NCBI GenBank assembly: GCA_045541255.1
Contig: JAZQIU010000006.1
Coordinates: forward strand, 109,504-173,503
Source: Bacilli bacterium
GTDB lineage: Bacteria; Bacillota_I; Bacilli_A; RF39; UBA660
DNA: 64,000 bases
Reading direction: 5' to 3'
Position 1 is the stretch's first letter. The number at the start of each line of letters is the position of its first letter. The position numbers were made by a program, and so were the translations under genes. This document shows, piece by piece, positions 1 through 64,000 of the stretch. The notes under the pieces are model-generated. The model did not search any database. It was not told where the DNA came from and was given only the letters and a program-made list of their open reading frames with translations.

Positions 1-1
1 T

Positions 2-1993
<1,992 letters not shown>

Positions 1994-2019
1994 TGTCTTT
2001 TTTATATGTATTTTATAAA

Positions 2020-2048
2020 TTGATAAGTTATAAATATTATTGTATAAT
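2020..2048 (+). promoter_or_regulatory. Sigma-A-like promoter upstream of ORF 2072
   Basis: TTGATA (2020-2025), a 17-nt spacer ending in TG, then TATAAT (2043-2048); it lies about 25 nt upstream of the RBS gaggtgg. Confidence 0.45.
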
Positions 2049-2071
2049 GTAAGTATTAAAGAGGTGGAATA

Positions 2072-2548
2072 ATGTTTAAGAAATTAAAGTCTTTTTATAA
2101 GAATAATAGAGTATATTCTATATTAATGATTATATCTATTATTTGTATAGTTGCTATATTGGTTGGTGTTGTTCTATATTTTTTAGGACAAACTAGTAAA
2201 GATAAATATGGTAATAGATTAGAGGGAATAGAAAAAGTTGAAATAAAAGAAAGTAAATTGAATGAAATAGAAAATAAGATAACTGAAAATGAGTTAGTTA
2301 AGAGTACTGAAGTTGTTATAAAAGGGAAATTAGTTTATATAACAATTACTCTTAATACAGGAACTCATGCTGATGCTGAATCTTTAGCTCAAACTTCTTT
2401 AGAATTATTTAGTGAAGAAGAAAAAGCTTTTTATGATATTCAATATATTGTAGATAATAAAGATGAAAAAATAGAAGAAAATTTTCCAGTAATGGGATAT
2501 ATTAAAGCTGGGAATTCAGTTATTAAATGGACTAATTATGTTCAATAG
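2072..2548 (+). CDS. Hypothetical membrane-anchored protein
   Basis: 158-aa ORF preceded by a good RBS (agaggtgg), with a single N-terminal hydrophobic helix. No motif recognised. Confidence 0.5.
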   Translation: MFKKLKSFYKNNRVYSILMIISIICIVAILVGVVLYFLGQTSKDKYGNRLEGIEKVEIKESKLNEIENKITENELVKSTEVVIKGKLVYITITLNTGTHADAESLAQTSLELFSEEEKAFYDIQYIVDNKDEKIEENFPVMGYIKAGNSVIKWTNYVQ

Positions 2549-2556
2549 GTGATATT

Positions 2557-4584
2557 ATGAAAATGAAAAAGATAGTAATTATTTCGATAGTTTCAGTATT
2601 GTTGTTGGGTGGAATTATATTTGGTTTTTATAAATTATTTAAAGATGAAAATAGTTTGACAATTGCTGAAAAAACTTGGATAAGCAATAATAAAAATAGT
2701 GTTTATACAATAAATGTTCCAAATGATATAAATGTTTTTGGAAAGAATGGTGCGGGAGTATTCTTTGATTTTATTAATTCTTTAGATGAAGAATTAAGTT
2801 TAAAATTAAATAGTTCAGTATATTCAATTAATTCTACTAATGATGCTTTAGGATTTAATGTGGATACTAGTTATAATAGTAGAGATTTGTTAGTATATAT
2901 GGATTATTTTGTTTTAATTAGTAAAGATAAAAATAGTGTAGTTAATTTAGATAAAATCTCTGATAAAACTATAGGTATAATTGGTAAAGATTTAAGTTAT
3001 GTTAGTTCTTATTATAGTTTAAGTAATACAATAAAATCTTACGATAGTGGTGATGCGTTATTTAAAGGTTTAGAGGCTAATGAAGTTAGTTATGTTATAG
3101 TTCCTTTAAACCAATATAAAGATACTATAGTTAGTAAATCATATAATGTTAGTTATTTCTTTAATGATGCCAAAGTATATTATTATTTACATTTAGGTAG
3201 TGACGAAACATTAAATTCAATTATTACTAAATACTATAATATTTGGATAAATGACGAATATAATAAGAGTTATAATAGAAATAATTATAATTTATTTATA
3301 AATAGTTTAAAAATAACAGATATACAAGAAGATGAATTAACAGATAAAAGTTATATTTTTGAATATTTAGTTAATCAACCATATCAATTAATATCTAGAG
3401 GTGACTTTACTGGTGTAGTTAGTGAGTATTTAAATTCATTTACTGAGTTTAGTGATATAGAATTTGAATATGCTAAAGTTAAAAAATTTAATAATTTAAA
3501 GAATGATATTAGTAAGAAAAAAATAGATTTATATTTTAATCAATATAATTATTCTAGTAATTATTCAAAGATAAATATTAATTTTAATATAGATTATTAT
3601 TTAATTAGTAATAGAGATGTTAAGTTAAATATAGATAGTTTAAAGTCTTATAATGGTGAAATTTATGTTGAAGAAAATTCTATGCTTTATGAGTATTTAA
3701 GTAATTATAAAAATATTATTATTAAAACATATCCTAAATTAAGTAAAGTTAAAAGTTTATTAAAGAAAAATAATATTGTGTTAGTTGATAAGTTATCTTA
3801 TGATAATTATTTAATTGATAATTTAAGTAATGTGCATAAATTATTAGAGGATACTGTTGATAGTAAAACATATACATTTAATTATAAAAATGGAGAAGAT
3901 ATATTTTATAAATTATTTAGTAGTTATGTTAATACTTTAAATCCAAAAGAAGTAGTTGATGATAGTTTAAATACTTATTTTGAGACATATGAAGCTGGTA
4001 GTAGAACAGTTAAATTAGCTAGATATATTATTATGTTAATAATTGTATTGTTAATTGGAGCATATTTATTAATTAAGTCTAAAAAAAGAATTGTTTTAAA
4101 TACTAAAGTTAAAAATAATGAAAAAATTAGATATGTAGATATGTTAACTAGTTTAAAAAATAGAAATTATTTAAATGATAGAATGGAAATCTGGAACCAA
4201 AATACTGTGTACCCTCAAGCTGTTATTGTATTAGATTTAAACAATGTTAAATATTTAAATGATACATTTGGTCATGAAGAAGGGGATAAACAAATTAAAG
4301 CTGCTGCTAATGCTTTATTTAAAACACAATTAGATAATACTGAGTTATTAAGAACTGATGGTAATGAGTTTATGATTTATTTAGTAGGTTATAGTGAAAA
4401 GCAAGTAGTTAGTTACATTAAAAAGTTATTAAAAGAATTTAAAAAATTGCCTTATGAATATGGTGTTGCAATTGGATTTAGTATGATTAATGATGATTTG
4501 AAGTTGGTTGAAGATGCATTCAACGAAGCGATGTTAATGATGAGAAAAAATAAGAGCGCTTTTGAGGGTAATGATGATAAATAA
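2557..4584 (+). CDS. Membrane sensor protein with large extracytoplasmic region and degenerate GGDEF domain
   Basis: 675 aa: N-terminal TM, long Asn/Tyr-rich external region, second TM (IIMLIIVLLIGAYLLI), then a GGDEF-family C-terminus (DMLTSLKNRNYL..., LDLNNVKYLNDTFGHEEGD). The signature reads DGNEF rather than GGDEF/GGEEF. Confidence 0.7.
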   Translation: MKMKKIVIISIVSVLLLGGIIFGFYKLFKDENSLTIAEKTWISNNKNSVYTINVPNDINVFGKNGAGVFFDFINSLDEELSLKLNSSVYSINSTNDALGFNVDTSYNSRDLLVYMDYFVLISKDKNSVVNLDKISDKTIGIIGKDLSYVSSYYSLSNTIKSYDSGDALFKGLEANEVSYVIVPLNQYKDTIVSKSYNVSYFFNDAKVYYYLHLGSDETLNSIITKYYNIWINDEYNKSYNRNNYNLFINSLKITDIQEDELTDKSYIFEYLVNQPYQLISRGDFTGVVSEYLNSFTEFSDIEFEYAKVKKFNNLKNDISKKKIDLYFNQYNYSSNYSKININFNIDYYLISNRDVKLNIDSLKSYNGEIYVEENSMLYEYLSNYKNIIIKTYPKLSKVKSLLKKNNIVLVDKLSYDNYLIDNLSNVHKLLEDTVDSKTYTFNYKNGEDIFYKLFSSYVNTLNPKEVVDDSLNTYFETYEAGSRTVKLARYIIMLIIVLLIGAYLLIKSKKRIVLNTKVKNNEKIRYVDMLTSLKNRNYLNDRMEIWNQNTVYPQAVIVLDLNNVKYLNDTFGHEEGDKQIKAAANALFKTQLDNTELLRTDGNEFMIYLVGYSEKQVVSYIKKLLKEFKKLPYEYGVAIGFSMINDDLKLVEDAFNEAMLMMRKNKSAFEGNDDK

Positions 4585-5452
4585 AATTGTTAATTTGTTA
4601 TCGAAAGTATTTAAAAAGCCAAAGAAATATTTTAAAGACTTTTTTGGCAAAGTTTGGGAGATCTTATTTAAACCTGAGACATTAATTTTACCAGGGCAGT
4701 TAGCATTCTTTGTGATTTTAAGTTTTATACCATTGTTGTCAATAGTTAGTTGGATAGGTGGTTTACTAGGGGTTACTGTGGAAAGTGTAACAAGTCTTTT
4801 AGGACAAATTTTTACAACTGTTAACTTTGATTGGATAGTGCCTAATTTACAAACAACAGTGATAAGTTTAAAATATATTATTATACTTGGAGTGATGTTT
4901 TATATTGCTGCAGGTGGTGCCAATAGTATAATTATTGCTAGCAATCAAATTTATGGTATTAAGCAAAGTAATTATTTTAAAAGAAGAATTAAAGCTATGT
5001 GGATGACATTAATGTTATGTTTACTTTATGTCTTTGTGCTTTTGGTTCCATTACTTGGAAATAAAATTATATCAAGTTTTAATTATTTTGATTTAAAAAT
5101 TATTATAGATCCTATACTTACAATTGTAAGAGGACCGATATCGTGGATTATAGTATATTTCTTTGTTAAATCAATTTATGTTATAGCGCCTGATAAAGAT
5201 GTTAATCATAAAGGATTTAATTTAGGAGCTATGTTTACTACTGTATTTTGGGTAATATTAACTTATATATATAGTGGATGGATAAATAATTTTGCTTCTT
5301 ATGCTACTTATTACGGTAGTTTAAGTAATATAGCAATATTAATGTTGTGGTTATATTGGTTATGTTTTATATTTGTAATTGGGTTATGTTTAAATGTTAA
5401 AGTAGAGAATGAAGAATTGGAAAAAACTGGTGTAATAAAAAATCAAGAATAA
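4571..5452 (+). CDS. YihY/BrkB (virulence factor BrkB / RNase BN-like) family membrane protein
   Basis: Polytopic membrane ORF with the family-typical N-terminal LAFFVILSFIPLL segment. The first ATG (4571) overlaps the end of the upstream gene; the ORF track starts at TTG 4562. Confidence 0.6.
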   Translation: MMINKIVNLLSKVFKKPKKYFKDFFGKVWEILFKPETLILPGQLAFFVILSFIPLLSIVSWIGGLLGVTVESVTSLLGQIFTTVNFDWIVPNLQTTVISLKYIIILGVMFYIAAGGANSIIIASNQIYGIKQSNYFKRRIKAMWMTLMLCLLYVFVLLVPLLGNKIISSFNYFDLKIIIDPILTIVRGPISWIIVYFFVKSIYVIAPDKDVNHKGFNLGAMFTTVFWVILTYIYSGWINNFASYATYYGSLSNIAILMLWLYWLCFIFVIGLCLNVKVENEELEKTGVIKNQE

Positions 5453-5554
5453 ACAATAATAATATTGTACTCACGAGTATTATTTGAGTACTATAGACTA
5501 CAATATTAAAATAGTTTGAAGTTTGAACTAAATGATATTGTGGGGTAATACTTG

Positions 5555-5587
5555 AGAAACACATTCAATTATGTGTTTCTTTTTTTG
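5555..5587 (+). terminator. Rho-independent terminator
   Basis: Perfect 10-bp stem agaaacacat / atgtgtttct with a 6-nt loop, followed by a T-run. Confidence 0.6.
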
Positions 5588-5662
5588 TAAACTAATGTTA
5601 GATATAAGGTATTGTTTTTTGTTATATATGTTATAATAATTTTGATAAGGGCGTGATTTTGG

Positions 5663-6409
5663 ATGAAAAATATAACATTTAAAAATCTAGATATTACAAT
5701 TAATTCTGGTGAATTAGTTGGTATTATTGGTCCTAATGCTTCAGGTAAGACTTGTCTTTTAAGAATGATTTCTGGAAGAATACAAAATGATTATATAAAT
5801 ATAGATGAAAAAAATATAAATAATTATAGTTTAGAATATAAAAGACATAATATAGTATGTGTTTTTGATGATAATATATATAATACATGTAGTGTTAGAA
5901 ATGAATTAAAGTATTATTTAGAAAAATTATATTTAGAAAAAGAAGAAATAAATAATAGAATTGATAATTTTATTGAATATTTTAATTTAGAAAATTTAAT
6001 AGATTTAGATTTTATTAATGTTAGTACTGAGAAAAGAATTTTTATTAAAGTATTATCATTATTAATAATTGAACCTAGTTTATTTTGTATAGATGATTTA
6101 TTAACATATTTAAGTAAAGATAAAAAAATTAAAATATTAAATTATATTAAAGATAAAAATATTACTTTTTTAAATGTAACAAATGATATGGAAGAACTTT
6201 TATTATTAGATAAAGTTTTAATATTAAATAAAGGTAAAAAAGTTATTTATGATAAGACTGTAAATGTTTTAGAGAATGAGAGCTTGTTTAAAGAATTAGG
6301 TATTTCATTGCCATTTATATATGATATAAATAATATGCTTAAAGATTATGATTTAATTAATGAGAATCATATTGTATATAGAGAGTTGGTGGATTTATTA
6401 TGGAAATAA
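5663..6409 (+). CDS. ABC-type ATPase (EcfA-like, divergent)
   Basis: Walker A is GPNASGKT. The signature region is degenerate (VSTEKR) and Walker B-like reads FCIDDLL. It sits directly upstream of a second ATPase-like ORF and truA, as ecfA1-ecfA2 do in Firmicutes. Confidence 0.7.
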   Translation: MKNITFKNLDITINSGELVGIIGPNASGKTCLLRMISGRIQNDYINIDEKNINNYSLEYKRHNIVCVFDDNIYNTCSVRNELKYYLEKLYLEKEEINNRIDNFIEYFNLENLIDLDFINVSTEKRIFIKVLSLLIIEPSLFCIDDLLTYLSKDKKIKILNYIKDKNITFLNVTNDMEELLLLDKVLILNKGKKVIYDKTVNVLENESLFKELGISLPFIYDINNMLKDYDLINENHIVYRELVDLLWK

Positions 6410-7032
6410 TGTTTAGTAATAAGTCTAGTGAACTTATAAAGAAAAATACTGTAACTGGTATATATGGTGATAAAATTGATTTAGTTAAATGCGGTTTTGA
6501 GTTTGATGGTATTCTTTATGATGATGAATGGACTGTTAAAAGATTTTTAAATGGATATAAGTTAAAAATAGATGAAAGAATATTAGAAATATTTAGTGAG
6601 TTAGAAATTAGTTATAGTTTATTAAAAAGGAAAATAAAAACATTAAGTAAATCACAATTAAAATTAATTTTTTTAACATATAGTATTTTAAATAAACAAA
6701 ATATTTTAGTATTAGATTATTTTGATAAAGGGTTATCATTTAAAGTGAAAAAAAGAATTATTAATTTTTTGAAAACAAGATATAAAGGTAGTATAATTGT
6801 TATAAGTAATGATATAGTATTTTTAGATTTGTTGTGTAGTTATTTAATAGTTTTTGAAAATGATAAAATAATTTTTAATGATGAGTTTAATAATGTTTAT
6901 AAGAGTAGGGTTAAGATAGAATATCCTGAAATTATAAAATTTATAAGAGTTGCTAATAAGTCTGATGCTAAATTATCATATACTGTTGACAATAAGGAGT
7001 TGCTTAAAGATATTTATAGGAGTGTAAGATGA
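6400..7032 (+). CDS. Degenerate ABC ATPase-like protein (EcfA2 position)
   Basis: 210 aa overlapping the upstream ATPase gene. It has a signature-like LSKSQ and Walker B-like ILVLDYFD but no recognisable Walker A (GIYGDKID). Confidence 0.45.
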   Translation: MEIMFSNKSSELIKKNTVTGIYGDKIDLVKCGFEFDGILYDDEWTVKRFLNGYKLKIDERILEIFSELEISYSLLKRKIKTLSKSQLKLIFLTYSILNKQNILVLDYFDKGLSFKVKKRIINFLKTRYKGSIIVISNDIVFLDLLCSYLIVFENDKIIFNDEFNNVYKSRVKIEYPEIIKFIRVANKSDAKLSYTVDNKELLKDIYRSVR

Positions 7033-7751
7033 GATATTTAATTACTGTTTCTTATGATGGAAGCAAATACTATGGTTTTCAAAGATTAAATAAAGAAAAG
7101 TCAGTACAATGTGAGTTAGAAAGAGCGTTAAGTAAAATTAATAAATGTGAAGTTTTAGTAAAAGGAGCTGGTAGAACTGATAGAGGTGTGCATGCAAAAG
7201 GACAATGTTGTCATTTTGATTTAGATGTAAATATTCCTCCTGAACGATTAATTAATGCTGTTAATTCTTTATTGGATAAATATATTAGAGTAGTTGATTG
7301 TAAGTGTGTTGATAAAGAATTTCATGCTAGGTTTGATGTAAAAGAAAAAACTTATAAATATATTATAAATATGGGAGAGTTTGAGCCGATTAAAGAAGAT
7401 TATATTTATAATTATGGATATAAATTAAATATAAAAAATATGAAGAAAGCTAGTAGGTATTTAATAGGGAAACATTCTTATAAAGTATTTGTTAGTGGAG
7501 AAAGAGAAAATTATAACAGTGAGATTTTTAAAGTTAGCTTTGATTGCTATGATAATTATTTAGCTATAACTTTTGTTGGTAAAAGTTTTTATAGATATAT
7601 GGTTAGAAATATGGTAGGAGCTTTAATTTTGGTTGGTAGAGGTAAAATAAGTTGTGAAGAATTTAGAAATATGATAGATAGTGATGAAAATAAATATACT
7701 TATATGACTGTACCAGCTAATGGATTATATTTAGAAAGTATAAAGTATTAG
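7029..7751 (+). CDS. truA: tRNA pseudouridine(38-40) synthase
   Basis: 240 aa with the catalytic motif GAGRTDRGVHA and a YxGFQ-like N-terminus (YDGSKYYGFQ). Confidence 0.9.
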   Translation: MRYLITVSYDGSKYYGFQRLNKEKSVQCELERALSKINKCEVLVKGAGRTDRGVHAKGQCCHFDLDVNIPPERLINAVNSLLDKYIRVVDCKCVDKEFHARFDVKEKTYKYIINMGEFEPIKEDYIYNYGYKLNIKNMKKASRYLIGKHSYKVFVSGERENYNSEIFKVSFDCYDNYLAITFVGKSFYRYMVRNMVGALILVGRGKISCEEFRNMIDSDENKYTYMTVPANGLYLESIKY

Positions 7752-7759
7752 GTGATAGT

Positions 7760-8131
7760 ATGAAAAAAAATGGTTTTACTTTAATTGAATTAATTACAGT
7801 TATTGCTTTACTTAGTATAGTTAGTGTTATTTTGATACCTAAAATAAGTGATATGTTTCAAACTTCTAAAGCAGACCAATTAGAAGATGTTAGACAAGAA
7901 GTAGTGACTGCTACCGAAGTTTATTTGAATAGTTCTTGCGGTAGTGAAAATTATGATAAATTAATTAGGGAAGATAATATAAAAATTTATCTAAGTAGCA
8001 TTAGAGATTGTGCATTAATTGATAATAAGATATATAATCCAATGAGTGGTGAATACTTTGATATTGATAATGAATATGTTGATGTTTTTATTGATGAAGT
8101 AGGAATGATTGATTACAATTTAAGTTTTTAA
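7760..8131 (+). CDS. Type IV pilin / ComGC-like pseudopilin
   Basis: N-terminal prepilin peptidase motif MKKNG/FTLIELITVIALLSIV (G-F-T-L-I-E) followed by a hydrophobic helix. No assembly genes are nearby. Confidence 0.8.
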   Translation: MKKNGFTLIELITVIALLSIVSVILIPKISDMFQTSKADQLEDVRQEVVTATEVYLNSSCGSENYDKLIREDNIKIYLSSIRDCALIDNKIYNPMSGEYFDIDNEYVDVFIDEVGMIDYNLSF

Positions 8132-8190
8132 TCATTCTTTTTTTGTATAAAAAATAAAAATAAGTTAAAAATATAAATGGAGGAATTTAT

Positions 8191-8628
8191 ATGGATGAAA
8201 CACAAGAATTATTAACTTATTTGTATCAAGATGCGGATATGGCATTAAACAGTTTAACTTTATTAATAAATAAAATTAATAAAAAAGATAATAAAATTAA
8301 AAAAGTTATAGAAGGTTTGATTAAAGGTTATGAAAATTATTTAGTAAAAGTAAAAGATTATATGAAACAAAATAATTATGATATTCAATCTAAGCCTTTA
8401 ATTAGTAAAATGGGAGCATATTTTGGTATTAATATGGAAGTTATGAAAGACAATAGTGATTCAAGGCTTGCAGATATGTTGATTCAAGGATTAACAATGG
8501 GTGTATTAAATGTTACAAAAAAAATTGATACTTATAAAGGTGATGCTGAAAAAGAAGTTATAGGTTTAGCAAAAGAATTTAAAAAATTCCAACAAGAAGG
8601 AATTGAATTTTTGAAAAAGTATTTATAA
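8191..8628 (+). CDS. Hypothetical helical protein
   Basis: 145-aa ORF with RBS ggagg; no motif recognised. Confidence 0.45.
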   Translation: MDETQELLTYLYQDADMALNSLTLLINKINKKDNKIKKVIEGLIKGYENYLVKVKDYMKQNNYDIQSKPLISKMGAYFGINMEVMKDNSDSRLADMLIQGLTMGVLNVTKKIDTYKGDAEKEVIGLAKEFKKFQQEGIEFLKKYL

Positions 8629-8669
8629 CAAGTTATATAACGCTTGTTATTTTTTTATAAATAAAAAAA

Positions 8670-9218
8670 TTAAAGTTTAAAATCTTTAATTTCATCATCA
8701 AACATGTTCTTTCCATCAAAATAATTTCTAACTTTAATTCTATGAATTTTTGCTATTAAGTTAGATGGAAACTTTTTAATAATTAAGTTTATTTCTGTAG
8801 TATATTTATTGAAAAATGATTTTGCTGCATCTAATATTTCATCACTATCTTTTAAATCGTTTAATATTGTATTATACTCTTCGTTATCTTCTAATGATTG
8901 ATAGTCATTTTTAACTTTATGAATTAAGTTTTCTCCCTCGGTTATTTTTCTATCTAATTCAAAGTTGGATATATTATCTTTTTTTAATTTTTCTAAATCT
9001 TTGAAATATGATACTTCTTTTTTTAACAATTTATTTATAATTGATGAACTTCTCATAACTAAATCATATTTATTTCTTAATTCATTGTCTATAATACTTT
9101 CAGCTTCATTGATTTTTATATTCATTTCTTGTAATTTATTGTATTTAAAAATATATTGTATAACTATTATTCCTATTAATATTATTGCAATTAAAATTAT
9201 AACTAATGCTAACTTCAT
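8670..9218 (-). CDS. LemA family protein
   Basis: N-terminal TM followed by YNKLQ..., and a C-terminal ...FNKYTTEINLIIKKFPSNLIA pattern typical of LemA. The + strand ORF 8965-9237 is an antisense shadow. Confidence 0.65.
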   Translation of the reverse strand: MKLALVIILIAIILIGIIVIQYIFKYNKLQEMNIKINEAESIIDNELRNKYDLVMRSSSIINKLLKKEVSYFKDLEKLKKDNISNFELDRKITEGENLIHKVKNDYQSLEDNEEYNTILNDLKDSDEILDAAKSFFNKYTTEINLIIKKFPSNLIAKIHRIKVRNYFDGKNMFDDEIKDFKL

Positions 9219-9286
9219 ATTATCACCTACTATTTAATTATAGCATAAGAGTTTGAATTATTGTAAAATAAATATTAGGTGATAAT

Positions 9287-9802
9287 ATGAAAATAAAAAC
9301 TGTTATAGTTGGTGAGTTAGAAACTAATTGTTATATAGTAGAAAATGAAGATAGTTGTTTAATTATAGATCCAGGAGATGAGTTTTTAAAAATAAAGAAT
9401 AATATAGATAAAAAAGTGATAGGGGTTTTATTAACTCATAGACACTTTGATCATGTTGGGGCATTAGAAGAAATTGTAGACTATTATAATGTTCCCATCT
9501 ATGATAAAAATAATCTAAGTAACGGAGTAAATAAAATAGGTGATTTTGAACTAATTGTCAATTATAATCCTGGGCATACATTAGATTCTATAAGTTTTAT
9601 TTTTGATAATATTATGTTTAGTGGTGATTTTATTTTTAGAGGGTGTATAGGTCGTACAGATTTGGGAGGAGATTTTAATTTAATGAAAGAAAGTATTAGA
9701 GAAATTTTAGCTAGTACTGTTAATTATAAAATTTATCCAGGTCATGGTGAAATTACAATGTTAAATGATGAGAGAGAAATGTTAAGTTATTATTTAAAAT
9801 AA
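9287..9802 (+). CDS. MBL-fold metallo-hydrolase
   Basis: HxHxDH motif (THRHFDHVGA) plus downstream PGHT and GH metal ligands. Confidence 0.85.
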   Translation: MKIKTVIVGELETNCYIVENEDSCLIIDPGDEFLKIKNNIDKKVIGVLLTHRHFDHVGALEEIVDYYNVPIYDKNNLSNGVNKIGDFELIVNYNPGHTLDSISFIFDNIMFSGDFIFRGCIGRTDLGGDFNLMKESIREILASTVNYKIYPGHGEITMLNDEREMLSYYLK

Positions 9803-9827
9803 AAAAAGTTATCCGTTTGGATAATTT

Positions 9828-10157
9828 TTAAATGTTATAGTTTATTTTTTCATCGAATTCTACAAAGTTTAGATATATCATAAGAATTAAATACCATTTT
9901 CCAGTTTCGGGATTACTTATAATTAAATGATCTCTTCCTGCTTGTTCTATTATTCCGTTATAAATTGAATCTTTCCAGTCTAGAGAATCAGGATAACTTA
10001 CATATGCTTTTACTTTTTTTCCTCTATTAAGTCTTAAAATATTTTCTATGTAACTTTGTTCCATTGTTAATTCAGTTCCAACTGGTACTATATTATCGGT
10101 ATAATTATTTGTTGCTGCAGTTGGAAATGTTGGATTTTGGTAGTATGTACCGTTCAT
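9828..10157 (-). CDS. gerQ: Spore coat protein GerQ-like
   Basis: The C-terminal region SYIENILRLNRGKKVKAYVSY...GIIEQAGRDHLIISNPETGKWYLILMIYLNFVEFDE matches my recollection of the conserved GerQ/YwdL core. Confidence 0.65.
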   Translation of the reverse strand: MNGTYYQNPTFPTAATNNYTDNIVPVGTELTMEQSYIENILRLNRGKKVKAYVSYPDSLDWKDSIYNGIIEQAGRDHLIISNPETGKWYLILMIYLNFVEFDEKINYNI

Positions 10158-10265
10158 TTCTTCACCTCTAATTAAATATATGTAAGTTTTTTAGATATAA
10201 TTCATTAGAATTTTATTGAATATGTTTTAAAATTCTTATAAAATAAGATTTATGAAAGAAGTGAT

Positions 10266-10976
10266 ATGATGTATTTATATGAAAAACAGAAAAGTACTAT
10301 TGATGTTTATGAATTAAAAGAGAACCAGAAAAAACTAATAGAATTTAAACGAAGAGAGATGGCAAAAAAATCTAAAAATGATATAGTTTATAAATTTTTA
10401 TTGACTGATGCAGATGGGTTAAAAGGTATAGACTATTTAGATGCTATTACAAATGTAGATATAATTAGTCATGAAAAAAAAATACAAAAGTCAAAAGAAT
10501 TAAACGGTAAAACTGTTTTACAAAATTTATCTTGTGAAAATTTGGATGATAAAATTATCATAGATGGATTATTAGAGCAATATTATAAAGGAGATTTGGA
10601 GAATTCATCTATAAAGAAATTAATGCAAGATGGTGTAGCGGTTAAGTATTTGCTTTTAACTACTTATACAAAACATGTAATAAAAAAGGAAAGTTTATTA
10701 TTTAATGGTATTTATGAGTTGCCTTATATTTTATCTTTACCAGAATCTTTAGTTCTGTTGAGAGAACTTAGAAATAAAATTTTTAATGATATATGTGATA
10801 AAAATATTTATGGGCAATTAGCAACATTTGATTTCGTTGATGAACCGATTGCTAGTTATGATATTGAAACCATTAATTGTATGATAAATTTTGGTTTATT
10901 AAATCAAAAAATTAATGATAATGATTTTGATATTCATCAAAAAATATTAAATAAAGTTAGACAGGTTAATAAATAG
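10266..10976 (+). CDS. Hypothetical protein
   Basis: 236-aa ORF; no motif recognised. Confidence 0.45.
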   Translation: MMYLYEKQKSTIDVYELKENQKKLIEFKRREMAKKSKNDIVYKFLLTDADGLKGIDYLDAITNVDIISHEKKIQKSKELNGKTVLQNLSCENLDDKIIIDGLLEQYYKGDLENSSIKKLMQDGVAVKYLLLTTYTKHVIKKESLLFNGIYELPYILSLPESLVLLRELRNKIFNDICDKNIYGQLATFDFVDEPIASYDIETINCMINFGLLNQKINDNDFDIHQKILNKVRQVNK

Positions 10977-11055
10977 TCTAATTTTAAACTTATAATTTTT
11001 ATTGCAATTTTGTTTATTTCTCGGTATACTAGTGAACGAAAGAAGTTGATTATTT

Positions 11056-12540
11056 ATGCGTGAATTTACAGATCAAGAATTAATAAGAAGAGAAAAAGCA
11101 GAAAAAATTAGAGAAATGGGTATGGATCCATTTGGTAATAGATTTGATAGAACTGCTTTTAATAGTGAAATAAAAGAAAAATATAAAGATGTAGAACATG
11201 ATGAATTTGAAAATATTACTGATGAATATGTTGTTGCTGGTAGAATAATGTTTATTAGAAAAATGGGTAAAGCATCATTCTTTAGTATTAAAGATAAGAC
11301 TGGTAGTATGCAAATTTATATCTCTATAAATGATGTAGGTGAAGAAGTATATAATTTATTTAAAACTGCTGATTTAGGAGATATAGTTGGTGTTAAAGGT
11401 CGTGTTATGAAAACTAAGACTGGTGAAATAACTTTAAAATGTATAGAATATACTCATTTAGTTAAAGCTTTAAGACCATTACCTGAAAAATTTCATGGTT
11501 TGACTGATATAGAAGAAAGATATAGAAGACGTTATGTTGATTTAATAATGAATGATACTTCTAAAAATATTGCTTTCTTAAGACCTAGAATTATTAGATG
11601 TATTCAAAATTTTATGGATAATAGAGGTTTTACTGAAGTTGAAACTCCTGTTTTACAAACTTTATTAACTGGAGCAAGTGCTCGTCCATTTATTACTCAT
11701 CATAATACTCAAGATTTAGATATGTACTTACGTATTGCTTTAGAATTACCATTAAAGAGATTATTAGTTGGTGGTATGGAAGCAGTATATGAAATAGGTA
11801 GAACATTTAGAAATGAAGGAATGGATCCAAAACATAATCCTGAATTTACTTTAATGGAAGCATATTTAGCATATTCTAATTTAGAGGGCATGATGGAAAT
11901 GACTGAAGCAATGTATAAAACTATTGCTGAAGAAGTTTTTGGAAAATATGTTTATAATTGGGGTGGAAATGAAATTGATTTAAGCGGTTCTTGGAGAAGA
12001 GTTAGTATGGTTGACGCTATAAAAGAACAAACTGGTATAGATTTCAAAAAAGAAATGACTGTTGAAGAGGCTATGAAGTTGGCTAGTGAACATGATATAG
12101 TGGTTGAAAGTCATCAAGAAAATGTTGGACATATAATAAATTTATTCTTTGAAAAATATGTAGAAGAAACTTTAATTCAACCAACTTTCTTATATGGACA
12201 TCCAGTTGAAATTTCACCATTAACAAAAGCAAATCCTGAAGATCCTAGATTTGTTGATAGATTTGAATTATTTATTGGTGGTAAAGAGTTTGCTAATGCT
12301 TATACTGAATTAAATGATCCAATCGATCAATTAGAAAGATTTGAAAATCAATTAAAAGAAAAAGAGTTAGGTAACGATGAAGCTAATGATATAGATATGG
12401 ACTTCATTGAAGCTTTAGAATATGGTATGCCACCTGCTGGTGGAATTGGTTATGGAATAGATAGATTATGTATGTTATTTACAGAACAAGAATCTATTAG
12501 AGATGTTATACTATTCCCAACTATGAAAAATAGGAACTAA
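11056..12540 (+). CDS. lysS: Lysine--tRNA ligase (class II)
   Basis: 494 aa with an N-terminal OB-fold region, class II motifs (FRNEGMDPKHNPEFTLMEAY; GGIGYGIDRLCML) and typical LysS length. Confidence 0.95.
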   Translation: MREFTDQELIRREKAEKIREMGMDPFGNRFDRTAFNSEIKEKYKDVEHDEFENITDEYVVAGRIMFIRKMGKASFFSIKDKTGSMQIYISINDVGEEVYNLFKTADLGDIVGVKGRVMKTKTGEITLKCIEYTHLVKALRPLPEKFHGLTDIEERYRRRYVDLIMNDTSKNIAFLRPRIIRCIQNFMDNRGFTEVETPVLQTLLTGASARPFITHHNTQDLDMYLRIALELPLKRLLVGGMEAVYEIGRTFRNEGMDPKHNPEFTLMEAYLAYSNLEGMMEMTEAMYKTIAEEVFGKYVYNWGGNEIDLSGSWRRVSMVDAIKEQTGIDFKKEMTVEEAMKLASEHDIVVESHQENVGHIINLFFEKYVEETLIQPTFLYGHPVEISPLTKANPEDPRFVDRFELFIGGKEFANAYTELNDPIDQLERFENQLKEKELGNDEANDIDMDFIEALEYGMPPAGGIGYGIDRLCMLFTEQESIRDVILFPTMKNRN

Positions 12541-12565
12541 TTACTAAAAAATTAGTTCTTTTTTT
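12534..12565 (+). terminator. Rho-independent terminator after lysS
   Basis: 9-bp stem gaactaatt / aattagttc followed by a T-run; it overlaps the lysS stop codon. Confidence 0.5.
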
Positions 12566-12637
12566 GTGAAATTTTGGTGAAAAACACTTTACTTTATTTA
12601 TTTTATGCTATAATTGTTATGAGGAGGTTAAAGAGTA

Positions 12638-14236
12638 ATGAAAAAGTTTTTTAAAAAACATGATTTAGTTAAAATAGCATTGTGTATGATATTATTAACA
12701 GTTATATTATCTTGGATTATTCCGCAAGGTTATTTTAATGCAGGTGAATTAGTTAAAGGTGAAATCACTAGAGTTGGTTTATTTGATTTTGTAACTTATG
12801 GACTATTAGGAATGTATTATTTTACTGTATTAGTAACATTCTTCTTTGTTCTAGGAGCATTTTATCAATTTTTATCAAGTCTTGGTGCTTATCAAAAATT
12901 AACTGATAAAATTGCTGCAAAAGTAAAAGGAAAGGAAATATTATTTTCATTAATTATTAGTTTTGTATTTGCTGCTTTAGCAAGTATAATAAATGAATAT
13001 TTAGTATTAGTTGCATTTATGCCATTTGTAGTAACTATTTGTTCCAAATTAAAAATGGATAAAATTAGTACATTTGTAACTACTTTTGGTGCTATGCTAG
13101 TTGGTATTTTAGGTACTACAATTAGTGCTAAAGTTGCTGGTATGAGTGTTCAATATTTATCATTAACTTATACTGATAAATTATTTGAAAAAATTCTTTT
13201 ATTTGCTATTGCTTTCATAGTATATAGTTTATTTAATATTAGACATTTAAAGAAAACTTTAGCAGATAATAAAGAATTTAAAACTATTATTGGATTCTTT
13301 GCTGCATTAGTAGATATTGGATTATTAGTTTTATTCTTTATTGTTAAAAAATTAGTATTCTATATTTTGTTAGGTGTTACTGTATTAGGTTTAGTTGCTT
13401 ATATAGTATATAGTATTAAGAAAAAAGATACTAAGAAAAAGAATAGTAAATCAAAGAAAGAAAAGGAAAGTGCTTTAGTAGTTAATGTTGATTTATTTGA
13501 AAATACTGTTAAGGGTAGTGATAAATCAAATACAATTCCATTAATTATTGTAGGAATTATTGCTATTTTAGTTACAATTTTAGCTTATATTCCATGGTCA
13601 ACAGTATTCCAAGTTGATTGGTTTAGTAAAGCATTAACAACTGTAACAGAAGCTAAATTATTTGGAGTTCCAATATTCTCTTATATTCTTGGTAATGTAA
13701 CTGAATTTGGTACTTGGGATATATTTGGTGTTCAAGTTGTTATGATTGTTGCTATGTTAATATTAGCAATTTGTTATAGACAAGGATTAACTAATATTAT
13801 TGATTCTTTTGCTGAAGGTTTCAAAAAATCTAGTAAATTAGTAGTAGTTTTATTACTTGCATATGTAATATTAGAATTTACAGTTATGTATCCTGTTATT
13901 CCAACTATTCTTGGAAGTATTTTAGGAGCTAAATTCAATGTATTAACAACTACTTTAGGTGGTTTATTAACAAGTGCATTTACTACTGAATATCAATATA
14001 CTATTAATTTAGTTTATTCTTATTTAACATCTGCATATGCTAGCAATTTAAGTGTTGTTTCAATTATTCTACAATCTACATTTGGATTAGTATCATTCTT
14101 TGTTCCATCTAGTGCTATGTTATTAGTTGGTTTAAGTTATTTAGATATTCCATATAAAGATTGGATGAAATATATTTGGAAATTCTTAGTTGTAATGTTA
14201 GTTGTTATTGTAGTAATGGCTTTCATTATTGCATAG
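12638..14236 (+). CDS. YfcC/DcuC-like polytopic membrane transporter
   Basis: 532-aa multi-TM protein. The N-terminus (ILSWIIPQGYF) resembles the YfcC family. An unusual Lys-rich cytoplasmic loop (KKKDTKKKNSKSKKEKE) is present. Confidence 0.5.
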   Translation: MKKFFKKHDLVKIALCMILLTVILSWIIPQGYFNAGELVKGEITRVGLFDFVTYGLLGMYYFTVLVTFFFVLGAFYQFLSSLGAYQKLTDKIAAKVKGKEILFSLIISFVFAALASIINEYLVLVAFMPFVVTICSKLKMDKISTFVTTFGAMLVGILGTTISAKVAGMSVQYLSLTYTDKLFEKILLFAIAFIVYSLFNIRHLKKTLADNKEFKTIIGFFAALVDIGLLVLFFIVKKLVFYILLGVTVLGLVAYIVYSIKKKDTKKKNSKSKKEKESALVVNVDLFENTVKGSDKSNTIPLIIVGIIAILVTILAYIPWSTVFQVDWFSKALTTVTEAKLFGVPIFSYILGNVTEFGTWDIFGVQVVMIVAMLILAICYRQGLTNIIDSFAEGFKKSSKLVVVLLLAYVILEFTVMYPVIPTILGSILGAKFNVLTTTLGGLLTSAFTTEYQYTINLVYSYLTSAYASNLSVVSIILQSTFGLVSFFVPSSAMLLVGLSYLDIPYKDWMKYIWKFLVVMLVVIVVMAFIIA

Positions 14237-14306
14237 TATAAGTAAAAAAAAGTAATGCATAGTCATTGCTTTTTTTGTGTAAGTTTTTTAATATAAAAAA
14301 ATATTC

Positions 14307-14335
14307 TTGTGTCAAAAATGATTATGTGTTAGAAT
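14307..14335 (+). promoter_or_regulatory. Possible promoter of the pheST leader
   Basis: TTGTGT, a 17-nt spacer ending in TGT, then TAGAAT (14330-14335). Confidence 0.35.
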
Positions 14336-14341
14336 AATCTA

Positions 14342-14565
14342 GTAATACATTGATTATGTCTAGTATTTTATATAAGTATTCTTTAAAGAGAGTGATTGTT
14401 ATTAGCTGAAAGCAATTGCAAGAATAGTATAAAAGAAGTTTCAACATAGGAGTGTTAATCGTTTAATCTACGTTATAGGATAAGAGTGCTAGGGAACTAG
14501 AACAAAGGTGGTACCGCGGAATTCAACAGTGTTTCGTCCTTTATTAGGATGACACTGTTTTTTTA
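14342..14565 (+). promoter_or_regulatory. T-box riboswitch leader (Phe)
   Basis: Contains the AGAGAG stem I start, a candidate specifier UUC followed by A (14440-14443) and the T-box sequence AAAGGTGGTACCGCG (14504-14518). A 13-bp terminator hairpin (14525-14558) plus T-run lies immediately upstream of pheS. Confidence 0.8.
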
Positions 14566-14584
14566 TTTAGAAAGGATTGTTATT

Positions 14585-15634
14585 ATGTATAATGTTAAAG
14601 TAAATGAATTAATGGAAGAAGTTAAAACTATTTTTGATGGTATTGATTCAAAGAAAACTTTAGAAAATATTAAAGTTGCTTATATGGGAAAAAATGGTAA
14701 GATAACTCTTTTAAATCAACTAATTAAAGATGTTCCAAATGAAGAAAAACGTGAGTTTGGTATGAAAGTTAATGAGGTTAAAAATTATTTTAATACTGAG
14801 TTTGATAGATTAAGTAAGGAAATTGAATTAAAAGAAATTAATGAAAAGTTAAATGCTGAAGCGATAGATGTTACTTTACCTGGAACAGAAATTCCTGTAG
14901 GTAGTGCACATCCTATTGAAAGAATAATAGAAAGTTTAGAAAACTTACTTATGAGTATGGGTTATGATGTTGTAGAAGGACCTGAAGTAGAAAAAGATTT
15001 ATATAACTTTGAACTTCTTAATTTACCTAAAGGACATCCTGCTAGAGATGCACAAGATACTTTCTATGTTAAAGATGAAGAATATTTATTACGTAGTCAA
15101 ACAAGTCCAGTACAAGCGAGAGTTATGTTAGATAAAGAAGGAAAAGAACCTATTAGAATAATTTGTCCTGGTAAAACTTATAGAAGAGATGAAGATGATG
15201 CTACTCATTCACATCAATTTACTCAAATGGAAGGTTTGTTAGTTGATAAAGATATTACTTTAGGAGATTTAAAGGGTACATTCGAAGAAATTGCTAAAAT
15301 GTTATTTGGTAAGAGTCGTGATACACGTTTTAGACCAAGTTTTTATCCATTTACAGAACCTAGCGTGGAAATGGATATAAGTTGTTTTAATTGTAATAGT
15401 AAAGGATGTAATATTTGTAAAGGTACTGGATGGATTACAGTAGGTGGAGCAGGTATGGTAAATCCTATAGTTCTAAGAAATTGTGGTTATAATCCAAATG
15501 AATGGAATGGTTTTGCATTTGGTTTTGGTATTGAAAGACTTGCAATGTTAAAATATGGAATTAATGATATAAGAACATTCTATGTTAATCATGATGTTCG
15601 TACTTTAAAACAATTTGATAGAAGGGAGAATTAA
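14585..15634 (+). CDS. pheS: Phenylalanine--tRNA ligase alpha subunit
   Basis: Class II motifs are present (HPARDAQDTFY; FRPSFYPFTEPS; GFAFGFGIERLAML). The start is taken at ATG 14585 after RBS gaaagga; the ORF-track start at 14549 lies inside the T-box terminator. Confidence 0.95.
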   Translation: MYNVKVNELMEEVKTIFDGIDSKKTLENIKVAYMGKNGKITLLNQLIKDVPNEEKREFGMKVNEVKNYFNTEFDRLSKEIELKEINEKLNAEAIDVTLPGTEIPVGSAHPIERIIESLENLLMSMGYDVVEGPEVEKDLYNFELLNLPKGHPARDAQDTFYVKDEEYLLRSQTSPVQARVMLDKEGKEPIRIICPGKTYRRDEDDATHSHQFTQMEGLLVDKDITLGDLKGTFEEIAKMLFGKSRDTRFRPSFYPFTEPSVEMDISCFNCNSKGCNICKGTGWITVGGAGMVNPIVLRNCGYNPNEWNGFAFGFGIERLAMLKYGINDIRTFYVNHDVRTLKQFDRREN

Positions 15635-15635
15635 T

Positions 15636-18023
15636 ATGGCAATTAGTTTAAATTGGGTAAATGATTATATTGATATAAAGGATGTTGATTTAGTTGAACT
15701 TGCTAATAAAATTACTAAAGCTGGTATAAATATAGAAAAAGTTAGTAGTAATAAAATTGATAATTTAGTAGTTGGTAAAGTTTTGGAATGTGTAGATCAT
15801 CCTGATAGTGATCATTTACATGTTTGTAAGGTTGATATTGGTGATACTATTACTCAAATAGTATGTGGTGCTAGCAATGTAAGAAGTGGTATTAAAGTTA
15901 TAGTTGCATTACCTGGTGCTATATTACCTGGAGATTTTGAAATTAAACAAAGTAAAATTAGAGGTGTAGAGTCTAATGGTATGATTTGTGCTTTATTTGA
16001 ACTTGGTTTAGAAGAAAAAACAGAAGAAAATTATAATAAGGGTATTACCGAATTAGATGATGATGCACCTATTGGTGAAAATGCTTTTGTTTACTTAGAT
16101 ATGGGTGATACTACTTATGAATTAGACTTAAATCCTAATAGAACTGATTGTAATAATCATTTATGTTTTGCATATGAAGTTGCAGCAGTTTTAAAAAGAA
16201 AAGTTAATATGCCTGATGTAAGTTTTAATACAATAGAAGATAAAGTTGAAGATTTAGTTTCTTTAGATGTTCAAACTGATAATTGTAGTATGTACAACTT
16301 AATGATTGCTAAAGATGTTAAGATTAAAGAAAGTCCTGAATTTATTAAACGTAGATTAGAAGTAGCTGGTATAAGAAGTATAAATAATGTTGTGGATATT
16401 TCTAATTATGTAATGTTAGAGTATGGACAACCATTACATTTCTTTGATAAAGATGTAGTTGGTGATAAGATTGTTGTAAGAATGGCTAAAGATAATGAAA
16501 AGATTGTTACATTAGATGAGCAAGAAAGAGATTTAATAACTGATGATATTGTTATAACTGATGGAGAAAAAGCTTTATGTGTTGCTGGTGTAATGGGCGG
16601 ATTAAATAGTGGAATAACTGAAGATACTAAGAATATTTTAATAGAATCTGCTATGTTTAATTCATATAATGTTAGATATACAAGTATTCGTTTAGGTTTA
16701 AGAAGTGAAGCAAGTTTAAGATTTGAAAAACCATTAAATTATGAATATTGTGAACTTGCTATAAAAAGAGCTTGTCATTTATTAGAGCGTTTTGCTGATG
16801 CTAAGATAGTTAGTGGTGTTATTACACATGATAAAACTGATAAGAGTGAAAGAAAGATAAATGTTAGTTTAAAAGAAATAAATTCTGTATTAGGTATGGA
16901 ATTAACAAAAGAAGATGTTGAAAGTACTTTAGATAGTTTAGGTTTTGGATATACGGAAACTAATGATAATTATGAAGTGTTAGTTCCTAATAGAAGACAA
17001 GATATAGTATTACAAAAAGAAGATATTATAGAAGAAGTAGGTAGAATTTATGGTTATGATAATATAGTTCCTACTTTACCTAGAGTAAACATTAAAAAAG
17101 GTGAATATAGTGAAAGTGCTAAGTTTAGAAAAATAGTTTCTAAAAGAATGAGAAGTTTAGGATTTAGAGAACTTAGAACTTATACTTTAGTTAGTGATGA
17201 AGATTCTAATAAATATAATTATAATTTTGGAGAATTTGTTAAACTTAATAGACCAATGTTAAAAGAAAGAGCTGTTGTTAGACAAAGTTTATTGAATTCT
17301 TTAGTAGAAGTAATTAATTATAATATAAAGAGTAAGAATAAAGATTTAATGATGTATGAAATTGCTAACACTTATAGTGGTAGTGATGAATATGTTGAAG
17401 ATACTAAGTTAGCTTTTGTTATGACTGGTAAATATTTAAGTAATACATGGAATAACAACTGTTATGATATAGATTTCTATTTTGCTAAAGGTGTTATTGA
17501 AAACTTATTAAATTATTTAGGATTAGAAAATAGATATACATTAAGTTTAAGTGATAAATTGCCTAATGAAATACATCCTAAAATTAATAGTGAAATAGTT
17601 GTTGGTGGAAAAAGTGTTGGATACTTTGGAAAATTACATCCTAGCGTAACAAAAGAAGATATATTTGTATGTGAAATATCTTTAACTAAGTTAGGTATGA
17701 ATAAAACTGGTGATGTTAAATTTAAAGAATTAAATAAATATCCTAAGATAGAAAAAGATTTAGCATTTATTGTGAGTGATAGTGTAGATAGTTATGATTT
17801 AGTTAAAGAAATTAAAAAATCTGGTGGCAAATTATTAACTGATGTTAAAGTATTTGATATATATAAAGGTGAAAAATTAGATAGTGATAAAAAATCTATA
17901 GCATATAATTTAACATTTGAAGATAATACTAGAACTTTAACTGAAGATGAAGTTATGAAAGTATTTAGTATTATTATAAGGAATGTTGAAACTAAATTTA
18001 ATGCAGTTTTAAGAGATAAATAA
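15636..18023 (+). CDS. pheT: Phenylalanine--tRNA ligase beta subunit
   Basis: About 795 aa with an N-terminal tRNA-binding OB domain (VGKVLECVDHPDSDHLHVCKVDIG), B3/4 and B5 regions and a C-terminal FDX-ACB domain. Start at ATG 15636 after RBS gggag. Confidence 0.95.
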   Translation: MAISLNWVNDYIDIKDVDLVELANKITKAGINIEKVSSNKIDNLVVGKVLECVDHPDSDHLHVCKVDIGDTITQIVCGASNVRSGIKVIVALPGAILPGDFEIKQSKIRGVESNGMICALFELGLEEKTEENYNKGITELDDDAPIGENAFVYLDMGDTTYELDLNPNRTDCNNHLCFAYEVAAVLKRKVNMPDVSFNTIEDKVEDLVSLDVQTDNCSMYNLMIAKDVKIKESPEFIKRRLEVAGIRSINNVVDISNYVMLEYGQPLHFFDKDVVGDKIVVRMAKDNEKIVTLDEQERDLITDDIVITDGEKALCVAGVMGGLNSGITEDTKNILIESAMFNSYNVRYTSIRLGLRSEASLRFEKPLNYEYCELAIKRACHLLERFADAKIVSGVITHDKTDKSERKINVSLKEINSVLGMELTKEDVESTLDSLGFGYTETNDNYEVLVPNRRQDIVLQKEDIIEEVGRIYGYDNIVPTLPRVNIKKGEYSESAKFRKIVSKRMRSLGFRELRTYTLVSDEDSNKYNYNFGEFVKLNRPMLKERAVVRQSLLNSLVEVINYNIKSKNKDLMMYEIANTYSGSDEYVEDTKLAFVMTGKYLSNTWNNNCYDIDFYFAKGVIENLLNYLGLENRYTLSLSDKLPNEIHPKINSEIVVGGKSVGYFGKLHPSVTKEDIFVCEISLTKLGMNKTGDVKFKELNKYPKIEKDLAFIVSDSVDSYDLVKEIKKSGGKLLTDVKVFDIYKGEKLDSDKKSIAYNLTFEDNTRTLTEDEVMKVFSIIIRNVETKFNAVLRDK

Positions 18024-18046
18024 GATGTCAATAGACATCTTTTTTG
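18023..18046 (+). terminator. Rho-independent terminator after pheT
   Basis: Stem agatgtc / gacatct with loop aata, then TTTTTT. Confidence 0.7.
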
Positions 18047-18092
18047 TTGTTATTTTTAAATATTATATATATAATAAAAGAGAGGGTTGATA

Positions 18093-18509
18093 ATGATGTA
18101 TTGTTCAAATTGTGGTAAAGAAAGAAAAGAAAATAGTCATTTTTGTTATAATTGTGGTAATCAATTTGATGAAAATATTGAAGTAAAAAAAGAGATTAAA
18201 AGTGGTAATCAAGAGACTAGTTTAGTATTAGGCATAATATGTTTAGTATCAAGTTTTATAGTCAATATATTATGTTTTATACCTGGTATTATGAGTATTA
18301 TGTATGCAAAAAAATATAAAAAAGAAAGTGGAAAACTAGGAATAGGTTTTGGACTTTCTATTGGTGGAATGATATATAGTTTGATTACATTTATTTTATT
18401 AGTGTTATTTATTATATTTATATGGGCTATGACTTATGAAACTAATAATGAAGGTAGTTATAAATATAATTATGATACTGAATACACTTATAATGTACCT
18501 TATGTTTAA
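18093..18509 (+). CDS. Zinc-ribbon domain membrane protein
   Basis: N-terminal CxxC...CxxC (YCSNCG...FCYNCG) followed by two hydrophobic helices. Confidence 0.6.
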   Translation: MMYCSNCGKERKENSHFCYNCGNQFDENIEVKKEIKSGNQETSLVLGIICLVSSFIVNILCFIPGIMSIMYAKKYKKESGKLGIGFGLSIGGMIYSLITFILLVLFIIFIWAMTYETNNEGSYKYNYDTEYTYNVPYV

Positions 18510-18523
18510 AATGGAGTTGTGGT

Positions 18524-19012
18524 ATGGAAAGAGTAGATAAAACAAATTATTATTTAGATATAGCAGAATCAGTATTAGAAAGAAGTACTTGTATTAGAAG
18601 ATGTTTTGGTGCAATAATTGTTAAAAATGATGAGATTATTGCTACTGGATTTAATGGGGCTCCTCGTGGCAGAAAAAATTGTTGTGATTTAAAATATTGT
18701 TTAAGAGAAAAATTAAATATACCTAGAGGTGAACGTTATGAAATGTGTAGATCTGTACATGCTGAACAAAATGCTATAATAAGTGCATCACGTAGAGATT
18801 TATTAGATTCTACATTATATTTAGTAGGTAAAGAATATGAAAGTGGCAATTATGTAGCTAATTCTAATCCTTGTTCTTTATGTAAAAGAATGATTATTAA
18901 TGCAGGTATTAAGACCGTTGTTTTACGTGATACTAAAGATAGTTATAGAATTGTTAAGGTTCAAGATTATATAGATAATGATGAAAGTTTAGAAGGTGTT
19001 ACTGGATATTAA
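18524..19012 (+). CDS. comEB: dCMP deaminase (ComEB-like)
   Basis: Cytidine/deoxycytidylate deaminase zinc motifs HAEQNAI and PCSLCKRMIINAGI. Confidence 0.85.
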   Translation: MERVDKTNYYLDIAESVLERSTCIRRCFGAIIVKNDEIIATGFNGAPRGRKNCCDLKYCLREKLNIPRGERYEMCRSVHAEQNAIISASRRDLLDSTLYLVGKEYESGNYVANSNPCSLCKRMIINAGIKTVVLRDTKDSYRIVKVQDYIDNDESLEGVTGY

Positions 19013-19494
19013 TTATCCAGTTTTTCTTTTATTATTTTGTATTCCGTCAATAATTTTTCTAAAGAGTAAGTTGCATTAGCACTTGATGGGCTAGGTAAAT
19101 AAAAACATTCTAAGTTTAAGTCTTTATAATATTTTTGATATAAATTATAGGATAGTTTGCCAGTACAAAATATATATTTTATTTTTGAATTTTTTATTAT
19201 TGGTTTTAAATTATTTATTTTAATATTCTTTATACTTGAATCACTAGAACCATTTATATCACATTCTTTTATCATATCGAATATGGCTATATTGTTATTT
19301 AATAAAAAGTTTTCTTTATCAGTATTTGTTTTTAATTCAGTATTAAATAATATACTTAGTATTTTCCAAAATCTATTTGTTTTATGAGCATAATAAAAGT
19401 TATTTTCTCTAGATATTATGCTTGGCATACTACCTAATATTAATACTTTTGATTGTTCATTGTATATTGGTTTTAGTATGTGTTTTACTTTCAT
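19009..19494 (-). CDS. DNA-deoxyinosine glycosylase-like UDG-superfamily protein
   Basis: N-terminal VLILGSMPS...YYAHKTNRFWKIL resembles the hypoxanthine/uracil DNA glycosylase family; C-terminal LPSPSSAN motif. Confidence 0.65.
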   Translation of the reverse strand: MKVKHILKPIYNEQSKVLILGSMPSIISRENNFYYAHKTNRFWKILSILFNTELKTNTDKENFLLNNNIAIFDMIKECDINGSSDSSIKNIKINNLKPIIKNSKIKYIFCTGKLSYNLYQKYYKDLNLECFYLPSPSSANATYSLEKLLTEYKIIKEKLDN

Positions 19495-19568
19495 ATAATC
19501 TTCCTTTTTATTTATTCATATATTATACTATTATTAGAAAGTATTGTGTAATATTTTGTGGGTGTAGT

Positions 19569-20237
19569 ATGAAAAATAATCAAGAATTATTAGATGAATT
19601 AAAAATAAAATATGATAAATTACAAATTAAATATGGTTCTAAAGAACATGATTCTATTTATAATGGAGGCTGTGTTAATAATCCCAATGTTTGTTTTGTA
19701 TTTATGAATCCAACTGGAAGAAATGTTGCAAGTTTAAAAACATGGGAAGGGCGTAAGTCTCCTTGGATAGGAACTAAAAATATATGGACATTATTTAGAA
19801 AGTGTAATTTGATAGAAGAAGATTTATATTTAAAAATTAGAAGTAAATTACCTAAAGAATGGGATTATAATTTTGCTGATGAAGTTTATGATAGCGTAGA
19901 AAAAAATAAATATTTTATTACAAATTTAGGTAAATGTACTCAAGTAGATGCTAGACCTTTAAGTGATGAAGTGTTAGGTAAGTATACGAAGTTATTATTA
20001 AAAGAAATTGATATCATAAAACCTAGAGTTATAATTACTTTTGGTAATCAAGTTAGTTCTATAGTGTTAGATAAGAAGATATCTGTATCTAATACTAGGA
20101 AAGAATTTTTTGAAAAAAAGATAGGAAATAATGTTTATAAAATTTTTCCGGTTTATTATCCAATAGGGAATGGTATATTTAATATAGATAAATCTATAGA
20201 AGATATAAATTGGATTATAGATAATTATGTTAAATAA
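19569..20237 (+). CDS. Uracil-DNA glycosylase family protein (family 4/5-like)
   Basis: Motifs VCFVFMNPTGRN and ...FITNLGKCTQ. The start is moved to ATG 19569; the hydrophobic extension from 19422 overlaps the divergent gene's promoter region. Confidence 0.55.
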   Translation: MKNNQELLDELKIKYDKLQIKYGSKEHDSIYNGGCVNNPNVCFVFMNPTGRNVASLKTWEGRKSPWIGTKNIWTLFRKCNLIEEDLYLKIRSKLPKEWDYNFADEVYDSVEKNKYFITNLGKCTQVDARPLSDEVLGKYTKLLLKEIDIIKPRVIITFGNQVSSIVLDKKISVSNTRKEFFEKKIGNNVYKIFPVYYPIGNGIFNIDKSIEDINWIIDNYVK

Positions 20238-20300
20238 AAATATTTATTGAATATGTATTGTTTTAAGTGTTAAAATTATATTGTAAATAGGAGGTATTTT

Positions 20301-20984
20301 ATGAATAGAGTTAGTAATATTTTATGGGGATTTGTGTTGATAATAATAGGTATTATATTTGGTTTAAATGCTTTAAATATAGCTGATATAAATATATTCT
20401 TTAATGGATGGTGGACTTTATTTATTATTGTTCCTTGTTTTATTGATTTATTTAAAAATGAAAGTAAAACTGGAAATATAATAGGTTTAATTATTGGTGT
20501 TGCTTTATTGCTTTCGTGTAGAGGAATATTTGATATTGGTATGATTTTTAAATTAATAATTCCATTTATATTAGTTTGTATAGGTTTATCTATTATTTTT
20601 AAAGATAGTTTAAATAAGAAAGTAAAAGATAAAATAAAAACTTTAAATAAAAATAAGAAAAATGATAAAGAATATACTGCTACTTTTGGTGAACAAAAAT
20701 TAGACTTTAGTGATGAAAAGTTTGAAGGTAGTGAACTTAATGCTATATTTGGTGGAATTAATTGTGATTTAAGAAATTCAACTATTAAAGAGGATTGTGT
20801 AATAAATGCAACTGCTATATTTGGAGGGATTACTATTCGTGTTCCTGATAATATAAATGTTAAAGTTACTTCTACTTCAATATTTGGTGGTGTTAGTGAT
20901 GAAAGAAAGAAAAGAAATAATGATTCGAAAGTAACTTTATATATAAACGCTACATGTTTATTTGGAGGAGTTGAAATTAAATGA
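20301..20984 (+). CDS. LiaF/YvqF-like cell-wall stress response membrane protein
   Basis: N-terminal TM helices, then C-terminal repeated IFGG blocks (AIFGGINCDL, AIFGGITIRVP, SIFGGVSD, CLFGGVEIK) typical of the LiaF C-terminal domain. Confidence 0.7.
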   Translation: MNRVSNILWGFVLIIIGIIFGLNALNIADINIFFNGWWTLFIIVPCFIDLFKNESKTGNIIGLIIGVALLLSCRGIFDIGMIFKLIIPFILVCIGLSIIFKDSLNKKVKDKIKTLNKNKKNDKEYTATFGEQKLDFSDEKFEGSELNAIFGGINCDLRNSTIKEDCVINATAIFGGITIRVPDNINVKVTSTSIFGGVSDERKKRNNDSKVTLYINATCLFGGVEIK

Positions 20985-21784
20985 GTGAGGCTCAAAAAGT
21001 AATTAAATATTTAGCAATAGCATTTGCTGTATTTTTGATAATTAATATATTTTCAGCAATGTTTTATGGTTTGAATTCATTAAGTAATATATTTGATGAA
21101 GAAAAAAGTATTACTAATGAATTAAAAGATGTAGATATAAATTCTTCTGTATCTATATTAAGTATAGATGTTACAACAGCTAATTTAATTATTAAAACTG
21201 GTGATGTTTTAAATATTGAAACTGATAATGATGATATAAAAGTTAGACAAGATAATAATAAAATTTATATAGAAGAAAATACTAATTGGTTTAAATTTAA
21301 TAATGATTCTAATTTGTTAATTACTGTACCTAGTTCTTTAGTATTTGCTGGTGTTGCTGTTGATACAGGTGCTGGTAAACTTGATATAAATAATTTAACA
21401 ACAGATAATTTATATTTAGATTTGGGTGCTGGTAAAGCAAATATTAATAATGTGACTGTTAATAAAGTAGCTGAAATTGATGGTGGAGCTGGTGAAATTA
21501 ATATAAAAACAAGTGTTATTAATAATTTGGATATGGATATGGGAGTAGGTAAAGTATATTTAAATGCTCAGTTATTAGGAAATAATGAAATAGATTCTGG
21601 TGTAGGCAAAGTTGATATTGATTTAATTGGTACAATAAATGATTATAAAATAACTTTAGATAAAGGTATTGGAGAAACAATTATAGATGGTAAGTCTATA
21701 GTAAGTGGAACTTATGGTAGTGGAGCAAGTAAGATGAGTATCGATGGTGGGGTAGGAAGCATAAATGTTTCTTTAGATAAATAG
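20981..21784 (+). CDS. LiaG/DUF4097-like beta-helical putative adhesin
   Basis: N-terminal TM and repeated GAGK/GVGK...I/L turns (DTGAGKLDIN, LGAGKANIN, GGAGEINIK, MGVGKVYLN, SGVGKVDID). Translationally coupled to the LiaF-like gene. Confidence 0.55.
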   Translation: MSEAQKVIKYLAIAFAVFLIINIFSAMFYGLNSLSNIFDEEKSITNELKDVDINSSVSILSIDVTTANLIIKTGDVLNIETDNDDIKVRQDNNKIYIEENTNWFKFNNDSNLLITVPSSLVFAGVAVDTGAGKLDINNLTTDNLYLDLGAGKANINNVTVNKVAEIDGGAGEINIKTSVINNLDMDMGVGKVYLNAQLLGNNEIDSGVGKVDIDLIGTINDYKITLDKGIGETIIDGKSIVSGTYGSGASKMSIDGGVGSINVSLDK

Positions 21785-21808
21785 ATGTCAGTGTGGCATC
21801 TATTTTTT
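21781..21808 (+). terminator. Rho-independent terminator
   Basis: 10-bp stem atagatgtca / tggcatctat followed by TTTTT. Confidence 0.6.
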
Positions 21809-21963
21809 GTTGTCATAAAATAAATTGGTGATATAATGTTTAATATAAGTGATGCAATATATGCATCAAATGTTTTAAATATTTCTTTTGATAAATTTAC
21901 AATATATGGGTTTTCCATCTATAATTCATATTATGGTATAAAAAATTTTGAAAAGTTTTTAAA

Positions 21964-22854
21964 ATGGAGAATGTTAGGAGAATAAATGTGGAAAGATTTA
22001 AAAAAGTTAAAATTGCTAGTATATTAGGAATTGTTGGCAATTTATTTTTGTTCGTTATAAAAAGTATTATTGGAGTTTTTACCAATAGTAGTGCTATGAT
22101 TGCTGATTCTTTTAATAGTTTAGGAGATATATTATCTTCTTTAATAACTTTTATAGGGAATAAGATAGCCAGCAAACAAGCGGATGATGATCATAATTTG
22201 GGGCATGGTAAAGCGGAATATGTTTATTCAATGTTAATGAGTATTGTTATGATTATAGCTTCTTTTATTGTGTTAAAGAATTCTATCTTTTCAATATTTG
22301 AAAGTGAAAAATTTACTTTTTCAATATGGTTGATAATTATTTGTATAATTACTTTAGTTGTAAAATTTTCTTTATATATGTATACAAATAAAATTGCAAA
22401 AGAACAAAATAATTTATTAATAAAAGCTAACAGTAATGATCATAGAAATGATTGTTTAATTACAAGTTTAACTTTAGTGTCTAGTTTATTATCGTTAAAA
22501 AATTTATATTATTTAGATGGTATTATTGGTTCATTAATATCTATATGGATTATACTATCTTATATAAAAATATTTTTAGAGAGTTATGATGTATTGATGG
22601 ATAAGTCTATATCTAATGATACAAAGAATAAAGTTTATGAAATAATTAATAGTCATAAAGAAATAAAAAAGATACAACATTTTGTATCTACTCCAGTAGG
22701 TTATAAATATCAAATATCTTTTACTATATTTGTTGATGGTAATATGTCAACATTTGAAAGTCATGAAATAGCAGATAAGTTAGAAAAAGAAATAAACTCT
22801 AAAGTAGAAGATGTATACTTAACTGTTATTCATGTTAATCCTTATGAAGAATAA
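21964..22854 (+). CDS. Cation diffusion facilitator (CDF) family transporter
   Basis: The TM1-2 signature NLFLFVIKSIIGVFTNSSAMIADSFNSLGD, HxxxD-type residues (DDDHNLGHGKAEY) and a C-terminal cytoplasmic domain. Confidence 0.85.
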   Translation: MENVRRINVERFKKVKIASILGIVGNLFLFVIKSIIGVFTNSSAMIADSFNSLGDILSSLITFIGNKIASKQADDDHNLGHGKAEYVYSMLMSIVMIIASFIVLKNSIFSIFESEKFTFSIWLIIICIITLVVKFSLYMYTNKIAKEQNNLLIKANSNDHRNDCLITSLTLVSSLLSLKNLYYLDGIIGSLISIWIILSYIKIFLESYDVLMDKSISNDTKNKVYEIINSHKEIKKIQHFVSTPVGYKYQISFTIFVDGNMSTFESHEIADKLEKEINSKVEDVYLTVIHVNPYEE

Positions 22855-22926
22855 AACTATATTATATAGTTTTTTTGTTTTATTAGATGAAATGTGTTAT
22901 AATAGTTTTCGCTTTGGAGGGGTATT

Positions 22927-23439
22927 ATGGTTAATATAAGAGATATTTATAATAAAATTGATATTCAATTAATGGAAGAAGATTATTGGAATTTAGATAT
23001 AGAAGATAGAAAGAGATTAATTGATAAGTTTTTAAAACAATATATTATTCTTAAAATTAATGAAATTAATTTTAATGCTTTATGTGAAACGAATAAAGAG
23101 TTGAGTACTATTGAATTATTTGAATTATTAAGTAGTTTGATACCTAAAGAAGAACATTTTGAAACTATTAGGCATTTTACTCACTATATTTTGCAAATAA
23201 GTTCTAATTTACAAGGTTGGTCTATTATTTGGTGGGGAGAAGAAGATGATGAGTTAGTTGAAAATCCTTTAGTAGAATTTGATATAGATGGTAAGTGGAA
23301 TAAACTTGTTACTGATAATAGAACTGATTTAGTTAAGACTTTTAAATTTGCATATCATATATTTATGAATGAATTTATGATAATTAAAAAAGATGAAATA
23401 AAAAGATTAAAGTTTGGTTTAAAAGAAATAGAAAAATGA
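22927..23439 (+). CDS. Hypothetical protein
   Basis: 170-aa ORF with RBS ggagggg; no motif recognised. Confidence 0.45.
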   Translation: MVNIRDIYNKIDIQLMEEDYWNLDIEDRKRLIDKFLKQYIILKINEINFNALCETNKELSTIELFELLSSLIPKEEHFETIRHFTHYILQISSNLQGWSIIWWGEEDDELVENPLVEFDIDGKWNKLVTDNRTDLVKTFKFAYHIFMNEFMIIKKDEIKRLKFGLKEIEK

Positions 23440-23648
23440 GAAGTGTTATAAAATATCTATAAAAAATTTTGGTTTATGTCTTTTCTAATTATTTTTGCTT
23501 TTTGTTGGATATTTTTTACTTTAAGATTGATGCTAAAAGAATTAATGTATATAAATAAATTTTTATTAAAAGAGATTGTTTTAAGTTTTTATGTTATAAT
23601 TTAATTGATTTGGTACAATATATTTTTGTTTGTATGTGGTGATAAAGA

Positions 23649-25145
23649 ATGGATAATACTGAATACATAAATAAACTTTCATTAGAAGAAAAAAATAAAT
23701 TAAAAGATTTTTTTTGTTTGTTTGATAGTGTGTGCTTGATGGAAGATGATGATAAAAATAAGTTAAAACTTGATTTTGAAAATGCGATTATATATTATTT
23801 AAAATGTGATAAAAAATTAGATGAGATATTAGAACTTTTAGAAATAAAAAAATTAGGGCATTTTTATAATAAAAATGAGAATTCATTTAAATGTTTTATG
23901 CTTGATGATGCTGCAAAATTATATCCTTTATCCCTTCAAAAAAATAAAATGGCTATATTTAGGGTATCGGTTTATTTGAAAGAAATTGTTGTTCCTGAAT
24001 TATTACAAATGGCTTTGAATTTTACTATAAAAAGATATCCAACTTTTGCTACCTCTTTGAAAAAAGGCTTTTTTTGGCATTATTTATCTAGTAATATAAG
24101 ACATTATGAAATAGAAAAAGAAAAAACCTATCCTTGTCAATCGTTTCAAATTGATGATGATTCTCAATTGTTTAAAGTGCTTTATTTTAAGAATCGTATT
24201 AGTGTTGAATTTTTTCATGGTTTAACAGATGGTGTAGGTGGTATTACTTTTTTAAAAACCTTGATTGCTGAATATTTAAAATTAAAAAGTTTGAAAGTTG
24301 AAAATACGTTTAGAATATTAGATGCTGATGCATTTCCCAATATAGAGGAATATGAAAATGCGTTTGCTAAAGTTCCTAAAACATTAAAATCTGGTGGTTT
24401 TATAACGTCCAAGGCAGTACAAATGGTAGGTGAACTATCCGATGTTAAACCATGCAAAGTCCTACATTTTAAAATTGACGCCAATAAAATAAAATTATTA
24501 GCGAGAAAATATAATGTGACGGTAACTGCATATATTTTATCGATTATGTTTTTAGCGATAAAAATGTCAACTAATAAAATAAAAGGATATATAGGTATTC
24601 AAGTTCCTGTAAATATGAGAAAATTTTATTTTCCAAAAACTATTCGTAATTTTTCAATGTACTGCAATATACGCTTAAAAGTTGAAGAAATTATTGAATT
24701 TGATGATTTGGTAAATAAAGTAAATATTCAATTAAAAAATAAATCTTCAAAAGAAGCGATGGTTAATATGGTAACTGCTACTGAAAAAATAGTTAAATAT
24801 TTAAGTTATATCCCTATAATTATAAAAAAACCATTAGTAAAAATTGTATATGGATTTTTAGGGGATAAAGTATTTTCTAATACTCTATCAAATTTGGGGG
24901 ATATACAATTACCTAATTTTATATCTGAAAATATAGAAAATATAGATTTTGTATTGGGTGCAGGTATTACTAATAGAGCAGGTTGTGCTGTTATTACTGT
25001 TAACAATATTTTGAATTTTTCTATAAGTAAAATGACTTATGATACAACTTATGAGGAAAAAATGTATGAGCTATTACAAAAAAATGGTATTGATGTTGAA
25101 ATAATAGATAATGAATTAAATAAAATTAATATTAAAAATAGTTAG
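23649..25145 (+). CDS. Condensation-domain-like acyltransferase (HxxxDG motif)
   Basis: 498 aa carrying FFHGLTDGVGG, which matches the HHxxxDG catalytic motif of NRPS-C / alcohol acetyltransferase-type enzymes. Assignment rests on the motif only. Confidence 0.45.
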   Translation: MDNTEYINKLSLEEKNKLKDFFCLFDSVCLMEDDDKNKLKLDFENAIIYYLKCDKKLDEILELLEIKKLGHFYNKNENSFKCFMLDDAAKLYPLSLQKNKMAIFRVSVYLKEIVVPELLQMALNFTIKRYPTFATSLKKGFFWHYLSSNIRHYEIEKEKTYPCQSFQIDDDSQLFKVLYFKNRISVEFFHGLTDGVGGITFLKTLIAEYLKLKSLKVENTFRILDADAFPNIEEYENAFAKVPKTLKSGGFITSKAVQMVGELSDVKPCKVLHFKIDANKIKLLARKYNVTVTAYILSIMFLAIKMSTNKIKGYIGIQVPVNMRKFYFPKTIRNFSMYCNIRLKVEEIIEFDDLVNKVNIQLKNKSSKEAMVNMVTATEKIVKYLSYIPIIIKKPLVKIVYGFLGDKVFSNTLSNLGDIQLPNFISENIENIDFVLGAGITNRAGCAVITVNNILNFSISKMTYDTTYEEKMYELLQKNGIDVEIIDNELNKINIKNS

Positions 25146-25243
25146 AATAAAGAAAGTAATATTAAAAGATTAAATATATACGATTTATTATAAAACATTT
25201 TAAATGAAAAGAGTTTGTTTTATTTAAAAAATATTTAATTCAA

Positions 25244-25276
25244 TAAAAAACTTACAAACTATAATAGTTTGTAAGT
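25244..25276 (-). terminator. Terminator downstream of tRNA-Gly
   Basis: 11-bp stem acttacaaact / agtttgtaagt with loop ataat; the T-run is on the minus strand. Confidence 0.55.
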
Positions 25277-25285
25277 TGAATTCTC

Positions 25286-25360
25286 TGGAGCAAGTGAGCG
25301 GAATCGAACCGCCGTCTCAGCCTTGGCAAGGCCGCATACTAACCGCTGTACTACACCTGC
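25286..25360 (-). tRNA. tRNA-Gly (anticodon GCC)
   Basis: The reverse complement reads GCAGGTGTAGTACAGCGGTTAGTATGCGGCCTTGCCAAGGCTGAGACGGCGGTTCGATTCCGCTCACTTGCTCCA. It has an acceptor stem, a D-loop AGCGGTTA, the anticodon loop TTGCCAA, the T-loop GGTTCGATTCC and an encoded CCA. Confidence 0.85.
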
Positions 25361-25458
25361 GTGCATTAATAATATATCAAAATAATTTTTAGAATGCAAG
25401 AGTTTATTGACTAGTTTTCTTTTAAATATTATAATTTATTTATTGAGAGGTAGTTAAA

Positions 25459-26943
25459 ATGTTAAGAAGTATAGTTAGTTTTATAGGACAAAGTTATTTA
25501 ACTAGTAAAAATATATATAATATAATTGGAACTGTTTTGGCAGTTATGACATTATATAAGGCGGTTTATTGGGCAATAGGTTTTTTATTTACTAGAAAAT
25601 TTAAGCCTGCTAAGAATAATCATAAGTATGGTATTTTAATTGCTGCTAGAAATGAAGAAGCGGTTATTGGGAATTTATTGGATAGTATTAATAAACAAGA
25701 TTATCCTAAAGATTTATTAACAGTTTTTGTAGTTGCTGATAATTGTACTGATAATACTGCTGATATTGCTCGTAAGCATGGGGCTAAAGTTTATGAAAGA
25801 CAAGATCCTAGTAGAAGAACAAAAGGATTTGCGTTACAATTTTTATTTGAAAATATTAAGAAAGATTATGGCATTGAATCATTTGAAGGTTACTTTATAT
25901 TTGATGCAGATAATTTATTAAATAAAAATTATATTACTAAGATGAATGATGCTTTTGATAGTGGAGAAAAGATTATTACTTCATATCGTAATACTAAGAA
26001 TTTTGATGAAAATTGGATAGCCTCAACTTATGCATTACATTGGATACGTAGTATTCGTGCTAATCATAGAGCTAGAAGTGTATTACATTTAGCGACTAAT
26101 ATACAAGGTACAGGTTTCTTATTTGCTAATGAAATAGTAAGAAATGGTTGGAATTATACAGGTTTAACTGAAGATAGAGCTTTGACAGCTGATGCAGTTG
26201 CTCGTGGATATCAAATAACTTATCAAGATGAAGCTGAATTCTTTGATGAACAACCTATAAGTTTAAAAGTAGCTTTAAGACAAAGATTACGTTGGAGTAA
26301 AGGACATTTATTAGCATTCTTAGAAACTGGTCCTAAGTTATTTGTTAATATATTCTTTGGTAAATTATTTATAAAAGATAAATGGGGAATTGAAGATAAA
26401 AAAAGAGGTTTCTGGGCTGGATTATTAGAATCTATAAGACATCGTTTTGCTAGTTATGATACATTAATGCAATTAACTCCATTAGTAGTATTTAACTTGG
26501 CTAGATGGTTGTTAGTAAGTGTTGTTATTTATGCTTGTTATTCATATAGCAATGGTGTTGGTGCATATTTATTTGGTGGTAATTCTATTTTTGCTCGTAT
26601 TTTATCATTTGTTTTTGATAAACCGGTTGTAGAGATTACTCCTGGAGTTAGTGCATTCTTTATATCTATGTTACTTGCTATATGGTTAAGATTATTATAC
26701 AGAATGGGTGCTTATATAAAGAATATGTGGGTAGCTGTTTATGTATTTATAGTTGAAAGACATAGAATTAAGAAAATACCTTTTATGAAAAAAGTTTTAT
26801 ATACTATTACTTGGCCAATATTTGATATTATAGGACGATATACAACATATGCTGCTTTATTTGTTAAAGTAGAATGGAAACCTATACCACATGTTAGTAA
26901 AGTAACTATAGATGAAGTAGATACTTCAAATGGGGTGAAGTAA
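25459..26943 (+). CDS. Processive family-2 glycosyltransferase (membrane-embedded)
   Basis: GT2 motifs are present (ILIAARNEE, VVADNCTDNT, FDADN, TEDRALT, QRLRWSKG = QxxRW), flanked by N- and C-terminal TM helices. Confidence 0.85.
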   Translation: MLRSIVSFIGQSYLTSKNIYNIIGTVLAVMTLYKAVYWAIGFLFTRKFKPAKNNHKYGILIAARNEEAVIGNLLDSINKQDYPKDLLTVFVVADNCTDNTADIARKHGAKVYERQDPSRRTKGFALQFLFENIKKDYGIESFEGYFIFDADNLLNKNYITKMNDAFDSGEKIITSYRNTKNFDENWIASTYALHWIRSIRANHRARSVLHLATNIQGTGFLFANEIVRNGWNYTGLTEDRALTADAVARGYQITYQDEAEFFDEQPISLKVALRQRLRWSKGHLLAFLETGPKLFVNIFFGKLFIKDKWGIEDKKRGFWAGLLESIRHRFASYDTLMQLTPLVVFNLARWLLVSVVIYACYSYSNGVGAYLFGGNSIFARILSFVFDKPVVEITPGVSAFFISMLLAIWLRLLYRMGAYIKNMWVAVYVFIVERHRIKKIPFMKKVLYTITWPIFDIIGRYTTYAALFVKVEWKPIPHVSKVTIDEVDTSNGVK

Positions 26944-27128
26944 TGAAAAAATATATAGATCAAATATTTTATGAAGGTTTAGGAAAAAGTATATATTATC
27001 CTATAGAGAAATTAATAGATAAAATAAATAATAAGACTGTTAAAAATATATTTACAATTATTGTAAAGTGTATATATTTTATAGTTGCAATAACTATAGC
27101 ATTTATGTTATTTTATTTCGTGAAATAA
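26943..27128 (+). CDS. Small membrane protein
   Basis: 61 aa, start overlapping the GT2 stop (ATGA), with one C-terminal TM helix. Confidence 0.4.
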   Translation: MKKYIDQIFYEGLGKSIYYPIEKLIDKINNKTVKNIFTIIVKCIYFIVAITIAFMLFYFVK

Positions 27129-27198
27129 GTTCATTTAGTATGAACTTTTTATTTTGGTTAAAGTATGCTATAATTGGCGTATAAAGAGGGTATTATTT

Positions 27199-29235
27199 AT
27201 GAAGGAAAAGTTTAAGAAATTTTTAGATAAAGAAAATATTAAAAATACGTATAAAAAAGTAAAGAAAAATGTTTTAAATTATGTTAAACATAATAGGTTA
27301 TTTTTATCTTATGTTATTTTATGTTTTATAAATTGTTTTTTAATAAGATGGATAACAGTAGGTAATTGGTATAATCAAAAAACTATTTTTATTGATTTAT
27401 CTGTTGCTGTATTTTTTGGTTCTTTTGCTTATTTATTTAAACCAAATAATCAGTTTAAATATTTGATAATATTAGTTATTATTAATACTGCTATTTGTAT
27501 AATTAATGGTATATATTATAGTTTTTATTCTTCTTTTGCTTCATTTAGTTTATTAACTGCTTTAGGGCAAGTAGGAGAAGTAGGAGATGCAGTATTAGAA
27601 AAATTACAAATACAACATTTTATATATTTAGTACCTTTTATATTATTTTGGTATATAAATAAAAGATTAGTAAAAAAAGATTATTTTAATTATGTTAAAA
27701 AGATAGAAAAGGGTAGAAAACTTTTTGTTGGTAGTTTAGTAGTAAGTATACTTGTATTAGGTTTAAATCTATCTATGATTAGTGGTACTAGTTATAGTAG
27801 TTTAGTTAAACAATGGAATAGAGAAACTATAGTTAAAAGTTTTGGTATAGTTATATATCAAGGTAATGATTTAGTTCAAACTACTAGAAGTAAGTTAAAT
27901 AGTTTATTTGGATATGATGAAGCTAGTAGAAAGTTTGTAGAATATTATAATACTAAAGAAAAAGAAGAAAGTGATAATAAGTATAGTAATATTTTTGAAG
28001 GAAAGAATGTTGTAATGATGCATTTAGAAAGTATGATGACTTTCTTTGTGGATTTAAAGATAAATGGTGTTGAAGTAACTCCTAACTTAAATAAGCTAAC
28101 TAAACAGGGGTTATATTTTAGTAATTTTTATCCTGAAATAAGTGTAGGTACAAGTAGTGATACAGAGTTTACTGTTAATACTTCATTACTTCCTGTATCA
28201 AGTGGTACAGTATTTGTTAGTTATTATGATAGATATTATGAAAGTTTAGAAAGATTATTAAGTGATAAAGGATATTATACATTTAGTATGCATGGTAATA
28301 AGGCTAGTATGTGGAACAGACATAAGATGCATCCTAGTTTAGGTTATCAAGGTATGTATTTTGAAGATAGTTATAATATAGATGAAGTAGTTGGATTAGG
28401 TTTATCTGATGTATCTTTCTTTAATCAAATTATTCCTATTTTAACTCAAATAGAGAATGAAAATAAGAATTATATGGGTACTATAATAACTTTATCAAAT
28501 CATACTCCTTTTGCTGATTTAGATAAATATGGTGAAGATATAACATTAACTTATACTACAACTATTACAAATGAAGATGGAGAAAAAGAAGAAGTAGTAT
28601 ATGATTATTTAGAGGGAACTAAGCTTGGTAATTATATAAAGAGTGCTCATTATGCAGATATGGCTTTAGGGCAATTTATAGATTCTTTATATACTAACAA
28701 TATAATGAATGATACTGTATTTGTTATGTATGGAGATCATGACGCTAAGTTATCTAAGAATGAATTTAATCGTTATTATAATTATGATTTTACTACTGGA
28801 GAAATAAAAGATAAAGATGGTCCAACATATATAGAATATGATTATTATGCAAATGAATTAAATAAAAATACTCCATTAATAATATGGACTAAAGATAATA
28901 AGTATCAAAAAGAAATAAAGTATCCTATGGGTATGATAGATGTTTTACCTACAATAGCAAATATGTTAGGTTTAGAAACTAATTTTGCTTTAGGACATGA
29001 TATATTTGAAATAAAATATGATAATATAGTTCCTTTCCCTAATGGTAACTTCTTAACTAAACAAGTATATTATAATCATAGTAAAGAAGAGTATGTATCT
29101 TTAACTAATGAACCTATTGATGAAACATATATAGAAGAATGTAAAGAATATACGGAAACTATTATAGAATTATCTAATGATATAGTAGTTTATGATTTGA
29201 TAAAGAATGAAAAAGATAGAGTGGTTAGTGAATGA
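27199..29235 (+). CDS. LtaS-like sulfatase-family (phosphoglycerol transferase) membrane protein
   Basis: Five N-terminal TM helices followed by an extracellular sulfatase/alkaline-phosphatase-like domain (VVMMHLESM..., EISVGTSSDTEF, SMHGNKASMWNR, YGDHD). Start moved to ATG 27199. Confidence 0.8.
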   Translation: MKEKFKKFLDKENIKNTYKKVKKNVLNYVKHNRLFLSYVILCFINCFLIRWITVGNWYNQKTIFIDLSVAVFFGSFAYLFKPNNQFKYLIILVIINTAICIINGIYYSFYSSFASFSLLTALGQVGEVGDAVLEKLQIQHFIYLVPFILFWYINKRLVKKDYFNYVKKIEKGRKLFVGSLVVSILVLGLNLSMISGTSYSSLVKQWNRETIVKSFGIVIYQGNDLVQTTRSKLNSLFGYDEASRKFVEYYNTKEKEESDNKYSNIFEGKNVVMMHLESMMTFFVDLKINGVEVTPNLNKLTKQGLYFSNFYPEISVGTSSDTEFTVNTSLLPVSSGTVFVSYYDRYYESLERLLSDKGYYTFSMHGNKASMWNRHKMHPSLGYQGMYFEDSYNIDEVVGLGLSDVSFFNQIIPILTQIENENKNYMGTIITLSNHTPFADLDKYGEDITLTYTTTITNEDGEKEEVVYDYLEGTKLGNYIKSAHYADMALGQFIDSLYTNNIMNDTVFVMYGDHDAKLSKNEFNRYYNYDFTTGEIKDKDGPTYIEYDYYANELNKNTPLIIWTKDNKYQKEIKYPMGMIDVLPTIANMLGLETNFALGHDIFEIKYDNIVPFPNGNFLTKQVYYNHSKEEYVSLTNEPIDETYIEECKEYTETIIELSNDIVVYDLIKNEKDRVVSE

Positions 29236-29846
29236 AAAAGAAAAAGATTGGGATTGTAGTTTGTTTTATTCTATTAATATATTTTATAGGTGGGATATTT
29301 TATAATATATTTTTAGATAGAAGTGATACTAAGAAAAAAAATAATGTTAATCAAAATTTACAAATAAAAGGTTTTGAGTACTTATTGAATGATGATGATA
29401 CTGAATTATTGAAAAGTGAATTTAAAAAGTTAAAGAACAATTTAGAAAGTAGTAATATTAATTATAATGAATATGCTTTAAGTATAAGCAAAATGTTTAT
29501 AATTGATTTATATACTCTAAATAATAAAAAGAATATGTATGATGTAGGCGGGGTACAGTTTGTATATCCTGATGCTCGAGAAAATTTTAAATTAAATGTT
29601 GAAAATACTTTATATAAGTATATGGAAGATAATAGTGATGGTAAAAGAGTTCAAGATTTACCTGAAGTTAGTAATGTAGAAGTTACTAGTGATGAAGTAT
29701 ATGAATATACTATTGGTGAAGAAAAGTATGAGGGATATAAGATTAATCTTGACATAAGTTATGTTAAAGATTTAGAATATGACGCAAAAGCTGAATTAAT
29801 ATTAGTTAAAGTAGATAAATACTTGTATATTGTTGAAAAAAATTAG
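29232..29846 (+). CDS. Hypothetical membrane-anchored protein
   Basis: 204 aa with one N-terminal TM helix; overlaps the stop of the LtaS-like gene. Confidence 0.45.
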   Translation: MKKKKIGIVVCFILLIYFIGGIFYNIFLDRSDTKKKNNVNQNLQIKGFEYLLNDDDTELLKSEFKKLKNNLESSNINYNEYALSISKMFIIDLYTLNNKKNMYDVGGVQFVYPDARENFKLNVENTLYKYMEDNSDGKRVQDLPEVSNVEVTSDEVYEYTIGEEKYEGYKINLDISYVKDLEYDAKAELILVKVDKYLYIVEKN

Positions 29847-29877
29847 AAGCTTATGCTTCTTTTTTAGGAGGTGCTAT

Positions 29878-31437
29878 ATGACAGATATAGAAATAACTAA
29901 AAGATTTAAAATGAAAAATATAGAAAGTTTATTAAATGAACTTGATATAAAAGATTATGAATTATATGGTAACTATAAAGCGAAAATAAATAGTATTGAT
30001 AGTAATAGAAATGGTAATGTTATTTTAGTAACTGCTATTAATCCTACACCTTATGGTGAAGGTAAAACTACTGTTGCTATTGGTATTCATGATGCTATGT
30101 GTAAGCTAGGTAAGTCTAGTATGTTAGTTTTAAGAGAACCATCTATGGGACCGGTGTTTGGTATTAAAGGTGGTGCTACTGGTGGTGGTTATTCACAAAT
30201 AGTGCCCATGGAAGATATTAATTTACATTTTACTGGTGATTTTCATGCTATAACTAGTGCAAATAATTTAATTAGTGCTTGTATAGATAATAGTATATAT
30301 TTTGGGAATCCATTGCGTATTAAAAAAGTTTTATTTGAAAGATGTTTAGATGTTAATGATAGAAGTTTAAGAGATATAAAGGTTGGATATAATTCTAAAT
30401 TTAATATAACAGCAGCGAGTGAAATAATGGCTATTTTTTGTTTAGCGAAAAATGAAGAAGATTTAAGAGAAAGATTAGATAACATAATAATAGGTATCGA
30501 TGAAGATGATAATGAAGTATATTTAAAGAGTTTAGATATAACTGGTTCATTATTAGTTTTGTTGAAAGATGCTATTAAGCCTAATTTAGTTCAAACATTA
30601 TATAATAATCCTGTATTAGTTCATGGTGGTCCTTTTGCTAATATAGCTCATGGATGTAATAGTGTTATTGCTACTAATATGGCTACTAAGTTAAGTGATT
30701 ATGTTATAACAGAAGCTGGTTTTGGTAGTGATGCAGGTGCTGTTAAATTTTTTGATATAAAATGTAGAGAAAATAACATTAATCCATTGTGTATAGTTTT
30801 AGTTTGTACTTTGCGAGCTTTAAAATATAATGGTGAAGGTGTATTAGAAAATGGACTTTGCAATTTAGGTATACATATTGAAAATATGAAGAAATTTAAT
30901 CAAAATATTATTGTAACTTTAAATAAGTTTGAAGATGATACCCTTGAAGAAATTGAATGTATTAAAAAATATGTTGATGAATATAATGTTCCATTTACCA
31001 TCAATACTGCTTATACTGATGGAGAAGATGGCGCTATTGAAATAGTAGAAGAAATTGTTAAATGTAGAGAATGCAATTTAAATTTACTTTATAATTTAAA
31101 TGATAGTTTAGAGAATAAAATTAATATAATGTGTAAGGAAATATGTAGAGCGAGTGAAGTAGAATTTACGCGTGTTGCATTAGAAAAAATAAAAAAATAC
31201 TCTAATTTAGAGTATCCAATTTGTATTGCTAAAACTCAGTATAGTATAAGTGATAATCCTAAATTGTTAGGTGCACCAATTAATACTAAAATAACTGTTA
31301 GTGATATTAAAGTAAATAATGGAGCTAAATTCATAACTGTATATTTAGGAAATATACTTACTATGCCTGGTTTAAGCAAAGTACCTAATGCTACAAATAT
31401 AAACTTAGATAATAACGAAATAGTTGGATTGTTCTAA
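29878..31437 (+). CDS. fhs: Formate--tetrahydrofolate ligase
   Basis: Carries PTPYGEGKTTVAIGI (P-loop of FTHFS), EPSMGPVFGIKGGATGGGYSQ and FANIAHGCNS. Start at ATG 29878 after RBS aggagg. Confidence 0.9.
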   Translation: MTDIEITKRFKMKNIESLLNELDIKDYELYGNYKAKINSIDSNRNGNVILVTAINPTPYGEGKTTVAIGIHDAMCKLGKSSMLVLREPSMGPVFGIKGGATGGGYSQIVPMEDINLHFTGDFHAITSANNLISACIDNSIYFGNPLRIKKVLFERCLDVNDRSLRDIKVGYNSKFNITAASEIMAIFCLAKNEEDLRERLDNIIIGIDEDDNEVYLKSLDITGSLLVLLKDAIKPNLVQTLYNNPVLVHGGPFANIAHGCNSVIATNMATKLSDYVITEAGFGSDAGAVKFFDIKCRENNINPLCIVLVCTLRALKYNGEGVLENGLCNLGIHIENMKKFNQNIIVTLNKFEDDTLEEIECIKKYVDEYNVPFTINTAYTDGEDGAIEIVEEIVKCRECNLNLLYNLNDSLENKINIMCKEICRASEVEFTRVALEKIKKYSNLEYPICIAKTQYSISDNPKLLGAPINTKITVSDIKVNNGAKFITVYLGNILTMPGLSKVPNATNINLDNNEIVGLF

Positions 31438-31444
31438 CTATTTT

Positions 31445-31645
31445 TTAATGTTCATCTAAATCCATTACTAGTATTCCAATATTGATTAATCCAGTTAATC
31501 CTACTAATGAATATATAATTCTTGGAATAATTGAATCAACACCAAATATTGCTTCAACTAAGTTAAAATCTAATAGACCGATTAAACCCCAGTTGATAGC
31601 ACCTATTATTGTAACACTTAAACATATCTTCTGTAATGTATTCAT
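31445..31645 (-). CDS. DUF378 family small membrane protein
   Basis: 66 aa; GAINWGLIGLLDFNLV is the characteristic DUF378 motif. Confidence 0.75.
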   Translation of the reverse strand: MNTLQKICLSVTIIGAINWGLIGLLDFNLVEAIFGVDSIIPRIIYSLVGLTGLINIGILVMDLDEH

Positions 31646-31767
31646 ATTAAACCTCTTTTCTGTTACTAGTATGTATTATTATTTTTATATTATACATATA
31701 AATTTTATTATAATTTTTAGAATAAAAAATAGTAATAAAAATATAGTATATTAGAAAAGGGGAGTTT

Positions 31768-32871
31768 ATGAAAAAAATATTAATTATTATAAGTATGTTT
31801 TTATTTTTATGTGGGTGTGGTAAAAGTAGTGAAGAAAATATAGTTAAAAAGTTTCAGCAAAAAATAGAGAAAACAGATTCTTATATATTAAAAGGTAATA
31901 TGGCTATTATTAGTAATGAAGATACTTTTAATTATAATGTTGAAGCTAGTAAGAGTAAGGATGAGTATTATAAAGTTAGTTTGATTAATAAAACTAATGA
32001 TCATGAACAAGTTATATTAAAAAATGCTGAAGGGGTATTTGTTGTAACGCCTGATTTGAATAAAAGTTTTAAATTTCAAAGTGATTGGCCTAACAATGGT
32101 AGTCAATCATATTTATTAGATGTTTTATTAACTGATGTTTTAAATGATGATAATGTTCATGTTGAAAAAGGAGATAGTAAATATATTCAATGTAGAGTTA
32201 ATTATCCAAATAATAATACTTTATATAGCGAGAAAATTTACTTAGATGATGATTATGGTGTTGAAAAAGTAGAGGTTTTGGATCAAGATGGTAATGTTAA
32301 GATAACTTTAGATGTAACTAGTATAAATTATAAGCCTAGTTTCTCAGATGATTATTTTGATTTAGATAATTTAGTTACTGAAGAAACTAAAGAAGAAAAA
32401 GTTGAAGATAATAGTAAACAAGAAGAAAATAAAGAAAGTGATAAAAACACCGATGAGAAGAAAGAAGAAATTGGTAATAATCAAAATGTAGAAGAGAATG
32501 ATACTGCAACTGGTGGAGTTTTAGAAGATATAATATATCCTTTATATGTTCCTCAAAATACTCATTTGAGTACACAAGATACTATTTCAACTGATAATGG
32601 TAATAGAGCAATATTAACTTTTGCAGGAGATAGTCCGTTTGTATTAGTAGAAGAAGTTAGTCAAAGATTTGATGAAATGGAGATTATTCCTGTTAATGGA
32701 GAACCTTTAATGATGTCTGATTCTATAGGAGCTTTAAGTAGCAATTCATTATATTGGACTAGTAATGGAATAGATTATTATATAAGTAGTTCAAGTTTAG
32801 ATAGTAGTGAATTAATGACTATTGCTGAAGGTTTGAGTGGCACTAGTGTAATAGTATCTAGTGAAAAGTAG
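31768..32871 (+). CDS. Lipoprotein (LolA-like / DUF4367-like fold suspected)
   Basis: Signal peptide with lipobox LFLCGCG, plus an acidic low-complexity linker (KEEKVEDNSKQEENKESDKNTDEKKEE). Confidence 0.65.
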   Translation: MKKILIIISMFLFLCGCGKSSEENIVKKFQQKIEKTDSYILKGNMAIISNEDTFNYNVEASKSKDEYYKVSLINKTNDHEQVILKNAEGVFVVTPDLNKSFKFQSDWPNNGSQSYLLDVLLTDVLNDDNVHVEKGDSKYIQCRVNYPNNNTLYSEKIYLDDDYGVEKVEVLDQDGNVKITLDVTSINYKPSFSDDYFDLDNLVTEETKEEKVEDNSKQEENKESDKNTDEKKEEIGNNQNVEENDTATGGVLEDIIYPLYVPQNTHLSTQDTISTDNGNRAILTFAGDSPFVLVEEVSQRFDEMEIIPVNGEPLMMSDSIGALSSNSLYWTSNGIDYYISSSSLDSSELMTIAEGLSGTSVIVSSEK

Positions 32872-32903
32872 ATTATAGTCTACTTTTTTTCATATAATTT
32901 ATT

Positions 32904-33266
32904 ATGAATATACTTAATAATGATTTAAAAAGATTAGATTTTGAAAATATGATATGGATTATATTTATTATTTTAGCAATATTAAATATATCAGGAGATA
33001 ATTTATTAAAAGATTTTATTGTAACAAATAATAAAAGTGAAGAAATGTATGCTAATAAAATATTTCTATTTGTTTTAGTTATAAGTTTGTTTATATATAT
33101 TTATTTTTATATAAGAAATTATAATGTCTTTGAAAAGGCAAGTGAAGAACAAAAAAAATTTTTTGCTATAAAATTATTAGGTAGTGCTTTTTTAATAGCA
33201 GGTGTAATTTGTTTAATTTATTTTCAATATAAGCAAGTAAATTTTGTGGGTAGTCCGGCTATATAG
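32904..33266 (+). CDS. Small membrane protein
   Basis: 120 aa with three hydrophobic helices; no motif recognised. Confidence 0.4.
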   Translation: MNILNNDLKRLDFENMIWIIFIILAILNISGDNLLKDFIVTNNKSEEMYANKIFLFVLVISLFIYIYFYIRNYNVFEKASEEQKKFFAIKLLGSAFLIAGVICLIYFQYKQVNFVGSPAI

Positions 33267-33350
33267 TGTAAAGAGCGTGTTTAATAGATAAATATAAGCG
33301 TTTTTATTGTGCTTTTTGTATTATAATATAGATAATAGGGAGGCATATAT

Positions 33351-34370
33351 ATGAAATGTGTTAAAATCTTTGATACAAAAAAGTTTGAAGTTGTAAAAGA
33401 AGAAGAACCAGTAAGTAAAAATGGTAGTGTAGTTTTTAAGGTAAATGCTTGTGGAATTTGTGGAAGTGATATTCATTATTGGGATAATGGAGAACCTAAA
33501 GGGTTAATAATGGGACATGAATTTTCTGGAACTGTAATTGATCCTGGAAGTAGAAATGACTTAAAAGTAGGAGATAGAATAACAGGGTTACCTATTTCTC
33601 CTTGTGGTGTTTGTCATTCTTGTAAAAGTGGAAATCCTCAATATTGTAAACTTACTTGGTCTAAAGCTGTAGGGTTGGCTTTAACAAATAGTGGAGGCTA
33701 TGCAGAAGTATCTTGTTGTAGAGCTGATATGGTAAAGAAATTACCTGATAATATTACTGATGAAGAAGCTTCTATGGTTGAACCTAGTGCAGTTTCTTTA
33801 CATGCGGTTAACTTAGCTAATATGAAAGGCGGAGAAAACGTTCTTGTTATAGGTGGTGGAATTATTGGTTTAATGTGTGCTGAATTTGCAAAATTAAAAG
33901 GAGCCAAATATGTTGCTTTATTAGAAACCAATGAAATGCGTGGCAAAAAAGCTTTGAATTTTGGTAAAGTAGATGAATTTTATAATGCTATGGATGGAAA
34001 TGTTATCCCTGAATTAGTTCAAAAAACTATAGGTGGTTTTGATGTAGTATTAGAATGTTGTGGAAATGGTCCTGCGGTAAGTGAAGCAATAATGGCTGTA
34101 AAACCTGGAGGTACAATTGTTTTAGTAGGAGTTTCTACTGCACCAATAACAGTACCTTTAGTTATGAGTGTTATGGGAGAAGTTACAATGCAAGGTGCTA
34201 TTGCATACACAGTAAAAGAGTTTGAAGAATGTATTGATTTAATTGCTAATAAACAAATAGATGTTTCAAAATATATAGATGATATTGTTAATTTAGAAGG
34301 AGTACAAAAAGCATTTGAAAGACTTACTAGTGGTAGTGATGATGCTATTAAGATAATAATAAAACCATAA
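33351..34370 (+). CDS. Zinc-dependent alcohol/polyol dehydrogenase (MDR family)
   Basis: Contains the catalytic-zinc motif CGICGSDIH...GHEFSGTV, a structural-zinc Cys cluster (CGVCHSCKSGNPQYC) and a Rossmann GGGIIG. Confidence 0.85.
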   Translation: MKCVKIFDTKKFEVVKEEEPVSKNGSVVFKVNACGICGSDIHYWDNGEPKGLIMGHEFSGTVIDPGSRNDLKVGDRITGLPISPCGVCHSCKSGNPQYCKLTWSKAVGLALTNSGGYAEVSCCRADMVKKLPDNITDEEASMVEPSAVSLHAVNLANMKGGENVLVIGGGIIGLMCAEFAKLKGAKYVALLETNEMRGKKALNFGKVDEFYNAMDGNVIPELVQKTIGGFDVVLECCGNGPAVSEAIMAVKPGGTIVLVGVSTAPITVPLVMSVMGEVTMQGAIAYTVKEFEECIDLIANKQIDVSKYIDDIVNLEGVQKAFERLTSGSDDAIKIIIKP

Positions 34371-34443
34371 AAAGTGTTTAAAAATACACTTTTTTATTTT
34401 AGTTATATAATTTTTATGTTAAAATAACTATTAGGTGGTTATA

Positions 34444-34947
34444 ATGGTAAAAAATTCAAAGAGATTAAAACAAGCAAAGTTTGAAAGTGAAGATGTTGCT
34501 CAAATTAGAAATTTAATTATTATATTTGTTATAGTTGTATTAGTTTGTGTAGGACTTTATTTTTTAACAGATACTATGATTAAAAGAGAAAGTAACAATA
34601 ATGATAATACTACTCAAAAAGTAGAGATAGATTATGATATTGCTACTGTTGGTACTATGTTTAATAGAATTGAAGAAGAATATTATGTTTTAATGTATTC
34701 TAGTGAAAATGATAGTAAATTAGATAGTGTCTTAAATAAATATAGAAGTAGTGATAATTATATTAAAACTTATTTTATTGATTTAGATAAAAAAGTTAAT
34801 AGTTCTGTTTTAGGAGATGAATTAGTTAAGGCTCCTAAAAATAGTAAAGATGTTAAAGTTATAGGAGCTACATTATATAAAATAAAAAAAGGTAGCGTTA
34901 TTAAATGTTATAGTGGTATAGATGAAATAACTAATGTTTTGAGTTAG
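34444..34947 (+). CDS. Hypothetical membrane-anchored protein
   Basis: About 167 aa with one TM helix; no motif recognised. Confidence 0.4.
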   Translation: MVKNSKRLKQAKFESEDVAQIRNLIIIFVIVVLVCVGLYFLTDTMIKRESNNNDNTTQKVEIDYDIATVGTMFNRIEEEYYVLMYSSENDSKLDSVLNKYRSSDNYIKTYFIDLDKKVNSSVLGDELVKAPKNSKDVKVIGATLYKIKKGSVIKCYSGIDEITNVLS

Positions 34948-35076
34948 TTATTTTTTTGTGTGATTTGACTTTTGGATAAAAATATGGTAAACTTTACTTA
35001 TCAATTGGGGGATTGGTTAGTTTATACAATATCTTTATCTTCCTTTTGGGAAGTTTTTTAATTAGGGGGAAAAATT

Positions 35077-35583
35077 ATGGGTTATTATACTAGAGAAGGA
35101 TTTAAAAAATTAAGAAATAGTTTAGATGAAACGAGAATTGAGTATGAACAAAGTTTAAGAAGATTAGGTGATGTAGAAAAAGATAATAATTTATCTGAAA
35201 GTACTGAATTTATTCAAGAACGTTTTAAAATAACTTATTCTTATAGTGCTGAAAGAAGTAAAATAATAGAAAATTTAAATAATGCTGTTATCATTGAAGA
35301 TACTGAAGAATATAAAAATTGGGATGGACAAACTATTTCTAGAAAATGTGAAGTAACTGTAGATTATAATGGAACTGAAGTTACTTATAAAATATTAGGT
35401 GAAAACGAAGCTGATATAGATAATGATGTTTTATCTTGTAGTGCTCCAATAGTTCTTTCTATGTTAGGTCATAGAGTTGGAGAGTTTATCGATTTTAATG
35501 GTAATACTATTTATGTTGAAAATATAAGACGTATTAATGATGATTTAACACAAGAAAAAGTTTATACTAAAAGTTCGAGATAA
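35077..35583 (+). CDS. GreA/GreB-family-like protein
   Basis: An N-terminal coiled-coil-like region and a C-terminal LSCSAPIVLSMLGHRVGEFIDF...IYVENI resembling the GreA C-terminal domain pattern (S-P-x-A-L-G-x-x-x-G-D). Confidence 0.5.
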   Translation: MGYYTREGFKKLRNSLDETRIEYEQSLRRLGDVEKDNNLSESTEFIQERFKITYSYSAERSKIIENLNNAVIIEDTEEYKNWDGQTISRKCEVTVDYNGTEVTYKILGENEADIDNDVLSCSAPIVLSMLGHRVGEFIDFNGNTIYVENIRRINDDLTQEKVYTKSSR

Positions 35584-35646
35584 TATTTAATTATATTATC
35601 TTTTTTTTATTTTATAATTATGATAAAATTACTTTGGAGATAATTT

Positions 35647-36837
35647 ATGAAAAAAAATATAAGATTAAACTTTATACAATTAGCTATTATAGTTTCAATA
35701 CCTACATTAATTATGTCTATTATAAGTGGTTCGTTAATTTATAATAGGTTAAATAGTGGTAAAGTAACAACTACTAATAATAAATATGTAAATGAATTTA
35801 TAAGTACTTATAATAAATTATTAGATGAGTATTATGAAGATTTAGATGAAAATAAATTGGTAGATGCTGCAATTAATGGTATGCTTTCGTATACTGGAGA
35901 TGATTATACTATTTATATGAATGAAGATGCTACCGAATCTTTAAACGAAAAGTTAGAAGGTACTTATGAAGGTGTAGGTATAAGAATAAGTTTGAATGAT
36001 AATAATGAAATATATATTTATGAAATATTTGATAATTCACCTGCTAAAACCGCTGGAATGCTAGTTGGAGATATTTTATTATCAATAAATGGTAAAGAAT
36101 TAGTAGGTAAATCAACAGAAGAAGCTTCTTTGATAATACAAAACAGTAAAGATACTAAGTTTGTTATTGGGGTAAAACGTAATGGAGAAATATTATCTTT
36201 TGAGGTTGAAAGAAAAACATTAATAGTACCTGCTATAAGTAGTTCAATAAAAGAAATAAATGGTAGAAAAATAGGTTATATTTATTTAGAAACTTTTTCG
36301 AATACTCTTGATACACAAGTTGAGTCTACTTTGTTGAGTATGGAAAGTGCTGGTATTGAATCTTTAATTATAGATGTAAGATATAATACTGGTGGATATT
36401 TATCTAGTTGTACAAATATAATAGAGTTATTTTTAGAAAAAGATAAGTTAATGTACACAATAAAATCTAAGAAAGATAGTACTGATTATAAAGATACTAC
36501 TGATACAAAAAGAAATTATCCAATTGTTGTTTTAATAAATGGAAGTAGTGCAAGTGCAAGTGAAATTTTAGCTAGTTCTTTGAAGTATAGTTATGGTGCT
36601 ACTATTGTTGGTACTAAAAGTTATGGAAAAGGTAAAGTTCAAACTACTGGTACTTTAGAAGATGGAACAATGATTAAGTATACATCTGCTCGTTGGTTTA
36701 TGCCAAATGGTGAGTGTTTAGATGAAAAAGGTTTAGAACCTGATATAAAAGTAGATTTAAGTGAAGAATATATAAAAAATCCAATAGAGGAAAATGATAA
36801 TCAACTAAATGAAGCTTTAAAAATATTGTCAAATTAG
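35647..36837 (+). CDS. S41 family C-terminal processing peptidase with PDZ domain
   Basis: N-terminal TM, PDZ (SPAKTAGMLVGDILLSINGKEL), and a catalytic region with DVRYNTGG and INGSSASASEILASSLK. Confidence 0.85.
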   Translation: MKKNIRLNFIQLAIIVSIPTLIMSIISGSLIYNRLNSGKVTTTNNKYVNEFISTYNKLLDEYYEDLDENKLVDAAINGMLSYTGDDYTIYMNEDATESLNEKLEGTYEGVGIRISLNDNNEIYIYEIFDNSPAKTAGMLVGDILLSINGKELVGKSTEEASLIIQNSKDTKFVIGVKRNGEILSFEVERKTLIVPAISSSIKEINGRKIGYIYLETFSNTLDTQVESTLLSMESAGIESLIIDVRYNTGGYLSSCTNIIELFLEKDKLMYTIKSKKDSTDYKDTTDTKRNYPIVVLINGSSASASEILASSLKYSYGATIVGTKSYGKGKVQTTGTLEDGTMIKYTSARWFMPNGECLDEKGLEPDIKVDLSEEYIKNPIEENDNQLNEALKILSN

Positions 36838-36859
36838 TTTTCGACAATATTTTTCTTTT
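36823..36859 (+). terminator. Terminator after the ctp-like gene
   Basis: 8-bp stem atattgtc / gacaatat spanning the stop codon, followed by a T-rich run. Confidence 0.45.
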
Positions 36860-36963
36860 GTTGACAAATCTTTACAACACTTTACAAAATATTTTCTTTC
36901 TATTTGTCGTTTACTATACTATAATTAGATTGCGTGCAGTAATTAGAGGAGAGAAAAATAATT

Positions 36964-37713
36964 ATGAAAAATAAAATACGTGTAGTACTTGTTGATTTAG
37001 ATAATGAACAACTTAGAAGTATTGAGAAGTATTTTAGTAATCACGCAGTAATTGATATTGTTAGAACTTATAATGATGGTTTAAGTGCTATAAATTATAT
37101 TAAAGAAAATAGTAATAAATTTGATTTAGTTATAATGGATTTATTATTATCTAATAAAGATGGTTTAAGTATTATTAAAGATATGAGGGATAATGATATT
37201 AATAAAAATATAATAGTTTTAACAGGATATAATTCATTAGATATAATTAAACAAGTTAGTTTATATAATATAAATTATTTTATGTTAAAACCATTTGATT
37301 TAAAAGATTTAGAATATCAAGTATTAAATATAAGAGAAAATCAATCTTGTATAGTTGATAGAAATAAAGAGTTGCAAACTAATATTACGAGCTTGTTACA
37401 TTCTTTAGGAGTACCTTCGCATATAAAAGGATACGAATATATACGAGAAGGCATAGGATTAATGTATAATAATCCTAAAATGTTAGGCGCTATAACAAAA
37501 GAAATGTATCCAGAAATAGCTGTAAAATATAATACTACAAGTAGTCGTGTTGAACGTGCTATTAGACATGCAATTGAAGTAAGTTGGTCTAGAGGAGATT
37601 ATGATTTAATGGAAGAAGTTTTTGGTCATAGTGTTGATTATGATAGAGCTAAACCAACTAATTCAGAGTTTATAGCTACTTTAGCAGATAAATTAAGATT
37701 AGAAACAAGATAG
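36964..37713 (+). CDS. spo0A: Sporulation master regulator Spo0A
   Basis: Receiver domain (DLVIMDLLL with the Asp pocket) plus the diagnostic Spo0A C-terminal domain ([13 protein letters not shown]..., [18 protein letters not shown]). Confidence 0.9.
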
Positions 37714-37773
37714 TGAATAAAATATAAATTTTATCCTCATTATAATCATAAGATTTATAAGGAGGATTTTTTA

Positions 37774-39633
37774 ATGGATAAAAATAGTAAGGATTGTGTG
37801 AAAGAGTATTTAAAGTTAGCAGAAAGAGAAATGTTAAAATTAAATCATCCATATGTAGGTAGTGAACATTTGATTTTAGCACTATTAAAAAATAAAGATA
37901 TTATAGGCGTTTGTGAACCGTATGATTTATCATATGAATTATTTAAAAATGAATTGATTAATATAATTGGTACATCAAATGTAAAGTCTACAACTATTTT
38001 ACATACTCCTTTATTGAAAAGTATAATTAATGATGCTAAAACTGATGCTTATGAAAATAATAAAGGTATTGTAACTCCTAAACATTTAATGATAAGTGTA
38101 TTAGAAAGTGGAGATGGTATAGGTGTTAGAATTCTTATTAGTTTGGGTATTGATTTAGAAAGTATATACAAAGATTTAAAAAGAGAATTTAATCCCTTAT
38201 TAAATACGTTAAATAAATATGGTTATGATATGTCTATTAACGATACTAATTTGGCAGGTAGAGAAAATGAATTAGAACAAATAATTGAGATATTATTAAG
38301 AAAGAACAAAAATAATCCTTTATTAGTTGGAGAAGCTGGTGTTGGTAAAACAGCATTAGTAGAAGCATTGGCTACTAAGATTAATAACGACAATTATTTA
38401 GAATTAAAAGGTTATAAAATTTTTAATTTAGATATGTCTTTATTATTAGCTGGCAGTAAATATAGAGGAGATTTTGAAGAACGATTAAATTCTGTTATAA
38501 AAGAAGTTATTGATAATGGAAAAATTATTCTTTTTATAGATGAGATACATACGATAATAAATGCTGGAGGTAGTGAAGGTGCTATTGATGCAGCAAATAT
38601 TTTAAAACCTTATTTGTCTAAAGGTGATTTAAAAATTATTGGTGCTACAACTACACATGAATATGATAAATATATTTCTAAAGATAAAGCTTTAGTAAGA
38701 AGGTTTGATGTTGTAAGTATTTCAGAACCTAATTTAGAAATGGTAAAAGATATTTTATATAAGATAAAAGATAATTATAAAAAATATCATAATATTAATA
38801 TAACTAAAAATAATTTAGATATGATTATAGAATATTCTAATAAATTTATTTTTGATAAAAAAAATCCAGATAAAACTATAGATGTTTTGGATAGTGTATG
38901 TTCATTAGTAAGAAATAGTGGTAAAAGAACAATAACAAGAAGTGATGTTGAATGTGTAATTGGTAGAAAAATAAATAGAAAATTAAAAATAGATAAAGAA
39001 GTAATTTTAAATAATTTACTAAAAAAGGTTTATGGACAAAAAGATGCTATTAGTAATATATTAAATATTTTAGAATGTGAGGGTTTTAAAAGTATTTTAT
39101 TGTTAGGTGGAATTGGAGTTGGAAAAACTTTAAGTGTAAAAGAAATTAGTAGAGAGTTAGGCATGAATTTAATTCATATAGATATGAGTGAATATTCAAA
39201 TTATTATAGTATTAATAGTTTTTATAGCGGAGAAAATAGTTTATATAGTAAGTTAAAAAATAATAGTATTATTTTATTTGATAATATAGAAAAGTGTAAT
39301 ATAAATATTTTAAATATGTTAATGAAGATAATAGATGATAAAAAAATAAAAGATAAAGTTTTAAATAATTGTATAATATTTTTAAGTGCTACTAATAAAG
39401 TTAAATATAATATAGGTTTTAGTAGATGTATTGATAGTATTTATTATGATAAAAAAGAAATTTTAGATAGTGTTGATTATGTTGTTAAATTTGCTGATAT
39501 TTGTGAAGAAGATGTTAATGAATATATCATTTCTAATGGAGTAAAGAATTTTGATATATCAATGTGTGACTATAAGAATTATGGGTTTAGGGGTGTTAAA
39601 ATAAGTTTAAATAGTAAGAATATAATTAAATAA
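37774..39633 (+). CDS. ClpC/ClpA-like AAA+ ATPase with degenerate second module
   Basis: Clp_N repeats (HPYVGSEHLILALLK; TPKHLMISVLE) and a D1 Walker A GEAGVGKTA with Walker B ILFIDEIH. The C-terminal module is short, with only GGIGVGKT and no clear Walker B or sensor motifs. Confidence 0.65.
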   Translation: MDKNSKDCVKEYLKLAEREMLKLNHPYVGSEHLILALLKNKDIIGVCEPYDLSYELFKNELINIIGTSNVKSTTILHTPLLKSIINDAKTDAYENNKGIVTPKHLMISVLESGDGIGVRILISLGIDLESIYKDLKREFNPLLNTLNKYGYDMSINDTNLAGRENELEQIIEILLRKNKNNPLLVGEAGVGKTALVEALATKINNDNYLELKGYKIFNLDMSLLLAGSKYRGDFEERLNSVIKEVIDNGKIILFIDEIHTIINAGGSEGAIDAANILKPYLSKGDLKIIGATTTHEYDKYISKDKALVRRFDVVSISEPNLEMVKDILYKIKDNYKKYHNINITKNNLDMIIEYSNKFIFDKKNPDKTIDVLDSVCSLVRNSGKRTITRSDVECVIGRKINRKLKIDKEVILNNLLKKVYGQKDAISNILNILECEGFKSILLLGGIGVGKTLSVKEISRELGMNLIHIDMSEYSNYYSINSFYSGENSLYSKLKNNSIILFDNIEKCNINILNMLMKIIDDKKIKDKVLNNCIIFLSATNKVKYNIGFSRCIDSIYYDKKEILDSVDYVVKFADICEEDVNEYIISNGVKNFDISMCDYKNYGFRGVKISLNSKNIIK

Positions 39634-39699
39634 CTCTTTTGGGTTATTTTTATTTTATTTTTTTATTATTTATTATATAATATTGCTCGGTGACTTTTT

Positions 39700-39945
39700 A
39701 TGAAAGATTATATTTATATATATGATGACAATAATAATAAATTAAAGATGGAAGTAGTTTTAAAATTTAATATAGATGGTTATAAATATAATTATATTAT
39801 TTATAAAGATGAAAAAGATTATTTTGTTGCTAAATATGTTGGTGGTAATATAGTTGATTTAAATACAGATTTAAGTAAGAGGGAAATTAAGTTTTGTGAA
39901 AAAATGTTAGAAAGGTTTATAAAAAATGAAACTGAAAGTAAATAA
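39700..39945 (+). CDS. DUF1292-like small protein
   Basis: 81 aa; the pattern DDNNNKLKMEVVLKFNIDGYKYNYIIY...YFVAKY resembles DUF1292 proteins. Confidence 0.45.
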   Translation: MKDYIYIYDDNNNKLKMEVVLKFNIDGYKYNYIIYKDEKDYFVAKYVGGNIVDLNTDLSKREIKFCEKMLERFIKNETESK

Positions 39946-41338
39946 GAAACATAAAAAAGCTGATGTTAGTAAAATGAGTTTTGGGAAAAAGGTTGGATTA
40001 ACATTAGGTGGATTTGGTATTGTGGCATTTCTATTTTCTGGATGTTGTTTTCAATGTTTTATACCTTGGACAACTGATATTCCTCATACTTATGAATATG
40101 CTGTTCGTCAGTCAAAAGAACCAATTTGTATATATGATGAAGATTTAGAAAAATTAACAGAATTAGAATTACAAGTAAAAAAACGGAAAGATCTTTCGTG
40201 GTTAAATAAATGTAAAAATTTACAAGAGTTAACTTTAATTTTTGATAAAGATAATGTTGATACAACTTGTTTGAAAGATATTAAAAAATTAGAAAAATTA
40301 AAGTGTGTGATAATAAAATCTAGTACAGATGATATTATATTTGATTCTAATAGTTTTTCATTTTTGATTAAAGATAAAATAAGTAGATTAACATTAGATG
40401 GTGTTTGCATAGATGATGACTTTTTAGAGGAATTTATTAATTTGAAATATCTTTCTATTTCAGAAAACTTCTTTAATACTTGTATAGATTTTTCTAAATT
40501 TTCTAAGTTAGAAGTATTAGATTTAGGTAATAATCAACCATATAATATTGCTATGTTTTTGAATAATGATAGTTGTAAACATATTTTTTATGATAAAAAT
40601 ATTAAAGTTTTATATAATTCTGATGAAGAGTTTGATTTAAAGGAAATCTGTACTAATTTTAAACTTTCAGTATCTGATTTTGGAAATAAATCTTTAAGTG
40701 ATAGGGCAAAATTAGATTTAGTTTTAACTCAAGTTTTAAACTATCTTGATTATGATCCAAATTTAGATGAAATTGAAGAACAAGGTAAAAAGGCTTTTCA
40801 TAATAGATATTATAAAGAAGGGAAATTATATGGAGCTTTAGAATTTCCAGAAGATAATTATGGTAAAGCAATTTGTGGTAATTATGCAGCTTTATTTACA
40901 GCTTTGGCTAATAGAATTGGATTGGAAGCTTACTATATAACTGGTGTGGGGCATGCTTTTAATTTAGTTAAAATTGATGGGGAGTATTATTATACAGATC
41001 CTACATGGTTAGATGGAAAAACTTATAATGATGGTAATATAAAAGTATTAGCTATGGATGCTTTGTTGGATGGGGATGGTGATAAATTAGAATGGTATTT
41101 AGAAGATCCAAATGTGTATCATGATGATTCTCATGTACCTATTGATATACCTTATAATGTACCTTATAATGTTGAAATTAAAGAGATAAAAACAAAAGAA
41201 GAGATAATTGCATATTGTTTACTTATAGGTGGATGTATTGTTTTGATATTTGGAATGTGTTATTTATCTAAAATTCTTTTAAGTGAAGAACCAGAAAAGT
41301 CTAAAACAAAAGTTTTAAAACCGGAAAAAGAAAACTAA
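39926..41338 (+). CDS. Membrane-anchored leucine-rich-repeat / transglutaminase-like protein
   Basis: N-terminal TM and LRR-like segments (LQELTLIF, LSISENFF, LEVLDLGNN). A transglutaminase-core-like Cys-His-Asp is present (AICGNYAALF...GHAFNLVKIDGEYYYTDPTW), followed by a C-terminal TM. Confidence 0.6.
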   Translation: MKLKVNKKHKKADVSKMSFGKKVGLTLGGFGIVAFLFSGCCFQCFIPWTTDIPHTYEYAVRQSKEPICIYDEDLEKLTELELQVKKRKDLSWLNKCKNLQELTLIFDKDNVDTTCLKDIKKLEKLKCVIIKSSTDDIIFDSNSFSFLIKDKISRLTLDGVCIDDDFLEEFINLKYLSISENFFNTCIDFSKFSKLEVLDLGNNQPYNIAMFLNNDSCKHIFYDKNIKVLYNSDEEFDLKEICTNFKLSVSDFGNKSLSDRAKLDLVLTQVLNYLDYDPNLDEIEEQGKKAFHNRYYKEGKLYGALEFPEDNYGKAICGNYAALFTALANRIGLEAYYITGVGHAFNLVKIDGEYYYTDPTWLDGKTYNDGNIKVLAMDALLDGDGDKLEWYLEDPNVYHDDSHVPIDIPYNVPYNVEIKEIKTKEEIIAYCLLIGGCIVLIFGMCYLSKILLSEEPEKSKTKVLKPEKEN

Positions 41339-41392
41339 TATCTATTAGTTTTTTTTAATTTGTGGTAATATAATTATTAAGGGAGTGGTATT

Positions 41393-42784
41393 ATGAAATT
41401 TTATAATACATTAACTAGAAAAGTTGAAGAGTTTGTTCCTAGAAATAAAGATAGTGTTACAATGTATACTTGTGGACCAACTGTTTATCATTATGCTCAT
41501 ATAGGAAATTTAAGAACTTATATAATGGAAGATGTTTTAGAAAAAACTTTAAATTATATTGGTTATAATGTTAAGAGAGTAATGAATATAACTGATGTAG
41601 GACATTTGAGTAGTGATGCAGACACTGGTGAAGATAAAATGCTTAAGGGAGCAAAAAGAGAAAATAAAACAGTTCTTGAAATAGCAGAATATTATACAAA
41701 TGAATTTAAAAATGATGCTCAAAAATTAAATATTAAGTGGCCTGAAATAGTTATTCCGGCAACTAGTTTGATAGAAGATTACATTAAGTTTATTGAAAAA
41801 TTAGAGAAAGATGGTTATGCATATTTTAAAAATGGTAATGTTTATTTTGATACATCTAAATTGAATGATTATTATGTTTTAACTAATCATACTGAAGATT
41901 CTTTAATGAGTGCAGTTAGAGAAGATGTAGAATTAGATGAAAATAAGAAAAATAAAACTGACTTTGTTTTATGGTTTACTAAGTCTAAGTTTGATAGTCA
42001 AGAGTTGAAGTGGGATTCTCCTTGGGGCGTCGGGTATCCTGGATGGCATATTGAATGTTCTTGTATTTCTTTGAAATATTTAGGTGAGTATTTAGATATA
42101 CATTGTGGTGGTGTTGATAATATTTTTCCACATCATACAAACGAAATTGCTCAAACTGAAAGTTTTATAGGACACAAATGGTGTAATTATTGGTTTCATC
42201 CAGAACATTTAAATGATGCAACCGGTAAAATGAGTAAAAGTAAAGGTGAATTTTTAACTGTTTCATTATTAGAAACTAAAGGATATAATCCTCTCGCTTA
42301 TAGATTATTTTGTTTGCAATCACATTATCATAAACAATTAGTATTCAGTTATGAAAATATGGATATTGCTGAAAATGCTTATAAAAAATTAAAAAATAAA
42401 ATTAGTTCTATTACATCTGAAGGTGAATTAGATAAAGAAATTTTTGACAAATATAATAGTAAATTTATTGAAAGTTTAAGTAATGATTTAAATACTGCAA
42501 ATGCTATTACTGTTTTATATGATGTTTTAAAAGATGACATTAATGGTACAACTAAGTTAGAACTTATTAAATCGTTTGATAAAGTATTAAGTTTAAATTT
42601 GATTCAAGAAAATGAATTAAGTGATAAACATGAGTATATTATGTTAAAAATTGAAGAAAGAAAAGTTGCTAAAATGAATAAAGATTTTATTTTGGCAGAT
42701 ACTATAAGAGAAGAATTAGCTAATGAAGGTATTATATTAGTTGATACAAGAGAAGGAACAACATATAAATTGGAGGAAAAATAA
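41393..42784 (+). CDS. cysS: Cysteine--tRNA ligase
   Basis: Class I motifs HIGN (YAHIGNLR) and KMSKS, plus zinc-binding Cys residues (TCGPT, HIECSC). Confidence 0.95.
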   Translation: MKFYNTLTRKVEEFVPRNKDSVTMYTCGPTVYHYAHIGNLRTYIMEDVLEKTLNYIGYNVKRVMNITDVGHLSSDADTGEDKMLKGAKRENKTVLEIAEYYTNEFKNDAQKLNIKWPEIVIPATSLIEDYIKFIEKLEKDGYAYFKNGNVYFDTSKLNDYYVLTNHTEDSLMSAVREDVELDENKKNKTDFVLWFTKSKFDSQELKWDSPWGVGYPGWHIECSCISLKYLGEYLDIHCGGVDNIFPHHTNEIAQTESFIGHKWCNYWFHPEHLNDATGKMSKSKGEFLTVSLLETKGYNPLAYRLFCLQSHYHKQLVFSYENMDIAENAYKKLKNKISSITSEGELDKEIFDKYNSKFIESLSNDLNTANAITVLYDVLKDDINGTTKLELIKSFDKVLSLNLIQENELSDKHEYIMLKIEERKVAKMNKDFILADTIREELANEGIILVDTREGTTYKLEEK

Positions 42785-43455
42785 TGGATAATATTGGGTT
42801 ATATTTTTTAGCACTTATTATACCTATGATTGCGCAAATATATGTTACATCGAATTATAATAAGTATAAAAGAATTAATAATGATAAAAAAATGACTGGT
42901 TTTGATGTGGCTCGTATGATATTAGATAAAAATGGTCTAAATAATATGTATGTAGTTGAAACTAAAGGTAATTTAACTGATCATTATGATCCTAAAAGAA
43001 AAATTATTAAATTATCTAGTGAAGTATTTCATGGTAGTAGTATAGCAGCTATGGCTGTTGCAGCTCATGAAGTTGGACACGCTTTACAAGATAAAGAAGG
43101 TTATTTCTTTATGAAAGTTAGAAGTTTTATATTTCCTATTGTTAATTTTGGTACTAAATTTGCTTATATAGTATTAGTTATAGGTTTAGTAGCTAATATG
43201 ATGAATTTAATATGGACAGGTATATTATTGGTAGGGTTAGGATTATTATTTCAAATAGTTACTTTACCAGTAGAGTTTGATGCTAGTAAAAGAGCCTTAA
43301 AAGAATTAGAAACAAATGTAATTCTTCCTAATGTTGATATAAAAGGTACTAAATCTATGTTAACAGCTGCTGCAATGACTTATGTTGCAGGAGTATTATC
43401 AAGTGCATTAGAAATGTTAAGATTAATTTTAATTTTTACAAATGATAGAGACTAG
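42784..43455 (+). CDS. Zinc metallopeptidase (Zn_peptidase_2 / YugP-like)
   Basis: HEVGHALQD zinc motif with N- and C-terminal TM helices and a typical length of about 223 aa. Confidence 0.8.
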   Translation: MDNIGLYFLALIIPMIAQIYVTSNYNKYKRINNDKKMTGFDVARMILDKNGLNNMYVVETKGNLTDHYDPKRKIIKLSSEVFHGSSIAAMAVAAHEVGHALQDKEGYFFMKVRSFIFPIVNFGTKFAYIVLVIGLVANMMNLIWTGILLVGLGLLFQIVTLPVEFDASKRALKELETNVILPNVDIKGTKSMLTAAAMTYVAGVLSSALEMLRLILIFTNDRD

Positions 43456-43548
43456 TTCTCTTTTTTTGTGTAAATAAAGTGTATATATAAATGTAAATAT
43501 TTGCTTTTATAAATTTTTAATAGTACTCTTAAAATAGAGGTGATACTA

Positions 43549-44262
43549 ATGTCATCAAAAGATTATAGGTATATGAATAAAGATGAGTTCGATATGTATA
43601 AAAAGTTTGCTGAGAGTAGTGTGCGTACAAAGGGAGCAGAAACTATTACTAATGCAAAGAAAGGTACAAAAAGAACTTATAAATCGAAATTTGAAAAGAA
43701 ATTAAGAAAGTTTAAAAGAGTAGTGTCTAGGCTTTTAATAATGGTGTTATTAGTATTAGGATTAGTAAAAGGTGTTGATTTTACTGTAGATTATGCGAAC
43801 AGACATATAGCATATAAAAATGCTTTAGAAGATTTTAGACCAAAATTAGTTCAGTATTTAACTGAAGCTGATGTAAATTTTGCAATTTCTAAAGATAAAA
43901 TTGTTATTTTGGATAATGATGAAAAAAGTATGGATAAACTTCATAATGTTTTAAATGAAGAAGTTGGATTGGATTCTCATCAAACTTCTTATGTGTTAGA
44001 TAAATTATGTGGAGAAGATGCATTTGATAAAAGTGTACAATCTTTTGGGTATGATAATGGAGATGAATTTTTAAGAAGTAATTATTTTAAAGGTCCAGTG
44101 TCTAGTAGTGGAAACATTTATTATGGAAAATACCCTGATAAAAGAAAATTTGAGAATAATCAAGAAGCAGCGGTTTATCAGAAATTAACTGTATTACAAG
44201 AAAAAGAAGAAGCAAAAATACAAGAGTATTTAGAAACACAAGAAAAAGGAATGAGTAAATAA
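43549..44262 (+). CDS. Hypothetical membrane-anchored protein
   Basis: ORF with a basic N-terminus and one TM helix (LLIMVLLVLGLV); no motif recognised. Confidence 0.4.
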   Translation: MSSKDYRYMNKDEFDMYKKFAESSVRTKGAETITNAKKGTKRTYKSKFEKKLRKFKRVVSRLLIMVLLVLGLVKGVDFTVDYANRHIAYKNALEDFRPKLVQYLTEADVNFAISKDKIVILDNDEKSMDKLHNVLNEEVGLDSHQTSYVLDKLCGEDAFDKSVQSFGYDNGDEFLRSNYFKGPVSSSGNIYYGKYPDKRKFENNQEAAVYQKLTVLQEKEEAKIQEYLETQEKGMSK

Positions 44263-44474
44263 TGGAAGAAACAGTATTAATTGATGTTTATAAAATAGGT
44301 GATATTATTTATGAAGTTATTGATCAAGTAGATTATAATAATAATCATTATGTTTTCTTGTGTAATGAAAATGATGAAAATGATATAATGTTAAGAAAAG
44401 TGAATGGAGATAATTTGGATCCTTTAGATACAGAAGAAGAATTAAAAGAAGTTTTAAGTTTATTAAATAAATAG
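44262..44474 (+). CDS. Hypothetical small acidic protein
   Basis: 70 aa, start overlapping the upstream stop (TAATG). Confidence 0.4.
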   Translation: MEETVLIDVYKIGDIIYEVIDQVDYNNNHYVFLCNENDENDIMLRKVNGDNLDPLDTEEELKEVLSLLNK

Positions 44475-44521
44475 AATCTAGTTTGATAGATTTTATTTTT
44501 TTATAAAAGGAGGTTTTAAAT

Positions 44522-45043
44522 ATAAATTATATAAATAAGGGGAAAAGAGATATTTTAATATTTCCTAAATTTAAAAATATAGATAAAATTCAAAAGATAC
44601 GAAAGAAATATGATGAGCTGTATGATATTTTACCTCCTCATATTACTTTAGCTTTTCCTTTTTTTAGTGATATAAGTAATAGTGAATTAGAAAGCAAATT
44701 GAAATTAATATTAAAGGATGTAACTACATTTAAAATAAAGTGTAGTGGTATAAGTTTAAAGAAAGATAATAATATAAATAAATATTATATATTTTTAAAT
44801 ATAGTTGAGGGTAAGGAGTTACTTTTAGATATTCATAATAGAATTTATAATACTATTTTAAAGGAAGGAAATATAGTAGGTTATGAACCTCATATTACAT
44901 TAGGAACTTTGGATAGTAAAAGCATTGAATTAGATTTTGTAGATATTTTTGAAAGTGATATAGATAGTATACTTGTTGAAAGTATCGGTGAAAATGAAGA
45001 ATCAAACATAGTATTTGAAATTAAGTTAAATAAAAATACCTAA
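44522..45043 (+). CDS. 2H phosphoesterase (LigT / 2'-5' RNA ligase-like) family protein
   Basis: Two HxT motifs in one frame: PPHITLAFP (upstream of the ORF-track start) and EPHITLGT. The frame is open from 44507, and a strong RBS aaaggagg (44506-44513) precedes it. No ATG/GTG/TTG lies at the expected distance, so the 5' end is uncertain. Confidence 0.55.
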   Translation: MNYINKGKRDILIFPKFKNIDKIQKIRKKYDELYDILPPHITLAFPFFSDISNSELESKLKLILKDVTTFKIKCSGISLKKDNNINKYYIFLNIVEGKELLLDIHNRIYNTILKEGNIVGYEPHITLGTLDSKSIELDFVDIFESDIDSILVESIGENEESNIVFEIKLNKNT

Positions 45044-45114
45044 AATTAGGTATTTTTATTTGCTTTATTTTATATAAGATGTTAGAATATTTTATGCTTT
45101 TTTGGGGTGGTTAT

Positions 45115-45831
45115 ATGTCAATAGAATATAGAGTGACAAAATGTGATAATATAAATAATTGGTTTGCTGATTTGTTTAATGTTATTAAAATGTGTTGTGA
45201 TTGTAAGGAGTGTCTTTTTTTATTAGAAAAAGTCAGACATTATTATGATACAAATTTTAATATATGTATAGATGAAGAGTTATCATATGATGAAATTAAT
45301 AGTCAACAGAGATTTTTTAATTATATGAAGAATAAAAAATGTAAGTTTAATTTTGAATATTTTAAAATTGGAATAGAATATGCGTCTTATAATAATAAAG
45401 AATTAGATTTTATTAGTGCATTTATACGATATATTGTTATGACGAATTTTGATGATGTTAAAGTTTCAACTGGTTTTTCTACTGGTGTAGGGAATTCTTT
45501 TTATTCAAAAGCTATGTGTTTTTTAGGTGACTATCCTTTAGGAAGTGTAGATTTATTTTTGATTGAATCAAATGTTTTGTTTGATTATTTAAAAGTAAAA
45601 AAACACTTAAGGTGTTTAGGTGTAGGTACTTTATTGTTAAAAAGAATTATGAAAGATTTAGTTGAGTTTTATCCTAATGCTAATTTATATGCTAATAATG
45701 TTTCAAAAAATAATGATACAGCTATTTCCTTTTATAAAAAAATAGGCGGAGTTTTTGATGAAGGGATAGGAGAATATTTTTATAAAGTTACATTTGATAA
45801 AGAAAAATTAAAAATATTATCATTAGAATAA
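45115..45831 (+). CDS. GNAT-family acetyltransferase-like protein
   Basis: The C-terminal part has the acetyl-CoA motif A pattern (LRCLGVGTLLLKRIM) and ...AISFYKKIGG. Start taken at ATG 45115 after ggggtgg. Confidence 0.5.
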   Translation: MSIEYRVTKCDNINNWFADLFNVIKMCCDCKECLFLLEKVRHYYDTNFNICIDEELSYDEINSQQRFFNYMKNKKCKFNFEYFKIGIEYASYNNKELDFISAFIRYIVMTNFDDVKVSTGFSTGVGNSFYSKAMCFLGDYPLGSVDLFLIESNVLFDYLKVKKHLRCLGVGTLLLKRIMKDLVEFYPNANLYANNVSKNNDTAISFYKKIGGVFDEGIGEYFYKVTFDKEKLKILSLE

Positions 45832-45879
45832 TATTTATAATCTTTTGTGGTATTATAAATATATATGAGAGGTGGTTTT

Positions 45880-47826
45880 ATGTTTAAGTTAGTATCAAAA
45901 TATGAACCTAATGGTGATCAACCAAAAGCAATAAATGAGTTAGTTAATGGTTTAAATAACGGGAAAAAACATCAGGTATTATTAGGAGCAACGGGTACTG
46001 GTAAAACTTTTACAATTGCAAATGTTATAGAGAAAGTTAATAAACCAACTTTGGTTTTAGCTCATAATAAGACATTAGCAGGGCAATTATATGGTGAATT
46101 AAAAGAATTGTTTCCAGAAAATCATGTAGAATACTTTGTTTCATATTATGATTATTATCAACCAGAAGCTTATGTTCCTAGTAGTGATACATATATAGAA
46201 AAAGATGCTAGTATAAATGATGAAATAGATGAATTAAGACATAGTGCAACTGCTTCTTTATTGCGTAATCGAGATACTATTGTTGTAGCAAGCGTATCAT
46301 GTATATATGGTATTGGCGATGTAGAAGATTATAAAGAAAAGATGTTAATAATTAATTTAGGGGATATTATAAAACGTGATGAATTATTAAAAAAACTTAT
46401 AGATATGACTTATGAAAGAAATCAACTAGATTTTCATAGGGGAACATTTAGGGTTAATGGAGATATAATCGATATTATTCCTATCGGTGAAAAGAAAAAT
46501 GGTATACGTATAGAGTTATTTGGTGATGAAGTAGAAACTATAAGTGAATTTGATATTTTGACTGGAGTAGTAAAAAATAAAAAGAAAAGTATTACAATAT
46601 TTCCTGCGAGTCATTTTGTTACAAGTGAAGATAAATTAAAAATTGCTATTGAAAGAATACAAAATGAATTAGAAGAAAGATTAAAGTATTTAAAAGAAAA
46701 TAATAAGTTATTAGAAGAACAACGTTTAAGAGAAAGAACTTTATATGATATAGAAATGTTAAAAGAAACTGGTTTTTGTCATGGTGTTGAAAACTATTCT
46801 AGACATTTAGCGTTAAGAGAAGAAGGAGAAACTCCTAATTGTTTAATCGATTTCTTTCCTGATGATTTCTTATTAGTAATAGATGAGTCTCATGTAACTG
46901 TTCCTCAAGTAAGAGGAATGTATAATGGAGATAGAATGAGAAAACAAACTTTAGTTGATTATGGTTTCCGTTTACCAAGTGCATTAGATAATAGACCATT
47001 AAAGTTTAATGAATTTGAGGATAAGATTAATCAAGTTATATATGTTTCGGCAACTCCAGGAGATTATGAATTGGATTTAGTTGATAATAATTTTGCTGAG
47101 CAAATTATTAGACCTACTGGATTGTTGGATCCTACAATTGATGTAAGAAAAACAGAAGGTCAAATAGATGATTTGATTGGGGAAATTAATAAACGTATTG
47201 AATTAAATGAAAGAGTTTTAATTACTACATTAACTATTAGAATGGCAGAAGAATTAACTAATTATTTAAAAGGAATAGGCATAAAAGTAGCTTATTTACA
47301 TAGTGAAGTTAAGACTTTGGAGAGAATGAAAATAATTAGAGAATTACGTTTAGGTGTTTATGATGTAGTAGTCGGTATTAACTTATTGCGTGAAGGTATT
47401 GATATACCAGAAGTTAGTTTGATTGCTATTATGGATGCTGATAAACAAGGCTTCTTAAGAAGTGAGCGAAGCCTTATTCAAACTATAGGTAGATGTGCCA
47501 GAAACGAAAAAGGGCATGTTATTATGTATGCAGATACTATAAGTGAAGCGATGGATAAAAGTATTAAAGAGACTGAAAGAAGACGTAGTATTCAAGATAA
47601 ATATAATAAAGAACATGGAATAGTTCCTAAGACAATTATTAAATCAATTAAAGAAGTTATTAGTAATGAAGTTGATGACAAAATAGAAGATGTTAAAATG
47701 AGTAAAAAAGAAAAACAGGATATGTTAATTAGAATAGAAGAAGAGATGAGAGAAGCAGCTAAGAATATGGATTTTGAACGTGCTATGGAACTAAGAGATA
47801 TATTATTTGAATTAAAAAGTGAGTAA
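45880..47826 (+). CDS. uvrB: Excinuclease ABC subunit B
   Basis: Walker A GATGTGKT, helicase motifs (DESH, SATPG, LREGLD-like [10 protein letters not shown]) and a C-terminal UVR domain (FERAMELRD). Confidence 0.95.
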
Positions 47827-47902
47827 ACTTGATACTTTCTTTTTAATTGACTATAAATATAAATTGTAATAAAATTATTAATGTACAAGGGAGTTGTTTA
47901 GA

Positions 47903-49525
47903 GTGAAAAAGATAGCTATTTTTGGTCATAAAAATCCAGATACTGATAGTGTATGTGGTGCAATATGTTTAAGTTATTTAAAAAATCAATTAGGATTTAA
48001 TACTGAACCGAGAATACTAGGTGAAATAAATAATGAAACAAAATTTGCTTTAGACTATTTCAATGTGAAAACTCCAAGTTTATTAGAAGATGTTAAAGTA
48101 AAAATTAAAGATATTACTTATCACAAAGATTATTTTATAAAAGAAGATTCAAGTATTTATGATACATATTATTCTATGAATGATAAAAATATAACAGGTA
48201 TTCCTTTAGTAGATAATAATAAAAAGTTTGTTGGTTATGTTTCATTGAAAGAAATAGCACGTGCTATGATAGATCATACTACGAATTATTTAGATACAAC
48301 ATTTGATAATATTGTTAGTACTTTAAATAGTATAAATTATGTAAGAGTTAACGAAGAAATAAAAGGTAATATTGTTGCTGCTACTTTTGATGATAATACT
48401 TTTATAAATCAAATTAAATTAGATAATAATAGTATAGTTATCGTTGGTGATAGACAAGCAATTATAGATTATTCTATAGAAAATAAAGTTAAATTAATTA
48501 TATTAATTGGTAATCAAGAGTTAAATCCCGAACAATTATTAATAGCAAAAGCGAATAATGTTAATATTATTTGTACTCCATATAGTAGTTTTGAAACTAG
48601 TAGGTTATTAGGGTTAACTAATAAAATAAATACTATTAAGAGAAATGAAAATTGTATATGTTTAGATGTAGAAGATTATATGACGGACTTTATAGAGATA
48701 TCTAATAAGACTAAGCATACTAATTATCCTATTGTTAATAAAAAAGGTATATGTTATGGTCTTTTAAGACTTATTGATACAAGCGAATATAACAAATATA
48801 AAGTTATATTGGTAGATCATAATGAGAGTAAACAGAGTGTTGATGGATTAGAAGAAGCTGAAATATTAGAGGTTGTGGATCATCATAATATAAGTGATAT
48901 AAATACTAATAAACCTATTAATTTTAGAAATATGGCTGTAGGTAGTGTAAATACAATTATTTATTATTTATATAAAGAAAATAATGTAACTATTCCAAAT
49001 GATATTGCAGGATTAATGTTAAGCGGTATTTTGTCTGATACACTATTGCTTAATAGTCCAACCACTACTTATCATGATAAATTTGTTGTTAATGAATTAT
49101 CTAAACAAAATAATATAGATTATAATAGTTATGGTATAAAACTTTTAAAAAGCGGTATGGATTTAACTGGATTTAGTGTAGAAGATATTATTTATAGAGA
49201 TTATAAAACTTATAATGTTAATGGGTATAAATTTAGTATCGGTCAAATTCTTACTGTAGATTTTTGTGATATAGAAAGTAAAAAAGATGAATATATAGAA
49301 GCGTTGAATGAGATAAGTATTAAAAATGGATATAAGGTTAGTGCTTTATATGTTACAAACATTTTGGATAAAAGCTCTTATATTTTATATAATGATAGTG
49401 CTGATTATATAATGAAGGAAGCTTATGGTTTAAATAATATATATCAAGGTATAATTTTAGATGGAGTTTTATCTAGAAAAAAACAAATGGTACCGAATAT
49501 AATGGATATATTAGAAAGATTATAA
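47903..49525 (+). CDS. CBS-domain-containing family II (DHH/DHHA2) inorganic pyrophosphatase
   Basis: DHH motifs are present (GHKNPDTDSVCGAI; LVDHNE; VVDHHN), with inserted CBS/DRTGG-like segments and a DHHA2 C-terminus. A GTG 47903 start is likely; the ORF track gives TTG 47894. Confidence 0.8.
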   Translation: MKKIAIFGHKNPDTDSVCGAICLSYLKNQLGFNTEPRILGEINNETKFALDYFNVKTPSLLEDVKVKIKDITYHKDYFIKEDSSIYDTYYSMNDKNITGIPLVDNNKKFVGYVSLKEIARAMIDHTTNYLDTTFDNIVSTLNSINYVRVNEEIKGNIVAATFDDNTFINQIKLDNNSIVIVGDRQAIIDYSIENKVKLIILIGNQELNPEQLLIAKANNVNIICTPYSSFETSRLLGLTNKINTIKRNENCICLDVEDYMTDFIEISNKTKHTNYPIVNKKGICYGLLRLIDTSEYNKYKVILVDHNESKQSVDGLEEAEILEVVDHHNISDINTNKPINFRNMAVGSVNTIIYYLYKENNVTIPNDIAGLMLSGILSDTLLLNSPTTTYHDKFVVNELSKQNNIDYNSYGIKLLKSGMDLTGFSVEDIIYRDYKTYNVNGYKFSIGQILTVDFCDIESKKDEYIEALNEISIKNGYKVSALYVTNILDKSSYILYNDSADYIMKEAYGLNNIYQGIILDGVLSRKKQMVPNIMDILERL

Positions 49526-49569
49526 AAAATCAACTTATTAAAAGTTGATTTTTATTTGTTGTAAAAATT

Positions 49570-49902
49570 TTAACTATTTAAACCATCTATATAACCGATA
49601 ACTTTATTTTTCTTATCTTTAGTCATTTTATCAAATGTATCTAATAACATTAAATCTGTAACATCAAAACCATTTTTCTTAATGCTTAATAATGGCATAT
49701 CATCGTTAATTCTACCCAATAAATAATCAGTAGATGTTCCTAAAAAGTCAGCTATTTTAATAAGTGTTTCAACTGATGGATAAGCTTTTCCTGATTCATA
49801 TGCTGAAATAGTTTCTTGGCTAACTTCAGCTGCTATACTAAGTCTAACTTGAGTAATCTTTTTCTTTTCTCTAATTTTCTTTAAATTTTCCATAAAATTC
49901 AC
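49570..49902 (-). CDS. XRE-family helix-turn-helix transcriptional regulator
   Basis: N-terminal HTH: KKITQVRLSIAAEVSQETISAYESGKAYPSVETLIKIADFLGTSTDYLLGR. Confidence 0.8.
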   Translation of the reverse strand: MNFMENLKKIREKKKITQVRLSIAAEVSQETISAYESGKAYPSVETLIKIADFLGTSTDYLLGRINDDMPLLSIKKNGFDVTDLMLLDTFDKMTKDKKNKVIGYIDGLNS

Positions 49903-50077
49903 CTCATTAATAACTCTTATATATATTATTGTATAGGAAATAATTGTATATTTTAGATATTGAAAATGTACTTTGATATAAGTAGTATCTATTATGTAAA
50001 ATGTATTTTGTCGAATTAAAGCGAATATGTTTTATTATAAATTTTATGTCATAAGTTTATTTAGGAGGACAATAGTT

Positions 50078-52633
50078 ATGGGACTAAATGGACTAAATGA
50101 TGAAGAAGTAAAACAATCTAGAAAAAAGTATGGCACTAATAATGTTAATAATACTAAAAAAAATAGTTTTTTATCTCTTTTGATAGAATCATTAGGTGAT
50201 CCTATTATTAAAATTCTTTTAATTGCTCTTTCCGTTAAAATAGTATTTTTATTTCATGATGCTGATTGGTTTGAAACTTTAGGTATTCTTATAGCGATAT
50301 TTTTAGCATCTTTTATATCTACTATAAGTGAATATGGTAGTGAGAAGGCATTTAAAAGATTACAGGATGAAAGTAGCAATATATTGGTAAAAGTTAAGAG
50401 AAATGGAAATTTAATAAAAATTAATATTAATGAGATTGTAGTAAATGATATAGTTATTTTAGAAAGTGGAGATTTAGTTCCGGCGGATGCTATAGTTCTT
50501 AAGGGTGGAGTTTTGGTTGATGAATCTGCATTGAATGGTGAAACTAAAGAGGTAGAAAAGAACTTAGGAAGTGAGATTTTAAAGGGAAGTATAATTTGTG
50601 ATGGAGAATGTATTTTAAGAATAACGAGAGTAGGTAAAAATACTATATATGGAAATATAGAAGTTGAAGTTATGTCTAAAACTATTGATAGTCCTTTGAG
50701 AAGTAGATTACATACTTTAGCTAGTACAATAAGTAAAATAGGTTATATAGGTAGTATATTAGTAGTAATAAGTTATTTGTTTTCAGTAATAGTTTTAAAA
50801 AATAATTTTGATTTATCTTTAATAATGGATACTATAACTAATCCTAAATTAATGATAGATTATTTAATTTATTCGATGACTTTATGTGTAACTGTTATAA
50901 TAGTTGCTGTTCCTGAAGGATTGCCTATGATGGTTGCATTAGTATTATCTAGTAACGTTAAAAGAATGTTAAAAAGTAATGTGTTAGTTAGAAAAATGGT
51001 TGGAATAGAAACAGCAGGTAGTATAAATATTTTATTTACTGATAAAACTGGTACTATAACTAATGGTAAGTTAAGTGTTATAGAACTTTTAAATTATAAG
51101 GGTGTAGTAGAAAATAATTTAAAGTATAAAAATATATTTTTAGAAAGTTTACTTTATAATAATCAAAGTAATTATAGTAATGGAGAAGTAATAGGTGGTA
51201 ATACTACAGATCAAGCTATAATGAATTATATTAAAAGAGAAAAGAATGAAGATTATGAAAATGTGGTTTTATTTAATAGTAAAAATAAATATTCAGTAAC
51301 TAAACTTGTAAATAAAAATATGTTTTATTTTAAGGGTGCTAATGAAGTTATTATTGAAAATTCTGATTATTATTTAGATGATTTAGGGTATAAACAGATA
51401 TTAAGAGATAAAAATAAATTATATGATATTGTTAAAGCTAAAACTAAAGAAGGTTTAAGAGTGATTAGCGTTGGATATAAAAATAATAATAGCAATCTTA
51501 GTGGGATATGTTTTATTGGTTTTGTTGTTATAAAAGATGAAATTAGAGATAATGCAAGGGATGGAATAAAATTAGTTAATGATGCTCATATTCAAACTGT
51601 TATGATTACTGGAGATGATAAGTCTACTGCTACATCAATAGGTAGAGAAATAGGTTTAATTAATAGTATAAATGATATAATATTAACTCATGATGATTTG
51701 GAAAAGATGAATGATAATAGTATTGCAAAAATAATACCTAATTTGAGAATTGTTGCGCGTGCTTTACCAACTGATAAAAGTAGATTAGTTAAAATATGTC
51801 AAAGTATAGATCTAGTTGTTGGTATGACAGGAGATGGAGTTAATGATGCTCCTGCTTTAAAAATAGCTGATGTAGGGTTTGCAATGGGAAGTGGAACGGA
51901 AATTGCAAAAGAAAGTAGTGATATTGTTATTTTAGATAATAATTTGATATCTATAGGTAATGCTGTACTTTATGGTCGTACAATTTTTAAGAATATTAGA
52001 AAGTTTGTTATATATCAATTAACTGTAAATTGTTGTGCTTTAGTATTAAGTATAATTGGTCCAATAATAGGTATATCTACTCCTATAACAGTAATTCAAA
52101 TGCTGTGGATAAATATGATAATGGATACTTTAGCTGGTTTGGCATTTAGTTATGAACCTCCATTAGATGAATATTTAAAAGAATTTCCTAAAAAACGCAA
52201 TGAAACTATAATTAATAAATATATGTATGCGGAAATCATTTTAACTGGAGTATTTTCTTCTTTAGTTTGTCTGTTTTATCTTTCTAACAACTTTATAAAA
52301 AATATGTTTAGGGTAGATAGCAATAATATTTATTTTATGACTGGTTTCTTTGCTCTATTTATATTTATGGGAATATTTAATGCTTTTAATGCAAGAACTA
52401 CAAGGCTTAATTTATTAAGTAATTTAAAAAAGAATAAAGTATTTATTATTCTCTTTAGTTTAATAAGTATAGTTCAAATGTATTTAATATATTATGGTGG
52501 TAGTTTATTTAGAACATATGGTTTATCTATTAAAGAGTTGTTAATTGTATTTGTTATGGCATTAACTGTTATACCTGTTGATTTATTTAGAAAAGTTTTA
52601 TTTAAAAGAAAAGGTGTAATAGATTATATTTAA
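50078..52633 (+). CDS. P-type ATPase, Ca2+-transporting (PMCA/SERCA-like, P2 type)
   Basis: Phosphorylation motif DKTGTIT plus TGES-equivalent, TGDDKSTA, GDGVNDAPAL and PEGLP in TM4. Start at ATG 50078 after RBS aggagg. Confidence 0.9.
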   Translation: MGLNGLNDEEVKQSRKKYGTNNVNNTKKNSFLSLLIESLGDPIIKILLIALSVKIVFLFHDADWFETLGILIAIFLASFISTISEYGSEKAFKRLQDESSNILVKVKRNGNLIKININEIVVNDIVILESGDLVPADAIVLKGGVLVDESALNGETKEVEKNLGSEILKGSIICDGECILRITRVGKNTIYGNIEVEVMSKTIDSPLRSRLHTLASTISKIGYIGSILVVISYLFSVIVLKNNFDLSLIMDTITNPKLMIDYLIYSMTLCVTVIIVAVPEGLPMMVALVLSSNVKRMLKSNVLVRKMVGIETAGSINILFTDKTGTITNGKLSVIELLNYKGVVENNLKYKNIFLESLLYNNQSNYSNGEVIGGNTTDQAIMNYIKREKNEDYENVVLFNSKNKYSVTKLVNKNMFYFKGANEVIIENSDYYLDDLGYKQILRDKNKLYDIVKAKTKEGLRVISVGYKNNNSNLSGICFIGFVVIKDEIRDNARDGIKLVNDAHIQTVMITGDDKSTATSIGREIGLINSINDIILTHDDLEKMNDNSIAKIIPNLRIVARALPTDKSRLVKICQSIDLVVGMTGDGVNDAPALKIADVGFAMGSGTEIAKESSDIVILDNNLISIGNAVLYGRTIFKNIRKFVIYQLTVNCCALVLSIIGPIIGISTPITVIQMLWINMIMDTLAGLAFSYEPPLDEYLKEFPKKRNETIINKYMYAEIILTGVFSSLVCLFYLSNNFIKNMFRVDSNNIYFMTGFFALFIFMGIFNAFNARTTRLNLLSNLKKNKVFIILFSLISIVQMYLIYYGGSLFRTYGLSIKELLIVFVMALTVIPVDLFRKVLFKRKGVIDYI

Positions 52634-53136
52634 ATTACATTATAACCATTAATAATAGTTCTAGTTTCTTTTATAGTTATAAATGCTTTATTATCTAATT
52701 TATGTAAAAGATTAGTAAGTTCTTCTAATCTTTTTTTATCGGTTTCTATTAGTAGTACAGTTTGATTTTTATCTTTATTTAATATTGTAACTCCAAAGTC
52801 AGCATCTTTAATTTTTTTTGTTGTTTTAATTTTATTAGATATTACTATTAATTCCATATTAGTTTTTATAAATTTATGAGTTATTAAAGTACCAAGTATT
52901 GTTCCGGTAGTATAACCTCCTGAATAACTAAGTACTATAAAAAAATTTAATTCTGTATTAAGTGCTTCTCTTGCTACTAAGAACCAAATAGTTATTTCAA
53001 AAAATGCTAATATAGCTACTATAACTGTTTTACCTCTTAATACAAATGTAGTTCTAACTGTACTTATACATACATCTAGAATTCGAGCAAAAAATATTTT
53101 CAAACAAGTAAATAGAAGAGTCATAGAAATCACCAT
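52630..53136 (-). CDS. UPF0316/DUF2179 family membrane protein
   Basis: N-terminal IFFARILDVCISTVRTTFVLRGK... with three TM helices, then a C-terminal DUF2179-like soluble domain. Confidence 0.65.
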   Translation of the reverse strand: MVISMTLLFTCLKIFFARILDVCISTVRTTFVLRGKTVIVAILAFFEITIWFLVAREALNTELNFFIVLSYSGGYTTGTILGTLITHKFIKTNMELIVISNKIKTTKKIKDADFGVTILNKDKNQTVLLIETDKKRLEELTNLLHKLDNKAFITIKETRTIINGYNVI

Positions 53137-53184
53137 TATTAGTATGAAGTTTATTTTTTTACTTATACTAATAGAGGTGATAAT

Positions 53185-53682
53185 ATGTATAATATTTTTA
53201 ATATATTTTTATTTTATTCAATATTTGGTAATCTGTTTGAACGAATAATAATGAATTTTATTAATGAGTCATATATAAGTGGTTTTATGGGTACTTTATT
53301 TACACCTATATATGGAATAGCAGTATTGGTTATATTAAATATCCATAAAAGAATAAAAATAAAAAATAAATTTTTAAAAATATTTGTAGAGTTTTTTTTA
53401 TATGTTTTAGTTTTAACTATATTAGAATTTATAGGTGGTATGTTAATAGAGAAGGTATTTAATAAAGTTTATTGGAATTATGATAAGTTTAAATATAATG
53501 TTGGAAAATATGTTAGTTTAGAAAGTTCTTTATTATGGGGAGTTTTATCTATAAGTGTATTGTATTTGATTCATCCTCTTTATAAAAAGTTAGAGCCACA
53601 TATACCTAAATTTGTAACTATAGGATTTAGTTTGTTTTTTATAATAAATTTATTTTTTTCATTATTTGTTAAATTGGCCTAG
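53185..53682 (+). CDS. Putative membrane protein (PF06541/CmpB-like)
   Basis: Polytopic; motifs GTLFTPIYGIAV and GGMLIEKVFNKVYWNY resemble that family. Confidence 0.45.
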   Translation: MYNIFNIFLFYSIFGNLFERIIMNFINESYISGFMGTLFTPIYGIAVLVILNIHKRIKIKNKFLKIFVEFFLYVLVLTILEFIGGMLIEKVFNKVYWNYDKFKYNVGKYVSLESSLLWGVLSISVLYLIHPLYKKLEPHIPKFVTIGFSLFFIINLFFSLFVKLA

Positions 53683-53725
53683 TATAAAAAATTTAAATAA
53701 CATAGTATAAGTTGGAGGGTAAATT

Positions 53726-54199
53726 ATGTTATTTGAATTCAAAAACAATAATAATGATTTTTATGATATGAATTTAGATTATTTTAATTTAAATAAGTAT
53801 GATATAAAGAATAATGAATTTAAGAATTATAATAATATGAATAAAAGTGATAATTTAGATTTAGAGAATGGTTTTTATTTAGGCAATATATTTAGTGATT
53901 TGTATAAACCGTATAAAAATTTTAAACCTAAAAAAATTAATGCTTATAGTGAACAACAAAAAATGTTATTACGTATTCAAGAATTAGATTTTATTATAAA
54001 TGATTTAAATTTATATTTAGATGTATATCCTAATGATATGAAATGTTATGAAATTTTCAAAAAATATTGTTTAGAACTTGAAAGTTTAAAAAAGAAATAT
54101 GAAGAAAAATATCAAGTTTTAGAACTTATTAATGATACTAAAGGAAAGTATACATGGATAGAAGAACCATGGCCTTGGGATGGAGGTAAATATGTTTAA
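53726..54199 (+). CDS. cotJB: Spore coat-associated protein CotJB (with CotJA-like N-terminal segment)
   Basis: CotJB core QELDFIINDLNLYLDVYPNDMKCYEIFKKY...YEEKY...EPWPWD. The N-terminal GNIFSDLYKPY resembles the CotJA motif. It sits directly upstream of cotJC. Confidence 0.7.
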   Translation: MLFEFKNNNNDFYDMNLDYFNLNKYDIKNNEFKNYNNMNKSDNLDLENGFYLGNIFSDLYKPYKNFKPKKINAYSEQQKMLLRIQELDFIINDLNLYLDVYPNDMKCYEIFKKYCLELESLKKKYEEKYQVLELINDTKGKYTWIEEPWPWDGGKYV

Positions 54200-54398
54200 G
54201 TATGATAAAAAACTTCCTTATCCAGTAGATATAAAGAAAAAAGATTTAAAGATGGCAAAATATATCATAACTCAATTTGGTGGTTCTAATGGGGAGATTG
54301 CTGCAGCGTTAAGATATTATTCACAAAAGTTTAGTATGCCTACTGAAGAGGGTAAAGCATTATTAAATGATATTGCTACTGAAGAACTACTACAATAA
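54192..54398 (+). pseudogene. cotJC: cotJC (Mn-catalase-family spore coat protein), 5' fragment truncated by prophage insertion
   Basis: MFKYDKKLPYPVDIKK...FGGSNGEIAAALRYYSQKF...LLNDIATEE follows the conserved CotJC N-terminus. It then reads LLQ-stop exactly where the metal-binding ExxH segment should follow. The fragment is about 68 aa, whereas I recall full-length CotJC as about 190 aa. Confidence 0.75.
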
Positions 54399-54440
54399 GC
54401 ATATCAGTTATAAAAGCAATAAATAAAATAAGGAAAAAAG

Positions 54441-54472
54441 AGCAAAAAAAAAGGACTAGCCGAAGCTAGTTC
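54441..54472 (-). terminator. Rho-independent terminator after the endolysin gene
   Basis: Minus-strand hairpin gaactagc-ttcg-gctagtcc followed by a run of nine T. Confidence 0.65.
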
Positions 54473-54484
54473 TTTTAAATTTTA

Positions 54485-55348
54485 CTAATATAATTTAATA
54501 TTGTCCCAACGAGTAGTACCATTTTTAAAGTTAAGATTAACTTGTCTTTGAACTTCTGCATAATTAGATCCTAACGCTTTTTTACGAGCGTCGCCATTAC
54601 CGAAATCTCCTCTAATAGTTTTCTTAACTAAAGTTAAAATATCTACTGTAGGTTGTGGTTTAGGTGTTGCTGCTGGCTTAGAATTATTAGAACTTAACAT
54701 TTCATTAACTCTAGCTTGAACTTCACTATATCTGCTACCTAACGCTTTTTTACGGTCTTCTCCGTTACCATATTTACCAGCTATAACTTCCTTAGCTAAT
54801 TCGTCAACAGATTTATTAGCTATATCATTATTAGTAGTTGGTGTATTGTTTATAATTCCTATAACAGGATTTACAATACAACCTCTATAAGTATAGCCAC
54901 TACCAGCACCCCAGTTACCATTACCTTTATTACGTGTAGCAGTCCAGAAAGCCGTACTTCCGTAACCACTCTCAGCAGTTTTAACTTGAGTATCGCTATT
55001 TTTCTTAGTACAGATAGCAACGTGTCCTGCACCGTCATTACCAGATAAAGTAGCGCCTTTTTGCCATACCATAATACCACCGACAACTGGCTCTTTTACA
55101 ACTGATAATCCTAACGCGATAGCTCTTTCTATAAAGTTCTCAGCGTTACAATTTAACCAGTATTTTTCATACCCTAAATTGCACTCCTCATTAAATGCAC
55201 CGCAAGCATAACCTACACAGTTAGCTAAAACATTACAATTAGCGTCTGTTGGCTTTCCTTGAATACATGTAGAGTAACCACCGTTAGCTTTACGAATAAA
55301 ATATTTATTACCAGCTCCTGGCTTAGTTGTTCTTATATTCGTCATCAA
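54485..55348 (-). CDS. Endolysin: CHAP/NlpC-P60-like amidase-peptidase with two Cpl-7 (CW_7) cell-wall-binding repeats
   Basis: N-terminal Cys/His pair (NCVGYACG ... GHVAICT) and two C-terminal repeats GKYGNGEDRKKALGSRYSEVQARVNEML / GDFGNGDARKKALGSNYAEVQRQVNLNF. Confidence 0.85.
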   Translation of the reverse strand: MMTNIRTTKPGAGNKYFIRKANGGYSTCIQGKPTDANCNVLANCVGYACGAFNEECNLGYEKYWLNCNAENFIERAIALGLSVVKEPVVGGIMVWQKGATLSGNDGAGHVAICTKKNSDTQVKTAESGYGSTAFWTATRNKGNGNWGAGSGYTYRGCIVNPVIGIINNTPTTNNDIANKSVDELAKEVIAGKYGNGEDRKKALGSRYSEVQARVNEMLSSNNSKPAATPKPQPTVDILTLVKKTIRGDFGNGDARKKALGSNYAEVQRQVNLNFKNGTTRWDNIKLY

Positions 55349-55538
55349 TTTCAGCTCCTTCCCCTAAAAGTTCATTGACAGTATCTGTGTTGAAATTTGT
55401 TTGTACTCCGTATGGCTCAGCGTCTTCGCCAGCGCCCATACCTTCGACGTCTTGAATATAATTATTTTTATATTCTTCGACTAATTCTTTGTTGTACTCA
55501 ACTTCAATTATTTGTTCTTGAGTGTTTTTTTCTTCCAT
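55323..55538 (-). CDS. Small acidic hypothetical phage protein
   Basis: 71 aa, lying between the holin and the endolysin and overlapping the endolysin start by 26 nt. Confidence 0.4.
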   Translation of the reverse strand: MEEKNTQEQIIEVEYNKELVEEYKNNYIQDVEGMGAGEDAEPYGVQTNFNTDTVNELLGEGAEIDDEYKNN

Positions 55539-55539
55539 G

Positions 55540-55923
55540 TTAGTTTTCCTCCTTATCTTTATCTATATCTAACTCTGAGTCGACAGAGTTGATACCTAAA
55601 ATATCTTTTATTTTTGAATAACAGTCTAAAGCATATTTTCTATACGCCGTTAAAGTTATTCCTACAATTTCTAAAAATGTTATTATGTCATTAGGAACAG
55701 TAATCTCGATTCTTGCTAAAATGATAGGTAATACTTCTAAGCAGAAGCAATATGTTATAAAACATAAACAAAAAAGAAACGCTTTTAACGTTCCTTTTCC
55801 TATCTTTTTCCACTCGAATTTAGTAGCTTGACTACCTAATACCGCACCTAATACGGTATTAGTTAAATAAAGTGCTCCTAGCACCGCTAATAACATTAGA
55901 ATAGTTAATAAATTATTTTCCAA
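55540..55923 (-). CDS. Putative holin
   Basis: 127 aa with three or four TM helices and a charged C-terminus, immediately upstream of the endolysin. Confidence 0.65.
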   Translation of the reverse strand: MENNLLTILMLLAVLGALYLTNTVLGAVLGSQATKFEWKKIGKGTLKAFLFCLCFITYCFCLEVLPIILARIEITVPNDIITFLEIVGITLTAYRKYALDCYSKIKDILGINSVDSELDIDKDKEEN

Positions 55924-55933
55924 TTTAAACTCC

Positions 55934-56242
55934 TCACTTTCTGTGTAATTCTTCTAAATTGTCTATTCTATGGTGCGCTGATTTAGTAGACGATTCTACC
56001 GCAGATAATCTCTCGCCTAGTTGGTGTATTGTTTTATTAAAGTCTTTATTATCTAAACGTATCTCGTCAATATTTTTACTAATCATATCTAATTTTGTGT
56101 CTAGCTTAGTAGACATAGCCACGTCCTCTTTAGTCTCTTGTTTAACGTTTTTTCTACTATTCATTAAATAAGTAGCATAACCTATAATACCGCCTAGAAT
56201 AGTAAAAACTAAACCTATTGAAATCATAGTCGAACTTTCCAT
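55934..56242 (-). CDS. XhlA-like membrane/coiled-coil lysis-associated protein
   Basis: 102 aa with one TM helix plus a coiled coil (RLSAVESSTKSAHHRIDNLEE); its position before the holin matches PBSX-like modules. Confidence 0.45.
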   Translation of the reverse strand: MESSTMISIGLVFTILGGIIGYATYLMNSRKNVKQETKEDVAMSTKLDTKLDMISKNIDEIRLDNKDFNKTIHQLGERLSAVESSTKSAHHRIDNLEELHRK

Positions 56243-56775
56243 TATTCGTTATTTTCTTTACTTTCTTCTGGATTAGTAGGGAAATCTACTTCAAATGGAA
56301 AATTCTTTTGTTTAGTAATATCTCTTAATTGTTGTCTATATCTAGACCAATTACCATTTAAAACGTTTCCAAGTGAGCTAAATAAATCTTTTATTACCGA
56401 TAACATAGTTACGGCGTTAATTTCTTCTGGTACGGCTATACCTAATCTATCAATAAGGACATGTTTATCACTTTCAGCAAGTAATTTGTCTCTTATTGCT
56501 CTTATTTCTGCTGCTTTTTCTGCGATAAAATTGTTTTTAGCTAATTGTAGCCATGTATCAATATTATCGTTTAAATAAGCTTCTAAATCGTCTCTGTTGA
56601 TAATCTGCATTTTATATACGTAATAAGAATATAAAGTATATTCTGTACCGTCTTCTTCTGTTCTAGTAACTTCTTCTATGTCGTCAAAAAAAGCAACCTC
56701 AATTAGGTTGCCTTTTAATTCTCCAATTCTAAAGTTACCAGGTCTTATTGTGCTTTCTACCTTTTTTACTTTCAT
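56242..56775 (-). CDS. Tail-fibre-assembly / XkdW-like protein
   Basis: The C-terminal WSRYRQQLRDITKQKNFPFEVDFPTNP matches the W-x-x-YR-x-x-LRDIT...FP...P motif of phage tail-fibre assembly chaperones. Its start overlaps the RT 3' end by 41 nt. Confidence 0.5.
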   Translation of the reverse strand: MKVKKVESTIRPGNFRIGELKGNLIEVAFFDDIEEVTRTEEDGTEYTLYSYYVYKMQIINRDDLEAYLNDNIDTWLQLAKNNFIAEKAAEIRAIRDKLLAESDKHVLIDRLGIAVPEEINAVTMLSVIKDLFSSLGNVLNGNWSRYRQQLRDITKQKNFPFEVDFPTNPEESKENNE

Positions 56776-57799
56776 TTCTTATAACCTCCTTACACAATTT
56801 GTAATTAACATACGGTTTTATGTATTTTTGTTGATAATTAAATGAATTACAATGTTTTAACCAACCGCTGTAACTAAGCATGGCTGCTGCGTCGTGATAG
56901 GTTATATGATCTTTCTTAGCCATTTTCTTAGCACGCCTTTTAATTCTTAAGAAATTGCTTCTTCTAAGAGTAGTATACCCACGATAGAAACGATAACCTA
57001 AGAAATCAATAGGCCTAGACTCTGTTTTGAAAAGTTGCCAGTTTTCTTTAATACGTAACTTTTCTTTACTTAAGAAGTTGTCGATTTCTATTTTGATTTT
57101 TCTTAATTCTTTTTTGTTGTTCGAGAATAATACCATGTCGTCCATGTATCTTATATAATGTTTAACTTTTAATTGTTCTTTTATAAAATGATCTAGATCC
57201 TGTAAATAAAAATTCGCAAACCATTGACTCGTAAAATTGCCTATAGGTAGACCTTCCTGGCTACTGTCAATAATTAGATCAATAAGAAATAAAGTGTCTT
57301 TATCTTTTATAATCTTACGAAATTTATTTTTTAGAATCTCTTTGTCAATACTAGGGTAAAATTTCTTAATATCTATTTTTAAACAATATTTAGTATATTT
57401 TCTATCAGCTACTAATATCTTTTTTAAATGTCTCATGCCACGCATAATACCTCTATTTTTGATACTAGCGCAAGAAAACTCATACATGCCACGCATAATA
57501 AGCGGCTCTATCTGCAGCATTAAAGCCCAGTGAATAACCTGGTCTGGGTAAAAGCGCGGCTTAAAGATAATTCTTTCTTTTTTATTAGCACCGTCTCTTA
57601 TTTTCATTTCAACGTATGGACTAGGTCTATACGTTTTATCTTTTAATGCTTTTTGGATTTGTAAAGCGTAGTATGTAGGAGAGTCGAGTATTTTCTCAAC
57701 TGTCTTTCTAGATCCTTTACCTTTAGCAGCTTTATAAATAGCAGATTCAATATTGTTTAAATTTGTGATATTTTCATAAATGTTACCTTTTCTTTTCAT
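56735..57799 (-). CDS. DGR reverse transcriptase
   Basis: 354 aa with the RT motif 5 YMDD (IRYMDDMVLF) and the DGR-specific motif 4 [LIV]GxxxSQ (LPIGNFTSQWFAN). It lies 147 nt downstream of a template repeat. Confidence 0.92.
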   Translation of the reverse strand: MKRKGNIYENITNLNNIESAIYKAAKGKGSRKTVEKILDSPTYYALQIQKALKDKTYRPSPYVEMKIRDGANKKERIIFKPRFYPDQVIHWALMLQIEPLIMRGMYEFSCASIKNRGIMRGMRHLKKILVADRKYTKYCLKIDIKKFYPSIDKEILKNKFRKIIKDKDTLFLIDLIIDSSQEGLPIGNFTSQWFANFYLQDLDHFIKEQLKVKHYIRYMDDMVLFSNNKKELRKIKIEIDNFLSKEKLRIKENWQLFKTESRPIDFLGYRFYRGYTTLRRSNFLRIKRRAKKMAKKDHITYHDAAAMLSYSGWLKHCNSFNYQQKYIKPYVNYKLCKEVIRNESKKGRKHNKTW

Positions 57800-57946
57800 A
57801 ATTCCTGGTCCTTTTAAAATTCTTATATTTGCCTGCAGGTCTTTCGAGAAATTTCATAATGAAGATAAACCTACTAAACCCACCCAGAACGACTAATTTT
57901 TAGCAAGCGCTATGGAAAATGATGTGTAAGGATTTAATGATAAGTA
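57800..57946 (-). other. TR-to-RT spacer (probable 3' part of the DGR template RNA)
   Basis: Non-coding 147 nt between TR and the RT start. By analogy with the Bordetella phage DGR, this spacer is expected to be part of the RNA that primes cDNA synthesis. Confidence 0.45.
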
Positions 57947-58049
57947 GTCGAGCTCCGTTGTTCTCCCACGTATTCGAAGACGCGTTGTTAGCATTAAGAC
58001 ACCACAAGCCACAATAACTAGAGTCTACCCAACAACCGCCGACACGAGC
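57947..58049 (-). repeat. DGR template repeat (TR)
   Basis: A 103-bp match to the VR. In the 97-nt core, all 6 mismatches are at TR adenines on the coding strand. VR-frame translation ARVGGCWVDSSYCGLWCLNANNASSNTWENNGAR (6 AAY Asn codons). Confidence 0.9.
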
Positions 58050-58103
58050 TAATCGCTTAAGATAACGAAACACACACACCAAGTCCCTATTTTAATATAA
58101 GTG

Positions 58104-58206
58104 GTCGAGCTCCGTAGTTGCCGTTATAATTCGAAGACGTATCATTCAGCGTATAACACCACAAGCCACAATTAGTACCATTGAGCCAACGACCGCCGAC
58201 AAGTAC
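58104..58206 (-). repeat. Orphan DGR cassette C6 (VR/TR-like, 103 bp)
   Basis: Same length and conserved blocks as VR/TR. VR-frame translation VLVGGRWLNGTNCGLWCYTLNDTSSNYNGNYGAR, no stop, 6 Asn codons. Confidence 0.8.
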
Positions 58207-58257
58207 AAATCGTGAAAACTACGAGCACACACACCAAATCCCATTTTAATATAAGTG

Positions 58258-58360
58258 GTCGAGCTCCGATCGTAGCGTTGTAATTCGAAGACGCTTCGTT
58301 AAGGTTCCAATACCACAAGCCACACATAAGGGCGTCAGCCCAATTACCGCCGACAAGAGT
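58258..58360 (-). repeat. Orphan DGR cassette C5
   Basis: VR-frame translation TLVGGNWADALMCGLWYWNLNEASSNYNATIGAR, no stop, 5 Asn codons. Confidence 0.8.
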
Positions 58361-58419
58361 ATAAAAGAATAACTACACGACCAGAGGCCACACACCAAAT
58401 CCCAATTTTAAAATAAGTA

Positions 58420-58522
58420 GTCGAGCTCCGACGTTGATATTCGATAACGAAGACGCGTCATTAAAGTTCCAATACCACAAGCCAGCTTGAGAGGTATTGT
58501 TCCATCTACCGCCGACAAGAGC
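58420..58522 (-). repeat. Orphan DGR cassette C4
   Basis: VR-frame translation ALVGGRWNNTSQAGLWYWNFNDASSLSNINVGAR, no stop, 6 Asn codons. Confidence 0.8.
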
Positions 58523-58579
58523 GAATAAAGACTAAACGTTCGAAGCGCACACATCAAATCCCTAATTTTGATATAAGCG

Positions 58580-58682
58580 GTCGAGCTCCGACGTTGTTCC
58601 AAGATTCCGAAGACGCGTTTTCAATAGTAAGAGCCCACAAGCCACTACAACTGACGTCCCAGAAGCTACCGCCGACAAAAAG
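58580..58682 (-). repeat. Orphan DGR cassette C3
   Basis: VR-frame translation LFVGGSFWDVSCSGLWALTIENASSESWNNVGAR, no stop, 3 Asn codons. Confidence 0.8.
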
Positions 58683-58736
58683 CAGTAACAGAAATACGGA
58701 GCCATACACACCAAATCCCAAATTTTAATATAAGTA

Positions 58737-58839
58737 GTCGAGCTCCGACGCCTGTACCATTAGCCGAAGAAAGCTCTTCAAAGTGCCAACACCACAAGCC
58801 ACAACGAAGCGCATTATTCCAATTGCCGCCGACAAGAGC
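58737..58839 (-). repeat. Orphan DGR cassette C2
   Basis: VR-frame translation ALVGGNWNNALRCGLWCWHFEELSSANGTGVGAR, no stop, 4 Asn codons. Confidence 0.8.
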
Positions 58840-58894
58840 GAACGCTGAGAGTTAGCACGAACTATACACACCAAATCCCATTTTAATATAAGTG

Positions 58895-58997
58895 GTCGAG
58901 CTCCGACGTCGGCTACTGACTCAGAAGAATCTAGCAGCAGCAAATAACTAAATAATCCAGAACGATTATCAATACGCCAAAGACCGCCGACAAGAGC
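58895..58997 (-). repeat. Orphan DGR cassette C1
   Basis: VR-frame translation ALVGGLWRIDNRSGLFSYLLLLDSSESVADVGAR, no stop, 1 Asn codon. This is the most divergent copy (SGLF instead of CGLW). Confidence 0.75.
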
Positions 58998-59051
58998 GGA
59001 ATCAGTAGACCAACGCGAACATTACACACCATGCCCTAAAAAATAAATTTA

Positions 59052-59137
59052 GCGGCTCCGACTACAGTCGGTATAATAATTATTTTTATTTATGGGAGGC
59101 TGGCCGCCCCCAAACCCCCGCTAACTGGTTTTAAGAA
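59052..59137 (-). promoter_or_regulatory. VR-specific 3' flank: GC-rich island plus small hairpin (candidate IMH/target-recognition element)
   Basis: Directly after the stop codon lies cgggggtttgggggcggccagcctccc (59094-59121, coding strand), very GC-rich in an AT-rich context. A hairpin CCGAC-TGTA-GTCGG follows at 59058-59071. The segment is absent downstream of TR and of all six cassettes. Confidence 0.5.
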
Positions 59138-60239
59138 GTCGAGCTCCGCTGACCTCCCACGTAAGCGAAGACGCGTTGTTAGCATTAAGACACCACAAGC
59201 CACAATAACTAGAGTCCACCCAACAACCGCCGACAAGAGCGATTCTATTTCCTGGATTACACCAGTAATAATCTGTAGTGTAAGTATCACTACTACCACC
59301 TACTTTAGTAGGGAAAGCAACTAACGGATTCTTAGAATCGTAACCTAACTCTGTAATATAACTACCACCAGTAGAACTATTTACATAGCCAACTTTCTCA
59401 TAATCTCCGTCAAAGACGTCGCTTGCGTAAGAAGTAGGATTATAACAGATATAAGCTTCATATTCTGATATATTAACACCGTCTAAGAATTGCCATATAT
59501 TACCGAATATATCTTCAATTCCACGATAGATAACAGATCCTTTATCAGTACCTGTAGCACTTCCAGATTTCATACCTAAACTATTGCAGCCACCACTATT
59601 TAAAGCAGCAGTATTGCTTCCGTTAGTATAACCTGGTCCTAATTTTGACTGAGAATTATAATCAGCATATTCAACTAAATATAATAATTGAATTAGGAAA
59701 TAATGCCAGTCTAATTGGTGCCAGCCACTACCTAGATTTTTAGCGTATGTTCTAAAGTCTGCTATAGTTTTACTTACTAAAGGAGCATAACCACTACGAC
59801 TATAAACTCCGTCGCTTGATCCAGACATAGTATAACGTCCGATCATAAATTCTTTACTTCTAGTAAAGCCACTTAAATTATCTTTAGAGATAAGTACATA
59901 TTCGTAACCGTAAGACACATACCTCTTATAATAGAATTCTGGTATTATTGTCATTACTTGACCGTTACTACCTGTAAAGGAAAAATTAGCGTCGCCATAA
60001 TAAGCAACTATCTTTTTATTAGTATTATCATAATTACAAGTGATTATATCACTCCATGGGTAAATACTATCAAAGTCGTTTCTTACTGCAGTAGTACCAA
60101 CTTGAGCGTTAGCTACTAAACCTACGGCGTCCTCAATTCTTTCCCAAGCAGACGAAGCAGAACTTATTTTACGTCTTACTCCGTATACTTTACTTAAATT
60201 GTTCGATTTCTTTTCTCGAACATTTATTACACCTAACAT
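59121..60239 (-). CDS. DGR target protein: tail fibre / receptor-binding protein with C-terminal lectin (FGE-sulfatase-like) fold
   Basis: 372 aa in the tail-fibre position. It carries the FGE/CLec-like motif YRGIEDIFGNIWQFLDG, and its C-terminus GGCW...CGLWC...GARL carries the VR. Confidence 0.88.
   Translation of the reverse strand: MLGVINVREKKSNNLSKVYGVRRKISSASSAWERIEDAVGLVANAQVGTTAVRNDFDSIYPWSDIITCNYDNTNKKIVAYYGDANFSFTGSNGQVMTIIPEFYYKRYVSYGYEYVLISKDNLSGFTRSKEFMIGRYTMSGSSDGVYSRSGYAPLVSKTIADFRTYAKNLGSGWHQLDWHYFLIQLLYLVEYADYNSQSKLGPGYTNGSNTAALNSGGCNSLGMKSGSATGTDKGSVIYRGIEDIFGNIWQFLDGVNISEYEAYICYNPTSYASDVFDGDYEKVGYVNSSTGGSYITELGYDSKNPLVAFPTKVGGSSDTYTTDYYWCNPGNRIALVGGCWVDSSYCGLWCLNANNASSLTWEVSGARLLKTS
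59138..59240 (-). repeat. DGR variable repeat (VR), 3' end of the target gene
   Basis: 103-bp counterpart of the TR, encoding ALVGGCWVDSSYCGLWCLNANNASSLTWEVSGAR. It differs from the TR at adenine positions only within the core. Confidence 0.9.
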
Positions 60240-60240
60240 A

Positions 60241-61155
60241 TTAACCCTCCAATTCCATATTAGATAATTGATATGTAATAGTTATCGTAATATCTTCAAG
60301 AGGTTTAGCACTTGTTAAGATTTTAAATCCGCCGTCATAAGAGTTTATACATGCGTCATTTAGTTTAACTTGATTAGCTAAATCTAAAATACCATTAACT
60401 AGCGTATTAGACGTAATATCACTATCAATTATATCATATTCATACAATTTTGTATCACTATTTAACGCCCAATTATCTAACGTTAAAGTAGTTTCATAGC
60501 TTTTAAGGCCATTTTTTACGATTTCATATATTTGATTAGCAAGTTTTCCAGCAGCGTCAGAGTCTAATTGATTCTTGATTTTATTAAACCACTCAGAGAA
60601 AGTGTCCTCAGTTGTTTGTATATATTCTTCGAATTTAGTATATAGTTGGTCGTATATTTCTTCTGTGTTTAATGTTTCAACGGTAGAAGCAACAACTCCA
60701 CAAACTGATTCTTCAAATCTAGTATCTTTAATCGCTGACTGTGTAATAGAAGTAGCACCATTATTAACATAAATTTCAGCAATTTTAATATCATATACGG
60801 TAGAGGATCTAACTAAAGCTGGAGCTGACGGATTATCGCTAAATGTTCCTTTGATTATTTGAGCTGATATTAACCTATTTGTTAAATCTAATCTAATAAC
60901 AACATTATCGATTCTTTTTAATGTACCGTCAGCAGTTTCAACAGTTTTAATTAAATCCCCAGTATTAGAATAGCGATAACCTTCTATATTGGCGTCGCCT
61001 TCTTGAATAGTTATAGTCATATCATTATTAGCTATGACTCTTAACTCATTATTAAAAATACCATTAGTAAAGTATTTCTTTAAATGACGAGCAAAGTCTT
61101 CCGCAAAGTAAACTCTGTCGTCGTTTATGTCATTAAAAAAACTATATTTTTCCAT
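60241..61155 (-). CDS. Phage tail/baseplate-associated structural protein (function unknown)
   Basis: 304 aa lying between the Gp37-like protein and the DGR target. The N-terminus (YSFFNDINDDRVYFAEDFARHLKKYFTNGIF) is a pattern I associate with siphophage fibre-module proteins. Confidence 0.45.
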   Translation of the reverse strand: MEKYSFFNDINDDRVYFAEDFARHLKKYFTNGIFNNELRVIANNDMTITIQEGDANIEGYRYSNTGDLIKTVETADGTLKRIDNVVIRLDLTNRLISAQIIKGTFSDNPSAPALVRSSTVYDIKIAEIYVNNGATSITQSAIKDTRFEESVCGVVASTVETLNTEEIYDQLYTKFEEYIQTTEDTFSEWFNKIKNQLDSDAAGKLANQIYEIVKNGLKSYETTLTLDNWALNSDTKLYEYDIIDSDITSNTLVNGILDLANQVKLNDACINSYDGGFKILTSAKPLEDITITITYQLSNMELEG

Positions 61156-61172
61156 AACTTCCGTCCTTTCTT

Positions 61173-62225
61173 TTATTCATTTACAAATTTTTCTGCGATA
61201 GGATTACCATAAGTAGGTATTATATCATGTTTACCTTTTTCGATAACTTCTTCTACCTCAGTAATTCTTTGTCTTTGAGTAGTGTTCCAACTTTCTTTTT
61301 TAATATTAACAATATCTCCTAAATCCCAATATTTTCTATAATGGGTAGAGTGTATTGTTGCCTCAAAACTTTCAGTTGGATTAGTTAGTTTTTCTTTGCC
61401 TAAGTTGTCTAAAATTGCGTTATATTGGTCTGTAGTTAAATCTGTATTGCTTTCGCTTTTTGCGTCTACAAACGCCTCTCTAATATCAAAATCGTGCGTA
61501 TCAGTTGTTACGTTAGTTACTGTTCTTAAAATACGAGCCGTATCTTCGCCAGTACCACCAACTAATACGTCAGTAATCATATTTTTTCTACTGTATGTAT
61601 ATTCAGCTGAATCAAGATTTGATTTATCTTCGCTGAATTCATATCTAGTATTAACTTTTTGAGAGTCTGTTCTATCTTTTCCTACATAATTAACGTATTT
61701 ATAACGTTTATTAGCTAAGTCTAAGATAATTTTTCCACCTATATTAGAAGCACGAGAAAGTTTTTCGTGAAATTCATATACATTTTTATAAGTACATTGA
61801 AAATCAACTTTATCACTTGTTATATCGCTAGAAGTAATATCTAGTAAAGAAAAAGGCGTCATATTGTTTAATAGCTTTCTAAAAGCTCCAATATAATCGC
61901 CACTATAAGTAACACGTTTCTTTATAATTCTTCTTTTTAACAATGATAATAAAAAACTACCATAAACTGATATAGTAACTTTATCTCCGTCGTCGTTAAA
62001 CTTCCAAGACTCAATTATTCCAACTTCGTCGTTTTCTGTTAAATCACTTCGAACAATAATGTTATCATAATTTAATAACCTAAGATTATTAGGTGTTAAA
62101 TTTAAGCTTAATTCAAATTCTCCAGTCTCGAAATATTTTCTTCTCCAACGTAGAGAGCCGTAGCTATCTATAACACCTAAAAACTTTAAGTCTCTATCAT
62201 ATACATTTAAAGATATAGTTTCCAT
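61173..62225 (-). CDS. Siphovirus Gp37-like tail protein (Tal position)
   Basis: 350 aa immediately after Dit, with an N-terminus (ISLNVYDRDLKFLGVIDSYGSLRWRRKYFETGEFELSL) typical of ReqiPepy6 Gp37-like proteins. Confidence 0.55.
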   Translation of the reverse strand: METISLNVYDRDLKFLGVIDSYGSLRWRRKYFETGEFELSLNLTPNNLRLLNYDNIIVRSDLTENDEVGIIESWKFNDDGDKVTISVYGSFLLSLLKRRIIKKRVTYSGDYIGAFRKLLNNMTPFSLLDITSSDITSDKVDFQCTYKNVYEFHEKLSRASNIGGKIILDLANKRYKYVNYVGKDRTDSQKVNTRYEFSEDKSNLDSAEYTYSRKNMITDVLVGGTGEDTARILRTVTNVTTDTHDFDIREAFVDAKSESNTDLTTDQYNAILDNLGKEKLTNPTESFEATIHSTHYRKYWDLGDIVNIKKESWNTTQRQRITEVEEVIEKGKHDIIPTYGNPIAEKFVNE

Positions 62226-63106
62226 TATACCGCCTCATATTCTGGTAAGAATTCAACGGTAGTCTCTAAATTGTCCTCGCCACTATCTGCGCCACTTCTA
62301 AAGGTATTAGTTCCACTAGGTACTTGTAAATACTTACTACCATAAGCCATTAAGTAATTTATGTTTTCTTCTTCTCCAGTAGCAGCACTTATATAAATAA
62401 CATTTTTATTATCTATATGAGTAGTAATAATAATCTGATCTCCTGGAGACATAACTTTTTCTATCTGGATTATCTCACGAGTATTAACATTAAATAGATA
62501 TGGATTAGTTACAGTATCATTAGCTTTAAATCTAATAGTCATACCATAATCAAAATCCGTAGTATTTTCTGTAGTACCCATAGAAGTAGTATTTTTAGTA
62601 CCAAATTTAATACCTGTTTCTTGTGGAATCTTTAACGCAAATTTAAACGCTGGCGTCCATGTAGCCATAGACAATACTGTAGCTGCAATAGCCGAAAAAC
62701 GCGGATTAGGACATACTAGAGAAATAGTAAAATCTCTAGTGTAACCTTTCTTTTCTGGAATAGTTACTTTTTCAACAACACAAGTGATTTTTCTTTCAAT
62801 ATTTCCTTCATAATAATATAAAGTACCTTCACTATTAAGAGGGAACATATCGAATAGTAATAATCTATTTTCTTGTACGTTTTCTGTTATAGTACCTTTA
62901 ATTTGTAAATCTCTTTTATCAATACTCGTACCAGTCCAAGTAGCGCCGACACCATACGCAGATTTAACACTATTAACACTACCTATAACGTCATGAAAGC
63001 CGTCGCATATTCCTAATAGGAAAGGTGGCTTATATGTAAAAGTGATTAGATCGCCTTTGTAGTTTTCAAATATTAAAGTTCTTTCCATATAATCACGCCT
63101 TTCCAT
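62225..63106 (-). CDS. Distal tail protein (Dit, Sipho_tail family)
   Basis: 293 aa directly downstream of the tape measure gene, overlapping it; the sequence pattern is typical of phage tail family proteins. Confidence 0.65.
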   Translation of the reverse strand: MERRDYMERTLIFENYKGDLITFTYKPPFLLGICDGFHDVIGSVNSVKSAYGVGATWTGTSIDKRDLQIKGTITENVQENRLLLFDMFPLNSEGTLYYYEGNIERKITCVVEKVTIPEKKGYTRDFTISLVCPNPRFSAIAATVLSMATWTPAFKFALKIPQETGIKFGTKNTTSMGTTENTTDFDYGMTIRFKANDTVTNPYLFNVNTREIIQIEKVMSPGDQIIITTHIDNKNVIYISAATGEEENINYLMAYGSKYLQVPSGTNTFRSGADSGEDNLETTVEFLPEYEAV

Positions 63107-64000
63107 ATTTTAGGTTATACTCTTGTAAAGCTTTTCTTGTTTGTCGAGCAGTTTCAGCTGGAGACAATGGCTCAGTAGAGTTAATAGTTAAACTAAAGTT
63201 ATTGTTTACCTCGTTGTTAGTTACTGCAGACTGTTGAGATACATACTCTTTATTTTCGTCAGCAGTTAAAACACGTTCTCCTTTATGTAGTAGCGCTGGC
63301 ATTTCGTCATAAGGTACGTAATCCATACCGACACGAAGTTTCTTGATTAAAGAAATATTTAATCCTTTACCTCCAACACCAGGTACCCAGTCTGGAATCT
63401 TTATTTTATTTAATCCTTTAATAAAAGTATTTATTCCGTCTATTATAAAGTTAATAGGAGCTTTAAATATTCCTGTTATGGTAGAAATAATACCGCTGAA
63501 TATATCTTTTACTCCCTGCCATGCTTTTTTCCAATTACCAGTAAATATACCAGTTATAAAATTTATTATTCCATTTAAGTATTTTTTTAATCCTTCTATG
63601 ATAGGTGTTAGTGCTGAGAAAGCACGACCGAAAGTATTAGTTAATATACTTGCAGTAATATTAAGCGCACCCTGTAGAGGTGGAAGTATAGCGTTAATAA
63701 TCATAGTCAATAAATTTATTATTGGAGGTAAGATCATATTTAATAACTCTATAAGTGGAGTTAATAACGCCATAAGTAAATCTATAAATGGTTGTAATAA
63801 TTGTAATATTGGTTGTAGTAATGGTAATAATGGTTGAATAAGACTAAGCAATAAAGGTAAAATTAACTGTATTATCTGTAATAATGGCGGTAATAACATA
63901 TTTATTAGATCCACTATTACTGGTAGAATCGACTCTATGACCTGGGTTATAAAAGGTAAGAGTTGATTTATTAAATCAATAAGTATAGGGAAAATAGCAT
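63093..64000 (-). CDS. Tape measure protein, C-terminal part (5' end outside the window)
   Basis: The frame stays open to the window edge (…AIFPILIDLINQLLPFITQVIESILPVIVDLINM…). It shows Leu/Pro-rich periodic helices and a glycine-rich membrane-like segment, then the conserved C-terminal ...HKGERVLTADE motif. Confidence 0.8.
   Translation of the reverse strand, partial: AIFPILIDLINQLLPFITQVIESILPVIVDLINMLLPPLLQIIQLILPLLLSLIQPLLPLLQPILQLLQPFIDLLMALLTPLIELLNMILPPIINLLTMIINAILPPLQGALNITASILTNTFGRAFSALTPIIEGLKKYLNGIINFITGIFTGNWKKAWQGVKDIFSGIISTITGIFKAPINFIIDGINTFIKGLNKIKIPDWVPGVGGKGLNISLIKKLRVGMDYVPYDEMPALLHKGERVLTADENKEYVSQQSAVTNNEVNNNFSLTINSTEPLSPAETARQTRKALQEYNLKYGKA

Follow-up and report, generated by a model that had tools for sequence, protein, structure and literature searches.

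A conserved hairpin-bearing flank is the probable recipient mark of a prophage DGR with one target and seven templates

The DGR of this prophage holds eight copies of one repeat, a single recipient (VR) and seven donors, and the question raised by the locus is what makes one of these copies the target. The VR, the RT-proximal template (TR) and the six cassettes C1-C6 are each exactly 105 nt long and align without gaps, and all eight have in common a 5' block, CTTGTCGGCGG, and a 3' block, GGAGCTCGAC. With both homology ends shared, the cDNA of any template could therefore anneal to any repeat, and GGAGCTCGAC, being present in all eight, cannot discriminate recipient from donor. The only cis feature that separates the recipient from its seven donors is the flank that follows it, which makes the locus a clean, naturally occurring case in which to study how a DGR target is defined. 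We propose that a stretch of about 55 nt, found after the VR alone, is very probably the cis-acting recipient mark of this DGR.

The window (the whole 64-kb stretch of DNA analysed) carries the locus on its minus strand (Table 1), within a siphovirus-type prophage, where Dit, Tal and tail genes lie upstream of the locus and a CHAP+CW_7 lysin lies downstream. The reverse transcriptase (RT) has the DGR-type motif combination [LIV]GxxxSQ and YxDD. The RT-18 motif is present as a single copy serving seven templates, and is likely the structured spacer or priming RNA of this DGR clade. All of the mismatches between the cores of VR and TR (6/6) fall at template adenines, as they do in two-unit relatives, where the counts range from 7/7 to 19/19. 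For Avd (PF05635-like), the neighbouring ORFs gave no Pfam or NCBIfam match, and no PF05635 was found in the whole 92.7%-complete assembly. DGRs of this RT clade seem to manage with no recognisable Avd, and Avd-less DGRs may exist. No second VR-like target was found in the genome, the target protein has no Pfam, NCBIfam or PDB sequence match, and in deposited phages the flank is unmatched, the whole locus being matched at the RT level only.

Table 1 Coordinates of the features of the DGR locus in the window.
Feature	Position	Strand	Details
Target ORF, tail fibre	59121-60239	minus	372 aa; stop TAG 59123-59121
VR, recipient repeat	59138..59242	minus	105 nt; last 35 codons of target
GGAGCTCGAC, GC-rich 3' homology end	59138..59147	minus	like the GC block of an IMH
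TTCTTAAAACCAG, VR-specific flank (TTCTT...ACCAG)	59125..59137	minus	
CGGGGG, first G-run	59115..59120	minus	3 nt upstream of GC hairpin
CGGGGGTTTGGGGGCGGCCAGCCTCCC	59120-59094	minus	straight after the stop codon
GC hairpin, proposed recipient-marking inverted repeat	59095..59111	minus	5' arm GGGGGC 59111-59106, loop GGCCA 59105-59101, 3' arm GCCTCC 59100-59095; from sequence comparison
C plus A/T-rich tract CATAAATAAAAATAATTATTATA	59072..59094	minus	
Hairpin 2, CCGAC-TGTA-GTCGG	59058..59071	minus	followed by AGCCGC 59057-59052
GGGCATGGTGTGT, first copy of 5'-arm motif	59024..59036	minus	start of C1 donor module
Cassettes C1-C6, alternative templates	58104..58999	minus	all without GC hairpin
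TR, RT-proximal template	57947..58051 (58051-57947)	minus	donor of the present VR
RT-18 RNA motif (Rfam RF03021)	57822..57912	minus	between TR and RT; 60.2 bits vs gathering score 41.3
DGR reverse transcriptase	56735..57799	minus	354-aa ORF; RVT_1 6.6e-19; IGNFTSQ, YMDD

The original prediction, made from the sequence alone, held that a GC-rich segment follows the VR and none of the other copies. Its letters and coordinates are right, with all features on the minus strand, and the claim holds at every scale covered. The GC motif, searched as G[AG]GG[GA][CT]G[GA][CT]A?[CT]A[GA][CT]C[CT], has a single occurrence in the 64-kb window and likewise a single one in the 1.37-Mb assembly. It never follows a cassette or a TR, either in the window or in 80 related loci (numbered L001 onwards) that an RT-based scan returned from gut and rumen Bacillota MAGs. 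The asymmetry is also apparent in the spacers, which measure 138 nt from VR to C1 vs 49-57 nt for the six cassette spacers, an excess of about 80-90 bases on the VR side.

Conservation in relatives, which the original prediction had named as a check, bears it out: the motif is found exactly once per locus in 54 of the 80 related loci, and it persists to 48% RT identity. It is located 27-32 nt after the VR wherever a VR is detected; where none is detected, its distance ahead of the TR end is about 225-330 nt. Most of the motif-less loci are truncated upstream of the RT, carry a variant missed by the regular expression (as in L002, with one mismatch), have no separate VR (as in L012 and L078, which give no match to the expression) or have a distant RT; several of the distant-RT loci carry other G5...C5 hairpins.

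The same relatives point to a conserved structure. In an alignment of 25 sequences, the helix occupies columns 41-48/55-62 with 87% of its cells paired, and five of the eight pairs have changed on both sides (C:G to T:A, G:C to A:T). The covariation score of these 25 sequences was reached by 0-1 of 500 shuffles, every slid register scored worse, and RNAalifold independently predicts the same 6-bp core of the GC stem. The window sequence folded alone as ssDNA gives -5.9 kcal/mol, not better than shuffles (z = 0.04), and the case for the GC hairpin therefore rests on the comparison with relatives; hairpin 2, treated likewise, gives -4.3 kcal/mol (z = -2.25, 5 of 200 shuffles). Among 48 distinct flanks, the stem is GGGGGC/GCCTCC in 28, GGGGGT/ACCCCC in 8 and GGGGGC/GCCCCC in 6, with GGGGAC/GTCCCC (2) and GAGGGC/GCCCTC (1) as rarer forms, and the loop is GGCCA (19), GGTCA (15), GACCA (12) or the 6-nt GGCATA (2). 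The core stem of the window has 6 bp, or 7 if a bulged T is allowed; in relatives it has 7-9 bp. The same element, in the form G5-N3-GGGGGC-GGCCA-GCCCCC, follows the VR stop codon in the single-template DGR of the cultured Marasmitruncus massiliensis Marseille-P3646, at 48% RT identity. The GC-rich island after the VR is thus the conserved hairpin itself, with a covarying stem and a conserved GRYCA loop.

Constraint extends from the hairpin back to the end of the VR. TTCTT, directly after the VR unit, is 100% conserved in 22 distinct VR flanks, and the templates have [CT]ACTTAT at this position. In some relatives the VR and TR flanks both read TTCTTA, so recognition must reach further downstream. 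There, ACCAG is conserved across three reading frames, which give the tails ...KTS*, ...KYQ*/RNQ* and ...FIPV*; a motif kept in three frames indicates a constraint acting on DNA and not on protein. The G-run CGGGGG is near-invariant in the 25-sequence alignment and degenerate in L044 and L045. Judged from these alignments, the recipient-specific element is composite, consisting of TTCTT, N4-5, ACCAG, the stop codon, the G-run, N3 and the hairpin. A G-quadruplex reading of this flank was rejected, as it has only two long G-runs. We also rejected the idea that the G-runs pair with, or mimic, the G-rich part of the RT-18 motif (CUGGGUGGGUUUAG), since L006 and L023 alter this RNA segment with the flank unchanged.

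One sister locus has an unusual flank. The only two differences between L001 and the window over 1341 nt past the VR lie in this flank (L001:230-300, TTCTAAAAACCAGTGAG). One of them turns the stop TAG into GAG, with which the ORF would extend across the GC hairpin and end at a TAA past hairpin 2. The L001 VR has three non-adenine changes besides, and these oddities may reflect a mixed-population consensus.

Elements of this kind have been characterised in phage DGRs. GC-rich stems of 7-10 bp with 4-nt GRNA loops are located 4-34 bp downstream of phage VRs, and in the BPP-1 element the stem structure is required with its sequence free to vary, and the loop sequence is required as well (Guo et al. 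2011, PMC3240598). In the Bordetella phage BPP-1 DGR, the counterpart of the window's GC hairpin is the GC-rich inverted repeat that lies downstream of the IMH. The two agree in place, composition, distance and pattern of constraint: the window hairpin follows the VR and its stop codon and is absent from the template; its stem is GC-rich and varies in sequence with pairing kept; its loop is conserved and likewise begins with G and ends with A; and it starts 26 nt from the VR (between the VR end at 59138 and the stem start at 59111), inside the range of 4-34 bp, adjoining a GC-rich homology end shared with the template. They differ in that the loop has 5 nt (GRYCA) and not 4 (GRNA), and the core stem has 6-7 bp (up to 9 in relatives) and not 7-10. 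The window flank also differs from BPP-1 in its additional upstream G-run and invariant TTCTT...ACCAG, and in that it has to tell one recipient from seven donors instead of a single donor, with no Avd gene detected.

The 3' end of the repeats can be compared in the same way with the IMH and IMH* of other DGRs. According to Wu et al., the IMH* of the TR has no inverted repeat after it, a difference which distinguishes donor from recipient; such inverted repeats occur in 34% of DGRs, and recognition beyond the IMH has been inferred for DGRs whose IMH and IMH* are identical (PMC5758913). Like an IMH, GGAGCTCGAC is the 3' limit of A-mutagenesis and is common to VR and templates, and the bases that follow it differ, TTCTTA in the VR vs [CT]ACTTAT in the templates; unlike in those systems, the shared part here is just 10 nt plus CTTA. 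In L001 and L005 the VR carries a mutation at the adenine of GGAGCTCGAC, so the cDNA-derived sequence extends into this block. The element is very probably the recipient mark expected of a DGR, a known kind of signal with a variant loop. For a large clade of gut Bacillota phages the signal is now refined by the GRYCA loop, the invariant TTCTT, the three-frame ACCAG and the fixed spacing from the VR.

Two other readings of the hairpins have to be weighed against this. The GC hairpin could be an intrinsic terminator or mRNA 3' stabiliser of the tail-fibre gene, unrelated to retrohoming; it is a GC-rich stem-loop that begins 10 nt past the stop codon, and a terminator role has been considered for some DGR inverted repeats (PMC5758913). 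We nevertheless find this very unlikely, as the tail is A-rich (CCCATAAATAAAAATAA) with no U-run, both in the window and in all of the related flanks that were aligned or listed, a terminator scan makes no call on the GC hairpin, and the RT, tail-chaperone and lysis genes continue on the same strand. Nor would a terminator need a conserved loop, an invariant TTCTT...ACCAG or a fixed distance of 27-32 nt from the VR. The other reading is the mapping made in the original prediction, in which the GC island is the IMH and hairpin 2 is the counterpart of the BPP-1 cruciform. Two properties of hairpin 2 suit this: its stem covaries, with compensatory variants AATCGAC/GTCGATT, CCGCCT/AGGCGG, TTCGAC/GTCGAA and ATCGCC/GGCGAT, and its loops include GTAA (L015, L017, L019) and GAAA (L004, L014, L016), the latter being the BPP-1 loop. 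However, it lies 48-66 nt after the VR end (66 nt in the window), a position conserved among relatives of 75% RT identity or more and beyond the 4-34 bp of known elements (PMC3240598). Its stem measures 5-7 bp, its loop lacks conservation (TGTA, GAA, TAA, ATTA, TTTA, GTTA, GAAA, GTAA), and in deeper clades an A/T hairpin plus T-run takes its place, whereas the GC hairpin persists to 48% RT identity. Moreover, an IMH belongs to the homology between TR and VR, which the GC island does not; the IMH-like block is GGAGCTCGAC, common to the eight repeats, and the GC island is the GC-rich inverted repeat. We therefore give this mapping little credence, on both of its assignments. By comparison with its relatives, the CCGAC hairpin is better described as a separate, second, clade-limited element, less conserved than the GC hairpin; it may delimit the first donor transcript at its 5' end, or make that end more stable.

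The original prediction also placed the GC island and hairpin inside a duplicated GTCGGAGC junction, and on this reading the segment is a secondary insertion, a mobile element or recombination scar, in a cassette junction. An 8-nt match to GTCGGAGC does link 59062-59055 with the cassette ends, and the distal spacer looks like a cassette linker. The match, however, arises in 27 of 2000 shuffles and is only mildly unusual, the conserved 3' arm of hairpin 2 accounts for five of the eight bases, what comes after that arm varies from lineage to lineage, and the 8-mer is not conserved, relatives showing GTCGGCGACGC, GTCGGTCGAGC, GGCGGTAGC or GTCGATTAT at this place. The history of the arrays runs against an insertion as well. 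A profile of the 105-nt unit, run on the relatives, shows arrays of 3-9 units in the nearest of them and plain VR+TR pairs in the others. In single-template relatives, the VR-to-TR spacer is 132-146 nt long and matches the VR-to-C1 spacer of the window in layout as well as length, with the order coding tail, GC hairpin, A/T tract, hairpin 2, 5'-arm GGGATTTGRTGTGT, leader and template. Hairpin 2 is likewise found in the two-unit DGRs L014, L015, L018 and L021, which have no cassette junction at all. The RT tree groups the arrays with at least three units in a single derived clade (17 rows, support 94/95), and the two-unit DGRs among which it is nested carry the same flank; the arrays being derived within DGRs that share it, the flank is therefore ancestral. 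The element being single-copy in the genome and ancestral in two-unit relatives, we rejected the mobile element or scar, which we consider extremely improbable, and with it the duplicated junction, against which speak the two-unit relatives, the unconserved 8-mer and the shuffles. On this phylogeny, the cassettes were added later, downstream of the flank, and nothing was inserted at the VR.

Some spacers record further changes in the arrays. Truncated cassette remnants, comprising the 3' end of a unit and a linker with TATAAT and the 5' arm, are present in VR-to-first-template spacers at L009:4986-5263, L017:1602-1827 and L019:5381-5606, and indicate cassette decay beside the flank. In L012 (5700-5860), the target ORF continues directly into the TR (...GGGGCTCGTCTACTTATATGA), without separate VR, GC hairpin or spacer, and this locus looks like a DGR collapsed via deletion between the VR and TR direct repeats.

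If the flank marks the recipient, the flanked repeat should be the one which is rewritten, and near-identical contigs from different samples allow this to be seen. Between the window and L001, the seven templates have no differences and the 1341 nt past the VR have two, vs 36 of 97 positions in the VR; the L001 VR was copied from C6, not TR. In L090, L091, L093 and L094, found by their exact flank pattern, there is full identity over the 600 nt upstream, with 0-1 differences in the 828 nt downstream, and the VRs differ at 34-36 of 97 positions. The VRs of this family go back to u1 (with 7/7 changes at A), to u2 (with 5/5 at A), to u3 (without any change) and to a lost template. The last case is L094, whose VR is a 7/7 adenine-only copy of L006 u6, a template missing from its own four-template array; templates can thus be lost after use, and the arrays are dynamic. 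The L011 VR comes from u1, with 11/11 changes at A, and the VRs of L008 and L009 are mosaics, in which the terminal unit supplied the 5' part and u1 or u3 the 3' part, again with A-only changes. Taking all arrays together, the signature of an A-only product is carried by 9 of 13 flanked units vs 1 of 61 unflanked units. These natural comparisons support a recipient role for the flanked repeat, with rare exceptions. The claim that a VR-specific 3' flank marks the recipient and leaves the array as donors is supported by all this, the flank being unique, conserved and covarying, and the repeat beside it rewritten.

The stronger claim, that the VR is the sole acceptor, is nearly right without being absolute, the exceptions being L008 u3 and the u3 of the L090 family. 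L008 u3 (L008:5572-5676), which has no hairpin, is a 10/10 adenine-only copy of u1 (L008:5262-5366), and may have arisen either by rare homing into a donor or as an archived used VR. In the L090 family, u3 is a template of the L006 u7 type in A-mutagenised form (8/9 at A), and in L094 this u3 has a single A-to-C change. From such A-mutagenised unflanked cassettes it follows that the mark is strong without being absolute, or that VR content can be recopied into the array by recombination. L093 (reverse strand) presents a different exception, its VR being identical to u3 even though u3 has 14 adenines. This implies a non-mutagenic copy beside the mutagenic route, by gene conversion or from an archived VR, and this second route may not need the flank. 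Deletion of the stem-loop impairs retrohoming severely but not completely (PMC12875486), and a leaky mark fits this incomplete loss. Leakiness over evolutionary time bears on the growth of template libraries and on the engineering of DGRs for chosen sites.

We envisage the following mechanism. The cDNA of any template would end in the complement of GGAGCTCGAC and could pair with any repeat. We infer that the flank folds into its structure at the DNA level and that the target thereby becomes accessible or can be recognised, leading to integration at the VR. By analogy with BPP-1, the inverted repeat might be extruded as a hairpin or cruciform, or might keep the target open while it is replicated, and with the flank in place cDNA integration at the IMH-like end beside it might rise by orders of magnitude. 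Transfer of information would then run from the templates to the VR and almost never in reverse. A 5'-side crossover at internal homology such as GGCTTGTGGTGTTGG could produce the mosaic VRs. The donors would be marked otherwise, by a 5'-arm motif before each of them that can pair with ACACATCATTTTCC after TR.

Going beyond this, the composite flank (TTCTT-ACCAG-G5-N3-GRYCA hairpin) could be a portable "write here" signal which alone sets the polarity of one recipient and many donors without Avd, with bypass or VR gene conversion archiving used VRs as templates. This is a tentative proposal, which we doubt slightly more than we believe. If it is true, the flank moved behind any cassette would turn that cassette into an acceptor, and the donor library itself evolves.

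The arrangement recalls a bacterial antigen system. In Neisseria, a G4-forming sequence is located upstream of the expressed recipient pilE, which has many silent pilS donors, and transfer between them is a RecA-dependent gene conversion. The likeness is one of outline, namely one expressed recipient, many silent donors and a cis DNA structure setting the direction of transfer, but a DGR uses reverse transcription with adenine mutagenesis and the window locus is not a member of that system. Group IIC introns offer a parallel among retroelements, as they target terminator stem-loops, recognising a GC-rich DNA stem-loop too and acting beside it (PMC3240598), but here there is no intron, insertion or U-tract, and it is the adjacent repeat that is replaced.

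The donor side has features of its own. The 5'-arm GGGATTTGRTGTGT precedes every template and can pair with the single ACACATCATTTTCC after TR (57915-57928 in the window, for example with 58866-58879). The 50 nt upstream of each template pair with the 40 nt after TR, whereas the sequence upstream of the VR does not. The duplex energies are -17.7 to -21.7 kcal/mol for u2-u7 and -16.3 kcal/mol for u1, vs about -10 to -13 kcal/mol for shuffles. In L050 (5785-5800 with 5913-5928), both arms are swapped for a fully compensating pair, GGGTTCCGGAGCGC/GCGTTCCGGAATCC. The support taken for this long-range helix consists of the duplex energies in the window and the compensated version in L050, and the helix probably frames the template RNA. 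The cassettes also have an end of their own, GTCGGAGCTCGAC (58895-58907, 58737-58749 and 58420-58432, minus strand), a small inverted repeat followed by a T-rich linker, which the scan calls terminator-like; the present VR and TR are without its first GTCGG arm.
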